Part shown: one piece after another, positions 1 through 64,000 of the stretch | Position numbering within the stretch: position 1 is the stretch's first letter | How the letters are laid out: every line of letters begins with the position of its first letter | DNA from: Escherichia phage phiWec188 | Sequence record: LC739537.1 | Length of the DNA: 64,000 nt | Direction: 5' to 3' (one strand) | The notes under the pieces: generated by a model | Database searches by the model: none | Seen by the model: only the letters and a program-made list of their open reading frames with translations | What the model was told of the DNA's origin: nothing | Position numbers and translations under genes: made by a program

Positions 1-277
1 CCTTGTCACGGATATCTTCGAAGCTTGTAATCTCGAAATCAACTTGTGCAAGAGACATGTTTTCGGGACACAATAGAGTAGGATCTGTGTTCCAAAAAAC
101 TATACGGTTTTGCTCATCAAATACGACTTTCATTTTATCGTTCTGTAGCAAACCATCGCGCAATTCATACCAATCAATACCCTGGTCGCAAAGTAGGAAC
201 AAAATGTTCTCTACTTCTACGAGTTCTCTTAGGGCGGGATCTTCTGGGATATACTTCTTAAAATTAGTGTAGAGCAT
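1..277 (-). CDS. 5' part of a late gene running off the window edge (possible tail-fibre assembly or adhesin partner)
   Basis: ATG at 277 on the minus strand overlaps the stop of the 278-1339 gene (TAATG); frame stays open to position 1 (MLYTNFKKYIPEDPALRELVEVENILFLL...). Function is a guess from position only. Confidence 0.35.
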   Translation of the reverse strand, partial: MLYTNFKKYIPEDPALRELVEVENILFLLCDQGIDWYELRDGLLQNDKMKVVFDEQNRIVFWNTDPTLLCPENMSLAQVDFEITSFEDIRDK

Positions 278-1339
278 TTAGCCTCCAATATCGTACCAGT
301 TTCCGTTCACGTTTCGCTGGAGACGTTTGAAGTAAACACCACCAATGTTATCCGCAGAACTACGACCTGTTTCCTGAACAATAATACCAGAAAGAACATA
401 GCCGGAAGAACAAATATATGTCCAAGACACTTCGTTACCTGGTGGGTAATATACGCCTTGGCTGGTATAACGTATGTCACGAACAAAATTACCATTCGCA
501 TAGTTATAGTTGTTACTGATCTGGTTTTGCAAGTTACTGTTCACGCTGTCAATACGTGAGTTCAAGTTATTGTTAACGTTGTTCAGGTTGTTTTGAACAG
601 AGTTAATATTCGTTTGCAAGGTGTTCTGTAAAGAGCTTAAACGTGAGTTCAAGTAATCTAAACGAACCAGAGCATTACCGTTCCCAGTATCTTGTCCACT
701 ATTAGATCGTGGATTATCAATCAGAACATAACCGCCATCATATAAACGCACTGCACAGGATACGTTACCACTGGTAGGGTTCCTGCGGTATATATAAAGA
801 TGACCGCCATTATTGTACTCGGAAGAAATCTCTCCGTTAGTTTGCCCTGCAAAGTTTTTAAAGAATATTGTAGCAGGATCTGAAGTAGCTGTACCGTTTA
901 CGTAAACATCTCCAGCATAAATAGCGCCGCCGCCGTCACGTTTAACCAATACATTAGGGGTTACTGTGGTGCTTGTTGCATCTGTGATGTTAGAGGATAA
1001 GTGGTTGTGACTGTTGTCTACAACTTGAATAGAAAGCGTTACTGCTGCATTCCCGTTCCAGGTTACTTCGCCTGTTGCATCCCCTGCCATTGTTATCTTA
1101 GTACCAACCAGGGGAAGATATGTATTTGGTAATGTTGGAAGGAATTCATCAACCAAGTAACGAATCCATAATCCGTTATTGTTGAGTATCCAGTTCATTT
1201 CTTCACATGTCATGATTTGACCATAATCCATACCCACGGTACGAATGATTTCTTTAGGTCGAATCTTGTTCATGTTTTGTGTTCCTGGGAGGGTAACTGT
1301 TTCTACAGCCCAATCAGGATAGTAAATTGGCTTCGCCAT
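278..1339 (-). CDS. tail fibre protein
   Basis: 353 aa; ATG with AAGGAG RBS; N/S/Q-rich heptad-like segment (NSVQNNLNNVNNNLNSRIDSVNSNLQNQ) typical of fibre shafts; last gene of the tail module. Confidence 0.55.
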   Translation of the reverse strand: MAKPIYYPDWAVETVTLPGTQNMNKIRPKEIIRTVGMDYGQIMTCEEMNWILNNNGLWIRYLVDEFLPTLPNTYLPLVGTKITMAGDATGEVTWNGNAAVTLSIQVVDNSHNHLSSNITDATSTTVTPNVLVKRDGGGAIYAGDVYVNGTATSDPATIFFKNFAGQTNGEISSEYNNGGHLYIYRRNPTSGNVSCAVRLYDGGYVLIDNPRSNSGQDTGNGNALVRLDYLNSRLSSLQNTLQTNINSVQNNLNNVNNNLNSRIDSVNSNLQNQISNNYNYANGNFVRDIRYTSQGVYYPPGNEVSWTYICSSGYVLSGIIVQETGRSSADNIGGVYFKRLQRNVNGNWYDIGG

Positions 1340-1348
1340 TGGAACTCC

Positions 1349-1978
1349 TTAATAGATTTGTTTCAGAAGCATACACATGCGTCCAGTTTCATCCCCTGTA
1401 GATTCCAAGTACAAGGAACCCAAACCACCAATACCGTGAGGATCTTTGGTAGCGTAATAAGAGGTGAATCCAAAAGCTGATCCGGCTTTAGCTCCCAGTC
1501 GGTAGTTGCTTATAATTGGGAACACACTTAAAAGTTGCTCAAGAGCTTGATCAGACTGAAGACACAAGTTATAAAAGAACACATCAAAGGATTTATTCAA
1601 CCCAACATATGTGTTAATTGTATCTCGTTTTGTACCTGTGAAACGGGCGAAGATATCAATAATGTCCCCACGAGTCCCCGAAGAGGCAACACGATAAGCC
1701 CTGATTTTTAAAATTGTGCGGTACTCTTCATCATCAGAACCATTTCGTTCAATACCCATCTCTTCACCAAGGAGATCAAGATAATCCCCTGTGGCTGTAG
1801 ATATTAAACGGTGTTTAGCAAGATAGATCATTGCCTGATCTATCTTTTGCTTTTCACTTGATACGATGTAGAGGAGCTTGACAATGTTAGGGGAAGATTT
1901 AAAATCTTCAATCAACAGATCTTTAACGTCTTCATTGATATTCTCCCAAGTCGTTACATGGTCAACACTCACTGCCAT
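1349..1978 (-). CDS. hypothetical tail/baseplate-associated protein
   Basis: 209-aa ORF, ATG start, tightly packed between fibre genes. Confidence 0.4.
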   Translation of the reverse strand: MAVSVDHVTTWENINEDVKDLLIEDFKSSPNIVKLLYIVSSEKQKIDQAMIYLAKHRLISTATGDYLDLLGEEMGIERNGSDDEEYRTILKIRAYRVASSGTRGDIIDIFARFTGTKRDTINTYVGLNKSFDVFFYNLCLQSDQALEQLLSVFPIISNYRLGAKAGSAFGFTSYYATKDPHGIGGLGSLYLESTGDETGRMCMLLKQIY

Positions 1979-1980
1979 TT

Positions 1981-3468
1981 TTAGACTCCATACTCGTAGG
2001 AAATGTTATCAAGGTCGAAAGACGGGACAATATTGTAGGCAGGAACAATGTTTCCTTCTGTATATTTACTGTCGTCTTCATTATTAAGTTTAACATAAAC
2101 ACGGAGAGAAGTCAAGCGCCCAAAAGCAAGTGCTGCATAAATAACGCCTTTAATCTGGTCGTTAGTTACAGAAGAACCCAATTCGAAGTAGGCTTGCAGG
2201 TTATCCAGTGCTTCAACAATGTTTTCTTTCTCTGTCCCGCTTAACGTTGTACCATTGATTGTCTGGTATACAAGTTTCAAGGAGTACGTTGCAGTAGCAC
2301 CAGGAGAGAAGCGGATAATCTCTTGTCCACCATCTTCCGTCATGACAGTAATGTTAGTTGTGCCATAAGTCAAGGTATTGATTGGTTTAGTGTCGTAAAT
2401 TACTTTAGCAACTTCTTCGGCACTCCCACCGTACACGATTGTCTGGAAACTCATTGCAGGTGCATGTTCCTGATCGTGGATTGTTGGGTTGTCGTAAATC
2501 TTAACCTTGGTTACGCCGTCAGTCTGCAACAAAGCTTTAATGATAGCTGCGCGTGTACCTGCGTTTGCTTCATCAAGGTTATCGTTGAAACGTGAGCGGA
2601 ACTCTGCATCTGTCTCTACATCTCGTCCTGAAGAGAAAGCATAAAAGTTACCAGAATCAAGGTAGCCTGTGAAGGTTGAAGAGATCCCAGAAATGGATTC
2701 CACACCTACCGGATTGTACCCTGCTTCTGATCCTACCACCGGAACTTCACTCCACTTCGTCCCGACAGGAACAGAAGCATAGAATTTTATTGGTGTTACC
2801 AAACCAACAGGTTCTACATCTCCCGCTGCTGCGAAGCCAACGTAAACGTTACTTGCGTCTGTATGGATTAAATCACGATCCGTAGTGGAGAGGTTGTCTC
2901 GAATAAAGTTTGCAAGATCTGTAATGAATGTCGAAGAAGCTGGAGAGAGTACACGACTATTCAAACCACCATCATTTGCACTTTGTGCGTAGAAAGTTAT
3001 GTTAGCCACTCCTGTAGCTGTTGCATTCGCACGCGAGATTTGATATGCTGCTATCTTAGCATTCAACATGGTAGGTGCGCTGACATAATAGTTCATGTCG
3101 TTGTCTGCATTAAAATACGTATCCGTGCCAAGTTCAAAAGTCCAAGGGGCTTTGTTGTTGCTTTTCACATAAGCAAAACCTGAACCAGGTGCAGCGGCAG
3201 AACGATAGAAACCACGTTTGGAGAAGATTTCATCAAGGTAAATACCTTCAGCACCATCCAGTGTCTGGGTATTATAAACTCCTTGCATTCCTTCCCATAA
3301 TGTGTAGTCGGTATAAGCAATAATACGGAACAACTGTCCGAAGACAGTATCCTCCGAAGTCGCTGCATCGGCACCAAAAGTGTTCTTAAGTGCAGTCATA
3401 TAGTTGTTAAGTACATCATCGAATGTCGGGATTACAAATCCCGCATCGGTTAAGCCATATTCATCCAT
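1981..3468 (-). CDS. structural protein (tail fibre or baseplate component)
   Basis: 495-aa ORF, ATG start, within tail gene block; no recognisable catalytic motif. Confidence 0.45.
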   Translation of the reverse strand: MDEYGLTDAGFVIPTFDDVLNNYMTALKNTFGADAATSEDTVFGQLFRIIAYTDYTLWEGMQGVYNTQTLDGAEGIYLDEIFSKRGFYRSAAAPGSGFAYVKSNNKAPWTFELGTDTYFNADNDMNYYVSAPTMLNAKIAAYQISRANATATGVANITFYAQSANDGGLNSRVLSPASSTFITDLANFIRDNLSTTDRDLIHTDASNVYVGFAAAGDVEPVGLVTPIKFYASVPVGTKWSEVPVVGSEAGYNPVGVESISGISSTFTGYLDSGNFYAFSSGRDVETDAEFRSRFNDNLDEANAGTRAAIIKALLQTDGVTKVKIYDNPTIHDQEHAPAMSFQTIVYGGSAEEVAKVIYDTKPINTLTYGTTNITVMTEDGGQEIIRFSPGATATYSLKLVYQTINGTTLSGTEKENIVEALDNLQAYFELGSSVTNDQIKGVIYAALAFGRLTSLRVYVKLNNEDDSKYTEGNIVPAYNIVPSFDLDNISYEYGV

Positions 3469-3737
3469 TACTCATCCTCTTTGTTGTGTTCAGGGGTGGA
3501 AGACCTACCCCAGCGCAGGTCTATTAGATTTTTCATTAGTCGTGAGGGAGTGACCATAAAAACAAAAGCCCAGCCCATCCATTCAGGAATTTCTTTTTCT
3601 ATTCCTAAAAAGATGAACATACCTGTCATTGTCATCATACCTACGGCGTTCCATACTTTAGTGGAACTTACCCCGTTTCCAGGGTAAGTACAAAACATTC
3701 CGCGAACAAACTTCTTAAACCCATTCTCTTTAGGCAT
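3468..3737 (-). CDS. small membrane protein (two hydrophobic segments)
   Basis: 89 aa; hydrophobic stretches [15 protein letters not shown] and [12 protein letters not shown]; overlaps neighbours by start/stop coupling. Confidence 0.3.
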
Positions 3738-5796
3738 AAACTGTATCCTGTAGGTAAACGTTTAAAGGAACATTGCCCATATAGAAAACTTGCGAATGAG
3801 AGTTGACCACAGTAATAGAGTCTTGCATTATTTGTGGGTAAGCCCATATATATTGCTTAAGACCTTCGAACTTGCTATTGTTCAGGACTATGTTCCCGAT
3901 GATCATTTTCCACAAATATGTGCGATAATTTGAATCAGGATCAAAGCCGTACAACGGTGCTAATGTGGCATCTGGTACGAACCCAGCCAAGTAGTGAATA
4001 TCTTCGTAAGGGAATCCCAAAGTCTCGTGCGGTATTGTTACGGCATCGTAGGCTTTAATCATCTTACCTTGAAGCAACCAATCATAACATTCAGAACAAT
4101 AGAAATCGAAAGCTTCTGGAATGTAGTAATCTTTAGGAAAGTTTACTTTCTCCATTAACCCGTTGCCAATGATCGAAGGTAAGAACGGAAGTAATGTCAC
4201 TTGAGCGCCTGGGTATGCAGCGCGTGTATCCGTTGCAAACTTGGTAACTCTCAAACCCAATTTACGAGACAAGAACTCGTAATACTGATCGTATGGGCTT
4301 CCTGTTTTATAGTTATCAATCGTCCCAGCATCTTGTGCAAACAAACCTGTTTCTGTATTGAAAGCCAGTTTTGTCGTATAATCATAAATGCAAGGCAGGT
4401 TGGTAGCTGTATTGTACCACCACCACGGTTCCCCAATTTGAATAACAACCGGAATGTCGTTAGTTGTGGAAATGGAGGCGATCTTGTTAATTACATTCTG
4501 AAGATATTGCATACCCTCATCAATTGTAGGAGACAACACATAGCTCGGAGGCACATAACCTGTAGCAGCTAAAGCATCGTTCCAATCGTGCTGCACCCAC
4601 TCAACAGGGCAGACTGTGCTCATCAATTCGAAACTCAAAGAGTTCATAACTGTGTAGCCGGAGGCTTTGGCGATTGCATGGAAGCTGTTCAACCACGCTT
4701 CAGTCGCTGGGTTAAGAAACACGGAAGTGTTTAATTGCCAGCCATCATTGCCGTCCCATTCAAACTGGTAGTAGTGCGACATTCCGTTGTAATGGTTTAT
4801 CATACCACGATACCCTAAAGCATAAGTGTTGGAAATAACACGTTCAGGGGTAAGATTATACATGTCATCGTAAGATGTGCACATACGAATATCGTGTGCT
4901 GCTTGCACCAAATTGCTAACGTCCATCTGACTAAACCCAGTGTCAGGTTCAAGCAAAGTGAATTTCATTGACGACTGCATATTGTTCATCTGAACAATTT
5001 CTGTTATGTCTTGGTAGCGTGTCGTGATCAATGAGAAGAAGAAATTGTCCACCTGTGTGGTGTCCACTTCAATATCATTGTTCGGTCCAGACTTAATATT
5101 ACTAAAGTCTAAGCGGATATCTGCTGTTTTGCCATCTTCTGATACATTGAAAGCATAATAACTCAAATCAATGTAGTGAATCGTCTTATCAACCAATGTT
5201 AAAGTAATAGTTGGGATCAACGGAGCATCATTGAACCCTGGCATGTTTGCACTAAGTTCTAATTTAAACCAGAGCTTCTCTTCACTTAAATCTTGGTGAG
5301 GAAGAAAACCTACGCCCTTATGATCAAAGGTGTCTGTTGTGTGCCAAATAACACCTGCCAAACCTGCTGCTGTACGGTTAACAAAGTACGCCGTAAAGGA
5401 ATCCCCACTGGAAATTATGGAACAACTCTCTGTTGCTTGGGAGTCGATAGTCCAGAACTTAGGAGAGAACATTTTAGCTTTGGTTGAGGTCCATGTAATC
5501 GGAGTGGTGTTCTCTTGTCTCGTCGTAATGACACACTCGATCTTGGTTTCAACCATCGTGTTGTTTTCGCTGATACCAGAAACTTCTAAAAAGAAGTTAA
5601 TATCTATTGAGTTTTTTGGTCGTTCGTAAACATCAACCACAATTGTTGCAGAGTCGGCGTTAGCAGGGAACACTAAGGTTCCCGACTTCGCTACATAATC
5701 TCTACCGGAGACTGCCGTTCCATCGACAGTCTTGTAGTTGAACGAACTCACATTTACTCGTTTGTCTCTTGTGACAGTAAATGTTGCCTGTTTCAT
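3730..5796 (-). CDS. large tail protein (possible receptor-binding protein or tailspike)
   Basis: 688-aa ORF with ATG start in the distal tail module; Trp/Tyr-rich globular region. Confidence 0.45.
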
Positions 5797-5804
5797 TTTG
5801 CTCC

Positions 5805-8681
5805 TTATTCAGTGGCATCCACGGTTACGTCTTTTATTGTCAAGACGGTAAGCGCCGGAATATTGCTTGAGGCTAAGAGTGGAAGGGCATTTTGCGGATT
5901 CAGTTTTTTGTATAAAGCATATAAACCAAAACCACGTAAAAGTTCCCCAGCGTGGAAGCCAAAGAATACCCCGTTATCTGTGCTTGCTCTTGGTGCAGAA
6001 CTCCAACATCCATTCATGATGTGGTTCGGACCTAAGACAATGTAGTTTTCCTGAATCAGTTCGAAGCAACGATCTGCTACGATTTTAAGATTAGGGATCT
6101 CTGTGTCATATCCTGCCATACCCATGATAGAACAACCCGCCATAAACAATGCAGACATGTGACTGGTAAAGTCGTCTATAGGAGCAGTTACCTCTCCAGT
6201 AGGGTAGAAGATTGTCGGTGTTCTTCCTTCGTTGTTATCTTGGAACCATTTCAGATAGTTGATCCAGTTCTTACAAACAGTCAAAAGCTTGGTTGGAATA
6301 TCTTCCCCACGCTGCTTCAGTTCGTAAACTGTATGACAAGCACAATAGAACGCACGAGCCTCGTATCCATCCCAAGCTTTATCATTCCAGTGATACATGG
6401 TGAACTCATTCTTAGTACCATACTTCAAAGCATCCCAACGATCCCAAACATAAGCTTGCGCCATAGGGCCAGGCATTACAGGAGAGAACTTATTGTAGAA
6501 CCACATTTGTGAATCGTACAAGAAGTCAATACTGTTGTTCAGTCTTGTCCAATCAATATCACGCCCTTGGAAACAATACAGAGACGGATACTGGTAGCCA
6601 GGATATGGAATCCCACGCCACCCATCATACAAGGATGTATTAGGGTCACTAATATTCGAGAACGGAATAATTCCTGGTGTGTAGTTCAGGCTATTTAGTT
6701 TGTAGTCAATGATCGTACAATCACCAAGTTTAGCAGTGTGCGGGTGTTCAGACTGAACTGTGATCCTGAAATACATCGTGTAATCTTCACCGGAAGCAGA
6801 AGAGTAACGAGAAGGTATATCGTTAACACAATAGAAGTCAATGCCGCCTGTCAAACCGTTTGCAGGATCTGTATCCAGAACCAAGTTAATCTGCTCTACA
6901 GCAGAAAGGTCTATAACCGTAGGCTTGGGATCTGTATCTGAATGATCTGGTTGCCAAGCTGATAACTGGAAACTTGCTGTGGTTAACGTTTTAGTTGACC
7001 AAAGTCCACCAGTTTTCTCCAGCATTGCCCACCATCTCCACCCATTCTCGTCCGTTATTGTGATATTGAAATCATCAGTATAGGAACGGTAAGTGATAGA
7101 TTTTAAGTTTGCTGTTTTAGTTGGTGTCAACCAGAAACCGATTGTTATCCCGCCATCAGCGTCCATGTTTGCAGAAACAATCTGATCGCTATTCGTTCCA
7201 GCTATATCTGTTGCATATTTGTATTGTACCACAGTATTGGCACCCCAGTCAATGATCATTCGTGGGTCTGCAATAATATATACACCACCATTAGCTGGTT
7301 CAGTACGCATGAAGCTGGACAGAGGAATATCCATTGTCGTCATGTTGGCTGCACCTAAAGGCAGTCCACAACGATATGTAACTGTGTCAGTCTCACTTTT
7401 CGTCTTGCTCAATTCCAACTCTGGACGGAAAACAATACCCTCCCCTGCATCATCAACACCTTGGAACTGAACACGCAGTTTAGAGCTATCCCCAACACGG
7501 AACCAGACAGCCTGTTGCTCCAGTGTAGTTTGTGCTGCCACGTTCTGACGAATAACCGTGTACCCTAACGAATCCCTGGAGTAAGTTGGGATTGCTGTAG
7601 ATGGGTAACTGTAATCATAAGAAATGCCATCTGTGAATGGGATGGTCGCAGTAGTTGACTTACGGAAAAACTTATCGAACATATCTATGTTGGAGTAGTC
7701 TTGACAAAGCAGCAGTGAAGACTGCCAACACAACCAATACTTCCTTTCGCCAGTGATCTGGTACATCAGATAGTTCGCATCACACCACCAAGTTTCAGCA
7801 TCGGAGGCGTTATCTTGGAAGCCCATCTCTACAGGTACGTTGACTGGGCGGTTATGCCACATCTCGTTACGTCCCATGAGATAGCCACCATGCTCTACAG
7901 GGTTACATGTTGCATAGTTGAATTTGTATGATCCGGTGACTGTGGTGTTCTTCAGTTGGACAGTACCGTATTCAGCGGGAGTGTGCCCTTGTGATAGAAT
8001 GTTTCCATCCCAGTCCACTTTACGTCCCAGCCGATCAATAATCCAATCAACATCCCATTGATCTCCGTACTCACGCCAGTTGGTAGAGCCGTCACTGTTG
8101 GTCGCGTAAACTGTGGCATTAACAGAGTTCCATCCTAAGTTACCGTTGAAAGCAAACCAAGCTTTATCCAAGTATTCTCCCCAGTGTGGAGCACCTTTAG
8201 GAATCACGGTACGCCCGTTTGTCCAAGTCATCAGACTTCCTTTGAAGCCCCCGTGAGTTGGATACCCATCATCCGTTAATGGGTAGTGGGCCAGACGTGG
8301 TTCCTTCCCGTTGATGATCCAATTAGGACGATACTTTTGCGGAGGATCGGGGATAGGTTGCCCCCCGAAGAATCCGTCAATGTAGGCTTGCCAATATTTC
8401 TTAGCGGAGTCCAGATATTTGCTATCTCCGGTGGCTAAGTATGCATAGGCAAAACCTGTGATAAGCACAGATTGACCTTCTGTTGTAGCATCGCCGTTTG
8501 GCTGACCTTCCTGTGCTGTCCAGTTGATAAAGTGACGGTTGTTAGCCAGAATGTTTTGTGGGTTGATCACGTAATGTTGAACCGTAGGATCAATTGTCAA
8601 CCCAGTATTTCTTTCTAAGAACTGTACCAATCCGTCGATTAGCTGGAAAGTGTTATCAATATTGTGCTTAATTTGAGACAT
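5805..8681 (-). CDS. large tail fibre or tailspike protein
   Basis: ORF track gives 5805-8717 from an upstream TTG; an ATG at 8681 with GGGAG RBS and TAATG overlap with the upstream gene is the more likely start. Confidence 0.45.
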
Positions 8682-9154
8682 TAGATCACTCCCGCCATTA
8701 CCATACTTCCAATCCAAGAAGCACCGTTGTCTAAACTGATAAATTCAAAAGTATCGATCGCACCTTGACGATAACTTAAAACAGGTGTGCGCCCAAAACT
8801 CCATTTAACCGAGGCTGGCCATACCACTTTATTTGCCCCGCTACCTTGACGCAAAGCCAGACTAAAGTTTAAAACTGTTGCTGTGGTAACGGGAATGTTT
8901 GTAAAGCTGATCGTACAAGAAGCAGAAGAGAGGGTAGCATAAAAATACTCTGCTGATCCCAAGTCTAAAGCTAAGGTACTGGTGACGGTGCCACGGGTAC
9001 TTAAACGGTTACGAGTAACCCCAGCACCATTCAAAAGAACACGCAGGGACGTTTTCTTGGTTATCCCTGCCTGATCCGTTACAAAAAAATCTGCATCTGA
9101 AACAGACGTGGTTTGCACCAAGTCTGTAACTTTGATAGTTGTTAAATCTGCCAT
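8681..9154 (-). CDS. baseplate/tail structural protein
   Basis: 157-aa ORF translationally coupled to neighbours. Confidence 0.4.
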   Translation of the reverse strand: MADLTTIKVTDLVQTTSVSDADFFVTDQAGITKKTSLRVLLNGAGVTRNRLSTRGTVTSTLALDLGSAEYFYATLSSASCTISFTNIPVTTATVLNFSLALRQGSGANKVVWPASVKWSFGRTPVLSYRQGAIDTFEFISLDNGASWIGSMVMAGVI

Positions 9155-9155
9155 C

Positions 9156-9776
9156 TTATACTCCTGTCATAGCCGTAAGGCCGAAGTTATTATTTGTTGA
9201 AAGAACTGAACCTGAATCGCTAACCATCATACGTTCGACAGCGGTTTCAGTCGCCCACTCATTCCACCAAGTAGAATAAGTATTTTCAGGCAGACCAACA
9301 AAGTTAATGAAGCGGTACAGACGGTTAGAAGATTCAACAATGGTGTATGCTTCACAAGTGATTGCCGCATTGTCATCGCCAGCTTCTGGGTAAATGAATT
9401 CTTCAGAAGGTTGGGTGTTGAAACTCGTTGTTACTGTGTCTGCGCCTACTGTGACAACAACATCCATATTATAATAGCGTTGGTCACGATCGTAATAAGA
9501 TTTGTAAGAGTTGATTGTGTCGATATAAATATTCTTGGCAATCTCTGCCAGGAAGATTCGGTCCACAATATCTTTCTTTCGTGCTACACCGATAATCTCT
9601 TGCAGGTAAGGAACACCGAACGTGGTGTTAAGGAACCATTCTCCACGATATGTTTTGAGGGTGATCCCTAATGTCTGCGCTGCAATCTCGGTACGAGTGG
9701 TTGTCAAAACAAGATCCCCATCATCCATGATGAGGTCGTTGTCTGATCCCAATTTTAAATCATATGGGATACCCAT
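9156..9776 (-). CDS. baseplate protein
   Basis: 206-aa ORF in baseplate block. Confidence 0.4.
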   Translation of the reverse strand: MGIPYDLKLGSDNDLIMDDGDLVLTTTRTEIAAQTLGITLKTYRGEWFLNTTFGVPYLQEIIGVARKKDIVDRIFLAEIAKNIYIDTINSYKSYYDRDQRYYNMDVVVTVGADTVTTSFNTQPSEEFIYPEAGDDNAAITCEAYTIVESSNRLYRFINFVGLPENTYSTWWNEWATETAVERMMVSDSGSVLSTNNNFGLTAMTGV

Positions 9777-9778
9777 TA

Positions 9779-10513
9779 TTATGCTCCTGAAGGTTTCAAG
9801 GATTCCGCACTTGAGCTTCCGCTCTGAATGTTGCGAACCGTATGGGTGTGGGTATGGAAGCCAATACCATTACCGTCTGTCATCAATCCGTTCTGATCAA
9901 TCTGTAGTCCGTTAATGTTTGCAGACGTGCCTTTGAAAGTCATGACACCACCTGTCAAATCCAGGGTGCCGGAACCGTCTGTCATTGTTATTCCAGAAGG
10001 AGTAATATCAATCTTCATTCCTTGACTATTCCATATAGATATGGTGCCAGAAGGATCGAAAGATGCATATGTGTTTTTGTTATTTGAAATAACCACCTTC
10101 TCGGAATCTACTGCTTCTGTTGAATCGGTGCCTGTGGAAATCTTAGGAATAAAGCAAATCGGATATAAACCGCAAGGCTGCATTAATGTAGTCGTTGTGG
10201 CTGCTTCTCCAGAAGTTTGCATTGCATTCGAAGGATCTCGTTCAGAGAAAATAACAACACCAATATCGCCGGATTTAATAGGGAAGGAGATACGCCCTGT
10301 ACCTCCTCCGTTAACCATAAAAGGAACATCGTGGAAGGTTGGATAGTCGATAGAATCTTCTTCTGATCGCGTATTCTTCACAATGGATTCCAGTGTCAGT
10401 GTTTTTGCACCGTAGTTAACACCTGTAACTCGTACTGGTAATGAGGTGTGCACCTCTGCCAGTTGTTCTGTCATCATGCCACGCATTGCTGTGACAAAGT
10501 TCAAAGCATCCAT
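9779..10513 (-). CDS. baseplate hub/spike-like protein
   Basis: 244-aa ORF; Gly/Thr-rich beta-type repeats (TGTDSTEAVDSEKVV..., GSGTLDLTGGVMTFKG). Confidence 0.4.
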   Translation of the reverse strand: MDALNFVTAMRGMMTEQLAEVHTSLPVRVTGVNYGAKTLTLESIVKNTRSEEDSIDYPTFHDVPFMVNGGGTGRISFPIKSGDIGVVIFSERDPSNAMQTSGEAATTTTLMQPCGLYPICFIPKISTGTDSTEAVDSEKVVISNNKNTYASFDPSGTISIWNSQGMKIDITPSGITMTDGSGTLDLTGGVMTFKGTSANINGLQIDQNGLMTDGNGIGFHTHTHTVRNIQSGSSSAESLKPSGA

Positions 10514-11526
10514 TATTTACCTTCCTTCGTCATGATCGCAGATACAGATACGCACTCAACTTCTGTCACCCACTCGCTACCTTCCTTGTCCCCATGATGC
10601 GATACAGATACCACTTTAAATGGACCATCATAATCACGGCTCTTGAGCCAAATGGTTTTTTCAGGTAAGATTGCACCATTCATCTGACATTTGAACTTCA
10701 CACCGTCTGTAGGTTTCTTGGCTTTCTTAGAAGCTTTAGTCACCTTCTTGGCAGGTTTGATATCGTTGTGGAATGGTTCTGGGCTTCCTATCAACCCTGT
10801 TTCAGGACTGATGTAGGCGCTTCTTGCGTTGGACATTTGAGAACGAGGTGTAACATAAACAGATCCATCTTGAATGGACACGTTATGATCAATACTCTTA
10901 CAAATATGTTCCAGGTAGTGTGAAGTATTTCCACACATCGCTGTCGCAGAAGAAAGGGTCTGATCGTTATCAATATGAATGTTACCTTCTGTTGTCCCAA
11001 GATCTTTAACAAGATCTGCAACAACACGTTTCACTTTCGTCCCTTTAGGGTAGCTACGACTGGTACGGGCTTCAGAGATGTTAATACCTCCGTCCAGACA
11101 ATGGAGAACAGTTTTACGATCGACGCTATCAAACGTATCACTTACCCACTGAATTGTACCCTTGAAAATCATAACCAATTCTTGTCCTTCGTAGCCCACT
11201 GCTAAGGCTACTGCCAGGTTGTTACGAATCCCTCGGTTGATGTAGTTTACTGTGTCATCTGACAGGTTGTAAATAGTAATCTCCGCTTGGTTAGGATCTT
11301 TGTTATTATCTTTCTTGATGTTGAAAGTAATTTGATGATGTTCAAGTAGATACAAATTAGAAGAAGATTTTGTAGTGCTTCCCAATTTAGTATCCAAATC
11401 TACTGTTGATTTAAAGGATGAGTTGCTTGTCCTTTTCTGCACGGTATTCGTTGCCGTGCCAATCAACAGTTTATATGCCCTGTTCAGATTGGGAACAGGG
11501 GCTTTTGTATATCCTCTTTCTGCCAT
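10513..11526 (-). CDS. baseplate/tail protein
   Basis: 337-aa ORF, start overlaps stop of upstream gene. Confidence 0.4.
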   Translation of the reverse strand: MAERGYTKAPVPNLNRAYKLLIGTATNTVQKRTSNSSFKSTVDLDTKLGSTTKSSSNLYLLEHHQITFNIKKDNNKDPNQAEITIYNLSDDTVNYINRGIRNNLAVALAVGYEGQELVMIFKGTIQWVSDTFDSVDRKTVLHCLDGGINISEARTSRSYPKGTKVKRVVADLVKDLGTTEGNIHIDNDQTLSSATAMCGNTSHYLEHICKSIDHNVSIQDGSVYVTPRSQMSNARSAYISPETGLIGSPEPFHNDIKPAKKVTKASKKAKKPTDGVKFKCQMNGAILPEKTIWLKSRDYDGPFKVVSVSHHGDKEGSEWVTEVECVSVSAIMTKEGK

Positions 11527-11544
11527 ACAATCTCCCCTTAACTA

Positions 11545-11958
11545 TTAAGCTTGGTTCGATAGATTATCTATGTAAACCAAAACAAAACGTTTTTCAATTC
11601 CTGTTGTTGTGTAACCAGGACGACCATTAATCTTCACCGTGTCAATCATATAGAGCTGTCCGTCTGGAACGCCTTCAAGATATTTGTACGGCTTCAACAG
11701 ATCGAGTCCGTTGGTTATCTTAAACGTTACACTTGGTTCATCTCCTGATAAACCTATAAGGCACTGCCAGGCTTCATCACGAGTGTTCCAACGTAAACGT
11801 ATATCGTAATCCACACCATCCAATGTTACGGTGTAGGTTTGGTCTGGATACTCTTCAGTTTTTAAATACCAGGCGAAGTAGTCAGAACGGTCTTCCAAGA
11901 AGACAGCCTTGTATCCAGAGTTTGTTGTGCTTCGTGTTGCTTTAGAATAAGTTGCCAC
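11545..11958 (-). CDS. tail assembly protein
   Basis: 137-aa ORF. Confidence 0.4.
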   Translation of the reverse strand: MATYSKATRSTTNSGYKAVFLEDRSDYFAWYLKTEEYPDQTYTVTLDGVDYDIRLRWNTRDEAWQCLIGLSGDEPSVTFKITNGLDLLKPYKYLEGVPDGQLYMIDTVKINGRPGYTTTGIEKRFVLVYIDNLSNQA

Positions 11959-11960
11959 GA

Positions 11961-12695
11961 TTACCCTCCGTTATTCGACGGTGTATTAGTATCCCTTGCA
12001 GCATTTTGGTTAATTGGGTTAGTGATTTTAGCACCACCAGTTGGAGCCTTGCTCTTAACCTCACCACCAGTAGATTTGTTCGGGGCAGTCTTCACAGCTA
12101 TCGCGTTAGTTGTTGCAGTGCTGACCAAACGAATCTGTTCCAATTCCAGGTTAAACTGCATAGCAAATTCTGAACGATATTCGTAAGTGTAACCTTTCAG
12201 GATCACGTTCTCGAAAGTACGGTGTTCAGTTAATAAGACTATTGGCTGACGTGAATCGAAAATCTGATCCAAATACTCAATTGCTTGAGAGATACGTGTT
12301 CCATTAACACCTGCACTGTAAAGCTGATCACGCATCAGACGAACAGGTGTTTCTGTAATCACACCCGTCAGTTTAAAAGTGTTATTGTTTATCTTTACGT
12401 TATCACTAACTGTACTACCTGATTCAACAGGGAAGCTTGTGATATCGGCTGAACGAGTTACCCCAACTTCCGGTGCGGAGTCGAAAGTAATCGCCATAAA
12501 GTTTTGTATGTATTGATCACTTGAGCTATTGTAAACACTGGCTAAGATACAAAAACCGTTATCACCTTTCACCGTGGAGGCGGAGTTATTCGTATTTTGT
12601 GTTGAGTTCACCTCTTGCTCGGATTTGTAGACGGCTCTTACCGACTGTTGTGGAGTCATTGCTGCCATGATAACCTCATAGTAATGGTAATGCAA
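11961..12695 (-). CDS. tail protein
   Basis: 244-aa ORF immediately downstream of a terminator hairpin. Confidence 0.4.
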   Translation of the reverse strand: MHYHYYEVIMAAMTPQQSVRAVYKSEQEVNSTQNTNNSASTVKGDNGFCILASVYNSSSDQYIQNFMAITFDSAPEVGVTRSADITSFPVESGSTVSDNVKINNNTFKLTGVITETPVRLMRDQLYSAGVNGTRISQAIEYLDQIFDSRQPIVLLTEHRTFENVILKGYTYEYRSEFAMQFNLELEQIRLVSTATTNAIAVKTAPNKSTGGEVKSKAPTGGAKITNPINQNAARDTNTPSNNGG

Positions 12696-12802
12696 AGAGG
12701 AAGATGCAAGATCTTCCCATATTGATTATAATACCACAAATGTCGCCGTTATGTCAATGTAAAAATAAGAAGGGAGTATGCGAAGGGAGTATTATAGAAA
12801 TG

Positions 12803-12827
12803 AAAAAGGGGCCGAAGCCCCTTTCTT
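12803..12827 (-). terminator. rho-independent terminator after tape-measure gene
   Basis: On minus strand: TAA stop, then GGGGC-TTCG-GCCCC hairpin followed by TTTTTCATTT. Confidence 0.7.
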
Positions 12828-14783
12828 TTAGTTGCTGTTTGACTGTCCACTTAACGTCTGCAAAGTCAGGCTTTGCATGAACGATTCAGAAGAAGCTTTA
12901 GCATTGAAGTCAATGTAATCGGAAAGACGAGAAACATCGCTTTGTAATGTCAAGGCAACTTCCGGTGTCAACGTAATGTTGAAGGTCGGGTTTGTCTGGT
13001 ACTGCATAGCTTTAGACTGGAAATTCTGTGCGTCTTGACGAATAGATTCTCCGGTAAACGTATAATTGTTTGCCGCAGATCCTGATCCATCCTTCTCAAA
13101 ATATCCCACAACCTTATCCCAAATAGAAACACCCTCGTCATTCTTAGAAGTGAGTCCATCTGAAACCGCCGCAAAAGGGTTAAAGGTTCTGTTCGCCATA
13201 TCCCACACACTGGCATCCTTTCCTGTAGCTGCATAAATGAAACCGAAGTTCTCACGCATGAAGCTATCCAACCCTGTAAAGATGTTCAGGAACATGGTTG
13301 CAGTTTTGGCTGTGTTGACAGTTAACTTACCCATCTCTTCACCCAAATCTTTCGCTACCTTATCCAACATTTTTACGTTGTCCAACCAGGACTCGTCTTT
13401 AGGTATTGCGTTCATAAATCCTTCCAGGAAATAGTTCTGCATACCTTGCCCGACCAAGCCCACCGTGGCAGTCAAGCGTGTGTACTCTTTAGAAGCTTCC
13501 ATTTGCTCATTGGTCAATGCAGCGCCAGTACGTTGAAGCATACGGAGGGTTTCTTGGAAGCCTTCTCCGTTCTTACTAAACATACGTTGGTAATGCATGA
13601 GGTCGTCCCCAAGGTTCTCAAGAAGACGACCAATCTGTGCCGAGTTCATGCCACGACGCTCGCCTTCATTCACAGTTGCCTGGATGAAAGCTAATGGATC
13701 GTTCTGCATATGTTTAATTTGTGAAGGGTTCCAGCCGAACATGTTCATGATATCATTGATACCATTATCACCGCCACGCCAGCGACCTTTCTTTTCGTCC
13801 CATTCAGCAGCCATCATCGAGTTACCCAAACGTTCACGAACGTCTTTAAGGTTATCGATTGACTTAATAATGTTTGCCGAGTCAACACCGTTTTGTTCAC
13901 CCCAAGCAGTCATTGTCATAATGGCGTTGGCGTTTGCCTGAACGTTCTCTGCACCACGACCTATGAACTTGATACGATCGTTAGCAGTTTGTAACGTATT
14001 ACCTACAACAGAGCCACCTGCAAACAATCCTGCACCAATCATGGAGGAAACCATCATGCGAGGATTAAGGCCCAAAGCGCCATCTCTCATTTGCGAGTAT
14101 TGACGATCTTTATCTCGGCGTTGCTGTGCCAGTTCACGTTTATGGTTACGTTCAATATCACGTAGCTCTTTATCACGCATACGTTGACGTTGTTTGGCTT
14201 CTGCTTCCAGTTCACGACGAACTCGACGACGACCACGTACTTCATCTTCGATATCTTTTACTTTCTCTCGGTGAGATCGACGAAGATTATCAAGCTGGTG
14301 GGCCAGTGTCTGGTTCATACGTTGAAGAGTGATATCACCGCGTTTGTACGATTCTACAGACGCATCCATGATTTGTTTGGCTTGACGTTGCGCATCTATG
14401 GAAGCTTTGGTATACTGCATACCCCGCTTTTCAAAGTTCTCCATACGGAGATTGCCTAAATCATTACGACGAGCCTGTAGCTCGGCAGCGCGTTCTTCTG
14501 GAGTTTTCTTTCCTGGTTTAGCTGGACGACCAGGACCGGAGGTAGTTCCACCACCTTTTGGAGTAGGAGGGGGAGCAGGGCGAGCAGGGAAAGTCTGCGC
14601 TTTACGCATTTCTCTTTCGATCTCTTTCATCTGCTGCCTAAACTTACTCATGTTTAAGGTGGGCTGTATTCTTTCAGCGAACTTTTTAACACTCTCTACA
14701 GAATCTTTGGCTTCTTTGAGACTGTTCTTGTCCACCTTAAATGTGACTACGTTACTGATTTTAGCCGCGTTTATATCTAACAA
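12828..14783 (-). CDS. tail tape measure protein (putative)
   Basis: 651 aa; long charged coiled-coil region (RQRMRDKELRDIERNHKRELAQQRRDKDRQ), Gly-rich hydrophobic segment, position between chaperones and baseplate genes. Confidence 0.5.
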   Translation of the reverse strand: MLDINAAKISNVVTFKVDKNSLKEAKDSVESVKKFAERIQPTLNMSKFRQQMKEIEREMRKAQTFPARPAPPPTPKGGGTTSGPGRPAKPGKKTPEERAAELQARRNDLGNLRMENFEKRGMQYTKASIDAQRQAKQIMDASVESYKRGDITLQRMNQTLAHQLDNLRRSHREKVKDIEDEVRGRRRVRRELEAEAKQRQRMRDKELRDIERNHKRELAQQRRDKDRQYSQMRDGALGLNPRMMVSSMIGAGLFAGGSVVGNTLQTANDRIKFIGRGAENVQANANAIMTMTAWGEQNGVDSANIIKSIDNLKDVRERLGNSMMAAEWDEKKGRWRGGDNGINDIMNMFGWNPSQIKHMQNDPLAFIQATVNEGERRGMNSAQIGRLLENLGDDLMHYQRMFSKNGEGFQETLRMLQRTGAALTNEQMEASKEYTRLTATVGLVGQGMQNYFLEGFMNAIPKDESWLDNVKMLDKVAKDLGEEMGKLTVNTAKTATMFLNIFTGLDSFMRENFGFIYAATGKDASVWDMANRTFNPFAAVSDGLTSKNDEGVSIWDKVVGYFEKDGSGSAANNYTFTGESIRQDAQNFQSKAMQYQTNPTFNITLTPEVALTLQSDVSRLSDYIDFNAKASSESFMQSLTLQTLSGQSNSN

Positions 14784-14798
14784 AGTATTTTCCTCATG

Positions 14799-15047
14799 TT
14801 AGTGGATCATTTTCTTAAACATGTCTTGCATTTGAGTAGCGTTCTCTTGTTGCTTTCTCTTTATTGAAGTGTCTTTGGTGTACAGAGCTTCAATATATTC
14901 CTCATAAGTGAGGTACTCGTACATCCCCAATAGATAATCCACCCCGTATTGATCCAGGGTGGAGCGTGTTTCCGAGGTATTCTTCACGACCTTGCAGAGA
15001 ATGATCTCATACCACTTCAACGTAAGGGTCTTCTCTGCTGTTTCCAT
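14799..15047 (-). CDS. tail assembly chaperone-like protein
   Basis: 82-aa ORF between chaperone and tape-measure genes. Confidence 0.35.
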   Translation of the reverse strand: METAEKTLTLKWYEIILCKVVKNTSETRSTLDQYGVDYLLGMYEYLTYEEYIEALYTKDTSIKRKQQENATQMQDMFKKMIH

Positions 15048-15067
15048 CGCATGACGAATGGCTGGGC

Positions 15068-15550
15068 TTAGTTCGTTGCCAGATCCTGAACTGCTTGGAA
15101 CTGGGTCAACAGTTTTCCGAAACCTCGTTTGAAAAAAGGGCCGTAGTTCACCTCAAGAACTTTTGCTGTCAAGTCGAGGACAAGTTCTGGGTGAGCAAAG
15201 AAGAGTTCGTCGAAGTTATCAGATACGTTGTGACCTGCTTCGGTATATACTTCATCTAAGATCTTACGGAGGAACACAGTAAGGTTCTTCTCTTCAAGAC
15301 CAGAGAACAATTGAATAAGTGCCATTGCAATACGAGATTCCAGATCTTCTTCAGCCGACATAAGGGCAGTATTGTACATGGTCATAGGTACAGCTAAAAC
15401 GCTACCGAGTTCTGGGATACGCTCGAAGACCTTTGAAGGACTCCATTTCAGAATACGGAAGGTTACAAAACGGGTTTCATCCAAATAGATTTTTACAATT
15501 TCTTCTGGACGTGCATATTGTTTGATAGTATCATCTTGTTGTTCGGACAT
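15068..15550 (-). CDS. tail assembly chaperone (putative)
   Basis: 160-aa acidic protein directly downstream of tube gene and terminator. Confidence 0.4.
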   Translation of the reverse strand: MSEQQDDTIKQYARPEEIVKIYLDETRFVTFRILKWSPSKVFERIPELGSVLAVPMTMYNTALMSAEEDLESRIAMALIQLFSGLEEKNLTVFLRKILDEVYTEAGHNVSDNFDELFFAHPELVLDLTAKVLEVNYGPFFKRGFGKLLTQFQAVQDLATN

Positions 15551-15565
15551 AGTTTCCTCTCTTTT

Positions 15566-15598
15566 TAGTTAAATAAAAAGGGCATTTCTGCCCTTTCG
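15566..15598 (-). terminator. rho-independent terminator after tail tube gene
   Basis: Minus strand: AAAGGGCAGAAATGCCCTTT hairpin followed by TTATTTAAC. Confidence 0.6.
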
Positions 15599-15601
15599 TT
15601 A

Positions 15602-16081
15602 TTATTGAATGGTCAGTGCGGAGATAGAGTTAAGAACACTCATACCTACACCAACTTCATTACGTAACAGGCTTGCATCTTTCAGACCGATAACCCACTG
15701 GTTCTCTGTAATCATTTCGCCCATAGTGTCTTCAGGTTGAGATTGAATCCAACCAATGGTGCTAATGTAGTAACCACGAGGATCTTCCAGATAAACGCTG
15801 AATGCTACTTGACGAGTAGAATACATTGTTTGAGCATAAGTTGCCAAAACTTCGTTTGCCGGAGATGTACGTTGCAGAGAAATAGTCATGGTGCCGAGAC
15901 GGTTACGGCTAAGAGCCAGAGAAACATCGCCATCAGTACCAGCATATGGGTTAATAATATCGTTGGCTTTTGCGATTACAATTTTAGTGTCGGTTGCAAA
16001 ACCCCACGGCTCCCATCCACCCAGGGACAGAACGATTTGGGAAGGATCATAGGCCATTACGCCAGTAAGCATTTTATCCAA
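15602..16081 (-). CDS. tail tube protein (putative)
   Basis: 159 aa; follows sheath-sized gene; probable TTG start with AAGGAG RBS 7 nt upstream. Confidence 0.5.
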   Translation of the reverse strand: MDKMLTGVMAYDPSQIVLSLGGWEPWGFATDTKIVIAKANDIINPYAGTDGDVSLALSRNRLGTMTISLQRTSPANEVLATYAQTMYSTRQVAFSVYLEDPRGYYISTIGWIQSQPEDTMGEMITENQWVIGLKDASLLRNEVGVGMSVLNSISALTIQ

Positions 16082-16127
16082 TTTGGATCTCCTTTAGGGA
16101 TAAGGCGAGGTTGCCCCCGCCAAATTA

Positions 16128-17501
16128 TTAGTTTGCAGTACGGTTGGTCAGGACGTGAACCTGAACCTTAACGTAATGGAAGAATCCTGCGTAAACGTAT
16201 TCAATCTTCATGCCGTCAACCAGACGCTGATTAATCTGCGAATCAGTCATGTCAGCACGAGAAGGAAGGTAAACGATAGGCTTCAGGTCAACACGCAGTC
16301 CAGTTTCTTCTGAAACAACCACTTCGTTAGAAATAGAGCCATTCAGAATACCAACTTGGATCGGGTTAGCCAGAACCGCTTGTTTAATCAGAGCCAGACC
16401 ATTGGAAGTAGCACGAACACCACCACCCAACATTGACTGCTGTTTGAACAGAGTGAACAGAGATTCTTCGGTACGAGCTTTGAACCACAGAGCGTGAACT
16501 ACGTAGTCAGCAAAGAAACCGTTAACCATCAGACCATCGCGGTAGAACAGAGTTGCGTGTTCTTTACGGTAGATGTTACCATTCTGTTGAACAATGTTAT
16601 TTTCCGCAGTCTGACCGAGTTTCTCGATTTCAACTCCAACCAGAGTTTTACCATGCAGAGTCGTAGTACCAGGCTGTGCAGAGCAGATAGAACCAACAAC
16701 AGCAGCTTCTGGGAATACAGAGTCTGCGTCGCTCATCCACAGAGCAAAACAGGTGTTGACATAGCCAAGGTCATTTAAACGCTCAAGAACGTTGTCTTCG
16801 GCTTTAGTAGTGATACCAACGTCTGAACTGGAGAAGAAGTATACTTTATCATTCTCTTCTACCCAAGCAGCTACATCGAGAATATCTTCAACAGCGTGGG
16901 AGTCAGACAGAACCCAGAACCAGCTACTATCGATATCATGCAGTGCAGCGATATCTTCAGTAATGTCGTTAGCGTATACGGTTTCTTTAGCGAAGCCGCT
17001 TGCATCCAGAGAAGCGTATTTGCCTACAACTGGAGAAACAGTGATCACAGCGCCATCGTTAGCAACGGTGAACAGACCACCATAAACTACGTCTGCATTG
17101 ATCATTTCTGTCAGACCAACAACGATTTCTTGTGCTGTTGCAGTGTCGTCAGCAATGAATTTGAAATCTTTCTTGTTCTTGCCTTCTTTGATAGTGATAA
17201 CATATGTTGCACTATCTTCAACTGCTGGGGTCAGGGTAAAGTTTGTTACTTCACGCTTACCAACAATCACTTGACTTGGTGCAAATAATCCGTTAAACAG
17301 TTTAACTGCCATGATATAGGCTGGATCATTAACACCGTAACCCGCTTCCAGAAGTGCGTCAGAAGAGGTGTAATATTCAATCGCGTTACCAGTGACAGTC
17401 TGACCAGTAAGGATCAGGGGAATGTCAAACTGGGTTTCACGGATTGATGTAGCTCCGTACAGTAAAGTTACGGTTGCTACCTTTTCACGAAAAGTTGCCA
17501 T
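16128..17501 (-). CDS. tail sheath protein (putative)
   Basis: 457 aa; ATG with AGGAG RBS; sheath-tube gene pair typical of contractile tails. Confidence 0.5.
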   Translation of the reverse strand: MATFREKVATVTLLYGATSIRETQFDIPLILTGQTVTGNAIEYYTSSDALLEAGYGVNDPAYIMAVKLFNGLFAPSQVIVGKREVTNFTLTPAVEDSATYVITIKEGKNKKDFKFIADDTATAQEIVVGLTEMINADVVYGGLFTVANDGAVITVSPVVGKYASLDASGFAKETVYANDITEDIAALHDIDSSWFWVLSDSHAVEDILDVAAWVEENDKVYFFSSSDVGITTKAEDNVLERLNDLGYVNTCFALWMSDADSVFPEAAVVGSICSAQPGTTTLHGKTLVGVEIEKLGQTAENNIVQQNGNIYRKEHATLFYRDGLMVNGFFADYVVHALWFKARTEESLFTLFKQQSMLGGGVRATSNGLALIKQAVLANPIQVGILNGSISNEVVVSEETGLRVDLKPIVYLPSRADMTDSQINQRLVDGMKIEYVYAGFFHYVKVQVHVLTNRTAN

Positions 17502-17534
17502 TTATGCTCCTGTTAGAAACTTATTCCAATGAAT

Positions 17535-18173
17535 TTATTCGTTGGGGTTGTTAAATAATGATCCATCATCAGTTACTGGTGAGTATTCGCCATTAACCTC
17601 ATGAACTACGTAAATTCTATCCAGAGTTAAATCCAGAGGTGTGGGATCATTGTAGCTATCTCTGAATGATCGAATATGCATGTTGACAGCCTCTATAGGG
17701 GTTGTCATAATGTCCTCAATACTCATACGAGTGTTGAAGGTCATAATCATACGCGCTCTAACTTCAGTCTTATCTCCATCCAGAACTGTGTTTGCCTGTG
17801 TGATATTTGTTGCTGACAGGAAACCCATCCCTTTGGAATAGAGATGCTTGTATTTTAATTCCTCTGCACCACGTAGAGCAGCCAGAACATAGCTCAACAG
17901 AGTAGTAGGTCTTCCACGGAAAGCCATGAGTTCAATCTCATAGGTATTATCCATCTCATAGGAAAACATATCCTGATCTATTTTGCCTCGGTAAGACCAC
18001 CCGCCAGAATCACTGGAGGTGATAATACGTAGTGCCAGGTATGGATTGGTCGGTTGGACGAACGGTTTGTCCATCACGTAAATTGGCAATCCAGTTAATT
18101 CTTGAAGGAAACTACCTATGTTAAGATAGATAGCATTCTCATACGCTTCGATTTGTTCGTAGATATTAGCCAA
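17535..18173 (-). CDS. head-tail joining/tail completion protein
   Basis: 212-aa ORF between capsid and sheath genes. Confidence 0.4.
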   Translation of the reverse strand: MANIYEQIEAYENAIYLNIGSFLQELTGLPIYVMDKPFVQPTNPYLALRIITSSDSGGWSYRGKIDQDMFSYEMDNTYEIELMAFRGRPTTLLSYVLAALRGAEELKYKHLYSKGMGFLSATNITQANTVLDGDKTEVRARMIMTFNTRMSIEDIMTTPIEAVNMHIRSFRDSYNDPTPLDLTLDRIYVVHEVNGEYSPVTDDGSLFNNPNE

Positions 18174-18615
18174 AGTTTCCTCCCTCTTGATCGTAATCCC
18201 ACGTATTGTTTTGATCGTCTAATATGGCGACACAATGATGATGGGTTAGGAAAGTAGTTCGAGTCCAATCTTTAAGGGAGTACACAGAATACCACTGACC
18301 ATCAATCAAGATTTGGTCGGATAGTTGAGAGGTTCCTTGTTGGATGCCTCGCATTTCTGTTTTAGTCCAGAAACTATATTGCGCCTTTGATCTGTACCCT
18401 TCGGGCAGTGCTTTTAGAGTTTTTCCAGAGATTGGTTGCAGACTTGCAGCCGCTATCTCAAACTCTTCATATTCTACGGTACTACCCATATTGGCAATAA
18501 CAGAACCTACAGCTTCTTTGTAGACACGTCTACGCCCTTGATATGAGGTAAGATCAAGGAGAGTGAATTGATCAAGTAACACCTGTATCTCCTTTTTAGT
18601 ATACATCAAAAACAA
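18166..18615 (-). CDS. head-tail connector protein
   Basis: 149-aa ORF overlapping downstream gene start. Confidence 0.4.
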   Translation of the reverse strand: MFLMYTKKEIQVLLDQFTLLDLTSYQGRRRVYKEAVGSVIANMGSTVEYEEFEIAAASLQPISGKTLKALPEGYRSKAQYSFWTKTEMRGIQQGTSQLSDQILIDGQWYSVYSLKDWTRTTFLTHHHCVAILDDQNNTWDYDQEGGNFG

Positions 18616-18627
18616 AATTTATGCAAG

Positions 18628-19116
18628 TTATTTTTTAGACTTGCCTTTTGTGATCTTCGAGTCTATATCGTTAATCATGTGCCCTGTGTCAATCAAAGTA
18701 TGCGTAGAGTAATTCCCTCTATCACGACGAATCTTAATTGTCACCGGAGAAAGTGCTCTATATCGTTGGGAAGCTATTGCTCTTGCTATTCCTTCACGAG
18801 AAGCTTTCGCTATCGGCTCAAAAACTCCGAGTCCTTTATTTCGCATCAGGTATTGAACAAAAACATTCGGTAATAGCTTGGCTATCTCTTTACTGGAAAT
18901 CACAGCACCGTCAGTCATAAACGGACGGGCTGGAATATTATTTGTTTCGTTACCGTATTGCTGGATAGCAGCTATCGCTGGAATAGTGAGATCTGATTCA
19001 GGGTGTCTCTTGTTTTCAAGGAAACCAGCTTCAATTTCCACATTCTCTAATACCATCATCTTTTTAATGATTGTATCCCAGTCTGTGTCTGTACCTGGTA
19101 AGATCTCACTTTTCAT
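18628..19116 (-). CDS. head completion protein
   Basis: 162-aa ORF. Confidence 0.4.
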   Translation of the reverse strand: MKSEILPGTDTDWDTIIKKMMVLENVEIEAGFLENKRHPESDLTIPAIAAIQQYGNETNNIPARPFMTDGAVISSKEIAKLLPNVFVQYLMRNKGLGVFEPIAKASREGIARAIASQRYRALSPVTIKIRRDRGNYSTHTLIDTGHMINDIDSKITKGKSKK

Positions 19117-19664
19117 TATTTGTCCCTACGATAATATGATACAGGCCCGTAGTTTCGCAGATAGTTTACGTTACGTGTTTTACGATCTACACTGGCAACA
19201 TTACCTAAACCATTCACGGAATTAGGATCGCTGTTGACACGATCGATTTCACGAGCATCTACACCACCAATCAGAACACGACTTGTTGCACCACGTCCAG
19301 CGGTACATCCTGGAATAACCATTAAGCCGTTCAGGTAGTTGTTGTAGATATCTTCCCAAGGAGATTTGTATTCTACTTGACCGTTACTAAATTTAACTTC
19401 TACTTCCACTTCGCCCATCTTTTCACGGCGGGACATTGCACCGCCACTTTGACTGTTGTTATTTAAAACATCAGTATTCCACAGGTATTCCAGAACAGAA
19501 ATTAAACTGTTCCACAGAACAGCACACTTATTAGAGTCGGCGTTACCAATAATATCGATCCACGTCTGGATAATCTGAATCAACACTGCGTCTGGCAAAG
19601 TTTCTTGAGACGGATTATAAACAAGGATTCGAACCATTGGTGCCAATTCAGTAGCAATCAGCAT
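19116..19664 (-). CDS. head-tail adaptor protein
   Basis: 182-aa ORF. Confidence 0.4.
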   Translation of the reverse strand: MLIATELAPMVRILVYNPSQETLPDAVLIQIIQTWIDIIGNADSNKCAVLWNSLISVLEYLWNTDVLNNNSQSGGAMSRREKMGEVEVEVKFSNGQVEYKSPWEDIYNNYLNGLMVIPGCTAGRGATSRVLIGGVDAREIDRVNSDPNSVNGLGNVASVDRKTRNVNYLRNYGPVSYYRRDK

Positions 19665-19673
19665 AACTTCTCC

Positions 19674-20048
19674 TTACTTTTTACGGAGTGATCGTTTCTT
19701 GGCTGGTGAATCTACTGCTTCAACTTTCAGAACTTCCTGTTCGACTTCGATCTCTTTGTAATCTTCGAAGCTGACAAGGAAATAGCCCATGTGCTCTTCG
19801 CTACTAAACGGATGAACCAACAGACCAGTTTCTTCACGCAGACGTTGTAAGAAATGAATAAAATTACCACCTAAAGCAACACGACCATCTTTCAGATAGA
19901 AAGACATTGGAGGCGCTTGAGTGAGAGTCTTCTCTGCATCCAGATTGCTCACGAGCTTAGAGAAATCCTGAATCATTTCGTGGTAGCTGAAGTAACGTTT
20001 TAATTGTGGGTTTGACATTATAATCTCCTCGGTGTATATTGTTCTCAT
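19674..20048 (-). CDS. hypothetical virion protein
   Basis: 124-aa ORF directly after capsid-gene terminator. Confidence 0.35.
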   Translation of the reverse strand: MRTIYTEEIIMSNPQLKRYFSYHEMIQDFSKLVSNLDAEKTLTQAPPMSFYLKDGRVALGGNFIHFLQRLREETGLLVHPFSSEEHMGYFLVSFEDYKEIEVEQEVLKVEAVDSPAKKRSLRKK

Positions 20049-20082
20049 AACAAAAAAGGCTCGCCCATCACGGACGAGCCTC
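20046..20082 (-). terminator. strong rho-independent terminator after major capsid gene
   Basis: Minus strand: AGGCTCG-tccgtgatggg-CGAGCCT hairpin followed by TTTTTTGTT. Confidence 0.75.
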
Positions 20083-20100
20083 TTTTAGAACAGAGTTCTA

Positions 20101-21099
20101 TTAAGCAGTGGTCAGACGAACGATCAGTTCTGGGCGAACGTTAACTGCCAGAAGAGAGAATTCAGACTGAAGACTTACAGTACGGTGCTCACTGATCATG
20201 AACGTGTACAGTTCACGAGCAACAGTGTTAGCCAGTTCTGGAGTATCAGCAGGAGCGTAGTGCGCCTGGAACATATCCGCGATACCCATAGGCAGAACAT
20301 ATGCTTCACCAGCAGGGATGTTACCGTGAATATCTTCGATGTAGGTTACGCCGTTCCATTCGAACACCTGAACGTCCATGTTACCGTTCAGACGGTCACG
20401 CAGGAGGTTAGGAGTACCCTGGAAGTACTGGTAAGCCTGGCGAACGAACGGAGAGTTAACCAGAGAAGCGAAGAACTCACGAGAACACAGAGCAACGATA
20501 CGAGTAGCGGTAGAACCGTCTTGTTTCTCGTCGATGATGTATGCACGAGCTTCTTGTTCAACGGTAGCCGCTGGAGAAACAGTGGTAGAAGAGAAATCTA
20601 CAGCAACTGATTTCTGGGTAGCGTTCCACTCGGTGTACCAGTTGTACGCAGAGTTAGCAGCGCCGCCGCCAGTGTATGCACGACCCATTACTGCTTCAGC
20701 AAAGATCTTCTCTTTGGTTTTTGCAGCATCACGCAGAATCTGCGTCATATAACGGTTAACTACTTCTGCTTCAGTACGCAGAGAGTCGTTGATACCAGCC
20801 ATAGCGAAGCTACGGAAAGACTGGATATCTTGAGCTTTGATGTTCTTATCAAGTGGGAAGAATGGGATACGGAACACTTTGACTTCTGGAGTATCCATAG
20901 TCAGGAAGTTACGCTCACCACCACGTTCACGGGCAGGGATCAGACCATCTTGAGTTTTTTGTTTGCCGATTTCAACAACGGTAGTTGCATGGTACTGTAC
21001 ATCAAACAGACCCAGGCTGGCAATCAGTGTATCAGGAGTATCCTGAAGTTCGATCATTGGGCTGAAATCAACAACCTGATCTAAAATTACTGCTGGCAT
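20101..21099 (-). CDS. major capsid protein (putative)
   Basis: 332 aa; ATG with AGGAG RBS; follows scaffold-like gene and precedes strong terminator, as expected for the most highly expressed late gene. Confidence 0.55.
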   Translation of the reverse strand: MPAVILDQVVDFSPMIELQDTPDTLIASLGLFDVQYHATTVVEIGKQKTQDGLIPARERGGERNFLTMDTPEVKVFRIPFFPLDKNIKAQDIQSFRSFAMAGINDSLRTEAEVVNRYMTQILRDAAKTKEKIFAEAVMGRAYTGGGAANSAYNWYTEWNATQKSVAVDFSSTTVSPAATVEQEARAYIIDEKQDGSTATRIVALCSREFFASLVNSPFVRQAYQYFQGTPNLLRDRLNGNMDVQVFEWNGVTYIEDIHGNIPAGEAYVLPMGIADMFQAHYAPADTPELANTVARELYTFMISEHRTVSLQSEFSLLAVNVRPELIVRLTTA

Positions 21100-21121
21100 T
21101 ATATTAATCTCCTATCAAAAA

Positions 21122-21514
21122 TTAAGAAGTGAAAACGACTTTTTCAGTCAGTTTCAGATCACGAGTTTCCAGTGCTGCTACGCCAGCGTCGTCAATCAGA
21201 TTACCGTTGCTATAGAATACAGCAAAACGGTTCAGAGTCAGGTCGCGTACACCAACAACGGCGGTGAAAGTGTCACCAACTGCAACATCATCGATACCGA
21301 ACAGAGCGTCAGTCCACAGCAGAACTTTAGCAGCGTCAGCAGCGGCAGCAGCTTCAGTGTTGTCAGCTTTCAGTACGGAACCAATTTTCATGGTTGCGGT
21401 TTTAACCAGGTTTACTTCGCGTACACAGTGTCCGAGGTCAGAGCTAAAAACTCCACCCAGAACCAGGTGTCCGAATTCCTGGCGAGAGTTAGATAAAGTA
21501 ATTCCTTTAGCCAT
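21122..21514 (-). CDS. head decoration/auxiliary capsid protein
   Basis: 130-aa Ala/Val-rich ORF between scaffold-like and capsid genes. Confidence 0.35.
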   Translation of the reverse strand: MAKGITLSNSRQEFGHLVLGGVFSSDLGHCVREVNLVKTATMKIGSVLKADNTEAAAAADAAKVLLWTDALFGIDDVAVGDTFTAVVGVRDLTLNRFAVFYSNGNLIDDAGVAALETRDLKLTEKVVFTS

Positions 21515-21533
21515 TTAATTTAATCTCCTAAGA

Positions 21534-22652
21534 TTATTGTTTCTGGGCTTTTTTGAGTTCGGCAGCTTTCTGACGAATCAGTTCAGATGCAGACTTGGCA
21601 ACAACTTCAACATTGGCAACATCAGCGCCTTGTTCTTTACCAAACTCTTTCTTAACTGCTTCAACTTCTGCACGGGCTTTTTCGAATGCGTTAACAACAG
21701 TTTCAGCGATCTCTTTATTATCGATCAGGTATTTAACCAGAGCTTCAACTTTTTCTTCTTCTACGAAAGCGTAGGACTTAACAACAGTGGTGTACTCTTC
21801 TTCGATACGAGCCAGTTCAGCTTTACGAAGTTCTTCTGCTGCGAGTTCTGCTTTAGCGATCTTTTCCTGTGCTGCCAGTTCTGCTTGTTCACGGGCTTCT
21901 GTCGCTGCTTTTTCTACAGCTTCAGCAATCTGTGCTTTCATCAGGTCTTGGAATTCGGCAGATTTCAGGAATTCTTCTTTGTTAATATTTTCCAAAGGTA
22001 ATTCTCCTTTATTGATTCCAGTTGTGTTTGCAGATTTGTCACCTGCGGGGTTAGCCTCTGCATCCACAGAGTTCTTATTGGTTTGAGCATTCTGTGCTTT
22101 CACCAGATAATCTTTAACTTGATCGTGTTTCAGAGCACCTTTAATAAGATCGCCAAGAGCATCTTCGATCAGGTCTTCAAAGAAATCGACGGAAACCATA
22201 ACGTCACCATCAACAACTTGATAATCGGTAGTACGTACAACAGGTTTAGCAACTTCTTCGAGTTCAACAACTAAACCGTTCAAAGTAAAGTTTACGGCAA
22301 ACATACCGTGATCAGAACAGAAGATTGCAACGTTAGCATCAAAGTCTACATCTGCCAGCCAAACCCAGTCCCAACATGTAGAGAACTTTTCGTTTACAGC
22401 GTTGGCGATGCGGTCCATTACTTGCTGAATATAACCTTTACGTAATTCAGTAACGTCTTCACCCATTTTAGCCAGAGCTTCGATTTTCTCGAAGGTCACT
22501 TCAGGAGAGCCGTCAGATTTAAAAAGCAGTGGGGTATTGTAACCAGACGCTGCACCACCTTGAAAATCGAAAGTGTATGCGATGTGTGCGCCCAGAGTTT
22601 CTTCCGTAGCTTTACCCGAAAAGTCTACGTTAGTAAGATATGTATTTGCCAC
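21534..22652 (-). CDS. scaffolding protein (putative)
   Basis: 372 aa; C-terminal half is A/E/K-rich predicted coiled coil (AEAVEKAATEAREQAELAAQEKIAKAELAAEELRKAELARIEEE). Confidence 0.45.
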   Translation of the reverse strand: MANTYLTNVDFSGKATEETLGAHIAYTFDFQGGAASGYNTPLLFKSDGSPEVTFEKIEALAKMGEDVTELRKGYIQQVMDRIANAVNEKFSTCWDWVWLADVDFDANVAIFCSDHGMFAVNFTLNGLVVELEEVAKPVVRTTDYQVVDGDVMVSVDFFEDLIEDALGDLIKGALKHDQVKDYLVKAQNAQTNKNSVDAEANPAGDKSANTTGINKGELPLENINKEEFLKSAEFQDLMKAQIAEAVEKAATEAREQAELAAQEKIAKAELAAEELRKAELARIEEEYTTVVKSYAFVEEEKVEALVKYLIDNKEIAETVVNAFEKARAEVEAVKKEFGKEQGADVANVEVVAKSASELIRQKAAELKKAQKQ

Positions 22653-22654
22653 AA

Positions 22655-23134
22655 TTAGTCCTTCTTGACTTTCACGCCCATCGCACCTATACTCAAACCT
22701 TTAAGAACACCGTCCTTACGAGCTTGATACAGTTCAGGGTCGTTGAATTGGATTTTAACGAGGGGAGTTCCTTCCACAACGAGTTCGTCACCAATGTAAC
22801 AATCAACTTCGTTCACCCAAGCTTTAACTGGAGCAAATTTGTCTGTGTTCTTCATGTGACCAAGATTACCACTTACGTTAGTAATATTCTCATTGAAGTT
22901 GTCTACCATCTTCCTGATTTCCATATCAGACATACGCTCACCGTGGAGGTCGTCTTTTTCAGGTGGACAATACAATACCTCAATAACCTGCATTTGCTCT
23001 TCGTCAAACTTATTATGTTTGATTACTGTTTGAGGTTGTTGAGGAGGTGTAGAATCTTGTTGGGATGGGGTTGATTCTTTCATACCGCTGAACGATTTGA
23101 AGAGTTCCCAGAGTGTATCTTTATTAAGTTCCAT
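22655..23134 (-). CDS. head morphogenesis protein
   Basis: 159-aa ORF between portal and scaffold-like genes. Confidence 0.35.
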   Translation of the reverse strand: MELNKDTLWELFKSFSGMKESTPSQQDSTPPQQPQTVIKHNKFDEEQMQVIEVLYCPPEKDDLHGERMSDMEIRKMVDNFNENITNVSGNLGHMKNTDKFAPVKAWVNEVDCYIGDELVVEGTPLVKIQFNDPELYQARKDGVLKGLSIGAMGVKVKKD

Positions 23135-23225
23135 ATGAACCTCTTAAAAACAAATATCCCATAAATCTTAGTCTACAGGATATTCGTCATTTTGTCAATA
23201 CCTAAAATCAAAAAAGTTTAATTTT

Positions 23226-24791
23226 TTAATTCGATAAGTTTGCTGCTGATGGATCAAGAGCCGAAACGCTGGTGGATGTACCTGTACCTGCGGTCGCCAT
23301 ACCGTCTCCAGAACGTGAAGTTTTATCTGGCATGAATGTCTCCATATATTCTACGAATTTATCCTTGTCAGAAACAATCTCGTCTGGTATACGATAATCA
23401 AAGCCTAACTTCTCTAAGAACTCGTTGATAATTTCCGCTGTAAGTGGAATAGCTCCTGCTGCAACAATCTGTTGGATCGCTTTAGCGTTTACTTCAATAT
23501 CAGGATCACCCATTTCACCACTAACAAACTTCGGCATATCTTCATCGGAAAGGAAGATATTGTTTAAGCGAAGTGCTTGTGGAATGAGTTGAGAGTTAAT
23601 AGCTTCAACAACAATATCTACATCGCGTTCAATGAAGTGTGAGAGCAGGGTCTGTTTATTATCGGACAATGCAAAGCTGCCAGCGTCCCCGTCACCCATT
23701 ATCAATACACCCGCACCAAAACGGTTGTAAATATCCAGTTTACGTTGTTTGATCAGTTCTTGTGTATCAAACTGTTTACCAGCCCCTTCTACGCCCTGGA
23801 ACACCAGATCGTACTGACGCATAACAGTTCCTTCATAAACGTCTGAAGGTAATACCATGTATGCTTGCTCACCAGAGTGCAGGTTGGCAATGTTTGCCTG
23901 TAGAACTCGTAAGGACTGTGCTTCATCTCCGGCAGGATCAAGAGATGCGCGGTTAAGAATATCGCTCGGTACTTTCAGAACAGGCATACCGCCCAAATCT
24001 TTAGAAACCCCGATAACTTCGAATTCTTGAATTAAAGATTTTTCACGCCAACTACGATAAACAGCCAACAGAGGTGACACACCCAAAGGATTGTTTTCTG
24101 TGATATTGCTACCCACAAAAATAACCTTGTTCATAGGGATTTGACGTACACCCAGTTGCAACTTACTGTTACCTGGAGCCAACATGGTATTAGTGATGTT
24201 CTGGTTTACCGAAATAACGGTGCGACCATCATCAGAATAGGTGAAAGGGTTTGCCATATCCAAAGTATCTTGCGGTCGGAAAGCAAGTTTAGTGAGGCGG
24301 TAATAGCCATAGTATGGACTCTTCGGATCTTCGTCAAGTTCAAACACCTTTTCAGCAAATGCAAAACCGAACTGTTTGTAAGTAAGAAGAGATCTCACAT
24401 ACTGACGTAATGGTGCTTGCATGTTGCGTAACATATATTCAATAAACTTTGCAGCTTTTCTTGACTTGGCAGAGTTTACGTTGTATTTTATTTTAAAGTC
24501 GAAAAATGCTCTGTCTACGAAAATGTATGTTGCGTCAAGAGCGGTAGCAACATCTGGGTCTTCACCCATTTCCTTATAAGTACGGATGTTTTCAGGAAAG
24601 CGTGTTTCATACGGTTGCATGAAGTTAGTGAATGCTTTGATTGAGTTCAACCCAATCGTCCCGATTTCAGGAGAGAGAAGTAAACTCTTTTCTTTCTCTG
24701 CCTGTTTTGACGGAGAGAGAGCAGCTTTGTTCACTGCACTTTGTTTCCAGTAATCCGACTTCTTAGTGTACTGTCTTTTTTCTGTTGACAC
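23226..24791 (-). CDS. portal protein (putative)
   Basis: 521 aa; GTG start with GGAGGA RBS; directly downstream of terminase large subunit. Confidence 0.55.
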   Translation of the reverse strand: MSTEKRQYTKKSDYWKQSAVNKAALSPSKQAEKEKSLLLSPEIGTIGLNSIKAFTNFMQPYETRFPENIRTYKEMGEDPDVATALDATYIFVDRAFFDFKIKYNVNSAKSRKAAKFIEYMLRNMQAPLRQYVRSLLTYKQFGFAFAEKVFELDEDPKSPYYGYYRLTKLAFRPQDTLDMANPFTYSDDGRTVISVNQNITNTMLAPGNSKLQLGVRQIPMNKVIFVGSNITENNPLGVSPLLAVYRSWREKSLIQEFEVIGVSKDLGGMPVLKVPSDILNRASLDPAGDEAQSLRVLQANIANLHSGEQAYMVLPSDVYEGTVMRQYDLVFQGVEGAGKQFDTQELIKQRKLDIYNRFGAGVLIMGDGDAGSFALSDNKQTLLSHFIERDVDIVVEAINSQLIPQALRLNNIFLSDEDMPKFVSGEMGDPDIEVNAKAIQQIVAAGAIPLTAEIINEFLEKLGFDYRIPDEIVSDKDKFVEYMETFMPDKTSRSGDGMATAGTGTSTSVSALDPSAANLSN

Positions 24792-24894
24792 TTTCTTCCT
24801 CCGGCACTGTGCTTAAAGATCAATAGGGCAAGGGTTAAATAAATTAACCCGCCCATAAAGTCATTGTACACTTTAAAGTAACTTTTGTCAACAA

Positions 24895-26973
24895 TTATCT
24901 TCGACGAGGGGCACTTACCGTAGTGAAATGCCTTGAGTTCATGTTACTGTACCCAGTAGGTGCATTTGTTGTTGCAGGTATTGCTACAGCCTTGTGTGCC
25001 GTCTCTTTCGCCAGAGTGTTGAAGCAAGATGCTGCGGCATCTGGAAGGTCATCTTTAAGCATTGCTGTAGATCGTTCACCGTTAAAAGATTCCAATTCTT
25101 TATAAAAGTGATTCAAAGTTTCAATGTTAGGAAATGAATCTTCCACGATATAAACAAAGCCGTTCTGACAGGCACTACTGAATGGCATGAAACGTTGGAG
25201 TTTCTTTTTGTTACCTGGCATTGCGTCCGGTTTAACAACGAAGCCTTCAACAATAAGTTTTTTAGCCGATTCCGTGTATTCGATGAGTCCAGCACCAGAC
25301 GGGTCTTTTGGAAGAACGATCTGAACATCCGGTCCATCAATCTTAGCTTGTTGGAGGATCAGGTTATCCCTGTCACCAGGTAAGCGTCGGAATCTTCCGA
25401 AAACTTTACTCTTCTCGTCTATAGCGTCGTAATCATAATCCCCGAAGATATAAATGTTCCCGTTTAGGTCTTTACCCATCTTAACAGATGCTGTATAGTC
25501 AGGATAACGATAACGTTCACTTGGAACGGATACAGCTTTATCCCATGCACGCATATACTTCATGTTGTTAGGAACATCTTTGTATTCTATCTTGTGAAGC
25601 CATTCACGTTGGAAGAATGATTCCTCTTGAATACGGGCAAACCAACAACCATCCAGAAGCTGTGCTCGCTTTATCGCTGTCTGCGATTTAAGAGAAGCCA
25701 GGTATTTCGGGTTAAGGCGAATCAGTTCAGGGTTATCAAAGATCGTACCGCCGATAAACACAAACGTTTGAGGTTCGATCGTAACAACCTCACCAGTGTT
25801 TGGGTTCTCCATGAAACAGTTTTCAGGATACTTCTCTTTAAGTTCCTCTGCTGTGTCGGCAAATACAGGCTCATCATTTACAATAATGAAGTAGGTTTGT
25901 TTACCACACATATCTTCACGAGGATAACCACCTTCGTCAAGGTAAGGTAACACCCAGTTCAGTACCCAACTATCCGCATCGGGGTTACAGGTACAAAGCA
26001 TGAAAGATGTTTCTGACTCGGAACGCATACGACCGAGAAGATAAAGCATCTCATACTGGGTGAAATGGGTGAGTTCGTCAAAACCGACCATACTGTACTG
26101 TGTACCCTGATGGTTAGTCTCGGCTGTAACGTTATCATTCTCCAGATGGTCAAACTTCAAAGTACCACCGTTAGTGGCCTCAAAGATAATGTCCATCGTA
26201 CTTTCTTTTACGTGCGGTTGTAAAGGCAGGTACAGACGTTTAGCTTCTGTAAACAAACCACCTGGCTTACGGTGTGCAGTGGTGTTCTTACGGAATAAGA
26301 TACCACCGAACAAAGGGTCTTTATAGGCAAACTTAAGAGCTTTTAGCAGTAGCAGACGAGACTTGCCGCTATTGCCAGTAACGAAGCAGTGATTGCCCCG
26401 TCTAAGGACAATATAGCTACTTGGAGTTTCAAAGCAATATTTTTTATCATCGGATGTAATAACCTCGTGTATTTTTAAATAAGTGTTTTGTTTGCCTGGG
26501 ATGTTAAACGGAACGCGCTTACCAAAAGGATCTTCAATGTATCCTTTCAGTGGTGCTCCTGCTTGTTGCAGAGCAATAAGATCTCCCACAGCAATCTCAA
26601 AATGTTTTTTGGATTTCTTTTTCTTGTAAAAGACGAAACGATGTTCCATACTCAATTCTTGGAACACTCCTGCACCGTTAGTGATTCGGTACAAGTTATC
26701 ATCTTTCATATCATATTCTACGAAGTAAGGCGTGACCAATTCTAAGCGTTTTCTCTTAGGATTATACTGATAGATATCTTCTCCGCTATATTGGCTTATT
26801 TGTTTCCAGCCGTCACGGGTAAGATACTCTGTTTCAGCAGATACACAACCTGCGGCACCACCGTAAATCATAACTTCCGGCATTAAATCCATTGCCAGGG
26901 TTTGTTTACCTGGTTGAGCTTTTACTTCGATATCAGCGCCAGCTAAACTGCCAGCCGCTTTTTTCTTAGCCAC
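24895..26973 (-). CDS. terL: terminase large subunit, apparently intein-containing
   Basis: 692 aa; GTG start with AAGGAGG RBS; nuclease-domain-like C-terminal half; N-terminal ATPase region interrupted by a Hint-like insertion (see intein feature). Confidence 0.7.
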   Translation of the reverse strand: MAKKKAAGSLAGADIEVKAQPGKQTLAMDLMPEVMIYGGAAGCVSAETEYLTRDGWKQISQYSGEDIYQYNPKRKRLELVTPYFVEYDMKDDNLYRITNGAGVFQELSMEHRFVFYKKKKSKKHFEIAVGDLIALQQAGAPLKGYIEDPFGKRVPFNIPGKQNTYLKIHEVITSDDKKYCFETPSSYIVLRRGNHCFVTGNSGKSRLLLLKALKFAYKDPLFGGILFRKNTTAHRKPGGLFTEAKRLYLPLQPHVKESTMDIIFEATNGGTLKFDHLENDNVTAETNHQGTQYSMVGFDELTHFTQYEMLYLLGRMRSESETSFMLCTCNPDADSWVLNWVLPYLDEGGYPREDMCGKQTYFIIVNDEPVFADTAEELKEKYPENCFMENPNTGEVVTIEPQTFVFIGGTIFDNPELIRLNPKYLASLKSQTAIKRAQLLDGCWFARIQEESFFQREWLHKIEYKDVPNNMKYMRAWDKAVSVPSERYRYPDYTASVKMGKDLNGNIYIFGDYDYDAIDEKSKVFGRFRRLPGDRDNLILQQAKIDGPDVQIVLPKDPSGAGLIEYTESAKKLIVEGFVVKPDAMPGNKKKLQRFMPFSSACQNGFVYIVEDSFPNIETLNHFYKELESFNGERSTAMLKDDLPDAAASCFNTLAKETAHKAVAIPATTNAPTGYSNMNSRHFTTVSAPRRR
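26371..26847 (-). other. putative mini-intein (about 159 aa) in the terminase P-loop
   Basis: Starts CVSAETEYLTRDG (resembles DnaE-type intein N-terminal block C-L-S-x-E-T-E-I-L-T), internal SMEH (TxxH-like), ends FVTGN followed by Ser. Excision joins GGAAG to SGKS, giving a canonical Walker A GAAGSGKS. Too short for a homing-endonuclease domain. Confidence 0.55.
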
Positions 26974-26982
26974 TTCTCCTCC

Positions 26983-27309
26983 TTACTTACTGATAATCCC
27001 TTTCTCTTGCAGAGCCTTAATGTAGTTTTGTAAACCGATCACTTTGTTTCGGTCTTGACTCCAGAGAACATTATTTGTGGTCCCGTTATCAACTACTTCA
27101 GAACGAGAAACACCTTTAGCAATTTGTTGATCTGTGTACGGTACAGGTTCACTTACACCTTCCATTAAAGAAGAGTCTGGTCCTCTGACTTCCTGCACTG
27201 CTACAGCTTTACATTCGTCAATTAGAATCGGGGAGGCTTTTGTTGAGGATGTGCAACCCGTCATCATTAGGGCCGAAGCAAGACATAGACCCAGTAGTAG
27301 TTTTTGCAT
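26983..27309 (-). CDS. o-spanin (outer-membrane lipoprotein, Rz1-like)
   Basis: 108 aa; signal peptide with lipobox LMMTGC; 5' end overlaps the 3' end of the upstream i-spanin gene. Confidence 0.5.
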   Translation of the reverse strand: MQKLLLGLCLASALMMTGCTSSTKASPILIDECKAVAVQEVRGPDSSLMEGVSEPVPYTDQQIAKGVSRSEVVDNGTTNNVLWSQDRNKVIGLQNYIKALQEKGIISK

Positions 27310-27625
27310 AATTTGTTTTCTCCTCGTTTACCTTCTTCTCCTTGTTTGCTAAATCTTTTTTCAATTTAGCATTCTTTTCGGAGAGGGAAGCTATTTGGTT
27401 GTTAAGTGCCAGACGTTCATCATCGGCTTTCTTTTGAAGAACATCGAAGTCTTGTTTAGCTTTTGCTTGTTGTTGTTGATAGATAGTTACTTGGTGTTGT
27501 TCTCCTGCTGCGTAACCATTATCATACAGAGCCTTTCCGCCGAAGTACAAACCAGCTAAAAGTGCAACTAACAGAAGAATAACGTAAAACCACTTACTCT
27601 TCAGAATCATTGTTATCAGTGTCAT
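27218..27625 (-). CDS. i-spanin (Rz-like)
   Basis: 135 aa; N-terminal transmembrane helix (WFYVILLLVALLAGLYFGG) then charged coiled-coil region; overlapped by the o-spanin gene. Confidence 0.5.
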   Translation of the reverse strand: MTLITMILKSKWFYVILLLVALLAGLYFGGKALYDNGYAAGEQHQVTIYQQQQAKAKQDFDVLQKKADDERLALNNQIASLSEKNAKLKKDLANKEKKVNEEKTNYAKTTTGSMSCFGPNDDGLHILNKSLPDSN

Positions 27626-27886
27626 CTTTAAATCTCACTTTAGGTAAGGATGGAGAGTTATTCACTATCTTCTTCACTTCCATCGGTTTGGCTTCCGCAA
27701 GAATCTCTTCCCACGTCTTCTCGATCATCATCTAATTCGTCCTCAAGATCCCATTGACGGGAGTAATCATTTTTCCTGTCACGATGGACAGAAGCTTTGT
27801 TAAAATCATTCTTAACTACAAAGTTGCGCATATTTTATCCTCCTCAATATTGATCTTATCACAAAACATATACACAATGCAAGCCC

Positions 27887-27925
27887 TAAAAAGAAAAAAG
27901 CCCCTAACCTTTCGGAAAGGGGTTG
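27887..27925 (-). terminator. rho-independent terminator
   Basis: Minus strand: CCCCTTTCCGAAAGGTTAGGGG hairpin followed by CTTTTTTCTTTTT. Confidence 0.55.
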
Positions 27926-27972
27926 TTAAAATAACAAGGAGGAGAGGGCAAAGTGCCCCAAGAGAGGAGAGG

Positions 27973-28263
27973 TTAAATTACAATTTTCTTAGGCTGTTCT
28001 TCCACAACGGTAGGAGTTTCTTCTTCCATTGCTTCATAATGTTCTTCCAACCAGTCTTCTACTTGCTCTTTAATGGCTTTCGCTGCTTGGAATCGGAGAG
28101 GTTTTGCTGCTTCGTTATCATACACAAGTTCAACGATGTATTTCATTGCTGCGAGATAGTTCTCGGCAAACAATTCCTTCACTGTTGCTTGTGCTGCATC
28201 CATAGCATAAATTTGTTGCATTTCTGCTGTAGGTCGTCCACGACCACGTTTGAGTTTAGGCAT
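27973..28263 (-). CDS. hypothetical protein with basic N-terminus (KRGRGRP)
   Basis: 96-aa ORF upstream of the lysis/terminase genes; could be a small DNA-binding protein. Confidence 0.4.
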   Translation of the reverse strand: MPKLKRGRGRPTAEMQQIYAMDAAQATVKELFAENYLAAMKYIVELVYDNEAAKPLRFQAAKAIKEQVEDWLEEHYEAMEEETPTVVEEQPKKIVI

Positions 28264-28334
28264 AATAAATCCTCCTATAATTTATCTTACCATACAAAAA
28301 ATAATAAGTCAAGTTTTATCTGATGGGTACTAAA

Positions 28335-28355
28335 AAGCCTCCACGAGGGAGGCTT
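28335..28355 (-). terminator. rho-independent terminator
   Basis: Minus strand: AAGCCTCC-ctcgt-GGAGGCTT hairpin followed by TTTAGT. Confidence 0.55.
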
Positions 28356-28452
28356 ATAAGATACTGTCAATTTGGAATGTTACTGTTAACATGTGTCCCT
28401 AATGCCATTTTACCATTTTGGTATAAAAATGTCTTTAGGATAATTCTTAGAA

Positions 28453-28722
28453 TTAAGGTCGATTGATTACCTTAACAGTTTGTCCTTTGTCATTCATCAG
28501 ATAGGCTGATTCAGTTTTGTGAACAAAGATAACCCGTTCACCTGAGATAACAGAGGCTACCACGCCATCTGGTCGATCATAACCTTCCCAATGATACTGA
28601 ATAATTACGTCATCCTCTAAGCAGTAAAAGAATTCTTCTTCATTTACATTGAAGGGGACGGTATTGTAAATCTTTACTTCATCTTCTTTAGAAAATTTAC
28701 GGATTGTTTTTAACGTATACAT
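28453..28722 (-). CDS. hypothetical protein
   Basis: ORF track extends to 28950 but that N-terminal extension overlaps two tRNA genes; first ATG downstream of the tRNAs is at 28722 (MYTLKTIRKF...). Confidence 0.4.
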   Translation of the reverse strand: MYTLKTIRKFSKEDEVKIYNTVPFNVNEEEFFYCLEDDVIIQYHWEGYDRPDGVVASVISGERVIFVHKTESAYLMNDKGQTVKVINRP

Positions 28723-28835
28723 GATGTGTCCTATTAAGTATTTAGTATTTAGTGGATTGTGCGTTTTAGGAGTCGCACCCCTCCCTCTTAGAAGGAACCA
28801 GGCAAGGTCTTCAAAGATACCGCTGGCGCGATATT

Positions 28836-28914
28836 TGGAGGCGGGAATCGGATTCGAACCGATGATCTCCAGCATATGAAACTGGCGAGGACGACCAAAC
28901 TCCTCTATCCCGCT
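28836..28914 (-). tRNA. tRNA-Met (anticodon CAT)
   Basis: Manual fold: acceptor stem, D-stem GAGG/CCTC, anticodon stem CCAGT/GCTGG with loop TTCATAT, T-arm ATCGG-TTCGAAT-CCGAT, encoded CCA. Position 1:72 is A-C mismatched. Confidence 0.65.
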
Positions 28915-28918
28915 ATTA

Positions 28919-28991
28919 GGTGTCCCGTGCTGGATTCGAACCAGCATCACAATAGTTGTGGATCTCTTATCCTGTAAGTCTAACGGGAAAC
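28919..28991 (-). tRNA. tRNA-like element / probable tRNA pseudogene
   Basis: Canonical T-arm GCTGG-TTCGAAT-CCAGC and 6/7-bp acceptor stem, but no 5-7-5 anticodon stem-loop can be drawn (CACAA-CTA-TTGTG has a 3-nt loop). Confidence 0.3.
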
Positions 28992-29065
28992 TGGTTGTTT
29001 CGACAAGAATCGAACTTGTATCTCACGATTATCAGTCGTGGGTTCTACCATTGAACTACGAAACA
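28992..29065 (-). tRNA. tRNA-Ile (anticodon GAT)
   Basis: Acceptor TGTTTCG/CGAAACA, D-stem GTTC/GAAC, anticodon stem CACGA/TCGTG with loop CTGATAA, T-arm ACAAG-TTCGATT-CTTGT, CCA encoded. Confidence 0.7.
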
Positions 29066-29071
29066 TTTAAT

Positions 29072-29146
29072 TGGTCAGCATGGAGAATTTCGAAATCTCG
29101 GCCCCCTCGTCCCAAACGAGGTGCTCTGCCACTGAGCTACACGCTG
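29072..29146 (-). tRNA. tRNA-Pro (anticodon TGG)
   Basis: D-arm GCTC-AGTGGCA-GAGC, anticodon stem CCTCG/CGAGG with loop TTTGGGA, CCA encoded; T-stem has one T-T mismatch. Confidence 0.6.
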
Positions 29147-29346
29147 TTATTAAAAAATCTCACGTCTTATACAAGCTAACCTTTTGCCTGACGCATGAAA
29201 TTTAAATACATTCTAAAGGTACACCGTAAAAGATTGTCGGGGCGATACTTCAAAAACATACCGATCCGTAAATCGATAATCAGACAAACTTCGACGGCTC
29301 CTCGTTTTTAACTTCACACTTAAGGTAGTGACTCACCTTTGTTATA

Positions 29347-29422
29347 TGGCTGGTCTGTCTGGATTTGAACCAAACCTACGACAGTCAAAGTGTCGTGTGC
29401 TACCGGACTACACTACAAACCA
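29347..29422 (-). tRNA. tRNA-Gln (anticodon TTG)
   Basis: Acceptor TGGTTTG/CAGACCA, anticodon stem CGACA/TGTCG with loop CTTTGAC, T-arm TTTGG-TTCAAAT-CCAGA, discriminator G, CCA. Confidence 0.7.
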
Positions 29423-29512
29423 TTTAATGAAGGGCAACCAGAAGAGGTGTGAGAGAAGGAGAAAACCATAAGTAAAAGAGAAAGTTTTCTGGCAACCCTT
29501 TATTAAATAATT

Positions 29513-29586
29513 TGGAGCGTTCTACGAGTTTCGAACTCGTGCCGCCGACTTGGAAGGACGGAATGCTACCGCTACACCAAGAACGC
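29513..29586 (-). tRNA. tRNA-Gly (anticodon TCC), one mismatch in anticodon stem
   Basis: Acceptor GCGTTCT/AGAACGC, anticodon loop CTTCCAA, T-arm ACGAG-TTCGAAA-CTCGT, discriminator T, CCA; anticodon stem CCGTC/GTCGG has a T-T pair. Confidence 0.55.
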
Positions 29587-30082
29587 CCTACATCTTTACT
29601 ATACTACATTTTACTATCAGTTGTCAATAGTTTTATTGGGTGGGACAGTGACGAGTATCCCATTGGGTGACTAACCCTACGTTCGGTTGTGATTAATCTC
29701 CTGGGTGTCGCTTGCAACACTGGAAAACTCTCACGTCGATGGGAGAATCCGCTTCTTCTTTACCCCATCCAACCCTACTCCGGTCAAGTTTCAGGTGACT
29801 CTTTTTGTGATCAACACAATACTAAGAACACTGTCTTTCGAGCAGACCTTGTGCACAGGATACGACGATCAATCACAGTGCTCTTAATGTTGTGTTGTGA
29901 ATATTAACCTCGGAACTCATTACCGCGCTTCGGCTCGACCTTATTACAGGTTAGTGAATGTCTTTCTTCCGCTTACATTCAATAAATTTGCTTTCTTCAC
30001 AACGATAAGAACACTTAACAGAAGATAGGTCTGATTGCCTCGGATGATTTCTCAGTAGCCTAAATGTTCTTACCTGTTATGT

Positions 30083-30158
30083 TGGTGCTCCAAGTAGGAC
30101 TCGAACCTACGACCTCATGCTTACAAGGCAAGTGCTCTACCAACTGAGCTATTGAAGC
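30083..30158 (-). tRNA. tRNA-Thr (anticodon TGT)
   Basis: D-arm GCTC-AGTTGGTA-GAGC, anticodon loop CTTGTAA, T-arm GTAGG-TTCGAGT-CCTAC, CCA; overall very close to enterobacterial tRNA-Thr as I recall it. Confidence 0.7.
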
Positions 30159-30277
30159 GTATTGCGCCCCTTCAGCCATGCTTGATGTTGACCAGAACAC
30201 AGTTAAACTGTGGGAGGAGGAACACCGCAGGGGGCTTCAGTTGGACGACTTACAGGGAGCGACCCTGTTTCTTTTCT

Positions 30278-30354
30278 GGGACTCGGCAGGATTCGATACC
30301 TGCAATTCCAGAAGCCTCTTGGCGACTGAGGGTTTACCTTAACTCTACAAGTCC
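30278..30354 (-). tRNA. tRNA-like element (atypical, no canonical anticodon arm, no encoded CCA)
   Basis: 7-bp acceptor stem GGACTTG/CGAGTCC and T-arm-like GCAGG-TATCGAAT-CCTGC (8-nt loop), but the central region does not fold into a 5-7-5 anticodon arm. Confidence 0.25.
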
Positions 30355-30510
30355 ATAATTCTTAAATACTTTGGAGCCTTACTGACAAACCGTTAGTTTG
30401 TAACATAGCGTATTTCCATTCTGGGGCACCGCCTGTGAATGTAATTCCAATACAAACTTTCTCAAGATCAAACCAATTATCAAATAACATAAGAACCTCC
30501 AGTTATAATT

Positions 30511-30594
30511 TGGTGTGAGATGATGGATTCGAACCACCGCGCCTTTCAGAACAGATTTACAGTCTGCTGCAATCGACCACTCTGCCAATCTCAC
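30511..30594 (-). tRNA. tRNA-Tyr (anticodon GTA)
   Basis: Perfect acceptor stem GTGAGAT/ATCTCAC, anticodon stem GCAGA/TCTGT with loop CTGTAAA, long variable arm, T-arm GGTGG-TTCGAAT-CCATC, CCA. Confidence 0.7.
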
Positions 30595-30719
30595 AAAATT
30601 ATTTTTAAAGTAGCCAGTATTCGCGGTACTGACTATGCGGTATCGGGGGATGGTGAGAGCCATCTGCCGAAAGTTTACTCTGTTAAAGTAAGAAACAACA
30701 AGCTACATTAAAAACAACT

Positions 30720-30805
30720 TGGCGGTAGATGTAGGACTCGAACCTACACGCCGTTTCCGACTACAGTTTAGCAAACTGTCGTGGCTACCATTTCACCAAT
30801 CTACC
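30720..30805 (-). tRNA. tRNA-Ser (anticodon GCT)
   Basis: Acceptor GGTAGAT/ATCTACC, anticodon stem ACAGT/ACTGT with loop TTGCTAA, long variable arm, T-arm GTAGG-TTCGAGT-CCTAC, discriminator G, CCA. Confidence 0.7.
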
Positions 30806-30811
30806 TAAATT

Positions 30812-30901
30812 TGGAGGAAGGTAATGGAGTCGAACCATCACCGTATCTCTACAATGGGCCAGGGTTCAAATCTGGTTGCGTACCACTACGCCCTACCTTC
30901 C
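30812..30901 (-). tRNA. tRNA-Ser (anticodon TGA)
   Basis: Acceptor GGAAGGT/ACCTTCC, anticodon loop TTTGAAC on stem CCAG/CTGG, long variable arm, T-arm GATGG-TTCGACT-CCATT, CCA. Confidence 0.6.
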
Positions 30902-31136
30902 ATACATTTAATCTAACATAAAACGATGTTGATTGTCAACACCTTTTAAAACATTTTATTATGAATGGTGACTCCACCAACCCCCGTTCTCCACGAACGG
31001 TACTCTTCGAGCAATCTACCCTTGCAATCAAACGTTGTACACCGTTAGCTTGCTCATGCATATTTGCCTCATTCTCTGCCAACCATGATCAGTGGTAGGG
31101 TTCAAATCACTTGAGCTAATTCATACTAAAATGTTC

Positions 31137-31211
31137 TGGTGTCTTTACAAGGAATCGAACCTTGACTAAGAGTTTAGAAGACTCCTGTGCTATCCATTAC
31201 ACCATAAAGAC
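31137..31211 (-). tRNA. tRNA-Arg (anticodon TCT)
   Basis: Acceptor GTCTTTA/TAAAGAC, D-arm GTGT-AATGGATA-GCAC, anticodon loop CTTCTAA, T-arm CAAGG-TTCGATT-CCTTG, CCA. Confidence 0.7.
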
Positions 31212-31213
31212 GT

Positions 31214-31288
31214 TGGTGGCCCTGACTGGTTTCGATCCAGTTGCCTATCGGTTATGAGCCGACTGCTCTCCCATTGAGCTACAGGGCC
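31214..31288 (-). tRNA. tRNA with CAT anticodon (Met or lysidine-type Ile2)
   Basis: Acceptor GGCCCTG/CAGGGCC, D-arm GCTC-AATGGGA-GAGC, anticodon loop CTCATAA, T-arm ACTGG-ATCGAAA-CCAGT, CCA; acceptor resembles Ile2-type tRNAs. Confidence 0.6.
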
Positions 31289-31545
31289 GTAAATGTGGTA
31301 ACAGAGACGTTGAAAGTAGTAGGAAGTAGCTACCATTCCTCGGACGTAAGCCCAACATTCAGCGTAAATGTTCTTGAGCCGAAGCTTTTCCATATGTTCT
31401 TTGGTAGCTAACCTCCGAACAAGTAGCCTCTAACATCTCAACGATGCAAATCCGTCTTAACAACAGTCAACGACCCTGTTACCACACTTGATAAAGCGTA
31501 TCTTAACAAAATAAGACACGCTTGTCAATACTTATTTCAAATATT

Positions 31546-31794
31546 TTAGGCGTAATCTTGAACCTCTTCAGAGTCACGTTTTTCAAGTAGTGCTATAACA
31601 AGTGCTTCAGCATTTTGCCAAGAGTTCTCCAGGTCCATTTGACGCATAAGAGCCAGGAAATCGATAACTTTAACGTCCTCGTTGATGACGATCCTAACAC
31701 CGTCTTCACTCTCGGTAACATACTTCTCTGGGTTGAACATGAAGATTGCTCCGCCTTCACCGTCAGTCAACACATGTTTTTCTACTAAAGACAT
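31546..31794 (-). CDS. hypothetical protein
   Basis: 82-aa acidic ORF at the start of the leftward transcription unit. Confidence 0.4.
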   Translation of the reverse strand: MSLVEKHVLTDGEGGAIFMFNPEKYVTESEDGVRIVINEDVKVIDFLALMRQMDLENSWQNAEALVIALLEKRDSEEVQDYA

Positions 31795-31805
31795 ATTGAT
31801 TCCTC

Positions 31806-32066
31806 CTAATCGATTGTTTGTTCGTCCTCCATTACATTAGAAATGAGAACGTCTGTTATACCTTGATGCTGATAGACCCTTTCGGGGCTGTCGTCAAATG
31901 CCAAGCCTGTACATATCGAACAGAGATCTGACTCTTGAATAATTCCATTTTTATCACGTCTGGAATGGTTAGTCAAGTGTCTGTTACAAGCCCGACAACG
32001 AAAATAAAAATTGTTTTGCATAAATCCTTCGAACCCCAAAATGGGGAGTAATCGGCATCTCCTCAC
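31806..32066 (-). CDS. hypothetical Cys-rich (zinc-ribbon-like) protein
   Basis: 86-aa ORF with CRACNRH...CSIC; start uncertain (GTG at 32066 or ATG at 32021). Confidence 0.35.
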   Translation of the reverse strand: MRRCRLLPILGFEGFMQNNFYFRCRACNRHLTNHSRRDKNGIIQESDLCSICTGLAFDDSPERVYQHQGITDVLISNVMEDEQTID

Positions 32067-32095
32067 TTTTAGTGTAGCACGAAGGTTATGTTAAG

Positions 32096-32287
32096 TCAAC
32101 TGGGAATAATCTTATCACGTTTGGTTTCGTAACCTGTCCACTCAAGATCTCCCCAACCCTCATCACCATCCATCAAGTTATCTTCTTCATCGTAAGATGA
32201 AATGTTGTAAATTGACTTCGGATTACAAGACATACAATCTTTGATTGGGATGTGGTGCCACTTGCACGGATTCTCGCTGGTACTCAT
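32096..32287 (-). CDS. hypothetical small Cys-containing protein
   Basis: 63-aa ORF; ATG with GAGGAG RBS. Confidence 0.4.
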   Translation of the reverse strand: MSTSENPCKWHHIPIKDCMSCNPKSIYNISSYDEEDNLMDGDEGWGDLEWTGYETKRDKIIPS

Positions 32288-32362
32288 GTTAATCTCCTCT
32301 GTTATCGTGTTCTTGGGATGAACTCTAACATATGTAAGATCTAAAAGTCAACTAATTCTTTT

Positions 32363-32410
32363 AACTACTAACTAATAATAATTATTTTATTTTTTGTTAG
32401 TTAGTTTGTT
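32363..32410. repeat. imperfect inverted repeat in the divergent intergenic region
   Basis: Arms AACTACTAACTAA (32363-32375) and TTAGTTAGTTTGTT (32397-32410) flank an AT-only spacer TAATAATTATTTTATTTTTTG. Confidence 0.5.
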
Positions 32411-32604
32411 GATCAGTATAGAGCAGATCTGTTACTATCTAACTGTCTTTAAGATCTTTAAAACCTAAGTCTTTTAGATCGAGCATATACTTAACCAATA
32501 AAAACAAGACCTTAACTCGCTGCGCTCGTTAATAGGTTTTTAGGGTATCACATTTCGATAATCAAAGTCAAGACAATTTTTCAAATTATTTTCATTGTGC
32601 AAAG

Positions 32605-32633
32605 CTTGTGTTCTTTGGTGTATGTGCTATAGT
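32605..32633 (+). promoter_or_regulatory. candidate sigma70-type early promoter
   Basis: TTGTGT-like -35, about 16-17 bp spacer, TGcTATAGT extended -10, roughly 30 bp upstream of first rightward gene. Confidence 0.3.
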
Positions 32634-32663
32634 GAATAAACTTAAACAAGAAAGGAGATATAA

Positions 32664-32876
32664 ATGAGTATTGCTAAGACAGCCAATCAACGTATGAAAG
32701 AAGGTATCAACCTAACACCACGACCTAAACCTGGAGGTCACTATGTAACACATGCAAAAACTTACTGGGTTGATCAGATAGTCGGTAGTCGTGAAGTAGA
32801 TAGTCCAAAAGAGTTCGACCGCCTGTGTTATGGGTATAGCGATATGGAAGACTTCATAGATCGCATTGTGGATTGA
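32664..32876 (+). CDS. hypothetical early protein
   Basis: 70-aa ORF, ATG with AAGGAG RBS. Confidence 0.45.
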   Translation: MSIAKTANQRMKEGINLTPRPKPGGHYVTHAKTYWVDQIVGSREVDSPKEFDRLCYGYSDMEDFIDRIVD

Positions 32877-32948
32877 TTAAGGTGTGAGGTAAGGTGATTT
32901 ATCATCTTCATTAAAATATTGCGTTAGAGACGCGTTTAGGAGGGTAGA

Positions 32949-33275
32949 ATGAGGTTTACAAGACAAGAGGTGGTTGTGCTGGACGAGGCAATGACAATGA
33001 TTGTCTTTTACTATGAAGATATCTTCTGTGCAGCATATCATTTAAACGACATTCAAATTGAATGGCAGCAGATAGCGTTCCTGTTTGACAAGAGTAATCA
33101 TCTGGATGGATTTGAGTATTTGGAATGGGATGGTGCAAGACAAATCAAAATTGTTGGATTAAATCATGATCAGCTTGTTGACATTGATTGCAAGCTGTGT
33201 CATTATCAGTTCTCCAACAAAGTTAAACTCGAAAGACAATTGGAGGTAGTTAAAGATGATAGCACTAATCAGTGA
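32949..33275 (+). CDS. hypothetical early protein
   Basis: 108-aa ORF with GGAGGG RBS. Confidence 0.45.
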   Translation: MRFTRQEVVVLDEAMTMIVFYYEDIFCAAYHLNDIQIEWQQIAFLFDKSNHLDGFEYLEWDGARQIKIVGLNHDQLVDIDCKLCHYQFSNKVKLERQLEVVKDDSTNQ

Positions 33276-33368
33276 GCACCCATACCTGGCAACATTTGTT
33301 CTGATTTTTGCCCTTGCTGTAATTCACGATGTTCTGATAAGCTATTTTGACAACAAAGGAGGTAAGAA

Positions 33369-33563
33369 ATGAAAGACGTTATTCAAATGATTTTCCGTGT
33401 CACCCTGGATGATAATCATGTTGTTAAAGGCACCCAGAACTACACAGAAGCGAAAGAACATTTCCTGGAATGGATTGAGACGTTGAAGACACAAAACGTG
33501 TCCTACAGTCGCGTTACGCTCTCTGGCGACCATATGCCTATCATGGAGTATACAAAGAAATGA
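33369..33563 (+). CDS. hypothetical protein
   Basis: 64-aa ORF with AGGAGG RBS. Confidence 0.4.
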   Translation: MKDVIQMIFRVTLDDNHVVKGTQNYTEAKEHFLEWIETLKTQNVSYSRVTLSGDHMPIMEYTKK

Positions 33564-33799
33564 GTAAATATCCGATCACAGGTGTAACCTACTCGTGTGT
33601 AGGTAAAGGCGGTTTGTATTCGGTTGTGGAATTTCCAAAACCTGCTGGGGTATCTAAAGTCTTCGATCCTATCGTGATCTATGAAGACTTACGTACAGGA
33701 CAGCACTACTGGAGATTCCAGGGTGATTTTTTAGATCGTATGGAGGTAGTTAATGGCGACAACACCGAAGAAGTCATCAAAAACAAAAACCGCTACTAA
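33560..33799 (+). CDS. hypothetical protein
   Basis: 79-aa ORF, ATGA start/stop overlap with upstream gene. Confidence 0.4.
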   Translation: MSKYPITGVTYSCVGKGGLYSVVEFPKPAGVSKVFDPIVIYEDLRTGQHYWRFQGDFLDRMEVVNGDNTEEVIKNKNRY

Positions 33800-34109
33800 G
33801 AAACCAAAGAAGAACGAAGTTCTGAAGGTTGCTAAATCAGTCCCTAAGAAAGATAAATTTGATACGGAGGCATTCGTCTTTGACACAGCTATCGAGAAAA
33901 TTGAAGAAGCGTTGCAGCGTCTTGAGGAGCAGGAGGCAGACCCAATGGCTGAACCACTCACCCAAGACCAACTCTACTGGTTTGGATGGTGGACTCTCAA
34001 TCTCCCAGAAGCAAAAAAGCGAGGAATGACTTCAGTTCCTACTTGTGCAAAAGAGGCTGCTGTGTTAGGCTTATACGAGAAATCCAAGAAAGGGGGTAAA
34101 AAGAAATGA
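33753..34109 (+). CDS. Lys-rich (histone H1-like) putative DNA-binding protein
   Basis: 118 aa; N-terminus PKKSSKTKTATKKPKKNEVLKVAKSVPKK and C-terminal KKGGKKK. Confidence 0.4.
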   Translation: MATTPKKSSKTKTATKKPKKNEVLKVAKSVPKKDKFDTEAFVFDTAIEKIEEALQRLEEQEADPMAEPLTQDQLYWFGWWTLNLPEAKKRGMTSVPTCAKEAAVLGLYEKSKKGGKKK

Positions 34110-34387
34110 CCAAGACTTTCCTGAAGTGTGTAAAAGCAAAAGAGAACGAATGGTACTCTGGACTCTTTACTGTAGGCAAGAAGTACGAGATCCTCAACGG
34201 GACAGGTAAGAAGTTTTCTCTTGTTGTAAACGACGAAGGTGCGGAGCAAATGGTATTTGCTGAAAGCTCTGTCTACGGTATCTTTGAAGTGGTGCAAGAA
34301 GGTTCTCCATTAGTCCTGGAATATCTTGGCACGAATCAACCATACACTGCCCTGGATGTTATCAACAACAAGAAGGATGCAAAATGA
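34106..34387 (+). CDS. hypothetical protein
   Basis: 93-aa ORF, coupled starts. Confidence 0.4.
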   Translation: MTKTFLKCVKAKENEWYSGLFTVGKKYEILNGTGKKFSLVVNDEGAEQMVFAESSVYGIFEVVQEGSPLVLEYLGTNQPYTALDVINNKKDAK

Positions 34388-34566
34388 TTTTGCTTTATTC
34401 CGGCAAGGCAAAATACATGCAAGGTGTTAAGCGTGTAGAGGTTACTAAGACGGTTACAATTGGAAAGTCTTTCGTGGTATACTGCTTCCTTGTTAACGGA
34501 ACAGAGTATGCTGTTGCAAAGACTTTGGTTGATAATGGTAAAACTTGGAAAGTGGAGGCACTATGA
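34384..34566 (+). CDS. hypothetical protein
   Basis: 60-aa ORF. Confidence 0.35.
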   Translation: MILLYSGKAKYMQGVKRVEVTKTVTIGKSFVVYCFLVNGTEYAVAKTLVDNGKTWKVEAL

Positions 34567-34760
34567 TCAGTGTGGCTGGATGGGTTGTACTGGCAACCCT
34601 CAACGGGAATGTCACCGTGGAGACTAAAACAGTCTTCAAAGCACCAGAAGATTGTTATAACTCTCTGGTGGCATGGCCTCGTGATGAGGATGATAAGGCA
34701 GAGTATCAGTGTTTTTACATTGAGGCTCAACCTGTTGAATTTGAGGTTAAAGTGAAATGA
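34563..34760 (+). CDS. hypothetical protein
   Basis: ATG at 34563 with GGAGG RBS (ORF track begins at an upstream TTG, 34545). Confidence 0.35.
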   Translation: MISVAGWVVLATLNGNVTVETKTVFKAPEDCYNSLVAWPRDEDDKAEYQCFYIEAQPVEFEVKVK

Positions 34761-35242
34761 AAATAAAAATTACTAAAGCAGAGGTAGATAACCCACAATT
34801 CTTTTCTTTGAATAAGAGTTACGATATTAAAAACGGAGACGAGTTTGATGTTGTAGATATGGTAACAGACTCTGATGGTGTAGACATTGGATATATGATT
34901 ATTCCGCCTTGTGGTGGTAGTCCTATTATCGTATTGCGTGACGAAGCTATAGAGGTATGTTCCGATGAACCTCCATATGACAGCCCATACATGACAGAGT
35001 GGGTTGTTGCTGTGGATGTTGGAGGTATGGTTTCTGTACTGAAAGCTCCTAATCTCCACCCTGGCTTCACAGAGAACGGTAAGACAGCTTTGGATTACGG
35101 GTTGCCGGAAGATGTTGACAATACACCGCCAGGCATGTATCGTTGGATCTGCTCTTTCCACGAAGAGAAGGATTGGGAATCAGGTCTTGTGGATGATTGG
35201 CATTTCAAAGTGGAGAGTTCTTTTTTAATCATGCCAGCTTAG
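34757..35242 (+). CDS. hypothetical protein
   Basis: 161-aa ORF. Confidence 0.4.
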   Translation: MKIKITKAEVDNPQFFSLNKSYDIKNGDEFDVVDMVTDSDGVDIGYMIIPPCGGSPIIVLRDEAIEVCSDEPPYDSPYMTEWVVAVDVGGMVSVLKAPNLHPGFTENGKTALDYGLPEDVDNTPPGMYRWICSFHEEKDWESGLVDDWHFKVESSFLIMPA

Positions 35243-35252
35243 AGGAGGTTAT

Positions 35253-35597
35253 ATGAAAGTTTGGATAGATGATATGCGTAACCCAGCCGACTACGGACAG
35301 GAAGATGCCATTTGGTTTAAAACGTCACAAGAAGCTATGGAGTTTCTCAATGACCCTGCTAAACTGTATCGAAGAGTAACCGAGTGGTCCTTTGACAATG
35401 ACTTAGGTATGCAGTCAGACCAAGATGGGTATGACGTTTTCCTGCACTTGGAAGAACTCCTGGCGTTTGGTAAACCTTGCTTTGGTTCGCCTATCATCTT
35501 CGTGCATACTTCTAATCCCGCCGCTGGGGATAAATTCATGCTTGCAAAAGAATCCATGCTGCGTTATGGTATTCAAATGAAGCGTGTTCACTATTAA
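35253..35597 (+). CDS. hypothetical protein
   Basis: 114-aa ORF, GAGGAGG RBS. Confidence 0.4.
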   Translation: MKVWIDDMRNPADYGQEDAIWFKTSQEAMEFLNDPAKLYRRVTEWSFDNDLGMQSDQDGYDVFLHLEELLAFGKPCFGSPIIFVHTSNPAAGDKFMLAKESMLRYGIQMKRVHY

Positions 35598-35606
35598 GGA
35601 GGTGTT

Positions 35607-35741
35607 ATGCTTTATGTTATTTGGGTAGATGAAGGGGATGGGTTTTATGTATACAAACACACTAACCATTGGCCCGATGTAGAAAAAGCACTTGCAACTT
35701 TTGAAGATTGCTTTTACGATATACATACAGACGAAGAGTAA
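35607..35741 (+). CDS. small hypothetical protein (44 aa)
   Basis: ATG with AAGGAGG RBS, fills the gap between annotated ORFs; below the 60-aa track cutoff. Confidence 0.3.
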   Translation: MLYVIWVDEGDGFYVYKHTNHWPDVEKALATFEDCFYDIHTDEE

Positions 35742-35752
35742 GGAGAAACCTA

Positions 35753-36109
35753 ATGAGCAGTCTTGATCATAACATTTGTTACCAACCTCTCACTTGGATT
35801 GGTGAGGGTCATTATGCGCAACGTGTTATCGTCTGTGCTGCGAATAAGTATATTCTGAATAATGGTGAAGAGTTAATTATCCCTTGCGTTCGACATGCAA
35901 ATCCTGTACTATATGCACAGTTAAGCGTGTTGAAAGAAGCAGGTGCGATCAGCAAAACTTTGTGCACGCCAGATAATCAAGGTTTTATCGATCAGTATTA
36001 CAATTGGTGGAGTCGTGAGGATGCTTACATCATCGCGGAAAATGCTGACCAGATTGACCATGAGCGTAATGGTCACGACCATGAACTATTTAGCGAGGGA
36101 TTATACTAA
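35753..36109 (+). CDS. hypothetical protein
   Basis: ATG at 35753 with AAGGAG RBS (track ORF starts earlier at 35708). Confidence 0.4.
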   Translation: MSSLDHNICYQPLTWIGEGHYAQRVIVCAANKYILNNGEELIIPCVRHANPVLYAQLSVLKEAGAISKTLCTPDNQGFIDQYYNWWSREDAYIIAENADQIDHERNGHDHELFSEGLY

Positions 36110-36654
36110 TGTTTATTACAAGCGATTTGCATTTTATGCATAAACGTATTCGAGAGTTTGCTCCTGAATATCGTCCGTGGGAAGATATGGACCACATGAC
36201 AGAAGCCCTGATTGAAGCATGGAACAAATGTGCTACTACTCCTGGTGTTAAGATGTGGCATTTGGGCGACTTCTGTTTCGGGACTGAAGAAGATACCCGT
36301 AAGATTGCTTCCCGTCTCCAAGGAGATATCACTTATCTTGTTGGGAACCATGATTACAGCAAACACCGAGAAGTGCTTGCAGAGTATGGCGAAGTGAAGT
36401 ATTATGACGAAGTGAAATATCAGAAGCTGTTCTTCGTCTTAAGTCATTACCCTATTGCCTCCTGGAATAAACAGGGTCGCGGTAGTATTATGGTCCACGG
36501 GCATTCTCACGGATCTTTCCCTGATGAAGCCTACGGCAAGATGCTTGACGTTGGTTGGGATGCACATGGTAAGATTCTGCATTTTGATGAAGTTATTAAA
36601 ATGATGGAAAAGCGTGAAGTGATCACGGTAGACCATCACAAAATTATTCGATAG
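36109..36654 (+). CDS. metallophosphoesterase (calcineurin-like phosphatase)
   Basis: 181 aa; metal-binding signature elements GDFCFG, GNHD, and GHSH. Confidence 0.55.
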   Translation: MFITSDLHFMHKRIREFAPEYRPWEDMDHMTEALIEAWNKCATTPGVKMWHLGDFCFGTEEDTRKIASRLQGDITYLVGNHDYSKHREVLAEYGEVKYYDEVKYQKLFFVLSHYPIASWNKQGRGSIMVHGHSHGSFPDEAYGKMLDVGWDAHGKILHFDEVIKMMEKREVITVDHHKIIR

Positions 36655-36662
36655 GAGAGAAC

Positions 36663-36989
36663 ATGCAAATTTATACAGACGATCGTAAATATGAGACAAT
36701 TCTTGATGAAGACACTGGACGAATTACCGTTCTACGTCACGGTGAAGAATGGCGCGATGAGACTGGAGATAACTACATCTTATCTCTGATTCATGTTATT
36801 GAACAAATGCGCGATGATTACACTGAACTTCATTATGAAAATGAGCTAAACAAAGTAAAATTTGAAAACGCTCTTGAAGAGGAACGGGCTGAAATTAACA
36901 GTCTCAAAGAACTGGTTGCCCTACGTGATGAAGAAATCGACGGGCTGCAAGAAGAGATCTACGAACTTAACAGCGAACTGAACGGTTAA
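36663..36989 (+). CDS. hypothetical coiled-coil protein
   Basis: 108-aa ORF, acidic C-terminal coiled coil. Confidence 0.4.
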   Translation: MQIYTDDRKYETILDEDTGRITVLRHGEEWRDETGDNYILSLIHVIEQMRDDYTELHYENELNKVKFENALEEERAEINSLKELVALRDEEIDGLQEEIYELNSELNG

Positions 36990-36998
36990 GGAGGAAAC

Positions 36999-37160
36999 AT
37001 GGTAACAACTTATGTGTTGTTTGCATTTTATATGCTTGGTAACGGTGTGAATGGTGACTACTCACACGATTTCGGATCTCAAGGTGCTTGCGAAATGGCT
37101 TTAGCAGAAGGAATCCGTCAGAATATATTTAAACGTGGATTCTGTACACCTAAAGGCTAA
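36999..37160 (+). CDS. small hypothetical protein (53 aa)
   Basis: ATG with AAGGAGG RBS; not in ORF track (below 60 aa). Confidence 0.3.
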   Translation: MVTTYVLFAFYMLGNGVNGDYSHDFGSQGACEMALAEGIRQNIFKRGFCTPKG

Positions 37161-37169
37161 GGAGCAATT

Positions 37170-37361
37170 ATGAAGAAAGATATCGTTGTTGTTGGTTGGC
37201 TGACTTGTCCTTGTGGCAGTCATGACATTACAGTAAACACGGAGGGTGATAAAGATTATTTGTTCTATGGTGATAAAATCACTTGCAATACCTGCGGACG
37301 TGTTGGTATTATAGAAACCGATGATTGTTGTGCTTTTGAATCTTGGGATGAAGAGGAATGA
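37170..37361 (+). CDS. zinc-ribbon protein
   Basis: 63 aa with CPCG...CNTCG pair of CxxC motifs. Confidence 0.4.
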   Translation: MKKDIVVVGWLTCPCGSHDITVNTEGDKDYLFYGDKITCNTCGRVGIIETDDCCAFESWDEEE

Positions 37362-37585
37362 GTACTGCATTTTATGTACGTAACGAGGATGAAGATTTCC
37401 TTGCTTCTTTCGACGACGATTGCGATCTTGAAGAAATGTATGAAGACATGTTGGATTACGCCAAAGGTCAACGCTTTACGAGTGTTGATCATATGTTGGC
37501 AACTTCAACCATAATCTTGGATCAAGATTTGGATGAGATCTGCAATCGATTAAAAATTGCATTATTTACTTGGGACGAAACATAA
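37358..37585 (+). CDS. hypothetical acidic protein
   Basis: 75-aa ORF. Confidence 0.35.
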   Translation: MSTAFYVRNEDEDFLASFDDDCDLEEMYEDMLDYAKGQRFTSVDHMLATSTIILDQDLDEICNRLKIALFTWDET

Positions 37586-37809
37586 TGGCAACAACATTCT
37601 ATTTTGAAGGTAGTGAGAAAAAGACTTCCATTACCTTTCAAAGAAACACACCAGCAGAAGATTTCTTATGGATGATAATCGATCACCTGAAAAGCGAAGG
37701 TATTCACCATATAGACGAGTATTTCGCAGAGTCAACAGACTGGCAAAACGTTGTTATGGAAGATGTTATTTTCGAACTGCACCATATTATTACGGAGGAA
37801 GGAATTTGA
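37585..37809 (+). CDS. hypothetical protein
   Basis: ATG at 37585 (track ORF begins at upstream TTG 37570). Confidence 0.35.
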   Translation: MATTFYFEGSEKKTSITFQRNTPAEDFLWMIIDHLKSEGIHHIDEYFAESTDWQNVVMEDVIFELHHIITEEGI

Positions 37810-38921
37810 AACAGACAAATCAGACACTTTACGGTAAAGACTCAAATGGCAAACTGAAGCAATGGACTGTTTTCACAGACGGTGCAACAGTTACTGTAGC
37901 TCACGGTAAAGTTGGTGGAAAGATTACACAAAAATCATACGAAGCGGAAGCTAAAAATACTGGACGTGCAAATGCAACCACTCCAGAAGAACAAGCAGAA
38001 GCTGAAGCTTTTGCCAAGTGGACAAAACAACTGAAAAATGGTTATTATAAAACTATGGAAGAGGCGGAGAACCACGTCCCATCCACACCTATGAAATGCC
38101 AGGACTATAAAGATTTTGCGCATAAGGTGGTCTTCCCTGGATATGCACAATACAAACTGAATGGCTTACGTTCAATGATCAACATGAAGGGCGAATGTTT
38201 GTCTAAAGCTGGAGAAGTTTACAAACTCCCTCCGCACTGGCAAGGTATTCCAAACTTCATCAGCGAAGTTGTTGGTCATCCTCTGGATGGGGAAGTGTTC
38301 GCTGGTCTTGGTGTTCTTAGTTTGCAACAGATTAATAGTGCATGGAAAAAGCACAATGAGAACACGCCGCTCCTGAACTACTATGTTTACGATGTTCCTG
38401 TGGCAGATATGCCATTTGAGAAGCGTGTTGAAGTATTGGCGGCTCTTAAGGCTGTAGCTGAAGAGAGTGGTCTGGATGAACTGATCTGTGTCGTACATAC
38501 AGAGTATATTGAAAATCAAGAACAGTTGGATGCATTTTATGTTAAAGCTTTACTTGAAAAAGCTGAAGGTATCGTGTATCGTAATGCTCATGGTGTCTAT
38601 GAGTTTGATAAACGTTCCTATGACGTGATCAAACGAAAACCACGCCAGACTTTGGAAGTTAAAGTTATTTCTATGCGTTCTGATAAAAATAACGATGGGG
38701 TGTTGACAGGTGAGATGGAGAATGGTAAACTTGTTGAGTTCTTGATGCGAAAAGATGCTCACGAAACTATCAACTACCGTAAAGCAGAGAATGCCGAAAC
38801 TTTGATTGATCAGTTTGTTGAGATTGAGTATGAAGAATTTTCTGACGAAGGTATCCCAACTAAACCAGTCGGTGTACGTCTTCGTAAAATGATCCCAGGG
38901 ACTTGGGAGCCAGCAGAATAA
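37806..38921 (+). CDS. ATP-dependent DNA ligase
   Basis: Adenylation motif KLNGLR (KxDGxR-type motif I) about 110 aa from the proposed start; size and layout match T7-type phage ligases. Probable TTG start at 37806 behind GGAGGAAGG; the track ORF start at 37668 would overlap the upstream gene. Confidence 0.6.
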   Translation: MKQTNQTLYGKDSNGKLKQWTVFTDGATVTVAHGKVGGKITQKSYEAEAKNTGRANATTPEEQAEAEAFAKWTKQLKNGYYKTMEEAENHVPSTPMKCQDYKDFAHKVVFPGYAQYKLNGLRSMINMKGECLSKAGEVYKLPPHWQGIPNFISEVVGHPLDGEVFAGLGVLSLQQINSAWKKHNENTPLLNYYVYDVPVADMPFEKRVEVLAALKAVAEESGLDELICVVHTEYIENQEQLDAFYVKALLEKAEGIVYRNAHGVYEFDKRSYDVIKRKPRQTLEVKVISMRSDKNNDGVLTGEMENGKLVEFLMRKDAHETINYRKAENAETLIDQFVEIEYEEFSDEGIPTKPVGVRLRKMIPGTWEPAE

Positions 38922-38931
38922 AGGAGGTTGT

Positions 38932-39120
38932 ATGTTGATTTTAACAGTGTATATCTTGTTGTCAGTATTGGCTGTATGCTGTATGTTTCTTAGCTGTTGC
39001 AAAGATAAGACACTTTTAGTCTCTGTAGCAAAAACTATAGATGCGATAATGGCGGGTGTTGGGTACGCAGCAGTGATCTACATTTTCTGTTTTTACTTTG
39101 TGGCTGAATGGGTTAATTAA
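38932..39120 (+). CDS. small two-TM membrane protein (holin-like candidate)
   Basis: 62 aa, two hydrophobic helices, AAGGAGG RBS. Confidence 0.35.
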   Translation: MLILTVYILLSVLAVCCMFLSCCKDKTLLVSVAKTIDAIMAGVGYAAVIYIFCFYFVAEWVN

Positions 39121-39129
39121 GGGGGATTT

Positions 39130-39318
39130 ATGGGTGTTGAAGTTTTTCTGATTCTTTTGTTGCTTTCTATTGTGGCTTGTGGTATTATTATGGCTTCTAC
39201 ATTCCCATTAAACACTTGGTGGCGAAAATTAAGTCTGATGCTTATATACTGTGCAGCAGGTGCACAAATGGGTTCGGTTGTTGTCTACTTGACTGAACTC
39301 GCAAAAAACTATTTTTAA
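39130..39318 (+). CDS. small two-TM membrane protein (holin/antiholin-like candidate)
   Basis: 62 aa, two hydrophobic helices; tandem with the preceding membrane protein. Confidence 0.35.
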   Translation: MGVEVFLILLLLSIVACGIIMASTFPLNTWWRKLSLMLIYCAAGAQMGSVVVYLTELAKNYF

Positions 39319-39331
39319 TAAGGAGAACAAG

Positions 39332-40060
39332 ATGATCGAGAACTTTTTTAAAGAGATTAAGGTAGATGTGGACTTCTATAAGAAAGCAGCTAAACATGTA
39401 ATCGATTGGAATGCAAAAGCGCGTGGCGGAGAACAGCCGGAATTTGACCAGGCAATGTTTGTTTCCCAAATCGGGTTTGTTCGTGAAGAACTGAAAGAGT
39501 ATGAAGAAGCCGCTAAAACTAATGATCACGTTGAACTCTTGGATGCAGCCGCCGATGTATTCGTTGTTTCCAGTTACCTGGTGTACATGTTCTTTGGTGA
39601 AGAAGCAACTCTGAAGTTCCTTGAGAATCAGGTTGGTACTGTCTTCACAGAAACAATCTACACCGATTTCGACAATATGGAAGCTACCTTCACTGATCCT
39701 GTTCAGATGGCAGTATTGAGTGCTGGTATTATGAACCTTGCGCGTGATACGCTGGTGCGTTCTGTTTATGCCGACAAAAAGATTATGAAAGAAGTTCTTG
39801 ACAGTAATGACTCTAAGTACCCTACTAAGAAGCAACTGCTGGCTGTATGGAATACTTCCGATATTGATCTTGCAATTTCACAAGAATGTGCAGCGATTGA
39901 AGAGCGTAATGCCAATCGTCCTGAAGGTGCTTACACTGGCGTACATGCTACGTACAATGAAAAACAGAAAGTTTATGTGTTCTTTGATGATAAAGGTAAG
40001 ATCATGAAGCCTTCTACCTTTGTTAAACCTGATATTGCAAAAATCATTACTAAGAAATAA
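39332..40060 (+). CDS. MazG-like nucleoside triphosphate pyrophosphohydrolase (putative)
   Basis: 242 aa; all-alpha acidic motif pattern REELKEYEEAAKTNDHVELLDAAADVFVV resembling the MazG/HisE EExxE...D signature. Confidence 0.35.
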   Translation: MIENFFKEIKVDVDFYKKAAKHVIDWNAKARGGEQPEFDQAMFVSQIGFVREELKEYEEAAKTNDHVELLDAAADVFVVSSYLVYMFFGEEATLKFLENQVGTVFTETIYTDFDNMEATFTDPVQMAVLSAGIMNLARDTLVRSVYADKKIMKEVLDSNDSKYPTKKQLLAVWNTSDIDLAISQECAAIEERNANRPEGAYTGVHATYNEKQKVYVFFDDKGKIMKPSTFVKPDIAKIITKK

Positions 40061-40068
40061 TCTGTAAG

Positions 40069-40090
40069 CCGCCCTTCGGGGCGGTTATTG
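40069..40090 (+). terminator. rho-independent terminator (weak T tract)
   Basis: CCGCCC-TTCG-GGGCGG hairpin followed by TTATT. Confidence 0.45.
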
Positions 40091-40117
40091 TGAGAGTTAA
40101 ATAATAGGAGGAAATAT

Positions 40118-40996
40118 ATGTTCGTTAAATCTTTTAAATCTGCACTTCCGATGGTTGCTGGTGATAATGCTTCTGTAGCGTCTCTGAACGAGTTCAACGA
40201 ATTTCCGATTGACTTTGTACCTGCTGAAGGATCTCAAGCCCATACTATTGGTCTGGTTCGTTTTGAAGATGATGGGAAATACGTAAAAGAGTTCTCCGAT
40301 CTGGAACTCCTCCAGGTTGGTCAATCTGTTAAGAAAGTTGACAAGAAGAAAGTTAAACGTCTTCTTAATGAGCGCCTGGAAGAAATTCGAGTAGATATGG
40401 AAAGCCAAGGTCAAGAATTCTTTGTCGCTAAAGAAGACATGAAAGTCCTGAAAGCTGATATTGAATTTGGTCTGCTCCCAGAAACCGAACCGGAAGATTT
40501 CTTCAATTATGTGGTTCTGGATAAAACAACCAACCTGTTCTATGTGATCAACGGTAGTAAGAAAGTAGCGGAAGCTATTACTTGCTTCTTCCGTAATGTT
40601 TTGGGGACTTTCCCCTCTGTAGGTTTTAGTGTGCACGAAGAAGCAATTGTCAAAGGTTTTGGTACATTGTTGAAAGAACACGAAGCTGATCGCCTTACTC
40701 TTGGCAATTACATTAAACTGGAAGATAGTGAAGGTGTTGTTGTCTGGACGAAAGAATCTCTTTACGATTCCAAAGCAATCGAACTTAAAGAAGATGGTAA
40801 AGATGTTGTCGCTATTGGCTTGGAGTACGATGGTGTGCTGGAGTTTGTCGTAGATAAAGAGTTGAAGTTGAGCAAGCTTCGTTTCCCTAAATACTTCAAC
40901 GATGACGAAGGCTCTATTGAAGCATCTACTCTACTTTGCTTCAACGAGATTCGTGGTTTGATGGCAGATCTGACGAAAGCAACTATTCTTAAATAA
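40118..40996 (+). CDS. RdgC-like recombination-associated protein (putative)
   Basis: 292 aa; C-terminal segment (LEYDGVLEFVVDKELKLSKLRF...DEGSIEA) resembles the RdgC C-terminal pattern as recalled; size matches RdgC (~300 aa). Confidence 0.4.
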   Translation: MFVKSFKSALPMVAGDNASVASLNEFNEFPIDFVPAEGSQAHTIGLVRFEDDGKYVKEFSDLELLQVGQSVKKVDKKKVKRLLNERLEEIRVDMESQGQEFFVAKEDMKVLKADIEFGLLPETEPEDFFNYVVLDKTTNLFYVINGSKKVAEAITCFFRNVLGTFPSVGFSVHEEAIVKGFGTLLKEHEADRLTLGNYIKLEDSEGVVVWTKESLYDSKAIELKEDGKDVVAIGLEYDGVLEFVVDKELKLSKLRFPKYFNDDEGSIEASTLLCFNEIRGLMADLTKATILK

Positions 40997-41000
40997 GTGC

Positions 41001-41029
41001 TTGACTTGCAGACTTCATTGTGATACTAT
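41001..41029 (+). promoter_or_regulatory. sigma70-type promoter
   Basis: TTGACT (41001-41006), 17-bp spacer, TACTAT (41024-41029). Confidence 0.5.
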
Positions 41030-41057
41030 GCCTACCTACTCAACGAGGTAGGCTTTT
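41030..41057 (+). terminator. rho-independent terminator (overlapping promoter -10/+1)
   Basis: Perfect 8-bp stem GCCTACCT/AGGTAGGC with 8-nt loop followed by TTTT, then AGGAGG RBS of next gene. Confidence 0.5.
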
Positions 41058-41067
41058 AGGAGGTGTT

Positions 41068-41277
41068 ATGAAAAAGACAATTGTGGCGTTACTGTTGGCA
41101 ACAAGTTTCTCGGCAGCGGCTGGACAAACTACTCTCATTCTTTCGGATGAGGAAGTTAGCGGCAATACTAAATATTGTTTCTATTCCAACTCCATCTACG
41201 ACAAAGTTATCCAGATCTCTGCGAGTCGGCAATGTCCTTACACAAAAACATTCAGTACGGATGATGACGATGAATAA
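41068..41277 (+). CDS. small secreted protein (signal peptide, two Cys, acidic C-terminus)
   Basis: MKKTIVALLLATSFSAAAGQ signal peptide; ATG with AGGAGG RBS; track ORF begins at upstream alternative start 41020. Confidence 0.5.
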   Translation: MKKTIVALLLATSFSAAAGQTTLILSDEEVSGNTKYCFYSNSIYDKVIQISASRQCPYTKTFSTDDDDE

Positions 41278-41321
41278 TAGGGGGAATTATCAGCGGGTAC
41301 ATTTTAATAAAACCGGAAGAT

Positions 41322-42413
41322 TTGCACAAGTATGTTGACCTAAACACTGTTGTGGTTATCGATTATGACCAAGTGGCTTTCCAAGCAGCTTCTGCTGTAG
41401 AGAAGCGTCGTATATTGGCTAAACATGCAGCCTCCGGTTCCGAAAAAGAATTTGACAATAAGACAGAGTTTTGGGGTAAGAGTAAAACTGAAATTGGTGG
41501 TTGGCTTGGAGCATTGAATGCTAAACGAGAAGAGCAGGGTAAACGTCCTTTCACCAAAGAAGAGTTTGAAATTGTCGATGTGCAGTACGTACCAGACACT
41601 TTGTCACATGCTTTTCAAGCAGCTAAAACAAAAGTTCAAGCGATCTTAAAGCATTTAAGTTTAGAAAAATATTGCGGGGTTATTGGTGTAGGGAAAACCT
41701 TCCGACATGATTTTAAGATGCCTACCGAGTATAAATCTGAACGATCTGACATTAAGCCTTTACAACTATCCGATACCAAAGACTACTTGGTAGAGCAACA
41801 CAATGGGGATGTTGTTACGGTTATCGAAGCCGATGATGAATTAGAGAAGTACGGTTTCCAAGGTTACAAAGATTACAAACGCACAGGAAAATTCTCTTAC
41901 ATCCTGGCGTCAATAGATAAAGACAGCCTATCCACTCCAAGCATCCTCTTTAACTTCTACAAAGAAGACGGTGTATTCAAGAATCCAGATATCATCTTGA
42001 TAGACGAGTCCATCGGAGACTTGTGGATTGTTGAAAAGGGCAAGAAAAAAGAGGTGAAGGGTTGGGGATCTTTCTGGTTGGCCTATCAGATGCTGATGGG
42101 AGATAAAACGGATAGCATCCGTCCTTACCAGGATTTTGGTATTAAGTTTGGAGACGTTTCTTGCTTCAACTTGATATCTGAATGCAAGACCCAAGCTGAA
42201 CTTTTCCAGAAAGTGAAAGATACATTTTATACCTGGTTCCCTGAAGGTGTTAAATTTACATCTTGGGATCGGGAAGCAGTAGAATTAACAACCGATCAAT
42301 GGATCGAGACAATATTCCAACTTGTTTACATGAAGCGTTGGGATAACGATAACACAACTTTTGAGAGTATGCTTCAAGCGTACATTTCACAACAGGAGAC
42401 AATTAATGAGTAA
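41322..42413 (+). CDS. 5'-3' exonuclease / flap endonuclease (T5 D15 / T4 RNase H-like)
   Basis: 363 aa; segments TVIEADDELEKYG, ASIDKDSLS and GDKTDSIRPYQDFGIKFG resemble conserved acidic blocks of phage FEN-family exonucleases (recalled from T5 D15). Confidence 0.5.
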   Translation: MHKYVDLNTVVVIDYDQVAFQAASAVEKRRILAKHAASGSEKEFDNKTEFWGKSKTEIGGWLGALNAKREEQGKRPFTKEEFEIVDVQYVPDTLSHAFQAAKTKVQAILKHLSLEKYCGVIGVGKTFRHDFKMPTEYKSERSDIKPLQLSDTKDYLVEQHNGDVVTVIEADDELEKYGFQGYKDYKRTGKFSYILASIDKDSLSTPSILFNFYKEDGVFKNPDIILIDESIGDLWIVEKGKKKEVKGWGSFWLAYQMLMGDKTDSIRPYQDFGIKFGDVSCFNLISECKTQAELFQKVKDTFYTWFPEGVKFTSWDREAVELTTDQWIETIFQLVYMKRWDNDNTTFESMLQAYISQQETINE

Positions 42414-43371
42414 ATTAACAACAGAGCAGAAAGTAGAAATCATTAGCCTTAAAACACAAGGTCTTTCTTCTCGCCAGATCGCTGCATTAGTTCTCGGTAG
42501 CGCGACAAAGAAAAGTACAGTGAACGATTTCTTGGTTCGTGAAAACTCTGCCAACGCTGGAACTCCTAAAGTTAAACCAGAAGGTCCAGTAGTTAAAATT
42601 ATTGACGTTGAAACAGCACCAGAAATTGCGTATACTTTCCGTCGATTCAAAGCTTTTATCTCTCCTGATCAGGTGATTCGCCGTGGTTACTTGTTGTCCT
42701 ACTCTTCCGCAGATCTGCGTACTGCTGAAGTTGAAGGTAAGAACTTGGCAAGCTACCCTCTGTTCGATATTGATCACACAGACGATTGGGAACTGTGCCA
42801 AGACATTTGGAAGCTTCTGGATGAAGCTGATATCGTTGTAGCTCACAACGGTGTTAAATTTGACCGTGCTTATATTAACCAGCGTTTCGCATACCACGGA
42901 ATGGTTCCTCCATCGAACTATGTTGTGGTCGATACTCTGAAAGCAGCTAAGAAACAATTCTTCTTACCATCTAATTCTCTGAAAGAGATGGGTGCTTACT
43001 TTGAAACAGAGAGCGAAAAACTTGATAACGAAGGGTTCCCGTTGTGGAAGGCTTGTTGTGAAGGTGATCGTGATGCGTTTGAACGTATGCAAACTTACAA
43101 CGATGGTGATGTAGTTTCTCTGCGAGATCTGTACATTAAGATTCTGGCGTGGATTCCGCAACATCCTAACGTATCTGCTTACTACGAAGATACTAAAGTT
43201 CGTTGCTCTCGTTGTGGCAGTGCACATGTGAATGTACTGGCAGATAAGAAGTACCACACAGCAGTAAGTTCTTTTGATATTATTCGTTGTGAAGATTGTG
43301 GTGGACTTTCTCGTGGACGTGTTAACAGCCGTTCCAAAGATAAGATGAAAAATACCATTGTCGGGATTTAA
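42406..43371 (+). CDS. DnaQ-like (DEDD) 3'-5' exonuclease with N-terminal HTH
   Basis: ATG at 42406; N-terminal helix-turn-helix-like region (LSSRQIAALVLG), then exo motifs IIDVETAPE, VAHNGVKFD, YNDGDV; C-terminal Cys4 cluster. Confidence 0.5.
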   Translation: MSKLTTEQKVEIISLKTQGLSSRQIAALVLGSATKKSTVNDFLVRENSANAGTPKVKPEGPVVKIIDVETAPEIAYTFRRFKAFISPDQVIRRGYLLSYSSADLRTAEVEGKNLASYPLFDIDHTDDWELCQDIWKLLDEADIVVAHNGVKFDRAYINQRFAYHGMVPPSNYVVVDTLKAAKKQFFLPSNSLKEMGAYFETESEKLDNEGFPLWKACCEGDRDAFERMQTYNDGDVVSLRDLYIKILAWIPQHPNVSAYYEDTKVRCSRCGSAHVNVLADKKYHTAVSSFDIIRCEDCGGLSRGRVNSRSKDKMKNTIVGI

Positions 43372-43375
43372 TAAG

Positions 43376-43398
43376 AAAGGGGCTTCGGCCCCTTTTTT
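43376..43398 (+). terminator. rho-independent terminator
   Basis: AAAGGGGC-TTCG-GCCCC hairpin followed by TTTTTTC. Confidence 0.8.
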
Positions 43399-43408
43399 CA
43401 TTTAAGTG

Positions 43409-43437
43409 TTGACACAGAGAACTAATTGCGATACAAT
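43409..43437 (+). promoter_or_regulatory. strong sigma70-type promoter
   Basis: Consensus -35 TTGACA (43409-43414), 17-bp spacer, TACAAT (43432-43437). Confidence 0.6.
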
Positions 43438-43480
43438 CTTTATCAACAAGGCATACCGCCTTAAACAAGAGGAGACTATC

Positions 43481-43939
43481 ATGAGTAAGAATATTATTGT
43501 TTTTCGTAACGCTGCTGATTTCCGTAATTATGCCGCAGAATCTGGTCGTAACAATGCAGCCCGTGCTTTGTATCGTCAGTTCTTACGTTTAAATAATCTG
43601 GACCGTAACGAGCTAATCCAGGATTCCTCTGGTTTGACAGTAGGGAAAGATAACCGTCAACAGGTACTTATCGGAGGTTGCCTGTACGGTGTGTCTGTGA
43701 ACGATAAAGGTGATTGCCGTCAGTACGACAGTGACTATGTTGGTCTGATTAATATCTCCCCGACTACGGGCAGAGTTCTACTGGCATTCACTAACGATTT
43801 GTCTTTACACAAGAAACCAAACTTGATCCGCACAAAAGGAAACAATGCATCTTATAACGCTGCTCTTAGCGAAGATGCTTCTGTAGAGCTTGAAAACTTT
43901 AAAATCTGGGATAATACCACTCCAGAACAAAATTACTAA
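43481..43939 (+). CDS. hypothetical protein
   Basis: ATG at 43481 with GAGGAG RBS downstream of the promoter (track ORF starts at 43406). Confidence 0.45.
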   Translation: MSKNIIVFRNAADFRNYAAESGRNNAARALYRQFLRLNNLDRNELIQDSSGLTVGKDNRQQVLIGGCLYGVSVNDKGDCRQYDSDYVGLINISPTTGRVLLAFTNDLSLHKKPNLIRTKGNNASYNAALSEDASVELENFKIWDNTTPEQNY

Positions 43940-43948
43940 GGGGGTTGA

Positions 43949-44176
43949 ATGAGCATTACATTAACGGGTAATGAAATTTTTGAATTATTTGAAATGTTAG
44001 GGATGAGTTATTCTATTGACAAAGACCCTGATCTTCTAAATGTGGAGATCACCGTTTTAGAGAATGGTGAACTTCTTGATGATAACGGTAATGTTATGTA
44101 CCGTGGTCGCGTTGCTTATTACACAGACTACCCTGAAGAAGGTGGAGTCGGAATCCAGGAGGAAAATTATGTCTAA
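43949..44176 (+). CDS. hypothetical protein
   Basis: 75-aa ORF. Confidence 0.4.
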   Translation: MSITLTGNEIFELFEMLGMSYSIDKDPDLLNVEITVLENGELLDDNGNVMYRGRVAYYTDYPEEGGVGIQEENYV

Positions 44177-44567
44177 TGCATTTAATGATCAAGTTGACGG
44201 ACACCATTACACAGATATGGTAATGCAACCTATAGAGTTGGCTTATCTTGTAGGTGGCACACCTTGTTTCTGCAAGCTTGCTAAATACTCTACTCGTGTC
44301 AAGGGTGATCGCATGATCAACTTGGACAAAGCTATTCATTGCATCGCGCTGGAAGCTACCATGATGGAGAACCATAGTTTCATGGTACAGGAAAACTACC
44401 CAGCAGCCACAAGTAAGGCCAAAACTGATCAAGCCATGTTGCTGATTGACTTCTTCACAAAAGATCCCTTAATCCGCGAAGCTTTGAAGTGTATGTATTG
44501 TTCTTACTACCAAGATGCAATGATCGCTATCCGAAAACTTAAGGAACAAATTAGTAATGGCGAATAA
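44169..44567 (+). CDS. hypothetical protein
   Basis: ATG at 44169 with CAGGAGG RBS (track ORF begins at 44064). Confidence 0.4.
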   Translation: MSNAFNDQVDGHHYTDMVMQPIELAYLVGGTPCFCKLAKYSTRVKGDRMINLDKAIHCIALEATMMENHSFMVQENYPAATSKAKTDQAMLLIDFFTKDPLIREALKCMYCSYYQDAMIAIRKLKEQISNGE

Positions 44568-44748
44568 CACAAAACAGTACGGGGAAGGTGAGGTTTATAA
44601 AATTTATAACCGTAAAGGGGATAAGCTTTTAGTAACTATCACCATTCCAGAAAATATGTGCAAGGCAGGTTTGGATCGCCTGTTGTTCTTTAAACACAAT
44701 ATTCCACCTGGTGAATACACAATCAAGAAGGTGCCAATTGTCAAGTAA
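44557..44748 (+). CDS. hypothetical protein
   Basis: 63-aa ORF. Confidence 0.35.
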   Translation: MANNTKQYGEGEVYKIYNRKGDKLLVTITIPENMCKAGLDRLLFFKHNIPPGEYTIKKVPIVK

Positions 44749-44761
44749 AGAACCTAAAGTA

Positions 44762-45316
44762 ATGTGGGGCGAAGGAACGCCCTGGAAAACCCAATCGGAG
44801 TTCTATACATATTTACGGGGATGTTTACGTCAAGCATGGATGCGACACCCAAACAAAATCAAAGTTCTTCAAGCTAAACGTTACAAAGTTGACCGCCTTG
44901 ACAAAGACGGAAATGTGATGTTAGATAAGAAGACGGGTAAACCAAAACAAGTTTGGAACTGCAAATGTGAACTTTGTGGACATACAGGAGGAATGAAAGA
45001 CTTCCAGGTTGACCACATTCATGCAGCTAAAGCCTTGCAATGTTTTCAGGATATTCCTGACTTTGTTTTGCGTTTGATTTATGTCAAAGAAGAAGATTTG
45101 CGTATGGTTTGTAAGCTTTGCAACTCTATCTTAGCCTATGCAGATAAGCAGGGCATCTCCTTCGAGGCAGCAGCCGTTGAGAAGGAAGCTATTGCGATCT
45201 GTCAAGCGAAGAAAGATAAGAAGTGGTTGGAGTCCAAAGGTGTGACACCTGAATCCACAGCAGCAAAACGACGCAAACAAATAGTCCAAATCTTATTGAC
45301 CGAAAGAGGTCTTTGA
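44762..45316 (+). CDS. HNH endonuclease (putative free-standing homing-type nuclease)
   Basis: CELCGH...FQVDHIHAAKA...CKLCN arrangement (CxxC, DH, CxxCN) typical of HNH nucleases; ATG at 44762. Confidence 0.45.
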   Translation: MWGEGTPWKTQSEFYTYLRGCLRQAWMRHPNKIKVLQAKRYKVDRLDKDGNVMLDKKTGKPKQVWNCKCELCGHTGGMKDFQVDHIHAAKALQCFQDIPDFVLRLIYVKEEDLRMVCKLCNSILAYADKQGISFEAAAVEKEAIAICQAKKDKKWLESKGVTPESTAAKRRKQIVQILLTERGL

Positions 45317-45347
45317 GGTACTATGAAATAACTGGAGAGGAGGGATT

Positions 45348-45965
45348 ATGAAGATAGTTTGTGATTGGGATCTGGTGGTTGCTCCACTGGATGTTGCTTG
45401 GCTGGAATGGTTGGTTAAAGTTAGCGGAGATTGTGTAGGCTTCTGCGGAGCTGTCAAAAATGTTGACTACGATCTTACTAAATACTTCCCAGGTTTCCGT
45501 GAGAAGTTTAACATCGATCCTTACGGCTTTCTGGATAATTCCCATCTCTACGATACAATGGGATGTATCAAACCTATGGCTAACTTCTTAGAAGGTGTTG
45601 TGAAAGAGGGAGATAATGCACTTATTGCAAGTGTGACTAAAGGTGGACACCTTAGCTCAAAACACAAACATGTTTTAAGAACTTTGCCAACCATCGATTT
45701 TGGTAAAGGTTCTGGTAATGGTTTCTTTGCCACAAAAGAAAAATACCTGTTGCCTTGTGATATTGCCATAGATGACAGGGCAGAAAACCTGTTGTATTTT
45801 CCAGACCATGTTGTTAAGATTTACTACAATACGATGTATAAAGATTTGTATTTGGAAGAATTAAAAAAGAAACCAAATGTAGTTGTCACAGGTTTGTACA
45901 ATCAAGCAGAAACCTGTTGGCAAGTTTATTCAATGTTAAAAGAACGAGGAGAAATTAATGTCTAA
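45348..45965 (+). CDS. HAD-superfamily hydrolase (possible 5' nucleotidase)
   Basis: N-terminal KIVCDWDLVVA fits HAD motif I (hhhhDxDxV); sits directly upstream of thyX. Confidence 0.35.
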   Translation: MKIVCDWDLVVAPLDVAWLEWLVKVSGDCVGFCGAVKNVDYDLTKYFPGFREKFNIDPYGFLDNSHLYDTMGCIKPMANFLEGVVKEGDNALIASVTKGGHLSSKHKHVLRTLPTIDFGKGSGNGFFATKEKYLLPCDIAIDDRAENLLYFPDHVVKIYYNTMYKDLYLEELKKKPNVVVTGLYNQAETCWQVYSMLKERGEINV

Positions 45966-46953
45966 TATCAGTGCACAAGTCATCGCCCAGTCTATGAACG
46001 CAGAAGGGCAAGTGATTACAACTTTCGAACTGGAATACCCACGTATCATCCATTCTGAGTTGATGACGCACCGCTTATTCTCCCGCAACGCGGCTTCAAG
46101 CCGTGCTATTCCGGTGAAGACCCTGATTGAAATGGTTCGCAAAGAACCTGCTGCACCTGTTCGTTTTGGTCAACACCAACCTGGGATGCAGGATCAAGGC
46201 GTAGAATATGATGCTCTTATTGGGGCAGGTTACTCAGGTCGTGAGTGGTGGAATTTAGCTGCGCTTAGTGCAGCAAACTTTGCAGAACAAATGGCGGAAG
46301 CTGGTTACGCGAAGCAGGTTTGTAATCGCCTTCTTGAACCATTCCAGAGAATGAAGACGGTTCTGACAGCAACCGAGTATGAAAACTTCTGGTGGCTACG
46401 TGATGACGCTGATGCTGATCCGACTATTGAAGCTTTAGCTAAAGTTATGTTTGAAGCTTATGAAGCCTCTACTCCAGAACTGCTGGCTCCAGGACAATGG
46501 CATACGCCTTACGTAGATCACGTCTACGAGAACATCGGTCTGGAAGGTGATGATGTTTTGGTATTCGCTGGGTATAGCACTACAGATGAAAATGGTGATA
46601 CTGTCATGCTGTCGCTGGAAGAAGCACTTGCAATCTCTTCTTCTTGTTGCGCACAAGTGAGCTATCGTCGTCTGAATGCAACTAAAGATAAAGCTTTGGA
46701 TATCTACGGACGTTTGCTTACTGGTCGTAAAGTCCACGCTTCTCCGTTTGAACATCAAGCTACACCTATGCAAGCAACCTTGGAACTTCTTGGTGAGAAT
46801 TCGTCTGAAGATATTCTTATTAACGTTCCGTGGTATGCAGCTTCTTGGGAAGTAGGTATTACTCACAGCGATCGTAACGAAAAACTGTGGTCTGGAAATT
46901 TCAAAGGATTTATCCAGCACCGTCAGCTTTTAAATAATCATACTAAATGGTGA
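45958..46953 (+). CDS. thyX: flavin-dependent thymidylate synthase ThyX
   Basis: ThyX signature THRLFSRNAASSR (RHR...S...R motif) near the N-terminus; 331 aa. Confidence 0.7.
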   Translation: MSNISAQVIAQSMNAEGQVITTFELEYPRIIHSELMTHRLFSRNAASSRAIPVKTLIEMVRKEPAAPVRFGQHQPGMQDQGVEYDALIGAGYSGREWWNLAALSAANFAEQMAEAGYAKQVCNRLLEPFQRMKTVLTATEYENFWWLRDDADADPTIEALAKVMFEAYEASTPELLAPGQWHTPYVDHVYENIGLEGDDVLVFAGYSTTDENGDTVMLSLEEALAISSSCCAQVSYRRLNATKDKALDIYGRLLTGRKVHASPFEHQATPMQATLELLGENSSEDILINVPWYAASWEVGITHSDRNEKLWSGNFKGFIQHRQLLNNHTKW

Positions 46954-46968
46954 TTCGAGTAAATTCTT

Positions 46969-47031
46969 ATTGACTTTAGTATGAGATTTAGTGTAGTATA
47001 GCAAAACGTTGGGGGAGGTGAGATTCCCCCT
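46969..47031 (+). promoter_or_regulatory. candidate promoter plus hairpin downstream of thyX
   Basis: TTGACT (46969-46974), then TAGTAT-like -10 about 18 bp on; GGGGGA-ggtgagat-TCCCCC hairpin followed by TTTAC. Confidence 0.3.
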
Positions 47032-47049
47032 TTACAAAAGGAGAAAATT

Positions 47050-47460
47050 ATGTCATTAGTAAACACTACCACTTGGGCTACCGTGAGCATGTCTACCGTT
47101 AAGTCTACCCCAATCTGGAAGCAAGAGTCAGAAAAATACCGTGGTCATATTCCTCACGATCGTCACGCAGATGTACTTCGTGCCGCTCTGGTGTTCCTTG
47201 GTATGAACGAAGATGGCAACTTCTCTGTTGAGCGTAATGTTAACATTCGTAGTAACAACGACAACAGTTTGGTTTATATCAACACAACTCTTTATACTTT
47301 TGCTGTTAAAGAAAGCTGTCCTTTCAAACATATCTACCAAAAGAATGATATTTTTCATTATGGTGCTGAAGAATTTGGCGGTTGGGGTGTGACTCACACA
47401 AAAATGGACGATTTCGGTAATTCCTACGATCCTGCAAGAGCAGAAGACAATTCACTTTAA
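47050..47460 (+). CDS. hypothetical protein
   Basis: 136-aa ORF, AAGGAG RBS. Confidence 0.4.
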   Translation: MSLVNTTTWATVSMSTVKSTPIWKQESEKYRGHIPHDRHADVLRAALVFLGMNEDGNFSVERNVNIRSNNDNSLVYINTTLYTFAVKESCPFKHIYQKNDIFHYGAEEFGGWGVTHTKMDDFGNSYDPARAEDNSL

Positions 47461-47470
47461 GAGAGGGATA

Positions 47471-47716
47471 ATGACCGATAATAAATACGAAGGCTGTGAG
47501 ATTGAAGTTTACTTTGATGAGACAGTAGGCTGTAATGTTACAGTGATTTTAGATACTTCCAAACGCTTATCACCAAAACGACAAGAAGCAGATCGCAAAG
47601 CTAAAGCGAAAGGTTTCCACGATATAAATCATTTTGAAGGGTTCCTTTATGCGAACGGACTGTTTAACGAAATGAAATTTGGATACGATGTAGACGTGCT
47701 TGGGATTCATAGTTAA
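47471..47716 (+). CDS. hypothetical protein
   Basis: 81-aa ORF. Confidence 0.4.
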   Translation: MTDNKYEGCEIEVYFDETVGCNVTVILDTSKRLSPKRQEADRKAKAKGFHDINHFEGFLYANGLFNEMKFGYDVDVLGIHS

Positions 47717-47730
47717 GATAGGGAGGAGAA

Positions 47731-49971
47731 GTGATTCGATACGTTACTAAATCAAATGGCAAGACAGAAGAGTTTAATCCTGAAAAACTGCGTAAATGGT
47801 CTGAATTTGCAGCAGGGAAACTGAACTGGTCGGAAATTGAATTAGAAGCTGTGAAACGTTGTTACGATGGGGTGTCTACTCGTGATTTACATAAAGCTAT
47901 GATCGCCGCATGTATTGACAAAAAGACTCAAGCGTATAGCGACATGGCAGGTCGATTGCTTCTCGGTATGATTTACAAACAGGCTCACGGGGGATACCAC
48001 AGTATCCCTTCCCTGTACACCTTCTACCAGGATATGGTGAAGCGTGGACATTGGGCTAAGATGGATTATACCGAAGAAGAAATCAAAGAGATTGGTAAGA
48101 TTGTCAAACACAACAAGAATCTAACCTACGGTTATTCCGTTCTTCGTCAGATGGCAGATAAATACCTGGTTCGTGATGCTGTGAATGATGTTGTTCATGA
48201 GTCACCGCAATTCCTGTTTATTGGTGTGGCAATGCGTGTTATGGAGATCCAGCCTAAAGATCGTCGTATTGACGATATCAAAAAGCTGTACACATATGTA
48301 AGTGATCTTCAGATTAACTTACCATCTCCATATCTGACAACGTTACGTACTCCGATCAAGGGTAGCGCGTCTTGTTGTTTATTCCGTGCAGACGATACAG
48401 CAGAGTCTTTGGCTATTGCAAACTATTTGGCACACGAATACACGTTAAATAATGCAGGGATTGGTGTTAACCTCCAGACCCGTGCAACGGGACAGGGTGT
48501 TAAGAACAACCGTATCATTCATGGTGGTCTTCTCCCTTACCTGAAGTGGATGGAAGATAGTGTAGGAGCTTCTAAACAAGCGAGTCGTGGTGGTAGTGCA
48601 ACGGTTACGTTCACAATCTTGGAGCCAGATTTTGAAGATCTGATTCGACTGAAGAACCCAACCACTCCGATCGATAAGCGTGTTGATAAGCTGGATTATT
48701 CTGTTGTTGTAAACCGCTCCTTCCTTCGCCGTGCTGCTAAAGGTGAAGAGTGGATGCTTGTGAGTTGTGACGAAGCACCGGAACTTTACGAAGCACTGTA
48801 CAAAAGTGAAGAAGAGTTCGATGCTGTCTACGATAAAGTTAGTCGCCGTCGCATCAAAAAGAAAATTGTTAAGGCTCGTGACCTGTTGACTGAAATCATT
48901 GTTCAACGTGCAGAGACTGGACGTATTTATATGTTCTTCGCTGACAACGTAAACAATCACACTCCTTTCCTGGATACCGTGTATCAGTCGAACTTATGTC
49001 AGGAGATCTTTTTACCTACTAAAGCGTTCCATAAAATGACGGATCTCTTTACTGGTGAAAACACAGAAGATCAAGAATTGGCTTTATGCTTCTTGTCCTC
49101 TATCGTTGCTGGGCGAGTTACGCCGGAGCAATACGAAGATGTTGCGTACTACACTGTATTGACGATTGATAACGTTATTGAGACGATGGAATACCCATTC
49201 AAACATAACGAGATCACAGCTAAGGCTCGCCGCTCTATTGGCGTAGGTATTACAAACCTTGCACATTATCTGGCAAGCAACTTTGTAACCTATTCTGATC
49301 CTTATGCGAAGAAGCTGATGCATGAATTAGCAGAACGTCATTACTTCTGGTTGGCACAAGCCTCTCTGCGCTTGGCGAAAGAGAAAGGTAATGCCGAGTG
49401 GATGGATAAAACTAAGTGGCCTCAAGGTTGGCTCCCTATTGACACCTACGCTAAAGCAGTAGATACTATTGGGGACTTTGAACTGAAGCTGGATTGGGAA
49501 GGCTTACGTGCTGGTATCATTGAACAAGGCGGTATCCGTAACAGTGTGCTTGCAGCAGTGGCCCCGAACGAATCAAGTAGCTTGGTGAGTAACACTACCA
49601 ACTCACTCTACCCTGTACGTGACACGATCATGTACAAACAGAGTCAGAAAGGTAACGTACTGTTTATCGTACCGGATTACGAAAAACTGAAAATGTTCTA
49701 TCAGTCGGCGTGGGATACCCCGTCTAAAGATATTGCCGAGATGTACGGACTCTTCACTAAGTTTACGGATCAGGGTATCTCCTGTGATGCTTGGTTGGAT
49801 TATTCCAAAATGGAAGGTGGACGTTTATCAGTGAAAGCCGAGATGCAATTTATCTTGACATTTGCAAAGCTTGGTGGTAAATCTCTTTACTACCTGAACA
49901 GCCGAACCAAATCAGCAGAATCTATGGCCCAAGAAGATTCTGACGGTGGTTGTGAAGCTTGTAAAATGTAG
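47731..49971 (+). CDS. nrdA: ribonucleoside-diphosphate reductase alpha subunit (class I)
   Basis: 746 aa; N-terminal ATP-cone-like start, class I catalytic-subunit length; GTG start with GGGAGGAG RBS; followed by nrdB. Confidence 0.8.
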   Translation: MIRYVTKSNGKTEEFNPEKLRKWSEFAAGKLNWSEIELEAVKRCYDGVSTRDLHKAMIAACIDKKTQAYSDMAGRLLLGMIYKQAHGGYHSIPSLYTFYQDMVKRGHWAKMDYTEEEIKEIGKIVKHNKNLTYGYSVLRQMADKYLVRDAVNDVVHESPQFLFIGVAMRVMEIQPKDRRIDDIKKLYTYVSDLQINLPSPYLTTLRTPIKGSASCCLFRADDTAESLAIANYLAHEYTLNNAGIGVNLQTRATGQGVKNNRIIHGGLLPYLKWMEDSVGASKQASRGGSATVTFTILEPDFEDLIRLKNPTTPIDKRVDKLDYSVVVNRSFLRRAAKGEEWMLVSCDEAPELYEALYKSEEEFDAVYDKVSRRRIKKKIVKARDLLTEIIVQRAETGRIYMFFADNVNNHTPFLDTVYQSNLCQEIFLPTKAFHKMTDLFTGENTEDQELALCFLSSIVAGRVTPEQYEDVAYYTVLTIDNVIETMEYPFKHNEITAKARRSIGVGITNLAHYLASNFVTYSDPYAKKLMHELAERHYFWLAQASLRLAKEKGNAEWMDKTKWPQGWLPIDTYAKAVDTIGDFELKLDWEGLRAGIIEQGGIRNSVLAAVAPNESSSLVSNTTNSLYPVRDTIMYKQSQKGNVLFIVPDYEKLKMFYQSAWDTPSKDIAEMYGLFTKFTDQGISCDAWLDYSKMEGGRLSVKAEMQFILTFAKLGGKSLYYLNSRTKSAESMAQEDSDGGCEACKM

Positions 49972-49977
49972 CAATAT

Positions 49978-49999
49978 AGGGGCTTCGGCCCCTTTTTAT
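49978..49999 (+). terminator. rho-independent terminator after nrdA
   Basis: AGGGGC-TTCG-GCCCCT hairpin followed by TTTTATT. Confidence 0.75.
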
Positions 50000-50010
50000 T
50001 GAGGAGGATT

Positions 50011-50349
50011 ATGAGCACACTTATAGTTTTACCTGGAGTAACCCCAATCTACCGACCTGGGTTTAAGCCTCTGTTGATTCGCCCTGAAGATTTTACCCCT
50101 ACTTGGTGTCACCATTATCTTGGTGGTCTTGAAATAGCTAACATGCAGATTTGGGAATCTTTTTATCCAGAAGCCACGGCTTACGCAATAACAAGGGCAA
50201 GAAGTGAAGAAACAGTGACTGTTATACTTGGTAGAAGCGTATGGGAAGCACTGGAAGCTTTCTACCGGAGCAATGATTTTGAGGAAGAAGATATTTTAAG
50301 CTTAAGAGGTTTTTGTGAAATAGTGGAGGATTTAAATGGCAGCAATTAA
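50011..50349 (+). CDS. hypothetical protein
   Basis: ATG at 50011 with GAGGAGG RBS (track ORF begins at TTG 49999). Confidence 0.4.
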   Translation: MSTLIVLPGVTPIYRPGFKPLLIRPEDFTPTWCHHYLGGLEIANMQIWESFYPEATAYAITRARSEETVTVILGRSVWEALEAFYRSNDFEEEDILSLRGFCEIVEDLNGSN

Positions 50350-51421
50350 TTTACATAACGAGACTTACAAAACAGGTAAATATCCAGTTTTCATGGGGGA
50401 ACAGTTGGGGATTTTTGATTCTATCAACGTGACTTACCCTGAAATGCACCGTCTGTATAAACTCCAGAAAGCCCAAGATTGGGATGAGAATGAAGTGGAT
50501 CTTAGTCAGACCCGTAAAGACTTTGTAGCGTGTTCAAAAAACAACTACGATGTTATGATCAAGAACTTGTCGTTCCAGTGGGAGAATGATTCCCTGGCAA
50601 AATCAATCATCACTTTGTTCTCTCCGTTTTTGAGCAACAATGAAGCTTGCGCTATGATGATGAAGCAGAGTGAAATGGAAGTGCTTCATGCTCTAACTTA
50701 CTCGGAGATCGTTCGCCAGTGTACTCCAAACCCTGTAGAAGTTATTGATCAGATTATGGAGAACGATAAGATCTTCAACCGTATGGGTATCATTGCAGAG
50801 ATCATGGGAGATTTGGAAGAAGCAGGTCACAAATATGCACTTGGTCTGATTGAAGCTGATGATAAACTACGTTTGCTGGTCATGAAAGGTCTGGTAGCCC
50901 TGATTGGTCTGGAAGGTATCCAGTTTATCTCTTCTTTCTCGGCAACGTTCGCCTTGGCAGAACAGCAACTGTTTGTAGGTGCTTGTAAACTGATTCAGAA
51001 AATCATGTTGGATGAAATCCTGCATGTTAAAATGGACTATGCTGTCATTGATGCTCTGATGCAAGATCCTGTGTGGAAGAAGATCTACGAAGATAACATC
51101 GAAGAACTTACAACTATTCTGGATACAGTTATCGCTCAAGAAGAGCAGTGGTGTGATTATCTGTTTAGTGAAGGACGTTTTATCGTTGGGCTGAATGCTG
51201 AACTATCCCGTCAATGGGTGTACTTCAATGCGGCTCCAATTTATCGTCGTCTGAAGATGAAGCACAGCTTTAAATCTCCTAAACAGAACCCACTACCTTG
51301 GATGGACATTTGGTTAAACCCAGATCAGATTCAAGCAGCGGCGCAAGAGATCCAGGTTACAGCTTATAAACTGAACTCGGCTAACAAAGATGTTTCTGAT
51401 GATATGGAGTTTGACTTTTAA
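50336..51421 (+). CDS. nrdB: ribonucleoside-diphosphate reductase beta subunit
   Basis: 361 aa; ferritin-like R2 pattern with conserved E/H-containing helices and the acidic C-terminal tail characteristic of R2. Confidence 0.75.
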   Translation: MAAINLHNETYKTGKYPVFMGEQLGIFDSINVTYPEMHRLYKLQKAQDWDENEVDLSQTRKDFVACSKNNYDVMIKNLSFQWENDSLAKSIITLFSPFLSNNEACAMMMKQSEMEVLHALTYSEIVRQCTPNPVEVIDQIMENDKIFNRMGIIAEIMGDLEEAGHKYALGLIEADDKLRLLVMKGLVALIGLEGIQFISSFSATFALAEQQLFVGACKLIQKIMLDEILHVKMDYAVIDALMQDPVWKKIYEDNIEELTTILDTVIAQEEQWCDYLFSEGRFIVGLNAELSRQWVYFNAAPIYRRLKMKHSFKSPKQNPLPWMDIWLNPDQIQAAAQEIQVTAYKLNSANKDVSDDMEFDF

Positions 51422-51639
51422 TGAAACTTAAATGTGTAGGATTGATCGACACATTCAAAGACGTATTTGACAAAGGGGCTTCCTATGAAGCCTCGGAGTT
51501 AAAGAACGGTTTTTGTGATGTGCATGGTAAACGTCTTAAGAAAAACGGAGAACCCTGGCTTGGTGTTATGTCTTGTGGTCATATTGTGGTTAACGGTGTT
51601 GCAAAGTTTGAAATCGTAAAGGAGGAAGATAATGAGTGA
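51421..51639 (+). CDS. hypothetical protein
   Basis: 72-aa ORF starting at the nrdB stop (TAATG). Confidence 0.4.
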   Translation: MKLKCVGLIDTFKDVFDKGASYEASELKNGFCDVHGKRLKKNGEPWLGVMSCGHIVVNGVAKFEIVKEEDNE

Positions 51640-51775
51640 GTTTCGTTTTTGCCCTATTTGTGGTGGTACAGGTAATGCCTTAATTAGTGCGGAGCAGTAC
51701 AGCCCGTGTTGGCATTGTTCTGGTAGTGGTTTGGTAGTTGAAGAAAACAAAGAGGAGGAAAAAGATGGGGATTGA
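51632..51775 (+). CDS. small zinc-ribbon protein (47 aa)
   Basis: CPICGG...CWHCSGSG two CxxC motifs; GGAGG RBS; below track cutoff. Confidence 0.35.
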   Translation: MSEFRFCPICGGTGNALISAEQYSPCWHCSGSGLVVEENKEEEKDGD

Positions 51776-52091
51776 TATCGAGTGGAAGATGGTGCAAGGC
51801 GCACCATATAAGAAATGGGAAGAAGTGTTTAAAGGCGATCCGCAGATTGAAGATCAATTCGATGGGGATTTCAACTGGTTTCTTTACGAAGGTATTGGAC
51901 TGGTAAACGTATCCCCGTGGTATGATGCAGATCCTGAAGATTGTGTCTTTGGTATTGAACTTGCGTCAGGATGCAGCGCACGGGCAATAGACCTCACAAG
52001 CTTGGATAAAAAAGCAAACGAGATCTATTTTGAACTGCTTAATAAGTATAACATTGAAACTGAAACGTTAGTATCACAGAACGTCTGGTAA
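51765..52091 (+). CDS. hypothetical protein
   Basis: ATG at 51765 with GAGGAGG RBS (track ORF from TTG 51738). Confidence 0.4.
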   Translation: MGIDIEWKMVQGAPYKKWEEVFKGDPQIEDQFDGDFNWFLYEGIGLVNVSPWYDADPEDCVFGIELASGCSARAIDLTSLDKKANEIYFELLNKYNIETETLVSQNVW

Positions 52092-52100
52092 GGAGATTAA

Positions 52101-52298
52101 ATGAAAGACCAAATGATTAATGGACCTCGTGTAACAGTTAGTCCTAAAACTTTTGCATCTCTTCTGGACGACACTGGTGAGGTTTATACTTACACAAGAG
52201 ATTCACTGCCTCTGCCTGAAAGTGCACAGGGTTCACGTTCGCTTTTTTATAAAGGTGTTCTTTTTACGGAAGCAAAAGAAGACAAGGAGACTAAATGA
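52101..52298 (+). CDS. hypothetical protein
   Basis: 65-aa ORF directly upstream of rmlB. Confidence 0.4.
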   Translation: MKDQMINGPRVTVSPKTFASLLDDTGEVYTYTRDSLPLPESAQGSRSLFYKGVLFTEAKEDKETK

Positions 52299-53287
52299 GA
52301 TACCTGGTAACAGGTGGTCTTGGTTTCATTGGGAGCGCCGTAGTGCGCTCTCTTTGTCAAGATCCTAAAAATGAAGTTTTTGTTATTGATAAAATGGGCT
52401 ATGCTGCTGACATTGAAAATGTCGGAGATATTACTCATGCGAAACTAAGCATGACAGATCTGGTCGATGAAGCACAAGTTAAAAACTTGGTTGTTGAGTG
52501 TAACCCTGATTTCATCATTCACTTGGCAGCAGAGAGTCATGTAGACAATTCGATCAAGAATCCACGAGCTTTTATCGACTCTAACATCATCGGTACATAT
52601 AATCTGTTAGAAGCTGCAAGGCTTCTTCCTAAGAACAAGCTGAAGATGTTTGTACACGTCTCTACAGACGAAGTGTACGGCGATATGGAGGACTCTGGTG
52701 CTCCCTTTACCGAAGAGACAGCTTATGCTCCTTCAAGCCCATACAGCGCGTCTAAGGCGGCATCTGATCACCTTGTCAAAGCTTGGCACCGTACTTACGA
52801 TTTACCTGTAGTGATAACCAACTGTTCCAATAACTTTGGGCCTTACCAACACCCTGAAAAATTGATTCCAAAAGTGATCACGAACATCTTGACAGACCAA
52901 CCTATTCCCGTATACGGTAAAGGCGATCAGGTACGAGATTGGCTTTTCGTAGAAGATCATGCACGAGCTATTATTTTGGCAGCAACGGGCGGGGAAGTAG
53001 GACAAACCTACAACGTAGGTACACGCAATCCTAAAACAAACATGGAAATCATTTACATGATTTGTGATTACATGGATGCTGTTCACCCATCCTTCGGGAC
53101 ATACCCTGCTTCCGGTTTGATTAGTTTTGTTGAAGATCGTAAAGGTCATGACTTGCATTATGAAATCAATCCTGCTAAGATTGAATCTGAACTGGGTTGG
53201 AAAGCAAACTCTACATTCGAAGAAGACTTGTACTCTACGATTGAATGGTATTTAAATAATCCTCAATGGTGGAGTATGAAGATTTAA
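52295..53287 (+). CDS. rmlB: dTDP-glucose 4,6-dehydratase
   Basis: N-terminus [18 protein letters not shown] (Rossmann GxxGxxG), [21 protein letters not shown] (SDR catalytic YxxxK); near-collinear with bacterial RmlB. Confidence 0.85.
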
Positions 53288-53295
53288 GGAGGGTT

Positions 53296-54174
53296 ATGAA
53301 AGGTATTATTTTAGCGGGAGGAAGTGGAACCCGCCTACATCCTGTAACACGCAGTGTGAGCAAGCAATTGCTCCCTGTGTATGACAAACCTATGATTTAT
53401 TATCCTTTATCAGTCTTGATGTTGTCAGATATTAAGGATATCTTAATCATCACAACCCCAGGCGATCAGGAAGATTTTGAGTATCTTCTTGGAGATGGGT
53501 CTATGTTTGGAATAAAGATCACTTACGCAATGCAGTCTGAACCACGAGGTCTTGCAGATGCTTTCATCATCGGTAAAGATTTTATTGGGGAAGATTCTGT
53601 TGCTCTTATTTTAGGGGATAACTTGTTCTTCGGACAAAGTTTCGGAAAACTCCTTATCCAAGCCAGCGAAATGGTGGATGTTTGGGGTGGAGCTTGTATC
53701 TTCGGGTATCTGGTGAAAGATCCTGAACGATTCGGTGTTGTTGAGTTTGGAAGTAATCGCCAAGCTATCTCTATTGAAGAGAAACCGGAACATCCCAAAT
53801 CAGACTATGCAGTCACGGGTTTGTATTTCTATGACAACTCTGTTGTTCAACGTGCATTGGAAGTAACTCCTTCCGATCGTGGAGAACTGGAGATCACAGA
53901 TATCAATCGCAGCTACCTCGAAGACAGGAAGTTACAAGTGGAAGTTCTTGGAAGAGGATTCACTTGGTTGGATACAGGGACACACGCCAGTCTAATGGAA
54001 GCAGGTCAATTCGTGCAGACTATTGAGAACTGCCAAGGATTGAAGATTGCGTGCCTGGAAGAGATTGCTTTCAAAAAAGGGTGGATTTCTTTAGAGACTT
54101 TGGTGTATCATGGCAACTCATTGAAGAAAACAGAGTACGGGCAATATCTGTTAAAATTAGCGGAGGGTAAATGA
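53296..54174 (+). CDS. rmlA: glucose-1-phosphate thymidylyltransferase
   Basis: [39 protein letters not shown] closely matches the RmlA N-terminal signature; ATG at 53296 with AAGGAGGG RBS. Confidence 0.85.
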
Positions 54175-54731
54175 AAATAAAAGAATTAAGTATTCCTGGT
54201 CTGGTTGTCTTTAAACCTCAAGTTTACAAAGATGATCGTGGTTCCTTCACGGAGACGTTTAACGAGAAGATTTACGAAGAGGTTATTGGCAAACAAACGT
54301 TTGTTCAGGATAACCATTCATTCTCTACTTTAGGTGTTCTTCGCGGAATGCACTTTCAAGTAAATAACCCGCAAGGTAAGCTTGTACGTTGCACACGAGG
54401 TGAAGTTTTTGACGTGGCTGTAGATCTTCGTGAAGGTAGTCCAACCTTCGGACAATGGGAAGGTGTGATTCTTAGTGGGTGTAACAATAAACAGTTGTGG
54501 ATTCCACCTGGCTTTGCACATGGTTTTGTTGTAACCTCTTATGAAGCCAACTTTGAATACAAGTGCACCAACTACTACGATCCGGCATCTGAACGTAGTT
54601 TGTTGTGGAACGATCCTACTGTGAATATTGATTGGGGTTTTGATATGATTTTCAATGATGAGAATTTTGTACCCATCATTTCGGAAAAGGATGCACAAGC
54701 TAAAACACTGAAGGAGCTTATGGGATCATGA
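54171..54731 (+). CDS. rmlC: dTDP-4-dehydrorhamnose 3,5-epimerase
   Basis: 186 aa cupin-type protein; DDRGSF, RGMHFQ and [11 protein letters not shown] match RmlC conserved blocks. Confidence 0.8.
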
Positions 54732-55570
54732 AAACATATTTAGTATTGGGTGGTAATGGTCAATTAGGTCAGGCACTGCGTAAAGTGGTGCCGGAGAATG
54801 TGACTTTGGTGTATCCAGAAAAGCGTGTAGATATCACCAGTTTTGAAGCTGTGCGGAAAGCGATCATGGAAACCCCAAATATTAACGGTGTTATCAACTG
54901 TGCGGCATACACTGCTGTGGACAAAGCCGAGACAGATGTTGATGCAGCTATGGCTGTAAATTTACACGGGGCAGCTAATATTGCTGCCTTCTGTAAGGCT
55001 TGGGATATTGACATGGTGCATATTTCTACTGACTATGTGTTCAACAGCGATAAACCGTTGTTCCATCAGGATGAACCCAACCCTATCAATGTTTACGGGT
55101 TATCTAAAAGTTTGGGTGAAGCTGCTGTTCGTGGTATCTACCATAAAGCTTTTATTATCCGCACGGCTTCTGTGTATAGCGAGTTTGGTAACAACTTCCT
55201 GAAGACTATGGTATCTCGTTACAACGATGGTCAAAGAAACTTCTCGGTAGTTGCAGATCAAACATCTCGACCAACTTATGCCCCAGATTTGGCTAAGATG
55301 ATTTTCCAAGTGTTGGAAACAGGATATAACACCCGTACTTTGCATTACGCTGGGAACATCACTGTTTCGTGGCACCAGTTCGCAAAAATGATATTGACAC
55401 GTATGCCTGAATCTGTTATTATACACCCGACCTCTGCTGCAACCTATAATTCGGCAGCGATGCGACCAGCAAAGTCTATACTAATTACGTCTGGTTGGAA
55501 CGAACCTTCAAGCGTCGGACAAGGTATTGAAGAATCTTTAGCAGTATTACTTAATAAGGAGAGAGCATGA
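54728..55570 (+). CDS. rmlD: dTDP-4-dehydrorhamnose reductase
   Basis: 280 aa; NCAAYTAVDKAE, STDYVF, NVYGLSK...GE, GNNFLKTM and RPTYA correspond to RmlD conserved segments. Confidence 0.8.
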   Translation: MKTYLVLGGNGQLGQALRKVVPENVTLVYPEKRVDITSFEAVRKAIMETPNINGVINCAAYTAVDKAETDVDAAMAVNLHGAANIAAFCKAWDIDMVHISTDYVFNSDKPLFHQDEPNPINVYGLSKSLGEAAVRGIYHKAFIIRTASVYSEFGNNFLKTMVSRYNDGQRNFSVVADQTSRPTYAPDLAKMIFQVLETGYNTRTLHYAGNITVSWHQFAKMILTRMPESVIIHPTSAATYNSAAMRPAKSILITSGWNEPSSVGQGIEESLAVLLNKERA

Positions 55571-55827
55571 ATTTTGTAATTTACGGCAAACCAAATTGCC
55601 AGTTCTGTGAAATGTCCAAACAACTCTTAACTATGCGTGAAAAAGAGTTTGAATATCTGACATTAGATCAAGATTATGATTTTGAAGTGATGACTCAAGC
55701 AGTGATCGCAGCAACAGGAATTGCACCTCGCACCTTCCCGCAGATCTTTGTGGAAGAGCTTGGAGCAGTAACCCACGTAGGCGGTTTTACCGAACTGCGT
55801 GATTTCATGGCTCAAATTGCGGAGTAA
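55567..55827 (+). CDS. glutaredoxin-like protein (NrdH/Grx family)
   Basis: 86 aa with N-terminal CQFC redox motif in a thioredoxin-fold context (VIYGKPNCQFCEMSKQLL). Confidence 0.65.
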   Translation: MNFVIYGKPNCQFCEMSKQLLTMREKEFEYLTLDQDYDFEVMTQAVIAATGIAPRTFPQIFVEELGAVTHVGGFTELRDFMAQIAE

Positions 55828-55832
55828 TATAA

Positions 55833-55982
55833 ATGAAAAGTAAACAGAAACGTAAGATCTTTTCTCGTGCTTTAGCAAACGAGCTTAAGTCCAACACAAA
55901 GAAGACGAAACCGAAACGTGAGACTTCTCCTGAACATTTACTGTTTGACGAACTGGATCACGGAGTAGAGGACGACGAATAA
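55833..55982 (+). CDS. small hypothetical protein (49 aa; basic N-terminus, acidic C-terminus)
   Basis: ATG at 55833 filling the gap between grx and lysozyme; below track cutoff. Confidence 0.3.
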   Translation: MKSKQKRKIFSRALANELKSNTKKTKPKRETSPEHLLFDELDHGVEDDE

Positions 55983-55990
55983 AGGAAAAC

Positions 55991-56494
55991 ATGGCTAAAA
56001 AAGTAGTAGATGAGTTTGACATGTTGGCTGTTGATGAAGGACTGAAGCTGACTGTTTACCCAGACACCTTGGGATATTGGACAGTCGGCATTGGACACCT
56101 CTTAACTAAAAAGAAAGATAAGGCGGAAGCTATTCGTATTCTGGATGCTCTTGTTGGTCGCAAGACTAACGGAGTTATCACAGAGAAAGAAGCCCGTGCT
56201 ATCTTTGCTGACGATGTTGAAAAGGCGAAAAAACAGATTAAAAACAGTTCCATTCTTGCCCCAATTTATGATAAGGTGAGTGAAACCCGTAAACTGGCAA
56301 TCATCAATATGGTGTTCCAGTTGGGGTTAACCGGAACGGAAGGCTTTAAAAATAGCTTGACTTTAATCAGTAATTCGTACTATACTCAAGCTGGTAAAAA
56401 CATGAGAGCCAGTAAATGGTACTCTCAAACGCCAAACCGTGCAGAACGAGTAATCAAGGTTCTAACATCTGGGACTCTTGATTCTTACAACTAA
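55991..56494 (+). CDS. endolysin, T4 lysozyme (gpe)-like muramidase
   Basis: Collinear with T4 lysozyme as recalled: DEGLKLTVYPDTLGYWTVGIGHLLTK (catalytic Glu/Asp/Thr region), NGVITEKEA, INMVFQLG, WYSQTPNRAERVI. Confidence 0.8.
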   Translation: MAKKVVDEFDMLAVDEGLKLTVYPDTLGYWTVGIGHLLTKKKDKAEAIRILDALVGRKTNGVITEKEARAIFADDVEKAKKQIKNSSILAPIYDKVSETRKLAIINMVFQLGLTGTEGFKNSLTLISNSYYTQAGKNMRASKWYSQTPNRAERVIKVLTSGTLDSYN

Positions 56495-56497
56495 CAA

Positions 56498-56519
56498 AGG
56501 GGCGCAAGCCCCTTCTATA
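56498..56519 (+). terminator. hairpin, weak terminator candidate
   Basis: AAGGGGC-GCAA-GCCCCTT hairpin followed by CTAT (poor T tract). Confidence 0.35.
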
Positions 56520-56531
56520 AGGAGTGCTACT

Positions 56532-57287
56532 ATGGGAAAAACAGCTACCGCTAAATCACCGCGCCAGAAGTTAGCTTCTAATGCGAAAGTAGAAAGTCGT
56601 TATGCTGCAAAAGCAGTTGGAAATGATGACTATCGTTTAGATGGGTTTTCACCAGAAGGAGATCAGCAGCAAATCGTTCAAAGTATGATCTGGAATGATC
56701 TTACAGTCGTAAATGCTCCAGCAGGGACAGGCAAGACTTCCGTGACTTTATGGAAAGCTTTGCAGATGCTTCGAGCAGGAGATTTCCGTAAGCTTCTTTT
56801 TATTAAAAACCCGACTGAAGTTGGTGATGATCAGATTGGTTTCCTTTCGGGAGATAAAACTGATAAACTGGCGGCGCACTACGAATCAACCAAACGAATC
56901 TTCCAGCAGTTTATGACTGCAAACAAATTAGAGAATGATATTGGTTCCGGTAAGATTGAACTTAATATCCCGAACTACCTACTGGGTGCTACCCTGGACA
57001 ACACTATCGTGATCATTGATGAAGCACAGCTTATGTCTCCAGAAACATTAAAACTTCTGGTAGAGCGTGCAGGGATCAACACTCATGTTGTTGTTCTTGG
57101 AGATGTTCGTCAAACCTACGCTATCAAAAAGCGTGCAAACGGTTTGAAAGATCTTCTTGACAAAGTTGCCCCTGAAGGTGAAGATGGTGTTCGTGTCCCT
57201 CTGGTAGACTTTATCGGTTATGTGCAGTTAACCACAGATGACAACAAACGATCTCGTTTGTCTAAGTTCATCACGGAAATTTATTAA
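56532..57287 (+). CDS. phoH: PhoH-like ATPase
   Basis: Walker A APAGTGKTSV, Walker B VIIDEAQ; ATG at 56532 with AAGGAG RBS (track ORF from 56478 overlaps lysozyme). Confidence 0.75.
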   Translation: MGKTATAKSPRQKLASNAKVESRYAAKAVGNDDYRLDGFSPEGDQQQIVQSMIWNDLTVVNAPAGTGKTSVTLWKALQMLRAGDFRKLLFIKNPTEVGDDQIGFLSGDKTDKLAAHYESTKRIFQQFMTANKLENDIGSGKIELNIPNYLLGATLDNTIVIIDEAQLMSPETLKLLVERAGINTHVVVLGDVRQTYAIKKRANGLKDLLDKVAPEGEDGVRVPLVDFIGYVQLTTDDNKRSRLSKFITEIY

Positions 57288-57325
57288 TAACAAAAAGCAA
57301 GGATGCTTTATTAAAGGGAGGGTCG

Positions 57326-57823
57326 ATGGTACAGACAATTATAGATCGGACTGGTATTGATGAATGTTACCAAACTGGGCTTGTGAAGCCTAACGAGTTC
57401 CGACAGATTTGCGTGAATCATATTGAGAAAGAAATTGCACTAACTTTGGAGAACCTTACCCTCCGAGACAAGCTGTCAATGTTTGTGGCTTGGTGTAAAG
57501 GTGAAGATTGGTTATTGGCCCATTTTCAAGAACTTTCTGATAGTCAAGAAGGCTTATATGAATGTATAATAGGAATAGCTGGCTCCAATCCTGAACTTCT
57601 CCATTTGGAAGAAGAAGAGGCGAAGTTACTGTTCTTAAGCAACATGTTCAATCGTAAAGCATTGCTTGTTCGTGAGTGTAGTGATCTTTTAAATCATCCA
57701 CTGGCGATCACAAACGAAATACTGGTTGACAAAGAGACATTACGTGCGATAGACTATCTGCGCAAGTATGTCAACGGCGGGAAAGCAGTTCTTAAAACAT
57801 TAACAGAGGAGGAAGCAGAATGA
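57326..57823 (+). CDS. hypothetical protein
   Basis: 165-aa ORF, AGGGAGG RBS. Confidence 0.4.
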   Translation: MVQTIIDRTGIDECYQTGLVKPNEFRQICVNHIEKEIALTLENLTLRDKLSMFVAWCKGEDWLLAHFQELSDSQEGLYECIIGIAGSNPELLHLEEEEAKLLFLSNMFNRKALLVRECSDLLNHPLAITNEILVDKETLRAIDYLRKYVNGGKAVLKTLTEEEAE

Positions 57824-58506
57824 CTACAATTATCGCAACCAAAAACAAGATCCTTAGCGACGGTAAAGTAACTTTCGGTGGTCGTGTAGATTCAACCAAT
57901 TTCAAGAAAGTACGTAAGATTGGGGATTATCTCGTAGGTGGCGCAGGGCGTTTAACTTCGGTTTTAGCTTTCTTCCAGTGGTTCGAACAGAACCTGCAAT
58001 GTGAAGCGGCGCGTGAGGCAGTGCCTGGGTTGATGATCAGTTCTAACCCTGATCGTGAAGATGAAGAGTTTATTGCTCTCGTTGTTCACCCAGACGGACG
58101 TATTTTCCTGCATGAAGGTAATGATCCTACCCGTGCATACCCAATCGACGAAGAATACTACGCAGTAGGCAGTGGTTCCGATTTTGCGCTCGCAGCACTG
58201 GATGGTGGTGCTTCTCCAGAAGCTGCTATGGAGGTTGCCAAGAAGCGTGACGCATACTCTGGTGGCGAAACATTCGTTGAAGAATTAGACGAGATCATCG
58301 AACTGACTGACGAAGATCTCGAAAACTTCACCAAACAAGAACTGATCAACCTGCTTAAGTTTGGCGATCCTGCTGGTGAAGAAACTCCTCGTGACGTGGC
58401 AGGTGACGAGACGGCAGGAGAAGTTGTAGTAGAAAAAGACTTGACTTCAAAACCGGAAAATATTAATCTCGTAAATGTAGCGGATTTCGAGAATCCCGCT
58501 TCTTAA
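57820..58506 (+). CDS. HslV-like Ntn-hydrolase peptidase (proteasome beta-type)
   Basis: Begins MTTIIATKNKILSDGKVTFGG (Thr immediately after Met, as in HslV TTIV...); GGAGRLTS and AVGSGSDFALAAL match HslV blocks as recalled. Confidence 0.55.
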   Translation: MTTIIATKNKILSDGKVTFGGRVDSTNFKKVRKIGDYLVGGAGRLTSVLAFFQWFEQNLQCEAAREAVPGLMISSNPDREDEEFIALVVHPDGRIFLHEGNDPTRAYPIDEEYYAVGSGSDFALAALDGGASPEAAMEVAKKRDAYSGGETFVEELDEIIELTDEDLENFTKQELINLLKFGDPAGEETPRDVAGDETAGEVVVEKDLTSKPENINLVNVADFENPAS

Positions 58507-58512
58507 TAAAAC

Positions 58513-58534
58513 TGCCCCTTCGGGGGCATTTCTT
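58513..58534 (+). terminator. rho-independent terminator candidate
   Basis: TGCCCC-TTCG-GGGGCA hairpin followed by TTTCTT. Confidence 0.5.
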
Positions 58535-58551
58535 ACGCAGAGGAGATTACT

Positions 58552-58989
58552 ATGTTGAACGTTCCTGTTAAATTCGTCGATAGCTGTGTTAATGCTTACC
58601 AACAAACTTGTAAACGTGCCTCAAACTGTTTGCAGTCTTTGATTCAAACGCGGTACGTGATCCAAAAGAAAAGAAAGTGGTTTGGTAAGGATTCTTATAG
58701 TGTTAATGCGTTCGGGGAGTATCAACTCCAGTATGACGATAACATGCAACACATCTTAGAGTTTTTACTGATAAAAGATAAAATCTCCCCTGCGGATTAC
58801 CAGTTACTTAAATTCTACGATCAGAGTTTGTCTATTGAGGAAGTTATTCAAGATATCCTTTCTCGTAAGACAGATAAGAACACTGTTGGTATTACAAACT
58901 TAGAGATGCAATTGCTCAATGAGATCTTTTTGTTTGTGGAAGATGAGTCTGTAACTAAGGAGGAGCTTTTAAATGGCTTTAAGCTATGA
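58552..58989 (+). CDS. hypothetical protein
   Basis: 145-aa ORF. Confidence 0.4.
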   Translation: MLNVPVKFVDSCVNAYQQTCKRASNCLQSLIQTRYVIQKKRKWFGKDSYSVNAFGEYQLQYDDNMQHILEFLLIKDKISPADYQLLKFYDQSLSIEEVIQDILSRKTDKNTVGITNLEMQLLNEIFLFVEDESVTKEELLNGFKL

Positions 58990-59481
58990 TCGTCCAGAGT
59001 CCGATTACTATCCGACTCCGCAAAAAGCGATTAACTCGTTATTTAGCATTATTGATTTTAAAAATTTGAAAGAGGAAGGATTTACATTTGCAGAACCGTG
59101 TAGAGGACAAGCAGCGGCTATTTACCGTCACTTTCCTGAAGGTTCTCAGTATTGTGAGCTTGAAGAAGGTAAAGATTATTTTAGTCACGTATGGGAAAAT
59201 CGTCCCGACATTATAATCACGAATCCTCCATTCAAGCTGGCATTAGAGTTCTTGGAAAAGAGCTTGAAAGAAGCAGACGTGTCAGTCTACCTGCTTCGCC
59301 TGGGATTCCTTGAGTCAAAGAAACGTCGAGCGTTTCATCAAGAAAACCCCCTACGAATTTGATTGTACTCTCCGAACGTCCTTCGTTCGTAGCAGGTGGA
59401 ACAGATAAGACAGCGTATGCTTGGTACGTATACGATCCAAAACAAATTTTGGGTCTAACTCAACCATTTTATTTCGTTTAA
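58973..59481 (+). pseudogene. Dam-like DNA N6-adenine methyltransferase, reading frame interrupted at a C5 tract
   Basis: N-terminal 129-aa ORF (58973-59362) has DYYPTP and ITNPPF motifs; stops just after AAAACCCCC (59343-59351). Adding one C restores a 170-aa frame ending at 59481 (...ENPPTNLIVLSERPSFVAGGTDKTAYAWYVYD...). Confidence 0.45.
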
Positions 59482-59491
59482 GGAGCACACT

Positions 59492-59728
59492 ATGGCTAAA
59501 TTTACTATGACCGTTTCTATTGATTTTGATGATGAGGACGGAGGCATTAACTTAGGTATTGCTCAGAGCCTGGAAGGTGATTTGAACCCGACACAAGCAG
59601 CTATGGCGGTATTCTTTAAAGATACCATAACAGTTACAGCAACACATTCTGCAAATCAAACTGTAGATTACGGTAGCATGGTTCAAGCCTTGGTTGATGC
59701 TCAAAACGGTGAAGATTGGGATGATTAA
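59492..59728 (+). CDS. hypothetical protein
   Basis: 78-aa ORF, AAGGAG RBS. Confidence 0.4.
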   Translation: MAKFTMTVSIDFDDEDGGINLGIAQSLEGDLNPTQAAMAVFFKDTITVTATHSANQTVDYGSMVQALVDAQNGEDWDD

Positions 59729-59931
59729 TGGCTTATAATTATTATTGCGTTTACGCAAATGAAGCAAAGAAAGGCGACACTGGCACTAACGTCTATGCAG
59801 AATCAGAAACACATGCAAAAGAAATTGGTGCGATCCTTCTGTCACGTTGGACAGGTGGTAACTATTCTGCTGTGGATTTGTTCGCAGAAATGGATGATAC
59901 CATCCAAGAAGATACTATCACCACAACCTGA
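59728..59931 (+). CDS. hypothetical protein
   Basis: 67-aa ORF. Confidence 0.35.
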   Translation: MAYNYYCVYANEAKKGDTGTNVYAESETHAKEIGAILLSRWTGGNYSAVDLFAEMDDTIQEDTITTT

Positions 59932-59995
59932 TATTGCTTGAAGTAGTTGGTACTCTCCTTGTTTCGGCAAGGAGGGTATTTTTAAGGAGGAAGTT

Positions 59996-60187
59996 ATGCA
60001 AGAGAATGAAGAGGTAGTTGTTAAAAAGTTCCCGACACGTACACAGGCAGTCAACTTTGCTTCTGATTTGCTTGTAGATGTGGAAGGAGTTCTCATTAGA
60101 CATGAAGGGGATTCCTGGAATGTCTCTTATAACGTAAACAGATCAATTATCTATTTAGGAGAAGAGAACTTCTCTCGTATAGATTGA
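59996..60187 (+). CDS. hypothetical protein
   Basis: 63-aa ORF, AAGGAGG RBS. Confidence 0.35.
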   Translation: MQENEEVVVKKFPTRTQAVNFASDLLVDVEGVLIRHEGDSWNVSYNVNRSIIYLGEENFSRID

Positions 60188-60201
60188 TCGAAGGAGTAGT
60201 T

Positions 60202-60774
60202 ATGCGTTCTACTTACACAGGTAAGATTAATTCTGGTATCATTTTAGCAGTAGCAGGAATCATCAGCAAAACTTTCAAAGTGGCAAACCTACCAGAGTGT
60301 GTAGATTTTGACCACGTATTCAATCCATTAAATCCTTCTCGTTGTGTTGTTCGTAGCAACATTGAGAATCCAAACGAGAACTTGTTTTATGTAACATCGC
60401 CTTCACAAAGTATTCTAAACCAAGTGGAGGCTAAAATTATTACCGAAGGTAGTTATTTCTCATTGCTACCTTGTAAATCGGTGGCGATTGAAGATAGTAT
60501 CACCTTCGCAAATAACTTGGTCTTGACCATGTTCATGGTTTCTGATAAAGACTGTGGAGAGGATATGGTTTTAGCTGTAAGGAATGTTTATGACACATTG
60601 GGTATTGCTTATAGCTGTAAGTTGTGCGATGATTATAAATCTTGTTCAGACTTTTACATAAATGGTGTTCGGGTATGTCGTGTTGAATCCTACTGGGTGC
60701 AAGACACATACGTAACAGTAGCGAACGTGATCAATGAACCTATGTTCAGCCACGCTTTAGCGTTAATCATTTGA
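60202..60774 (+). CDS. hypothetical protein
   Basis: ATG at 60202 with AAGGAG RBS (track ORF from TTG 60184). Confidence 0.4.
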   Translation: MRSTYTGKINSGIILAVAGIISKTFKVANLPECVDFDHVFNPLNPSRCVVRSNIENPNENLFYVTSPSQSILNQVEAKIITEGSYFSLLPCKSVAIEDSITFANNLVLTMFMVSDKDCGEDMVLAVRNVYDTLGIAYSCKLCDDYKSCSDFYINGVRVCRVESYWVQDTYVTVANVINEPMFSHALALII

Positions 60775-60784
60775 GGAGGAAGGG

Positions 60785-61114
60785 ATGGAAATTACTACAG
60801 AACAGGCTCTTATCGACGAAGGGCGTAAAATCTTAGAGAAGCATTTGGGAGATATACATCAAACCCCTGGCTACTTAGGGTGGCGCATGGTTGAAGCTGT
60901 AGATTTCCTTCCTCGCACCAAACAAGACGTTGAAATGCGTTCTCTGTTTTTGCTTGTTAAGGTAGACGGAGATACGCCTTTCAAGCTGGCAGCTTCACAC
61001 ATTGAGAAGGTGGAGGAGAAAGCTTATTCAGAGTTTGCCGAACTCGTATTACAGGAGGATCTCGAAGGGAAGGTAAACATTTTTATTTTTCTGGATTTTG
61101 AGGAGGAGATATGA
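60785..61114 (+). CDS. hypothetical protein
   Basis: 109-aa ORF. Confidence 0.4.
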   Translation: MEITTEQALIDEGRKILEKHLGDIHQTPGYLGWRMVEAVDFLPRTKQDVEMRSLFLLVKVDGDTPFKLAASHIEKVEEKAYSEFAELVLQEDLEGKVNIFIFLDFEEEI

Positions 61115-61848
61115 TTTTATATAAAGAGATTACCGTGGAGCAGGATCAAGACCTCTTCATTATCGGGGACTTGCATGGTTGCTACGATCTTTACTTGAAA
61201 GGTAAGAATTATCTTGGTATCCGAGATACAGATGTGGTTGTGTCTCTCGGAGATTTGACAGATCGTGGTAAACAAAACTTCAAATGTGTTGTAGAGTTTT
61301 GTCGCAAAGAGAATCGTTATGCTCTCTGTGGTAATCACGAAGATATGATGATTAAAGGCTTACTGGAAGGGGATCGTCGTTACTACGAATGTTGGTATCA
61401 GAATGGTGGTCATACGGTATTGGCAGAATGTGATGAAGAAGGATCTACTCTGCTCGCTACGATGGTTGAGGACAACCCTGTGATTTTGGTTGTGAACTAT
61501 CGAGGTATGAAGTTAGGGTTTATTCATGGTGGATATCCTTCCTCTTTTGAATATCTTCCCCTGACAGACATACCACACCTACGTATGAGCAAAGCAAAAG
61601 AAGCTACTTTCGCTGAAGCTTTGATGTGGGATCGTGATATGGTGGAGTGTGCCAAAGAAGGCATGAAACTTCCGGTTGTTATGGGTGTTGATTATGTGTT
61701 TCACGGGCACTCTTATGTGAAAGAACCTTTGATCAATGCTAATCGTGTTTATATGGATACTGGGTCTGTTTTCAATAACAACTTAACGTTTGCCTATTTT
61801 GATGCAGACGGTGGACTTCAGTTTTATTCAACTTTACAGGAGGATTAA
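61111..61848 (+). CDS. Ser/Thr protein phosphatase-type metallophosphoesterase
   Basis: GDLHG, GDLTDRG, GNHE and HGG motifs in the canonical order of lambda-phosphatase-like PPP enzymes. Confidence 0.65.
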   Translation: MILYKEITVEQDQDLFIIGDLHGCYDLYLKGKNYLGIRDTDVVVSLGDLTDRGKQNFKCVVEFCRKENRYALCGNHEDMMIKGLLEGDRRYYECWYQNGGHTVLAECDEEGSTLLATMVEDNPVILVVNYRGMKLGFIHGGYPSSFEYLPLTDIPHLRMSKAKEATFAEALMWDRDMVECAKEGMKLPVVMGVDYVFHGHSYVKEPLINANRVYMDTGSVFNNNLTFAYFDADGGLQFYSTLQED

Positions 61849-62141
61849 TGTATAAAATTACAATCGTAGAATCTGTGGGCGAGATTCGTAAAGAAATTAT
61901 TCTGGAGACGGAAGATCTGGAACTGGTACGTGAAATCATAATTGGGAAGGATGTAGATAAGGTTGAGTCGGACGCTCCGAATCTGATGATCGATGATCAA
62001 TATGCAGAATTTCGTCGTATTTTTGAGGAGGAAAGGAAGAAGTGGGGCAAAGAACCACACGTTTTTCGTCCTTATAATCCATATCCTTCTGGTGATCCGT
62101 GGATCATGACTAACAGAAACCCGTTTGAAATAACCTGTTGA
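61848..62141 (+). CDS. hypothetical protein
   Basis: 97-aa ORF. Confidence 0.4.
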   Translation: MYKITIVESVGEIRKEIILETEDLELVREIIIGKDVDKVESDAPNLMIDDQYAEFRRIFEEERKKWGKEPHVFRPYNPYPSGDPWIMTNRNPFEITC

Positions 62142-62149
62142 GGTGGCTT

Positions 62150-62728
62150 ATGAGCAACCTATTTTACACAGGTGTGGGAAGTCGAGAGATAACCCACGAA
62201 GAATGGGATTTAATGGTCGCTGTAGCAAAGTGGTTGGCTAACTGTGGTTTTACTTTACGTTCAGGTAATGCAAACGGTAGTGACTCTGCTTTCGAAACTG
62301 GTGTAGAAGAATCTAAAAACAAAACTCTCAAGGAGATTTATATCCCTTGGGAGAAGTTTGAAGGTAATGATATCCCAGGTGAGAAAATAGTGCTTGCTAA
62401 TCCTGACAGTATGAACTATGCTATCAGTCTCCAGTGGATAAAGGAAATCCATCCAGCATTTGATAAACTTAAACAAGGTGCACGTAAATTGCATCAACGT
62501 AACGTTCATCAGGTGTTGGGACAAGACCTGGAGCATCCTGTGCCTTCCTTATTCTTATTGGCATGTTCCAAAGAGGATAAGAAGGGAGATGTTATGGGTG
62601 GAACACGGACGGCGTGGCTCATCGCTAAAGCTAATAACGTTCCATGTTTTAACTTACGTGGTAAAACAAAGGAAGAACTTTATGCTTTTCTTAAACCGTT
62701 GGTCAAGGGGGCAATCAGTGGCAATTAA
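62150..62728 (+). CDS. DprA/Smf-like (SLOG-type Rossmann) protein
   Basis: YTGVGSREIT...LRSGNANGSDSAFETG resembles the DprA Rossmann-domain GxGxR...SGgAxGiD pattern; ATG at 62150. Confidence 0.35.
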   Translation: MSNLFYTGVGSREITHEEWDLMVAVAKWLANCGFTLRSGNANGSDSAFETGVEESKNKTLKEIYIPWEKFEGNDIPGEKIVLANPDSMNYAISLQWIKEIHPAFDKLKQGARKLHQRNVHQVLGQDLEHPVPSLFLLACSKEDKKGDVMGGTRTAWLIAKANNVPCFNLRGKTKEELYAFLKPLVKGAISGN

Positions 62729-63242
62729 GTTAGATCGTGCAAACGTAGGTAATCGTTTTAACCTTAGTCGTATAAACGAGGACACAGATGTTACAGCAGA
62801 TATTGAAAAAATCATGCAGGGTATTGTCCATCACGGTTTGCGTTTTGCCAGAGATTTGGTAATCTTTCGTTATGACGGAGAAGATGATCGTTCAAAGAAT
62901 GATGGGATTATCTTCGTAGATAAAGATTTAACCCAAGCAGATATTGAACAGATCAACCGTTATTTTATTGGTGTAGGGGATCTTCAAGACACGCAGCTTG
63001 CACGTATGGCAGAAATTCTGGCGAATAAATTGTTGCAAGATATCGGAAAAGTTCTTGACAAAAATCCAAAACATGTTATAGTGACTATCCACAAAATGAG
63101 TTTTATTAAGTATCTTAACAAACCTGGTAAACTGGGTTATGGGTGGATACGCACAAGTGGACCACAAACCACTCTCGAAACCGAGATGTGCTATACAATT
63201 GAAGAAGTAAAACGTGAGGAGGGAGAGAATGGCGGAATTTAA
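62718..63242 (+). CDS. hypothetical protein
   Basis: Probable GTG start at 62718 behind AAGGGGG, overlapping the upstream stop; track ORF starts far upstream (62460) inside the previous gene. Confidence 0.35.
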   Translation: MAIKLDRANVGNRFNLSRINEDTDVTADIEKIMQGIVHHGLRFARDLVIFRYDGEDDRSKNDGIIFVDKDLTQADIEQINRYFIGVGDLQDTQLARMAEILANKLLQDIGKVLDKNPKHVIVTIHKMSFIKYLNKPGKLGYGWIRTSGPQTTLETEMCYTIEEVKREEGENGGI

Positions 63243-63519
63243 TGAAGTGAAAAGTTACGAAAGCAACTTCGTAAGCAATTGGGAAGCATGGGATGAGATG
63301 GGTGTTGGTGAACTCTATTTCTACAATGTAACCCTTCGTCCAGAATATCAACATCTCATTCCAGAAGGCACTGTGCAGATCGGTATGTTCATGTCTTCTC
63401 AAGACGGTGTTGTGCAGTTTGAGTTTTACTCTGACACAGAACAGAACGAATTCACTTATCGTGCATTCAATATCGTATTAGCTTTAGGAGAGGAGAAATT
63501 TTATGACGACGAAGTATAA
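63229..63519 (+). CDS. hypothetical protein
   Basis: ATG at 63229 with GAGGAGGGAGAG RBS. Confidence 0.4.
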   Translation: MAEFNEVKSYESNFVSNWEAWDEMGVGELYFYNVTLRPEYQHLIPEGTVQIGMFMSSQDGVVQFEFYSDTEQNEFTYRAFNIVLALGEEKFYDDEV

Positions 63520-63700
63520 AACAGTAGCAGAAGCACTGAAAGCAGCACACGAAGCCATTGCAGAAGCTGAACAATTGGCTGATGAAACTGGCACAAGTTT
63601 TCACTTCTCAGTTGAATATGGGATGGGTGGTACTTATGACCCAGAAGATGAGAACGAATACACTGGGACCAACTGGCACCCATCTTCCCTCGGTTGTTAA
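63503..63700 (+). CDS. hypothetical protein
   Basis: 65-aa ORF. Confidence 0.35.
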   Translation: MTTKYKTVAEALKAAHEAIAEAEQLADETGTSFHFSVEYGMGGTYDPEDENEYTGTNWHPSSLGC

Positions 63701-63714
63701 TAAGGAGAAATAAA

Positions 63715-63933
63715 ATGAGTGATCGTAATGCACAAGCATTAGCAGACAAAGCAAAAGCTATCATGTCCTTGGTAGATGAACTTACAAAAGAAGCAGAAAA
63801 GGAAGGTTTCGGTCTTAGCTTAGAAAACAATGCAATCTGTTTTGAAGATTGGCAATCTTCTGCTTGCTACGGCGAAGCTGATGATGGTTTCACCGTTGAC
63901 TCTGACGGTGTTTGGTACAGCAGTAATTGTTAA
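63715..63933 (+). CDS. hypothetical protein
   Basis: ATG at 63715 with AAGGAG RBS. Confidence 0.35.
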   Translation: MSDRNAQALADKAKAIMSLVDELTKEAEKEGFGLSLENNAICFEDWQSSACYGEADDGFTVDSDGVWYSSNC

Positions 63934-63942
63934 GGAGGGATC

Positions 63943-64000
63943 ATGTCAGAAGGTATCGCCTTAATCAAGGCAAAAGTTAAAGAGATGGAAGCATCACAAC
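63943..64000 (+). CDS. 5' end of a gene continuing beyond the window
   Basis: ATG with AAGGAGGG RBS; open to window end (MSEGIALIKAKVKEMEASQ...). Confidence 0.3.
   Translation, partial: MSEGIALIKAKVKEMEASQ

What the first reader, a model, noticed from the sequence alone, without database searches (positions are those of the whole stretch)
41001..41277. Moron-like cassette: consensus-like promoter, overlapping terminator hairpin and a small secreted protein
A near-consensus sigma70 promoter (TTGACT-17-TACTAT) directly abuts a perfect 8-bp stem terminator whose 5' arm overlaps the predicted transcription start, so read-through from the upstream RdgC-like gene would be terminated while the promoter drives the next gene. 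That gene encodes a 70-aa protein with a classical signal peptide, two cysteines and an acidic tail. A periplasmic phage protein of this kind could block a receptor or transporter (superinfection exclusion) or inhibit a host periplasmic enzyme.
Basis: partly seen in the sequence, partly recalled or inferred. Interest (0 to 1): 0.4.

Follow-up and report, generated by a model that had tools for sequence, protein, structure and literature searches.

The report
Conserved phage promoter-hairpin junction, secreted protein
This is the conserved start of a three-gene operon in a large E. coli phage: a host-type promoter overlaps an RNA hairpin that only transcripts arriving from upstream can form, and the first gene encodes a small exported protein of unknown function, so it is not a mobile "moron" cassette.

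Summary
The window is Escherichia phage phiWec190, a Phapecoctavirus of the Stephanstirmvirinae. The protein is 69 aa, not 70, and the ATG is at 41068.

- **Promoter.** TTGACT-17-TGaTACTAT is very probably real. TTGAC, TG and TA..AT are invariant in 10 diverged relatives while the spacer varies. The pattern occurs 4 times in the window against 0.03 expected.
- **Hairpin.** The 8-bp hairpin starts directly after the -10 hexamer. Relatives always keep a hairpin overlapping the promoter core, in two architectures and with different arm sequences and G·U wobbles. Read-through RNA from rdgC therefore carries it and promoter-initiated RNA does not. The U-tract is short (4 U) and not conserved, so this is at best a weak terminator or a 3'-end stabiliser.
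- **Not a moron.** No terminator follows the ORF. The promoter drives ORF69, an exonuclease and a DNA-polymerase exonuclease subunit, up to a canonical terminator at 43379-43398. ORF69 is found in 135 phage records, the same number and organism breakdown as the records carrying this RdgC. Its GC content is ordinary and dN/dS is 0.07-0.28.
- **Protein.** It belongs to phrog_4641 (phi92 gp086). It has a cleavable Sec signal peptide, two invariant Cys, a confidently predicted 4-strand beta domain with no known structural relative, and an acidic tail. Distant homologues lie in chromosomal islands next to defence genes.
- **Function.** A role in superinfection exclusion is only inferred.

The parts
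40067..40086 (+). GC-rich hairpin (AGCCGCCC-TTCG-GGGCGGTT, tail TTATTGTG) in the gap before rdgC. It is terminator-like, so rdgC is bracketed by two hairpins.
40118..40996 (+). rdgC-like gene (292 aa), the upstream gene whose transcripts would carry the complete hairpin
   Evidence: PF04381 E = 8e-19; phrog_724
41001..41029 (+). sigma70-type promoter: -35 TTGACT (41001-06), 17-nt spacer, extended -10 TG (41021-22), -10 TACTAT (41024-29)
   Evidence: a promoter is annotated at the orthologous site in FBKp34
41036..41038 (+). Predicted transcription start, 7-9 nt after the -10 hexamer and inside the hairpin's 5' arm. This is an inference, not a measurement.
   Evidence: Geometry combined with established sigma70 start-site spacing
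41030..41053 (+). RNA hairpin: 8-bp perfect stem GCCTACCT/AGGTAGGC with 8-nt loop ACTCAACG. It is complete only in read-through RNA.
41054..41057 (+). Short T-run (TTTT) after the hairpin; weak and not conserved in relatives
41058..41063 (+). Shine-Dalgarno AGGAGG of ORF69
   Evidence: conserved
41068..41277 (+). ORF69 (69 aa plus stop), phrog_4641 / phi92 gp086 family. Signal peptide at 41068-41121 (18 aa, cleavage AAA|GQ). Mature 51-aa acidic beta protein at 41122-41274 with Cys37 and Cys56.
41280..41284 (+). SD (GGGGG) of the exonuclease gene, 3 nt after the ORF69 stop
41289..42413 (+). Exonuclease gene (phrog_107). It probably starts at the non-canonical ATC at 41289, not at the annotated TTG at 41322.
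42406..43371 (+). DNA polymerase exonuclease subunit (phrog_403, RNase_H_2), the last gene of the inferred operon
43379..43398 (+). Canonical intrinsic terminator GGGGC-TTCG-GCCCC plus TTTTTT, the inferred end of the transcription unit. The next promoter (TTGACA-17-TACAAT) follows at 43409.

Best explanation
The region is the conserved 5' end of an early or DNA-metabolism transcription unit of a Stephanstirmvirinae phage. It is not an autonomous cassette.

**Transcription.** Host sigma70 RNA polymerase initiates at the extended -10 promoter at 41001-41029, about position 41036-41038. It then transcribes ORF69, the exonuclease and the polymerase exonuclease subunit as far as the strong terminator at 43379-43398.

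**Hairpin.** The 8-bp hairpin begins immediately after the -10 hexamer, so its 5' arm lies upstream of, or across, the start site.
- RNA coming from rdgC contains the whole hairpin (here plus UUUU). That RNA is partly terminated and/or given a nuclease-resistant 3' end.
- RNA started at the promoter lacks the 5' arm and cannot form the hairpin, so the promoter is insulated from its own overlapping stop signal.

**Protein.** ORF69 is exported by Sec, cleaved after Ala18 and probably disulfide-bonded between Cys37 and Cys56 in the periplasm. The result is a 51-aa acidic four-strand beta protein.

**Function (inferred).** Its most likely role is an envelope-level, exclusion-type function. It would bind a periplasmic or envelope component, or an incoming phage's penetration machinery, to protect the infected cell from secondary infection.

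**Shown by sequence analysis:** the elements, their conservation, the operon layout, the export signal and the fold prediction.

**Inferred:** promoter activity, the exact start site, termination or stabilisation by the hairpin, the disulfide, and the biological function.
For: **Identity of the window.** 100% identical to Escherichia phage phiWec190.

**Promoter.**
- TTGAC, TG and TA..AT are invariant in 10 relatives while the spacer is variable.
- The pattern occurs 4 times against 0.03 expected.
- The FBKp34 record annotates a promoter at the same place.
- The related phage rV5 is reported to have sigma70-consensus promoters throughout its genome, 11 of them with extended -10 regions (PMC3606486).

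**Hairpin.**
- Unique perfect inverted repeat; -14.7 kcal/mol, z = -2.5.
- 91.9% of cells are paired against 30-62% in slid controls.
- One pair switches U-A / C-G with a U·G intermediate, and another changes C-G to U·G.
- Phage 05F01 has an unrelated 8-bp stem with an 8-nt loop at the identical position.
- The FBKp34, L023, L024 and L027 lineage instead wraps a hairpin of again different sequence around the -10. L024 and L027 differ by an A-to-G change that gives G·U.
- In every architecture the predicted start lies in or after the hairpin.

**Operon.**
- No hairpin lies between 41054 and 43372 apart from weak in-gene ones.
- The exonuclease SD is 3 nt after the ORF69 stop.

**Core-gene status.** 135 records carry ORF69 and 135 carry this RdgC, with the same organism breakdown. 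Synteny holds in all 17 relatives inspected.

**Coding.** dN/dS is 0.07-0.28.

**Export.** Position -1 is Ala in 37/39 members and -3 is small in 39/39; there are exactly 2 Cys in 39/39. SignalP 3.0 gives 1.000 on phi92 gp086.

**Fold.** pLDDT is 93-96 over residues 21-60, with 4 strands.

**Exclusion-type role (circumstantial only).** Homologues at 38-47% identity lie beside a small tyrosine recombinase and a type IV restriction-like HNH (PADLOC mREase_IV, 2e-23) in a Klebsiella variicola island. An IS2-cut remnant lies beside an AIPR abortive-infection gene in E. coli.
Against: - No transcript data exist for this phage group in the searched literature.
- The U-tract is only 4 U. It fails the scan's terminator rule and is absent in L025, L026 and FKP3, which keep the hairpin. 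Intrinsic termination therefore cannot be the universally conserved function.
- Formal covariation within the close type-A group is modest: one compensatory pair, and 6 of 500 shuffles reach the observed score.
- Elsewhere in the window, promoter-hairpin cassettes place the hairpin 9-12 nt after the -10, that is, inside the transcript (46970, 24891, 12757). Exclusion of the hairpin from the promoter's own RNA is therefore not a genome-wide rule.
- The protein's function has no direct evidence. There is no Pfam, PADLOC, NCBIfam or PDB relative, and every homologue is uncharacterised.
Confidence: 0.55

Rival explanations
1. Moron. ORF69 would be a horizontally acquired, self-contained promoter-gene-terminator cassette inserted between two older genes and expressed independently of the phage programme.
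For: - It has its own promoter.
- It encodes a small secreted protein unrelated in function to its DNA-metabolism neighbours.
- Distant homologues sit in cargo positions of chromosomal islands, so the family does move between replicons.
Against: - No terminator lies downstream. The next gene's SD follows 3 nt after the stop.
- ORF69 is found in 135 records, matching the 135 that carry this RdgC. All 17 relatives inspected have it directly after RdgC.
- GC content is 0.414 against a background of 0.415 +/- 0.032.
- Its divergence matches that of its neighbours: 71% and 67% identity, against 84% and 65% for RdgC.
Confidence: 0.07
2. The inverted repeat acts at the DNA level as an operator. A dimeric phage or host protein would bind across -6 to +18 and switch the promoter off (or on) as infection proceeds. 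The RNA hairpin would be incidental.
For: - The repeat overlaps the promoter core in every lineage, either just after or around the -10.
- The U-tract is not conserved.
- The position relative to the -10 is fixed.
Against: - Changes on one arm are G·U-compatible transitions that break DNA symmetry: phi92, L014, L022, L026, and L027 against L024.
- Arm sequences are completely replaced in 05F01 and in the type-B lineage.
- The motif occurs only once in the 64-kb window, even allowing 3 mismatches, whereas a regulator would normally have several sites.
Confidence: 0.12
3. The hairpin does not terminate. It is only a processing or 3'-protection structure that stabilises rdgC mRNA, which also has a hairpin at 40067-40086 upstream. 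RNA polymerase reads through fully, and the promoter merely boosts the downstream genes.
For: - The hairpin is retained where the U-tract is lost (L025, L026, FKP3).
- rdgC is bracketed by two hairpins.
- There are only 4 U here.
Against: - Most relatives keep 3-5 U directly after the stem.
- A hairpin of -12.7 kcal/mol followed by UUUU is within the range of weak intrinsic terminators (established knowledge).
- This rival overlaps with the best explanation and differs only in degree.
Confidence: 0.2
4. ORF69 is not an exclusion factor. It would be a periplasmic modulator of the phage's own cycle (for example a lysis-timing or antiholin-like sensor) or an inhibitor of a host periplasmic enzyme or envelope-stress pathway. 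Alternatively, its main role would be to deliver ribosomes to the weak AUC/AUU start of the exonuclease.
For: - It is a core gene kept in every member of a strictly virulent subfamily, which fits a role in the phage's own cycle.
- It is tightly coupled to the exonuclease, whose start is a conserved AUU or AUC in 14 of 14 loci.
Against: - It is not next to lysis genes.
- Purifying selection acts on the whole mature domain. Cys37, Cys56, T61 and F62 are invariant across homologues that are not followed by an exonuclease. This argues for a protein function rather than a mere leader ORF.
- Chromosomal homologues sit among defence genes.
Confidence: 0.25

Closest known systems
phi92 gp086 / phAPEC8_00122 / PHROG phrog_4641 (uncharacterised)
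   Same: - Orthologues at 67-71% identity, in the same position between RdgC and the exonuclease.
- The same signal peptide; phi92 gp086 already carries a SignalP annotation.
   Different: Nothing of substance. This is the same gene in another member of the subfamily, and no member has a known function.
T4 Spackle (gp61.3; Pfam PF25676), a periplasmic superinfection-exclusion protein that inhibits the gp5 tail lysozyme
   Same: A small Sec-exported early protein of a virulent myovirus that acts in the periplasm. This comparison is by analogy and rests on my own knowledge.
   Different: - The window protein gives no Pfam hit. Only 1 of 39 family members touches PF25676, at E = 0.013.
- The predicted fold is all-beta, whereas Spackle is helical (own knowledge).
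- ORF69 is not a member of this family.
T5 Llp and lambdoid Cor, receptor-blocking lipoproteins
   Same: Small exported phage proteins that protect the infected cell or the progeny by masking a receptor (own knowledge).
   Different: ORF69 has no lipobox Cys. Its cleavage site is AXA|G, an SPase I site, in 37 of 39 members.
Promoter-proximal terminators mapped by ONT-cappable-seq in Pseudomonas phages (Putzeys et al. 2024, PMC10914365)
   Same: Termination sites found immediately downstream of phage promoters in compact intergenic regions.
   Different: - There the terminator lies within the 5' UTR and attenuates the promoter's own transcript.
- Here the hairpin overlaps the start site, so the promoter's own transcript should escape it.
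Canonical 'terminator then promoter' junctions, such as 43379-43437 in this same window
   Same: Both separate two transcription units within about 100 nt.
   Different: At 41001-41057 the order is reversed and the two elements are interleaved within 57 nt.

Membership tests
Moron (Hendrix-type autonomous accessory cassette) | Own promoter upstream of the gene | tested here: met
   Conserved sigma70 promoter with extended -10. Activity was not measured.
Moron (Hendrix-type autonomous accessory cassette) | Own terminator directly downstream of the gene | tested here: not met
   No hairpin follows the stop. The next gene's SD lies 3 nt later, and the first intergenic terminator is at 43379.
Moron (Hendrix-type autonomous accessory cassette) | Present in some related phages and absent in others, between genes that are otherwise adjacent | tested here: not met
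   135 records carry ORF69 and 135 carry this RdgC, with the same organism breakdown. All 17 relatives inspected are syntenic.
Moron (Hendrix-type autonomous accessory cassette) | Deviant base composition | tested here: not met
   GC 0.414 against 0.415 +/- 0.032.
Intrinsic (Rho-independent) terminator | Stable GC-rich hairpin shortly after the stop codon of the upstream gene | tested here: met
   8 bp with 5 G-C pairs, -12.7 to -14.7 kcal/mol, 34 nt after the rdgC stop.
Intrinsic (Rho-independent) terminator | U-rich tract (typically at least 5-6 U) immediately 3' of the stem | tested here: inconclusive
   Only UUUU here. It fails the scan rule and is absent in L025, L026 and FKP3.
Intrinsic (Rho-independent) terminator | Measured 3' ends or reduced read-through | not testable with these tools
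   Needs in vitro transcription or 3'-end mapping.
sigma70 promoter with extended -10 | -35 TTGACA-like, 17 +/- 1 spacer, TGn, -10 TATAAT-like | tested here: met
   TTGACT-17-(TGa)TACTAT. These elements are invariant in relatives.
sigma70 promoter with extended -10 | Initiation by host holoenzyme at the predicted +1 | not testable with these tools
   No transcriptome was found for this subfamily.
Sec / SPase I secretory protein | Positively charged n-region, hydrophobic h-region of 7-15 residues, small residues at -3 and -1 | tested here: met
   MKK, then TIVALLLATSFS, then AAA|G. Best 10-residue Kyte-Doolittle mean is 2.5. Position -1 is Ala in 37/39 and -3 is A/V/S/T/C in 39/39. The orthologue scores 1.000 with SignalP 3.0.
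Sec / SPase I secretory protein | Demonstrated export and cleavage | not testable with these tools
   Needs PhoA or BlaM fusions, or N-terminal sequencing.
Bacterial lipoprotein (Llp, Cor or o-spanin type) | Lipobox L-[AS]-[GA]-C at the cleavage site | tested here: not met
   There is no Cys before residue 37.
T4 Spackle family (PF25676) | Sequence match to the family model | tested here: not met
   The window protein gives no hit. Only 1 of 39 relatives reaches E = 0.013.
PHROG phrog_4641 | Profile match over the full length | tested here: met
   E = 5.8e-23, residues 1-63 against profile positions 1-68 of 68.

The most novel reading that the evidence does not exclude
The phrog_4641 family would be a new class of periplasmic phage-host conflict effector. 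It is a Sec-exported, disulfide-locked beta protein of about 48 residues with an acidic tail and no structural relative. It is shared between virulent Stephanstirmvirinae, where it would be made from the first minutes of infection, and chromosomal defence islands. It would block an envelope step of infection by other phages.

In addition, the promoter and overlapping hairpin would form a selected 'one-way valve'. It would stop upstream transcription without touching its own transcript, and it would have been re-invented in two architectures.
Probability: 0.2. Interest if true: 0.6.

Novelty: new member of a known kind. Interest (0 to 1): 0.3.

Why it matters
Practically, the analysis corrects the picture of this locus in three ways.
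- It is a conserved operon start, not a mobile cassette.
- ORF69 is a core gene of about 135 sequenced therapeutic-candidate phages (the phAPEC8 and phi92 group). It is exported to the periplasm and has no known function or fold relative.
- Because homologues also sit in bacterial defence islands, ORF69 is a reasonable candidate for a new envelope-level exclusion factor. That is cheap to test and relevant to designing phage cocktails.

The hairpin that overlaps the transcription start is a tidy example of how dense phage genomes interleave a stop signal and a start signal. It could serve as a compact insulator part. None of this is very surprising to a specialist.

Tried and rejected
1. **SD/AUG sequestration in read-through RNA.** The window's MFE fold pairs the -10 region with GGUGUUAUGA. 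Across 14 loci, however, the unpaired probability of SD..AUG shows no consistent difference between read-through and promoter-initiated RNA. Rejected.
2. **Hairpin as a 5'-terminal mRNA stabiliser.** This needs a start site upstream of 41030, that is, 0-1 nt after the -10, which is incompatible with sigma70 geometry. Rejected.
3. **Known RNA family.** Rfam finds nothing in 40500-41800.
4. **Repeated operator.** The palindrome is unique in the window, even allowing 3 mismatches.
5. **Fold-based function.**
   - Foldseek against the PDB gives a best E of 0.1 and TM below 0.5, with generic small beta-barrels.
   - BFVD returns only uncharacterised phage homologues.
   - The PDB sequence-profile search finds nothing.
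   - Pfam, NCBIfam and PADLOC give nothing above threshold. The mini-MOMP, TrbK and Spackle hits rest on the signal peptide or lie far below the cut-offs.
6. **'Gram-negative pili assembly chaperone'.** Two database records give relatives this name. No chaperone appears in the top 50 PDB matches listed by Foldseek, and the domain has only 4 strands. Not supported.
7. **Giant HYR-repeat proteins.** They top the exhaustive phmmer list. Their scores are sums of many weak stretches in Cys/Ser/Thr-rich repeats, so I treat them as unreliable. The small 1-3-repeat secreted proteins (P0059, P0063, P0068) do share the G-E-x-x-S-G-x-x-K-x-C-x-Y...C-P motif.
8. **Literature.** Searches for transcriptomes of this subfamily, or for any study of gp086, found nothing.
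Full report
**What the window is.** The 2.5 kb around the finding is 100% identical to Escherichia phage phiWec190 (LC739539.1), a 150.7-kb Phapecoctavirus of the Stephanstirmvirinae. It is 76-98% identical to six further records. The finding lies in a long plus-strand block of early and DNA-metabolism genes. In order these are a DNA ligase, a MazG-like pyrophosphohydrolase, RdgC, the small ORF, an exonuclease, a DNA-polymerase exonuclease subunit, and further on the nrdA and nrdB genes.

**Check of the observation.**
- -35 TTGACT at 41001-06, a 17-nt spacer ending TGa, and -10 TACTAT at 41024-29.
- A perfect 8-bp inverted repeat, GCCTACCT (41030-37) and AGGTAGGC (41046-53), around an 8-nt loop.
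- TTTT at 41054-57, AGGAGG at 41058-63, ATG at 41068 and TAA at 41275-77, followed in frame by TAG.

The product is 69 aa, not 70: MKKTIVALLLATSFSAAA|GQTT...C37...C56...STDDDDE. The upstream gene is a genuine RdgC (PF04381, E = 8e-19).

The generic scans do not single the site out. The promoter scores 9/12, there are 28 such sites against 23 expected, and the hairpin misses the terminator rule because it has only 4 T. The more specific pattern TTGAC-N15-TGnTAnnAT occurs 4 times in the window against 0.03 expected.

**The promoter is conserved as a promoter.** I collected the orthologous gap from these sources:
- isolated phages: phi92, phAPEC8, vB_EcoM_01, VEcB, PsgM04F, Klebsiella phages FKP3, 05F01, FBKp34 and KP13-16, and Citrobacter phage Tr1;
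- metagenomic contigs L010-L015 and L022-L027.

In ten 'type A' loci TTGAC, the TG of the extended -10 and TA..AT are invariant. The spacer, the hairpin loop and the region before the SD vary. In 05F01 the -35 lies inside the end of rdgC. The FBKp34 record annotates a promoter at this spot. For the related rV5 group, sigma70-consensus promoters, many with extended -10 regions, were predicted throughout the genome (PMC3606486). I found no transcriptome for this subfamily.

**The hairpin is conserved as a structure that overlaps the promoter core.**
- *Type A.* The stem starts at the first base after the -10 hexamer in all loci.
  - Position 4 is U-A in four sequences, C-G in six and U·G in phi92.
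  - Position 6 is C-G, or U·G in three sequences.
  - Position 5 is mismatched in two sequences.
  - Overall 91.9% of cells pair, against 30-62% when the partner is slid.
  - This covariation is modest: one compensatory pair, and 6 of 500 shuffles reach the score.
- *05F01.* It has a completely different 8-bp stem with an 8-nt loop (GGCCUCAU...AUGAGGCU) at exactly the same place.
- *Type B (FBKp34, KP13-16, L023, L024, L027).* This lineage has yet other stems, and the arms flank the -10. An example is CAGGUGGAG-N10-CUCCACCUG. L024 and L027 differ by an A-to-G change that gives G·U.
- *Consequences.* The G·U-compatible changes on the sense strand, and the single occurrence of the motif in 64 kb, favour an RNA structure over a protein operator. 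With sigma70 geometry the start site falls 7-9 nt after the -10, at 41036-38. That is inside the 5' arm in type A and at the end of the 3' arm in type B. In every lineage, RNA arriving from rdgC contains the hairpin and RNA initiated at the promoter does not.

**Whether it is a terminator is less clear.** The tail is UUUU here, UUUUU in phAPEC8, UUUAA or UUCAUU in others, and UCAAAU, AAACAG or AUUAUG in L025, L026 and FKP3. The unambiguous terminators of this region look different: GGGGC-UUCG-GCCCC followed by six U. The element is therefore at best a weak, partial terminator. Its conserved role may be a protective 3' stem-loop for rdgC mRNA, which also has a hairpin just upstream at 40067-86. 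A translational role was tested and rejected, because accessibility of SD and AUG does not differ consistently between the two RNA species.

**It is not a moron.** Four tests bear on this.
1. *Terminator.* No terminator follows the ORF. The next gene's SD starts 3 nt after the stop. The only intergenic plus-strand hairpins between 40000 and 43520 are at 40067, 41030 and 43379. The promoter therefore heads a unit of ORF69, the exonuclease and the polymerase exonuclease subunit, ending at 43379-43398. The next promoter (TTGACA-17-TACAAT) follows at 43409.
2. *Distribution.* tblastn finds ORF69 in 135 phage records and this RdgC in 135, with identical organism breakdowns. All 17 relatives inspected have ORF69 directly after RdgC.
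3. *Composition.* GC content (0.414) equals the background of 0.415 +/- 0.032.
4. *Divergence.* It tracks the neighbours, and dN/dS is 0.07-0.28.

**The protein.**
- *Family.* It matches phrog_4641 (unknown function, E = 6e-23). Its orthologue phi92 gp086 is already annotated with a SignalP 3.0 signal peptide of probability 1.000.
- *Conserved features, in a 39-member alignment.*
  - Position -1 is Ala in 37 members and -3 is A/V/S/T/C in all 39.
  - The mature part has exactly two Cys in all 39.
  - T61 and F62 are invariant, and most members end in an acidic tail.
  - There is no lipobox.
- *Structure.* AlphaFold2 with 29 sequences gives pLDDT 93-96 for residues 21-60, with four beta strands.
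  - Foldseek finds no significant PDB match; the best has E = 0.1 and TM below 0.5.
  - In BFVD it finds only uncharacterised phage proteins.
- *Other searches.* A profile search of PDB sequences, Pfam, NCBIfam and PADLOC gives nothing meaningful.
- *Wider family.* The exhaustive search finds about 40 representatives. They are mostly 62-94-aa proteins with a signal peptide, plus a few with 2-3 tandem copies of the domain. None carries an informative name.

**Context of distant homologues.** Homologues at 38-47% identity occur outside these phages.
- In a Klebsiella variicola chromosome, and on IMG/VR contigs, the gene follows a roughly 200-aa tyrosine recombinase. It precedes another secreted protein and an HNH protein that matches type IV restriction enzymes (PADLOC mREase_IV, 2e-23), at the edge of an integrated element.
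- In E. coli an IS2-truncated remnant lies beside an AIPR abortive-infection gene in an integrase-bounded island.

This is the only evidence bearing on function. It is circumstantial and points to envelope-level phage exclusion. I commit to that as the most likely role, at roughly one chance in three, ahead of a lysis-timing role, a host-enzyme-inhibitor role or a ribosome-delivery role.

**Comparison with known systems.**
- It works like a compact transcription-unit junction. Unlike the usual terminator-then-promoter order seen at 43379-43437, the promoter comes first and the stop structure is interleaved with the start site.
- Promoter-proximal terminators mapped in Pseudomonas phages lie inside the 5' UTR instead (PMC10914365).
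- By analogy the protein resembles T4 Spackle, or T5 Llp and Cor, as a small exported phage protein. It fails the membership tests for both: no sequence match and an all-beta fold for the first, and no lipobox for the second.

**Verdict.** The locus is an ordinary but neatly organised operon start, with a core gene of unknown function that is already present and annotated as secreted in public records. Interest is modest at 0.3. It would rise if the protein family proved to be a new periplasmic exclusion effector.

Noticed in passing
window 41278-41325 (exonuclease gene start); also L002-L006, L014, L015, L022, L023, L025, L026, L029, L030: The exonuclease gene appears to start at a conserved non-canonical codon.
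- In 14 of 14 loci a strong SD (AGGAGG or GGGGG) directly after the small ORF's stop is followed 4-5 nt later by ATT or ATC (window: ATC at 41289). No ATG, GTG or TTG is available there.
- The 11 codons before the annotated TTG at 41322 (ISGYILIKPED) are conserved as protein. Over the 16 codons after the start, the variable columns by codon position are 6, 2 and 15.
- The 'TTG' is CTG, CTT, TTA or CTC in relatives.
- Public records mis-start or truncate the gene. The phi92 gp085 note reads 'No RBS identified', and phAPEC8 annotates a 690-nt gene.
- This suggests IF3-sensitive or translationally coupled low-level expression.
   Followed up: partly
window 46970-47030 (+), 24891-24830 (-), 12757-12700 (-): Three other consensus-like promoters (TTGACT/TTGACA, 17-18 nt spacer, TAnnAT) are each followed by a GC-rich hairpin plus T-run that starts 9-12 nt after the -10. 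In these cases the hairpin would lie at the very 5' end of the promoter's own transcript. This is a recurrent promoter-then-hairpin layout whose logic differs from that of the finding.
   Followed up: no
window 52295-55570 (+): The phage carries a complete dTDP-rhamnose pathway: a dTDP-glucose 4,6-dehydratase (rffG), a glucose-1-phosphate thymidylyltransferase, a 3,5-epimerase (rfbC) and a reductase (annotated 'rbfD'). This comes from the phiWec190 record.
   Followed up: no
window ~28830-31290 (-): A cluster of 11 tRNA genes (Met, Ile, Pro, Gln, Gly, Thr, Tyr, Ser x2, Arg, Met) lies between the structural and early gene blocks. This comes from the phiWec190 record.
   Followed up: no
L020 5444-8236 (Klebsiella variicola CP153984.1); L017; L028 4854-5054 (E. 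coli NZ_AP027829.1): - Chromosomal homologues of the small secreted protein form a conserved module: a roughly 200-aa tyrosine recombinase, then the secreted protein, then on the opposite strand a second secreted protein, an unknown protein and a type IV restriction-like HNH protein.
- The E. coli copy is truncated by IS2 and lies beside an AIPR gene.
   Followed up: partly
L024 1731-2921, L027 1734-2786; L003 3452-3574; L004 1797-2162: The slot between the small ORF and the exonuclease is variable in some relatives. L024 and L027 have a 350-396-aa CapR/DUF723 protein there (possibly a homing endonuclease). Some annotations place short ORFs there, which probably result from the mis-called exonuclease start.
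   Followed up: no
record OR584014.1 (L001) and MG0656xx 'Campylobacter phage' records: Near-identical Stephanstirmvirinae genomes are deposited as a Pseudomonas coronafaciens phage (PsgM04F, 97% identical to this window) and as Campylobacter jejuni phages. These host assignments look doubtful for phages of this E. coli group.
   Followed up: no
window 43379-43398: The clearest intrinsic terminator of the region (GGGGC-TTCG-GCCCC plus T6) was not listed by the consensus terminator scan. It was found by folding and by my own stem search. The scan's list is therefore incomplete.
   Followed up: yes

Follow-up and report, generated by a model that had tools for sequence, protein, structure and literature searches.

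What does a strictly lytic coliphage do with an activated 6-deoxy sugar? Escherichia phage phiWec188 carries, on one strand of the 64,000-nucleotide stretch analysed here (from record LC739537.1; hereafter the window), a cluster of four ORFs at positions 52295-55570, rmlB-rmlA-rmlC-rmlD, whose products would synthesise dTDP-L-rhamnose. The cluster is already known for the whole phage subfamily, the Stephanstirmvirinae, and the GenBank records of more than 100 related phages carry its annotation. In phAPEC8, phi92 and other members, the orthologous genes lie in the same order between nrdB and the glutaredoxin-like gene grx, and this position in the DNA-metabolism region was called 'peculiar' by Olsen et al. 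(2020), who proposed a role in DNA glycosylation (PMC7552041). Our literature search, which did not extend to the primary papers on the phi92 and phAPEC8 genomes and on Che8 glycosylation, found no functional study of these phage rml or glycosyltransferase genes. New here are the division of the locus into an rmlC-rmlD core and an rmlB-rmlA cassette, the presence of glycosyltransferases across the subfamily, the evidence that DNA is an unlikely acceptor, and the evidence against capture from the host.

Results

Assignment of the four ORFs to the dTDP-L-rhamnose pathway

The products of the four ORFs (Table 1) all score above the equivalog cut-offs of their NCBIfam families, and Pfam searches returned the same families, in agreement with the first-pass annotation, which had read the ORFs, with the same coordinates, as RmlB, RmlA, RmlC and RmlD. 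RmlB matches TIGR01181 over its full length (residues 2-327; 429.2 bits, cut-off 365.1); its closest PDB structure is Salmonella RmlB (1G1A, 378 bits), and the GxxGxxG Rossmann motif, the catalytic Thr-Asp-Glu and the YxxxK motif are all present (STDEVYG and YSASK are kept). In LC739539 the gene is labelled rffG. RmlA is a full-length match to TIGR01207 (464.0 bits, cut-off 360.65), aligns over residues 1-290 with its closest structure, 4HO0 (412 bits), and carries the G-G-x-G-T-R-L signature as GGSGTRL. RmlC scores 243.6 bits against TIGR01221 (cut-off 155.75), and its cupin active-site residues, in RGMHFQ, QGKLVR and the Tyr of FEYK, line up with the catalytic His, Lys and Tyr of P. aeruginosa RmlC, the closest structure (2IXI, 209 bits). 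For RmlD the margin is narrow, about 20 bits (244.5 bits against TIGR01214, cut-off 224.05). Its closest structure is that of B. anthracis (3SC6, 172 bits), relative to which GGNGQLG (GxxGxxG), STDYVF and YGLSK, and with them the catalytic Thr, Tyr and Lys, are kept, while the Salmonella enzyme (1KBZ) scores just 95 bits.

Table 1. Features of the rml locus and its surroundings (positions in the window).
Feature	Position	Strand	Product or assignment	Basis and remarks
ThyX	45958-46953		ThyX	Pfam Thy1, 36.9 bits
nrdA	47731-49971		nrdA	annotation
Hairpin + T-run	49978-50001 (hairpin 49978-49993)	+	intrinsic-terminator-like	downstream of nrdA; AGGGGCTTCGGCCCCTTTTTATTG
nrdB	50336-51421	+	nrdB	annotation; upstream boundary of the rml locus in all relatives examined
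orf65	52101-52298	+	65-aa ORF, function unknown	phrog_27883; stop overlaps rmlB start (ATGA)
rmlB	52295-53287	+	dTDP-glucose 4,6-dehydratase, 330 aa	TIGR01181; rmlB-rmlA cassette
rmlA	53296-54174	+	glucose-1-phosphate thymidylyltransferase, 292 aa	TIGR01207; rmlB-rmlA cassette
rmlC	54171-54731	+	dTDP-4-dehydrorhamnose 3,5-epimerase, 186 aa	TIGR01221; conserved core
rmlD	54728-55570	+	dTDP-4-dehydrorhamnose reductase, 280 aa	TIGR01214; conserved core
grx	55567-55827	+	glutaredoxin-like	Pfam Glutaredoxin, 41.8 bits; start overlaps rmlD stop

RmlD falls in a phage-specific clade, the nearest cellular homologues of which are Bacteroidota enzymes (about 43% identity), and all of its named relatives are called dTDP-4-dehydrorhamnose reductase. 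The reductase step sets the stereochemistry of the product, which would be dTDP-L-rhamnose; RmlD lies just 20 bits over its cut-off, and dTDP-6-deoxy-L-talose, from a 4-reductase of the other stereochemistry, is a conceivable alternative product.

The junctions are tight: ATGA start/stop overlaps join rmlA to rmlC and rmlC to rmlD and link the cluster to orf65 upstream and grx downstream, and the 8-nt gap between rmlB and rmlA holds a strong Shine-Dalgarno sequence. Translation of rmlA could also begin at an in-frame ATG, at 53266, but both GenBank and the Shine-Dalgarno sequence TAAGGAGGGTTATG favour 53296. The dN/dS ratios (rmlB, 0.05-0.07; rmlA, 0.03-0.04; rmlC, 0.16-0.26; rmlD, 0.11-0.13), 0.03-0.26 overall, indicate purifying selection. 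The evidence supports a complete and intact set of dTDP-L-rhamnose pathway genes, with enzyme activities predicted from sequence.

Distribution of the rml genes among related phages

Gene content in relatives points to rmlC-rmlD as a conserved core, present in practically all phages of the subfamily, and to rmlB-rmlA as an optional cassette that phage lineages have apparently acquired, lost and passed among themselves. By tblastn, RmlC and RmlD match 105 and 106 Escherichia phage records, respectively, and RmlB and RmlA match 90 and 87; RmlC and RmlD each match 8 Klebsiella phage records, while any Klebsiella matches of RmlA and RmlB were too few to figure among those listed. ESCO37 and Klebsiella phage phi1_175008 read nrdB...rmlC-rmlD-grx and lack rmlB and rmlA (PMC10269720); nepoznato and anhysbys are further natural phages with rmlC and rmlD only. 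The contiguous junction of genomes with rmlC and rmlD only is found in 22 Phapecoctavirus records, and all genomes containing rmlB and rmlA, among the matches listed, break at a single base, query position 328. Moreover, the flanking genes of ESCO5 and ESCO37 are 97-100% identical, so that the two form a natural near-isogenic pair differing by the cassette; this and similar pairs are directly usable in experiments.

Divergence within the locus is uneven. In the comparison with PsgM04F, rmlB has a dS of 0.62 and rmlA one of 0.48, against 0.04-0.06 for rmlC, rmlD and grx. Relative to ESCO5 the pattern is the opposite, and RmlA is 96.6% identical to that of ESCO5, whereas the flanking genes are only 74-94% identical. 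Compared with Phapecoctavirus as a whole, phiWec190 ('Wecvirus') has a divergent rmlC-rmlD allele (64-66% amino-acid identity to Phapecoctavirus) next to a near-identical rmlA (97%).

Enterobacterial hosts make the substrate of RmlC, dTDP-4-keto-6-deoxy-D-glucose, through RffH and RffG for the enterobacterial common antigen, and an optional rmlB-rmlA cassette fits with a substrate that the host already provides. All of the 5,426 E. coli genomes searched hold a homologue of some part of the cluster. RmlC and RmlD would convert the host-supplied intermediate into dTDP-L-rhamnose, and RmlB and RmlA, where present, would make it from glucose-1-phosphate and dTTP, adding flux and removing the dependence on the host. 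Because the product-specific rmlC and rmlD are conserved and the dTTP-consuming RmlA is dispensable, the selected trait appears to be the end product and not the dTTP pool.

Glycosyltransferases encoded elsewhere in the genome

It had been noted at first that no glycosyltransferase was recognisable, and this holds for the window; the genome, however, encodes four soluble ones outside it, GT1-GT4, at 91206-94346 of the record, about 69 kb from the rml cluster. Their genes adjoin those for the primase/helicase and the DNA polymerase, with an endolysin gene just downstream. All four match PHROG glycosyltransferase families (E values from 1e-74 to 1e-138). GT1 and GT2 are GT-B, GT4-like paralogues with two Rossmann-like domains, of which the C-terminal, donor-binding one matches GT-B families, and GT3 is a GT-A, GT2-like protein with a single Rossmann-like domain and a DxD motif; GT4 (187 aa), which has no Pfam match, is a glycosyltransferase by PHROG annotation only, with no fold class assigned. 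None of the four has a transmembrane-like segment (maximum Kyte-Doolittle 19-residue mean ≤1.37). GT1 and GT3 both match 106 Escherichia and 9-10 Klebsiella phage records, from the clade that also carries rmlC-rmlD.

The informative searches were those with the GT1 profile and those by fold. Single-sequence searches of the PDB with GT1 and GT3 gave nothing useful, the GT3 profile gave nothing significant, and Foldseek with GT3 against viral structures found generic GT2-like proteins only. Among the top structural neighbours of GT1 are enzymes of lipid-linked or envelope glycans (PglA, WlaC, PimA, HepE, WbnH and WaaG) as well as small-molecule glycosyltransferases. Such folds do not tell the donor or the acceptor. 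Outside the subfamily, the only phage homologues of GT3 found by tblastn are glycosyltransferases of cluster-F mycobacteriophages (about 25% identity, E about 1e-7), and a distant member of the GT1 family, in Streptomyces phage KimJongPhill, belongs to an SDR-methyltransferase-glycosyltransferase trio that immediately precedes the genes for terminase and portal. A Ter-type module adjoins the glycosyltransferases, which raises a small-molecule acceptor as a further possibility.

Discussion

The question of what the sugar is for can now be narrowed: the end product, and not the handling of dTTP, seems to be under selection, four glycosyltransferases occur in the same subfamily, and DNA is an improbable acceptor. 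Most likely, with a probability that we put at roughly 0.55, dTDP-L-rhamnose is the donor with which GT1-GT4 would jointly assemble a glycan containing rhamnose, on an acceptor other than DNA. That the rml genes and the glycosyltransferases work together is our inference; counting against it are the distance between the two clusters and the fact that their co-distribution is clade-wide, and so amounts to essentially one evolutionary event. As to the acceptor, we lean slightly towards a protein, of the virion or otherwise, over a lipid-linked glycan of the host envelope. The KimJongPhill trio next to the terminase and portal genes hints in this direction, and capsid glycosylation has been reported in mycobacteriophage cluster F, the cluster of the distant GT3 homologues (PMC11256854). 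The parallel with Che8 and the other cluster F1 phages extends to phage-encoded soluble glycosyltransferases and to the distant homologues of GT3. BLASTP of GT1-GT4 against Che8 gp108-110 gave best E values of 0.044-0.07 (GT3, 0.07), none significant, and we keep this link as a weak lead only; nor are Ser/Thr-rich C-terminal tails seen here on the major capsid protein or on the decoration, tube and sheath proteins. To our knowledge, the Che8/cluster F1 phages encode no sugar-nucleotide pathway.

Possibly, although we advance this fuller picture only tentatively, the Stephanstirmvirinae carry a self-contained rhamnosylation system, in which the rmlC-rmlD core taps the common-antigen precursor, the optional rmlB-rmlA cassette acts as a booster, and GT1-GT4 place the glycan on virion proteins or another non-DNA target. 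If so, these would be the first coliphages shown to make their own nucleotide sugar for glycosylating something besides DNA, and chlorovirus and mimivirus glycosylation would have a counterpart among bacterial viruses. PBCV-1 and mimivirus, which infect eukaryotic hosts, synthesise their own sugar nucleotides, UDP-L-rhamnose among them, and decorate capsid or fibrils with their own glycosyltransferases; the phage genes, in contrast, are those for dTDP-L-rhamnose, the host is bacterial, and the system is known from its genes alone. Phages of this group are widely used in therapy cocktails, and a glycan on the virion or on the host surface would bear on their immunogenicity and host range.

Remodelling of the host envelope is a doubtful alternative, but one to be taken seriously. 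Here, dTDP-rhamnose would alter LPS, the O-unit or the enterobacterial common antigen, either through the phage glycosyltransferases, acting on undecaprenyl-linked intermediates, or through host transferases; possible effects are the masking of the LPS-core receptor, leading to superinfection exclusion or to fewer progeny lost to debris, or else the tying up of undecaprenyl phosphate. The lipid-linked and envelope-glycan enzymes among the structural neighbours of GT1 speak for such a role, as do the common-antigen precursor pool on which rmlC-rmlD draws and the proximity of a lysozyme gene to the rml cluster and of an endolysin gene to the glycosyltransferases. Moreover, the receptor of phiWec190 is the LPS outer core (waaT, waaG; PMC12548472). 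Yet no initiating phosphoglycosyltransferase, flippase, polymerase or membrane component is annotated in the phage, the glycosyltransferases are without transmembrane segments, and a strictly lytic phage has little time for a change of surface. Seroconversion of the temperate, GtrABC type was rejected as a model for the same lack of transmembrane-like segments in GT1-GT4 and of annotated membrane glycosyltransferase or flippase genes. We know of no precedent for envelope remodelling in lytic coliphages.

An improbable reading is that the phage manipulates host metabolism without transferring any sugar, buffering or diverting the dTTP/dTDP-sugar pool, for example so as to drain the common-antigen precursor or sustain host rhamnose glycans, with the glycosyltransferases unrelated. 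The cluster does lie among genes for dNTP supply and far from the glycosyltransferases, and rmlC-rmlD alone would divert dTDP-4-keto-6-deoxyglucose from the host. However, it is the C and D steps that are conserved and the dTTP-consuming A step that is dispensable, and the clade of rmlC-rmlD has kept the four glycosyltransferases as well.

In T4, alpha- and beta-glucosyltransferase glucosylate 5-hydroxymethylcytosine in the DNA, and there, as here, GT-B glycosyltransferases lie among the replication genes of a lytic myovirus. A comparable transfer of rhamnose onto a modified base, the idea of Olsen et al. (2020), seems highly improbable, and we regard DNA as an unlikely acceptor. The 94%-identical PsgM04F genome shows neither a ThyA-type hydroxymethylase nor a TET/JBP oxygenase in its PHROG-based annotation, and a Pfam scan of 30 non-structural proteins of at least 157 aa found no base hydroxymethylase or oxygenase; ThyX is the sole thymidylate synthase, several DNA methyltransferases are carried instead, and the glycosyltransferases have better structural matches than the T4 enzymes. 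Moreover, relatives with the full gene set are sensitive to restriction: the BASEL study describes the Vequintavirinae and related phages, phi92-like ones with the rml machinery among them, as 'exceptionally susceptible' to restriction-modification (PMC8594841). Among the candidate roles first listed for the locus, DNA glycosylation is thus the least supported.

Origin and genomic context of the cluster

That the segment is a host contaminant, was recently captured from the O-antigen locus of an E. coli or results from chimeric assembly has next to no chance of being right, since the window is 100% identical to the complete genome of Escherichia phage phiWec190, more than 100 independent phage isolates share the cluster in synteny, and the best match in the 5,426 E. 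coli genomes, in rfbB/D/A/C loci, reaches only about 64-66% nucleotide identity over at most 38% of the cluster; we found no evidence in favour of it. The first-pass annotation had described the cluster as a long-resident phage function, and not a fresh host fragment, from its base composition and ribosome-binding sites, a description that the isolates and the low E. coli identity bear out. The rml genes have a GC content of 0.40-0.43 and a GC3 of 0.35-0.40, like their neighbours, their codon usage correlates with that of the flanking genes (r = 0.89), and the Shine-Dalgarno style is alike. The argument from gene order, B-A-C-D in place of the enterobacterial B-D-A-C, also stands, and even Klebsiella phage 05F01, which diverges most among the relatives, keeps both the order and the position between nrdB and grx. 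The evidence supports a vertically inherited phage module, the rmlB-rmlA part of which has been exchanged horizontally. The phage cluster has the four enzyme families and the catalytic residues in common with the bacterial rfb/rml systems (E. coli/Salmonella rfbBDAC), but lies in a nucleotide-metabolism region and not in a polysaccharide locus, is without adjoining glycosyltransferase, flippase or polymerase genes, and has an RmlD nearer to Firmicutes/Bacteroidota types than to the enterobacterial enzyme.

Pfam searches and annotation confirm that the cluster lies between nrdAB and a glutaredoxin gene, downstream of thyX. The further claim that it belongs to the operon that makes dTTP is weakened by a canonical intrinsic terminator, which follows nrdA (Table 1), so that a single operon of the rml genes with thyX and nrdA is not established. 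A promoter scan gave 26 matches against 27.3 expected by chance, and no operon promoter is claimed. Four small ORFs separate nrdB from rmlB, the last of which, orf65, is missing in ESCO5, where rmlB directly follows a 108-aa ORF. On the other side, grx follows rmlD in every relative examined (ESCO5, ESCO37, Klebsiella phi1_175008 and 05F01), and a lysozyme gene lies shortly downstream of the cluster.

Organization of the rml cluster

In reverse complement, the window matches Escherichia phage phiWec190 (LC739539.1) at 100% identity; this is a ~150-kb myovirus of the Stephanstirmvirinae and the proposed genus 'Wecvirus' (PMC12695924). The first-pass annotation had read four of its ORFs as RmlB, RmlA, RmlC and RmlD, and this is confirmed: all four exceed the cut-offs of the curated NCBIfam equivalog models, each with its own threshold, and Pfam concurs (see the table). 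Alignment to solved structures shows that the signatures of RmlB (GxxGxxG, STDEVYG, YSASK), RmlA (GGSGTRL) and RmlD (GGNGQLG, STDYVF, YGLSK) and the catalytic His, Lys and Tyr of RmlC are kept, and dN/dS values of 0.03–0.26 across the four genes indicate purifying selection. The feature itself is already known, because all four genes are annotated in LC739539.1 and in more than 100 relatives, and because Olsen et al. (2020; PMC7552041) found their presence in the DNA-metabolism region 'peculiar', speculating on glycosylation of hydroxymethylated nucleotides. In the literature searched we found no functional study of these genes. The remaining interest is thus what the cluster does in the phage, a question made directly testable by its division into a CD core and a BA cassette, by four phage glycosyltransferases (GT1–GT4) and by natural isogenic pairs.

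Features discussed in the text, in window coordinates unless stated; record counts are from tblastn against 50,697 phage records
Feature	Position	Strand	Match or annotation	Escherichia phage records	Klebsiella phage records
rmlB	52295-53287	plus	TIGR01181, 429.2 bits (cut-off 365.1)	90	too few to be listed
rmlA	53296-54174	plus	TIGR01207, 464.0 bits (cut-off 360.65)	87	too few to be listed
rmlC	54171-54731	plus	TIGR01221, 243.6 bits (cut-off 155.75)	105	8
rmlD	54728-55570	plus	TIGR01214, 244.5 bits (cut-off 224.05)	106	8
GT1				106	10
GT3				106	9
GT1-GT4	phiWec190 record 91206-94346 (locus L005 16294-19434)	minus	all 'hypothetical protein' in record
ORF upstream of thyX	44711-45316		PsgM04F counterpart annotated HNH endonuclease
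thyX	45958-46953		Pfam Thy1, 36.9 bits
T4-lysozyme-family gene	55991-56494		Pfam Phage_lysozyme, 44.7 bits
hairpin	56497-56516		AAAGGGGCGCAAGCCCCTTC
ESCO5 HNH gene	locus L008 1060-1719		HNH endonuclease
Ter-type module	PsgM04F locus L002 17987-28565 (~phiWec190 record 95.6-106 kb)
KimJongPhill trio	NC_070830.1 1199-3758 (locus L010)		SDR, methyltransferase, GT

A new result is that the cluster consists of two modules, a C-D core and a B-A cassette. ESCO37 and Klebsiella phage phi1_175008 read nrdB, small ORFs, rmlC, rmlD and grx (a glutaredoxin-like gene), without rmlB and rmlA, an absence noted before for ESCO37 (PMC10269720). A junction query finds the contiguous CD-only arrangement in 22 records, and the B-A-containing genomes among the matches listed all break at one same base of it. 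Since the flanking genes of ESCO5 and ESCO37 are 97–100% identical, the B-A difference between these two phages is a clean, recent indel. Divergence along the cluster is also mosaic: amino-acid identity to ESCO5 is 74–94% for the flanking genes, 96.6% for RmlA, 89.7% for RmlB and 64–66% for RmlC and RmlD, and in comparison with the close relative PsgM04F dS reaches 0.62 in rmlB and 0.48 in rmlA against 0.04–0.06 in rmlC, rmlD and grx. Enterobacteria make dTDP-4-keto-6-deoxy-D-glucose via RffH and RffG, for enterobacterial common antigen. Because the host supplies this intermediate, RmlC and RmlD alone should suffice for dTDP-L-rhamnose in any enterobacterial host, and RmlA and RmlB would merely add flux. 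Selection is evidently on the end product, not on dTTP handling.

Glycosyltransferases and the acceptor

That no glycosyltransferase is recognizable holds for the window but not for the genome. PsgM04F (94% identical; PHROG-annotated) has four consecutive 'glycosyltransferase' genes beside primase/helicase and DNA polymerase; in phiWec190 they lie between primase/helicase and an endolysin, ~16 kb outside the window on its left side, with ~69 kb separating them from the rml genes. GT1 and GT2 are paralogues (41.6% identical, both phrog_7162), GT3 belongs to phrog_2456 and GT4 to phrog_14179. Because Pfam matches were marginal, structures were predicted; GT1 and GT2 have GT-B folds and GT3 a GT-A fold, with GT4 unassigned. 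With no transmembrane-like segment in any of them, all four are predicted to be soluble. Two of the families are tiny, with 17 and 35 clusters in a set of 5.8 billion proteins, and almost all members sit on contigs of phage size. By tblastn against the phage records, GT1 and GT3 occur across the same subfamily as rmlCD; this is suggestive of a link between the two clusters but not proof, because it is essentially one evolutionary event.

For the acceptor of the sugar we lean slightly towards protein. A distant GT1-family gene of the Streptomyces phage KimJongPhill lies in an SDR–methyltransferase–GT trio directly upstream of terminase and portal genes, and outside the clade the only phage homologues of GT3 are glycosyltransferases of cluster-F mycobacteriophages. 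However, GT3 shows no similarity to the glycosyltransferases of mycobacteriophage Che8, and the capsid, tube and sheath proteins have no Ser/Thr-rich tails. KimJongPhill is an unrelated actinophage; the SDR is of the nucleotide-sugar type, and the trio looks like a candidate virion-glycosylation cassette. Ranked slightly below protein is the host envelope: several structural neighbours of GT1 act on lipid-linked glycans and the phage uses the LPS outer core as its receptor (PMC12548472), but the phage encodes no membrane machinery. A small molecule is conceivable, because Ter-type neighbourhoods are predicted to make a nucleoside-like metabolite. Such a module (TerD, vWA-TerF-like, TelA, SprT-like and annotated TerC proteins, a weak Macro domain, a ComF-like PRTase and a weak HAD match, with a NADAR-domain protein further on) lies just past the GT cluster and endolysin. 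DNA, also proposed in the first-pass annotation, is unlikely: BASEL describes this group as 'exceptionally susceptible' to restriction-modification even with its 'putative dTDP glycosylation machinery' (PMC8594841), and neither a hydroxymethylase nor a TET/JBP oxygenase turned up in the annotation or in 30 non-structural proteins of enzyme size.

Origin and genomic context

A host fragment is ruled out, and the earlier argument against simple capture from E. coli stands: the closest that any of 5,426 complete E. coli genomes comes is ~64–66% nucleotide identity over at most 38% of the cluster, at loci annotated rfbB/rfbD/rfbA/rfbC. Base composition (GC and GC3), codon usage (r = 0.89) and the style of the Shine-Dalgarno sequences match those of the flanking phage genes, as had been claimed for composition and RBS style. 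The nearest solved structures come from Salmonella (RmlB), Aneurinibacillus (RmlA), Pseudomonas (RmlC) and Bacillus (RmlD). Relatives of RmlD form two groups, ~50 clusters at 47–95% identity, many on ~150-kb phage-sized contigs, and cellular enzymes at ~43%, mostly from Bacteroidota. Even the relative that diverges most, Klebsiella phage 05F01 (37% identity in RmlD), has the same arrangement, nrdB, rmlB, rmlA, rmlC, rmlD and grx, and the locus and its gene order are therefore old within the subfamily. Relatives with 81–94% nucleotide identity, noted for window 52000–56000, carry the names Pseudomonas phage PsgM04F, Acinetobacter phage ABPW7, Klebsiella phage ZCKP1 and Campylobacter phages B15, C3 and A150 in their database records; such host labels look implausible for genomes so similar and may reflect contamination or mislabelling.

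The rml genes are consecutive, as described before, and on one strand, with ATGA overlaps at orf65/rmlB (orf65 being a 65-aa ORF), rmlA/rmlC, rmlC/rmlD and rmlD/grx, and 8 nt with a strong Shine-Dalgarno sequence between rmlB and rmlA. The neighbours also match, with ThyX, NrdA and NrdB upstream and glutaredoxin downstream, but a single dTTP-making operon from thyX to rmlD is not established, because a canonical terminator lies 3' of nrdA. The ThyX homologue is unusually long (331 aa); Pfam Thy1 (model positions 57–190) covers residues 19–173 only, leaving the C-terminal ~150 aa unaccounted for. ESCO5 has an HNH gene between nrdA and nrdB that phiWec190 lacks (window 49972–50335 compared); this gene and the ORF upstream of thyX look like mobile homing-type insertions in the surroundings of the nucleotide-metabolism genes. 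The lysozyme gene lies two genes downstream of rmlD and a second endolysin adjoins the GT cluster, so that both sugar-related clusters are closely followed by a muramidase-type gene. A GC-rich hairpin with no T-run after it separates the lysozyme gene from phoH, immediately 5' of the phoH Shine-Dalgarno sequence; instead of terminating transcription, it could serve RNA stability or processing. GC skew changes from negative (1–32 kb) to positive (32–64 kb) at ~32 kb, where minus-strand structural genes give way to plus-strand early/metabolic genes; synteny with PsgM04F places the tRNA cluster on the structural-gene side of this switch.

What the first reader, a model, noticed from the sequence alone, without database searches (positions are those of the whole stretch)
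57820..58506. Stand-alone HslV-like (proteasome beta-type) peptidase without an adjacent HslU ATPase
The protein starts Met-Thr-Thr, so Met removal would expose the N-terminal Thr nucleophile of Ntn-hydrolase peptidases, and internal blocks resemble HslV. No AAA+ partner is encoded nearby; flanking genes are PhoH and small unknowns. A phage HslV might pair with host HslU or another unfoldase to degrade host or phage proteins in a timed manner, or it could be a divergent prohead protease encoded away from the head module.
Basis: partly seen in the sequence, partly recalled or inferred. Interest (0 to 1): 0.5.

Follow-up and report, generated by a model that had tools for sequence, protein, structure and literature searches.

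The report
Phage proteasome-like peptidase, no ATPase partner
This phage gene encodes a small proteasome/HslV-like threonine peptidase from a family already described in phages; it appears intact and active but has no dedicated unfoldase partner, its substrate is unknown, and a related phage grows without it.

Summary
Window 57820-58506 (+) encodes a 228-aa protein starting Met-Thr-Thr. It matches Pfam Proteasome above threshold, PHROG 1040 "peptidase HslV family" (E 3e-58) and solved HslV structures. Its AlphaFold model matches HslV, BPH and 20S beta subunits. The full Thr1/Asp17/Lys33/Gly47/Ser129/Asp166 constellation is 87-100% conserved across 150 family representatives.

It is not new. 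The window is Escherichia phage PhiWec190, and orthologues in phAPEC8 and phi92 are already annotated as HslV-family peptidase or putative 20S proteasome. [quoted passage not shown]

It is not a true HslV. It scores 31-32 bits against NCBIfam HslV cut-offs of 137-158, helix H2 is predicted as an acidic loop, and the lysine that binds the HslU tail is not conserved.

This clade adds a conserved C-terminal two-helix motif and a polyacidic tail. It lies in a conserved lysozyme-PhoH-small ORF-PPH block among early/middle genes. Phage VEcB carries a 1.1-kb deletion removing the catalytic N-terminus, so the gene is dispensable.

Function is inferred to be ATPase-independent accessory proteolysis. 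The substrate is unknown.

The parts
57820..58506 (+). CDS of the proteasome-like (PPH-type, long form) N-terminal-threonine peptidase, 228 aa including the stop codon
   Evidence: ORF list and sequence; Pfam PF00227, PHROG 1040 and PDB HslV hits; AF2 model and Foldseek.
57806..57812 (+). Shine-Dalgarno sequence GAGGAGG, 7 nt upstream of the ATG. It lies inside the 3' end of the upstream ORF, whose stop overlaps the start (ATGA).
   Evidence: Read directly from the sequence. The same overlap and RBS are annotated in phi92 and phAPEC8.
57823..57825 (+). Codon of Thr2, which becomes the catalytic Thr1 after Met removal
   Evidence: T2 is present in 95% of 150 family representatives, and MTT[IV] begins 205 of 226 homologues. 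It aligns with Thr1 of E. coli HslV.
57820..58284 (+). Catalytic core, aa 1-155. Key residues: Asp14 (=Asp17), Lys30 (=Lys33), Gly43 (=Gly47), Gly117-Ser118-Gly119 (=Ser129 motif), and Arg143-Asp-Ala-Tyr-Ser-Gly-Gly149 (=Asp166/Ser169/Gly170 motif, identical to proteasome beta5 'RDAYSGG' as I recall that sequence).
   Evidence: Conservation is 96, 99, 99, 100/87/100 and 97%. pLDDT is >90. The core is under strong purifying selection: dN 0.058 with saturated dS against phAPEC8, and omega 0.12 for phAPEC8 versus phi92.
58021..58071 (+). Loop aa 68-84 (VPGLMISSNPDREDEEF). It occupies the place of helix H2 and the pore loop. A Pro and a [DE]3-Phe motif are conserved.
   Evidence: DSSP on the model shows a single helix 45-67 followed by coil to residue 84. 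In the family, Pro is 81% at the position aligned with query residue 76 (Asn in this protein), positions 81-83 are acidic, and Phe84 is 61%. Fuchs et al. state that PPH/RPC lack H2.
58303..58365 (+). Conserved C-terminal two-helix motif, aa 162-182 (LTDEDLENFTKQELINLLKFG)
   Evidence: The motif [IL]-T-x-E-x-[LA]-x-x-[FML]-[ST]-[KR]-E-[EQ]-[LI]-[LI]-x-[LM]-[LI]-[LF]-[GTP] was found in 85 non-identical long-form homologues. The model has helices at 164-169 and 172-181, pLDDT 72-80. There is no significant Pfam or PDB match.
58366..58503 (+). Disordered polyacidic tail, aa 183-228
   Evidence: pLDDT is <50 for residues 188-226. Residues 156-228 carry net charge -15, and long forms have a median net charge of -28 against -1.5 for short forms. 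The sequence evolves nearly neutrally, omega 0.67-1.25.
58513..58536 (+). Terminator-like hairpin (TGCCCC-TTCG-GGGGCA) followed by a T-rich run, 7 nt after the stop codon
   Evidence: Terminator scan. The count of such sites in the region is not above the shuffled expectation, so this is a plausible element, not a proven one.
57326..57823 (+). Upstream 165-aa all-alpha ORF (PHROG 14834), translationally coupled to the peptidase gene. It is a candidate partner or regulator. This is inferred from position only.
56529..57287 (+). PhoH-like P-loop ATPase, the conserved syntenic neighbour (not an AAA+ unfoldase)
   Evidence: Pfam PF02562 at E 1.6e-36. The lysozyme-PhoH-(0-6 small ORFs)-peptidase order is seen in Stephanstirmvirinae, Vibrio qdvp001, Shewanella 1/4, Aeromonas Plateaulakevirus and three metagenomic contigs.

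Best explanation
[quoted passage not shown] PPH is a compact HslV/BPH-like branch of the proteasome-beta Ntn-hydrolase family.

Shown here: host methionine aminopeptidase can expose Thr1, and there is no propeptide. The full proteasome-type active site (Thr1, Asp17, Lys33, Gly47, Ser129, Asp166/Ser169) is present and under strong purifying selection, so the protein is selected for catalysis. The phage encodes no HslU/ClpX/Lon-type unfoldase. The gene lies in a conserved lysozyme-PhoH-small ORF-peptidase block among nucleotide-metabolism genes, on the strand opposite the structural module. The gene is dispensable in a viable relative.

Inferred: it assembles into HslV-like rings through the retained H3/H4 helices. 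It works as an ATP-independent peptidase or amidase on unfolded or peptide-sized substrates during the early/middle phase of infection. The conserved C-terminal two-helix motif and polyacidic tail, which the ~140-aa short forms lack, would act as a recruitment or gating module, for a substrate, for the coupled upstream helical protein, or for a host factor. The function would be accessory (host takeover, counter-defence or protein/peptide turnover), not essential.
For: Family and fold. Active-site conservation in 150 representatives at 50% clustering, and MTT N-termini. Purifying selection. PPH traits: H2 absent, compact core, phage-encoded, no AAA+ partner found by Fuchs et al.. A continuous E-value series runs from long forms to 138-155-aa short forms. 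No unfoldase in the genome: the only AAA-domain protein (PHROG 2376) best resembles clamp-loader/DnaC-type ATPases. It has no aromatic-hydrophobic-Gly pore loop between its Walker A and B motifs. It also occurs in many Gram-positive phages, a group absent from the PPH hit list. Conserved synteny. C-terminal motif and charge. Dispensability: a 1,121-bp deletion at a 9-bp microhomology in phage VEcB removes Thr1 to about residue 63.
Against: No biochemical activity has been reported for any PPH. Related stand-alone homologues (Anbu) showed no activity on standard proteasome substrates, and HslV alone is nearly inactive, so ATP-independent activity is an assumption. Oligomeric state could not be modelled with these tools. 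Loss of H2 could alter or prevent ring formation. Expression timing is inferred from gene neighbourhood only; the promoter and terminator scans are not above the shuffled expectation. The role of the C-terminal module is pure inference.
Confidence: 0.6

Rival explanations
1. Alternative proteolytic core for the host unfoldase: the phage peptidase docks to host HslU (or another host AAA+ such as ClpX) and redirects ATP-dependent degradation towards phage-chosen substrates.
For: HslV is the closest solved relative. All recorded hosts of PPH-bearing phages are Proteobacteria, which generally possess HslUV (my own knowledge). HslV needs HslU tails inserted between subunits to become active. The conserved C-terminal motif could be a docking element.
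Against: HslV equivalog models score far below cut-off. H2, one of the two apical helices that relay HslU binding (Sousa et al. 2000, from memory), is predicted as a loop. The position of HslV Lys28, the HslU C-terminal carboxylate partner (from memory), is Ser here and not conserved in the family; Arg35 is also variable. Fuchs et al. found no AAA+ co-occurrence.
Confidence: 0.15
2. A non-proteolytic Ntn enzyme: a specific transpeptidase or ligase (as connectase is within this superfamily), or an amidohydrolase acting on a non-protein amide. In this reading the C-terminal module confers specificity.
For: The superfamily includes a monomeric, highly specific ligase, and many members lack detectable protease activity. 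Loss of H2 may preclude rings.
Against: There is no connectase-like S3/S4 insertion covering the active site; the model shows a plain HslV-like core. The nearest relatives by sequence and structure are the self-compartmentalising HslV, BPH and 20S beta subunits.
Confidence: 0.1
3. A decoy that interferes with host HslUV by titrating HslU or co-assembling with HslV, thereby protecting phage proteins. Catalysis would be irrelevant.
For: HslV-like fold. Phages are known to inhibit host proteases, for example T4 PinA against Lon (my own knowledge).
Against: Every catalytic residue is 87-100% conserved across very divergent homologues. That is not expected of a decoy. The HslU-docking features are the ones that are not conserved.
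Confidence: 0.07
4. A divergent prohead (capsid maturation) protease encoded away from the head module.
For: No recognisable prohead protease was found in the head module: the 372-aa ORF between portal and decoration protein has no Pfam, NCBIfam or PDB match.
Against: The gene sits among early/middle metabolic genes on the opposite strand to the structural genes. The fold is unrelated to known prohead proteases. Homologues occur as ~140-aa genes in very different phages and prophages. Viable phage VEcB lacks the catalytic N-terminus.
Confidence: 0.02

Closest known systems
[quoted passage not shown]
   Same: It is a group-I proteasome-like protein encoded by tailed phages. It has a compact core without S12/H5 and no propeptide. 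Helix H2 is missing. The catalytic triad and oxyanion Gly are conserved. No AAA+ gene co-occurs.
   Different: PPH was described as ~140 residues. This clade carries an extra ~70-220-residue C-terminal extension with a conserved two-helix motif and an acidic tail. Direct comparison with the published reference WP_042125023.1 could not be made.
[quoted passage not shown]
   Same: It lacks H2 and has a C-terminal extension of unknown fold.
   Different: RPC is reported only from Proteobacteria, not from phages, and as more divergent than PPH. The reference WP_140207863 was not available for comparison.
HslV / ClpQ (MEROPS T1B), the peptidase of the HslUV protease
   Same: It is the best solved-structure relative. 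Both have the Met-Thr-Thr N-terminus with no propeptide, and the Thr1/Asp17/Lys33/Gly-Ser-Gly active site.
   Different: Identity is only 23-29%. It fails both NCBIfam HslV equivalog cut-offs. No hslU gene is present. H2 is replaced by an acidic loop. The Lys28 equivalent is absent. Its Asp166 motif is proteasome-type RDAYSGG rather than the GDICIYTN of HslV.
BPH (betaproteobacterial proteasome homologue, PDB 5OVS)
   Same: It is a stand-alone double-ring homologue with no known unfoldase and a long, highly acidic pore loop. It is among the top structural hits. The acidic loop after H1 in this protein is reminiscent of it.
   Different: BPH retains H2, is chromosomal and bacterial, and has no C-terminal acidic extension.

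Membership tests
Proteasome-like Ntn hydrolases (Pfam PF00227, MEROPS family T1) | Profile match above the curated threshold | tested here: met
   PF00227 scores 25.5 bits against a gathering cut-off of 22.4, E 1.2e-5.
Proteasome-like Ntn hydrolases (Pfam PF00227, MEROPS family T1) | N-terminal nucleophile (Thr1) plus Asp17, Lys33, Gly47, Ser129 and Asp166 | tested here: met
   T2, D14, K30, G43, S118 and D144 are all present, and are 95/96/99/99/87(+12% Thr)/97% conserved in 150 representatives.
Proteasome-like Ntn hydrolases (Pfam PF00227, MEROPS family T1) | Alpha-beta-beta-alpha sandwich fold | tested here: met
   In the AF2 model the core has pLDDT >90. Foldseek hits HslV, BPH and 20S beta subunits at E 5e-11 to 3e-8 with probability 1.00.
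HslV (ClpQ) sensu stricto | Equivalog HMM score above the curated cut-off (NCBIfam NF003964, TIGR03692) | tested here: not met
   32.4 bits against 137, and 30.9 bits against 157.75.
HslV (ClpQ) sensu stricto | Partner hslU encoded with it (hslVU operon) | tested here: not met
   No HslU/ClpY-like gene is present in the window or in the 97%-identical annotated genome. The only AAA-domain protein is PHROG 2376, about 49 kb away and not unfoldase-like.
HslV (ClpQ) sensu stricto | HslU-docking surface: two apical helices (H1+H2) and Lys28, which binds the HslU C-terminal carboxylate (definition recalled from Sousa et al. 2000 and Ramachandran et al. 2002, not re-read here) | tested here: not met
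   H2 is predicted as coil over residues 68-84. The Lys28 position is Ser25 here, and in the family it is S 27%, gap 13%, N 12%. Caveats: this rests on a model and on a feature list recalled from memory.
HslV (ClpQ) sensu stricto | Dodecamer of two hexameric rings | not testable with these tools
   Only single-chain prediction is available, and coordinates are not returned.
PPH (Fuchs et al. 2021) | Encoded by tailed phages or prophages | tested here: met
   The window is Escherichia phage PhiWec190. Homologues occur in 193 phage records.
PPH (Fuchs et al. 2021) | Lacks helix H2; compact core without S12/H5; no propeptide | tested here: met
   The DSSP element order is E3-42, H45-67, coil 68-84, E85-117, H120-128, H133-143, E151-155. 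The protein starts MTT.
PPH (Fuchs et al. 2021) | About 140 residues | tested here: not met
   The protein is 228 aa: a 155-aa core plus a 73-aa extension. Short 138-155-aa relatives are found at E 1e-29 to 1e-23 with the family profile. It is therefore a long-form relative.
PPH (Fuchs et al. 2021) | Clusters with the reference sequence WP_042125023.1 | not tested
   The reference sequence could not be retrieved with the tools.
PHROG 1040 'peptidase HslV family' | Profile match | tested here: met
   E 3.4e-58, 198 bits, residues 1-199.
Prohead (capsid maturation) proteases | Match to a known prohead-protease family (HK97/herpes assemblin-like S78/U35, ClpP/S49-like) and location in the head module | tested here: not met
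   There are no such Pfam or PHROG hits. The gene lies about 35 kb from the portal/MCP genes, on the other strand.
Anti-phage defence proteins (PADLOC) | Match to a defence-system model | tested here: not met
   No PADLOC hit for the peptidase or for either flanking ORF.

The most novel reading that the evidence does not exclude
The long-form phage proteasome homologue is a two-part device. An ATPase-independent Thr-peptidase ring provides catalysis. Its conserved C-terminal two-helix motif and polyacidic (possibly nucleic-acid-mimicking) tail would capture basic host proteins such as nucleoid or defence proteins. Alternatively, the motif would dock the translationally coupled, fold-orphan upstream protein as an adaptor or inhibitor. 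Together with PhoH this would form a previously unrecognised three-gene accessory module, which phage VEcB lost in one step.
Probability: 0.12. Interest if true: 0.65.

Novelty: already known. Interest (0 to 1): 0.27.

Why it matters
Phage proteasome homologues are widespread: 193 phage records in this collection and 44 BFVD structure clusters. Yet none has a known substrate, oligomeric state or phenotype. This E. coli phage clade is a tractable entry point. It has an intact active site, a conserved add-on C-terminal module, a coupled neighbour gene and a natural deletion mutant (VEcB). If the enzyme proved to be an ATP-independent protease aimed at host proteins, it would add a new class of phage takeover or counter-defence factor. 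It would also inform how proteasome-like rings work without unfoldases. As it stands, the finding re-identifies an already annotated family.

Tried and rejected
1. Dedicated AAA+ partner. The only AAA-domain protein in the genome (PHROG 2376, 379 aa) gives only weak, generic P-loop hits, best to clamp-loader, DnaC and Hda types. It has no [YFW][VIL]G pore loop between Walker A and B. It is also found in Enterococcus, Bacillus, Staphylococcus and Lactococcus phages, none of which appear among the PPH hits. Rejected as a specific partner.

3. C-terminal motif as a SAP/HeH/LEM-like or otherwise known domain. A profile against PDB gave a best E of 0.017, to a designed repeat protein. In Pfam, one of 48 members hit LEM at E 0.076. 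Not supported.

4. Defence or anti-defence annotation through PADLOC: no hits.

5. Literature on the HslU-docking residues of HslV: two full-text searches returned nothing, a third turned up only the Anbu paper (PMC6376114), which gives only the general mechanism, and PMC124242 is not held. That argument therefore rests on memory plus PMC6376114.

6. Head-module 372-aa ORF as the real prohead protease: no family or PDB match. Left open.
Full report
**1. What is there**

Window 57820-58506 (+) is an ORF of 228 codons. It begins at the first start codon available in its frame, and the product starts Met-Thr-Thr-Ile. A GAGGAGG Shine-Dalgarno sequence lies 7 nt upstream. The start overlaps the stop of the preceding 165-codon ORF (ATGA). 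A GC-rich hairpin followed by a T-rich run sits 7 nt after the stop codon.

The window is 100% identical to Escherichia phage PhiWec190 (LC739539.1). This phage belongs to the proposed genus 'Wecvirus' in the subfamily Stephanstirmvirinae (PMC12695924). In that record the gene is labelled 'hypothetical protein'. Its orthologues are annotated: 'peptidase HslV family' in RefSeq phAPEC8 gp175 (85% identical) and in PsgM04F.

**2. Is the resemblance real?**

Yes.
- Pfam PF00227 (Proteasome) is matched above its gathering score, 25.5 against 22.4 bits.
- PHROG 1040 'peptidase HslV family' matches at E 3.4e-58.
- phmmer against all PDB sequences returns 13 HslV sequences first (E 1.3e-8 to 2.8e-3), then 20S beta5 subunits. 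The E. coli HslV alignment begins at residue 1 of both proteins.
- An AlphaFold2 model built on 43 homologues has pLDDT >90 over the core (residues 1-155). Foldseek places HslV, BPH and archaeal/eukaryotic beta subunits on top at probability 1.00.

The active site is complete. It comprises Thr2 (mature Thr1), Asp14 (=Asp17), Lys30 (=Lys33), Gly43 (=Gly47), Gly117-Ser118-Gly119 (=Ser129) and Arg143-Asp-Ala-Tyr-Ser-Gly-Gly149 (=Asp166/Ser169/Gly170). The last motif is the proteasome-type sequence, not the HslV-type one.

A profile search of 1.84 billion cluster representatives returned 11,000 hits at E<1e-3 and 58 at E<1e-30. In the best 150 representatives, these positions are conserved at 95, 96, 99, 99, 100/87/100 and 97%. 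205 of 226 collected homologues begin MTT[IV].

The core is under strong purifying selection. dN is 0.058 with saturated dS against phAPEC8, and omega is 0.12 for phAPEC8 against phi92. Thr is a permissive P1' residue for methionine aminopeptidase (established knowledge), so no propeptide processing is needed.

**3. What it is not**

*Not a bona fide HslV.* The two NCBIfam HslV equivalog models score 32.4 and 30.9 bits against cut-offs of 137 and 157.75. Identity to solved HslVs is 23-29%. The model has a single long helix (45-67) followed by a Pro/Gly-containing acidic loop (68-84, VPGLMISSNPDREDEEF) where HslV has its second apical helix H2. HslU activates HslV by inserting its C-terminal tails into clefts between HslV subunits (PMC6376114). 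From memory of Sousa et al. 2000 and Ramachandran et al. 2002, which I could not re-read, the tail carboxylate pairs with HslV Lys28 and the signal is relayed by the apical helices. The Lys28 position is Ser25 here and is variable in the family, as is the Arg35 position.

*No unfoldase gene in the phage.* The 97%-identical, PHROG-annotated genome PsgM04F has a single AAA-domain protein (PHROG 2376, 379 aa), about 49 kb away. It gives only weak, generic P-loop matches, best to clamp-loader, DnaC and Hda types. It lacks an aromatic-hydrophobic-Gly pore loop between Walker A and B. It also occurs in Enterococcus, Bacillus, Staphylococcus and Lactococcus phages, none of which appear among the PPH hits.

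*Not a prohead protease.* The gene lies in a long block with ribonucleotide reductase, thymidylate synthase, dTDP-sugar enzymes, glutaredoxin, lysozyme, PhoH, methyltransferases, Sir2, DprA and a Ser/Thr phosphatase. That block is on the strand opposite the terminase-portal-capsid-tail module.

**4. What it is**

The family has been described. [quoted passage not shown] No co-occurring AAA+ interactor and no informative gene context were found for any of the new homologues.

The present protein has those traits. It is phage-encoded, has no propeptide, lacks H2, and has a compact core without S12/H5. Its family profile runs continuously into 138-155-aa short forms. It therefore belongs to, or lies next to, PPH. 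I could not retrieve the published reference sequences to confirm the clustering.

The absence of HslU next to phage HslV-like genes has also been remarked before, for Salmonella jumbo phage pSal-SNUABM-04 (PMC7823757). Structure-based search finds 44 viral clusters with this fold, including many from jumbo phages. In Erwinia phage RAY, a protein of the HslVU family (gp116) localises to the phage nucleus.

**5. What this analysis adds**

*(a) A long form with a conserved C-terminal module.* After the core comes an acidic linker and then a motif found in 85 non-identical homologues: [IL]-T-x-E-x-[LA]-x-x-[FML]-[ST]-[KR]-E-[EQ]-[LI]-[LI]-x-[LM]-[LI]-[LF]-[GTP]. In this protein it is residues 162-182, modelled as two short helices at pLDDT 72-80. 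A disordered polyacidic tail follows. The tail sequence drifts nearly neutrally (omega 0.67-1.25), but its charge is kept. Long forms have a median net charge of -28, against -1.5 for short forms; this protein is -24 with pI 4.3. The motif resembles HeH/SAP-type helix pairs by eye, but no Pfam or PDB match is significant. Short forms lack both H2 and the extension, so the extension is an add-on, not a replacement for H2.

*(b) Conserved synteny.* The order lysozyme - PhoH - (0-6 small ORFs) - peptidase recurs in several places. It is seen in Stephanstirmvirinae, Vibrio phage qdvp001, Shewanella phage 1/4 and Aeromonas Plateaulakevirus. It is also seen in three metagenomic contigs whose peptidases are 42-50% identical to this one. 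It is not seen in Caulobacter or Rhizobium phages, which carry short forms.

*(c) A coupled upstream gene.* The translationally coupled upstream ORF (PHROG 14834) accompanies the peptidase in the enterobacterial-type lineages (hhalign E 3e-29 and 7e-22). It has a confident all-alpha model with no informative fold match. The similarly sized positional counterparts in Vibrio and Aeromonas phages are not detectably homologous, and Shewanella 1/4 has none.

*(d) A natural knockout.* Phage VEcB (Justusliebigvirus) has a 1,121-bp deletion relative to phi92, at a 9-bp microhomology. It fuses PhoH residues 1 to about 112 in frame to the peptidase from about residue 64. This removes the PhoH C-terminal half, the whole upstream ORF, and the peptidase's Thr1, Asp17, Lys33 and Gly47. 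All three genes are therefore dispensable for propagating a viable isolate.

**6. Most likely mechanism**

*Shown.* The protein is an Ntn threonine hydrolase of the proteasome family, selected for catalysis. It has no phage unfoldase. It is encoded among early/middle-type genes. It is accessory.

*Inferred.* It assembles into HslV-like rings, since the ring-stacking helices H3/H4 are retained. It then cleaves unfolded polypeptides or peptides without ATP. The conserved acidic loop after H1 would serve as a BPH-like pore or cavity lining. The C-terminal motif and tail would act as a recruitment or gating element. Confidence in the family and chemistry is about 0.9. Confidence in the whole statement is about 0.6.

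*Caveats.* No PPH has ever been assayed. Anbu homologues showed no activity on standard proteasome substrates, and HslV alone has only minimal peptidase activity. Oligomeric state could not be modelled here.

*Rivals and their estimated probabilities.*
- Use of host HslU or another host unfoldase: 0.15.
- A specific ligase or amidase role like connectase: 0.10.
- A catalytically irrelevant decoy of host HslUV: 0.07, contradicted by active-site conservation.
- A prohead protease: 0.02.

**7. Verdict**

The gene is an orthologue of already annotated 'HslV family peptidase' genes and a member of, or close relative of, a published phage-specific family. It is not novel as a kind. What remains open is the function of the whole family. 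This clade offers practical handles for that question: the C-terminal module, the coupled neighbour gene and the natural deletion.

Noticed in passing
window 58973-59481 (frameshift near 59350): The small DNA methyltransferase downstream is split into two ORFs (58973-59362 and 59359-59481). The cause is a 1-nt deletion (AAAACCC-CCTA against AAAACCCACCTA) relative to the intact 510-nt gene in PsgM04F and phAPEC8. It is either a sequencing error or a pseudogene.
   Followed up: partly
[not shown]
   Followed up: yes
L016 (Escherichia phage VEcB NC_052663.1) 2165-2968, compared with L008 (phi92) 3065-4185: A 1,121-bp deletion at a 9-bp microhomology creates an in-frame PhoH(1 to ~112)-peptidase(~64 to end) fusion, which RefSeq annotates as 'peptidase HslV family'. 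It amounts to a natural triple knockout of PhoH, the gp059-family ORF and the peptidase active site.
   Followed up: yes
P0050 (Escherichia phage vB_EcoM-Ro121c4YLVW): A 159-aa annotated product starts at the equivalent of residue 72 of the peptidase (MIHSDPDKEDEEF...). It may be another N-terminally truncated or frameshifted allele, or a mis-called start.
   Followed up: no
L002 41112-42251 (PsgM04F; outside the window, about 49 kb from the peptidase gene): A 379-aa AAA-domain ATPase (PHROG 2376) of unknown role, shared with rV5-like phages, jumbo phages and many Gram-positive myophages. It lacks a canonical pore-1 loop.
   Followed up: partly
window 53266-55827: A run of dTDP-sugar pathway genes precedes the lysozyme-PhoH-peptidase block: glucose-1-phosphate thymidylyltransferase, dTDP-4-dehydrorhamnose 3,5-epimerase and a reductase/epimerase, followed by a glutaredoxin. 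This suggests phage-directed dTDP-rhamnose-type sugar synthesis.
   Followed up: no
OR584014.1 (Pseudomonas phage PsgM04F) and MG065645.1 (Campylobacter phage A145): Records with non-enterobacterial declared hosts resemble E. coli Stephanstirmvirinae phages. PsgM04F is 97% identical over the 3-kb query. A145 encodes a 74.5%-identical peptidase, the same value as E. coli Justusliebigvirus phages. The host labels may be wrong, or the host range unusually broad.
   Followed up: no
L004 26941-28059 (PsgM04F head module): A 372-aa ORF between the portal/methyltransferase genes and the decoration/major capsid genes (PHROG 2970) has no Pfam, NCBIfam or PDB match. By position it is a candidate scaffold or prohead protease.
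   Followed up: partly
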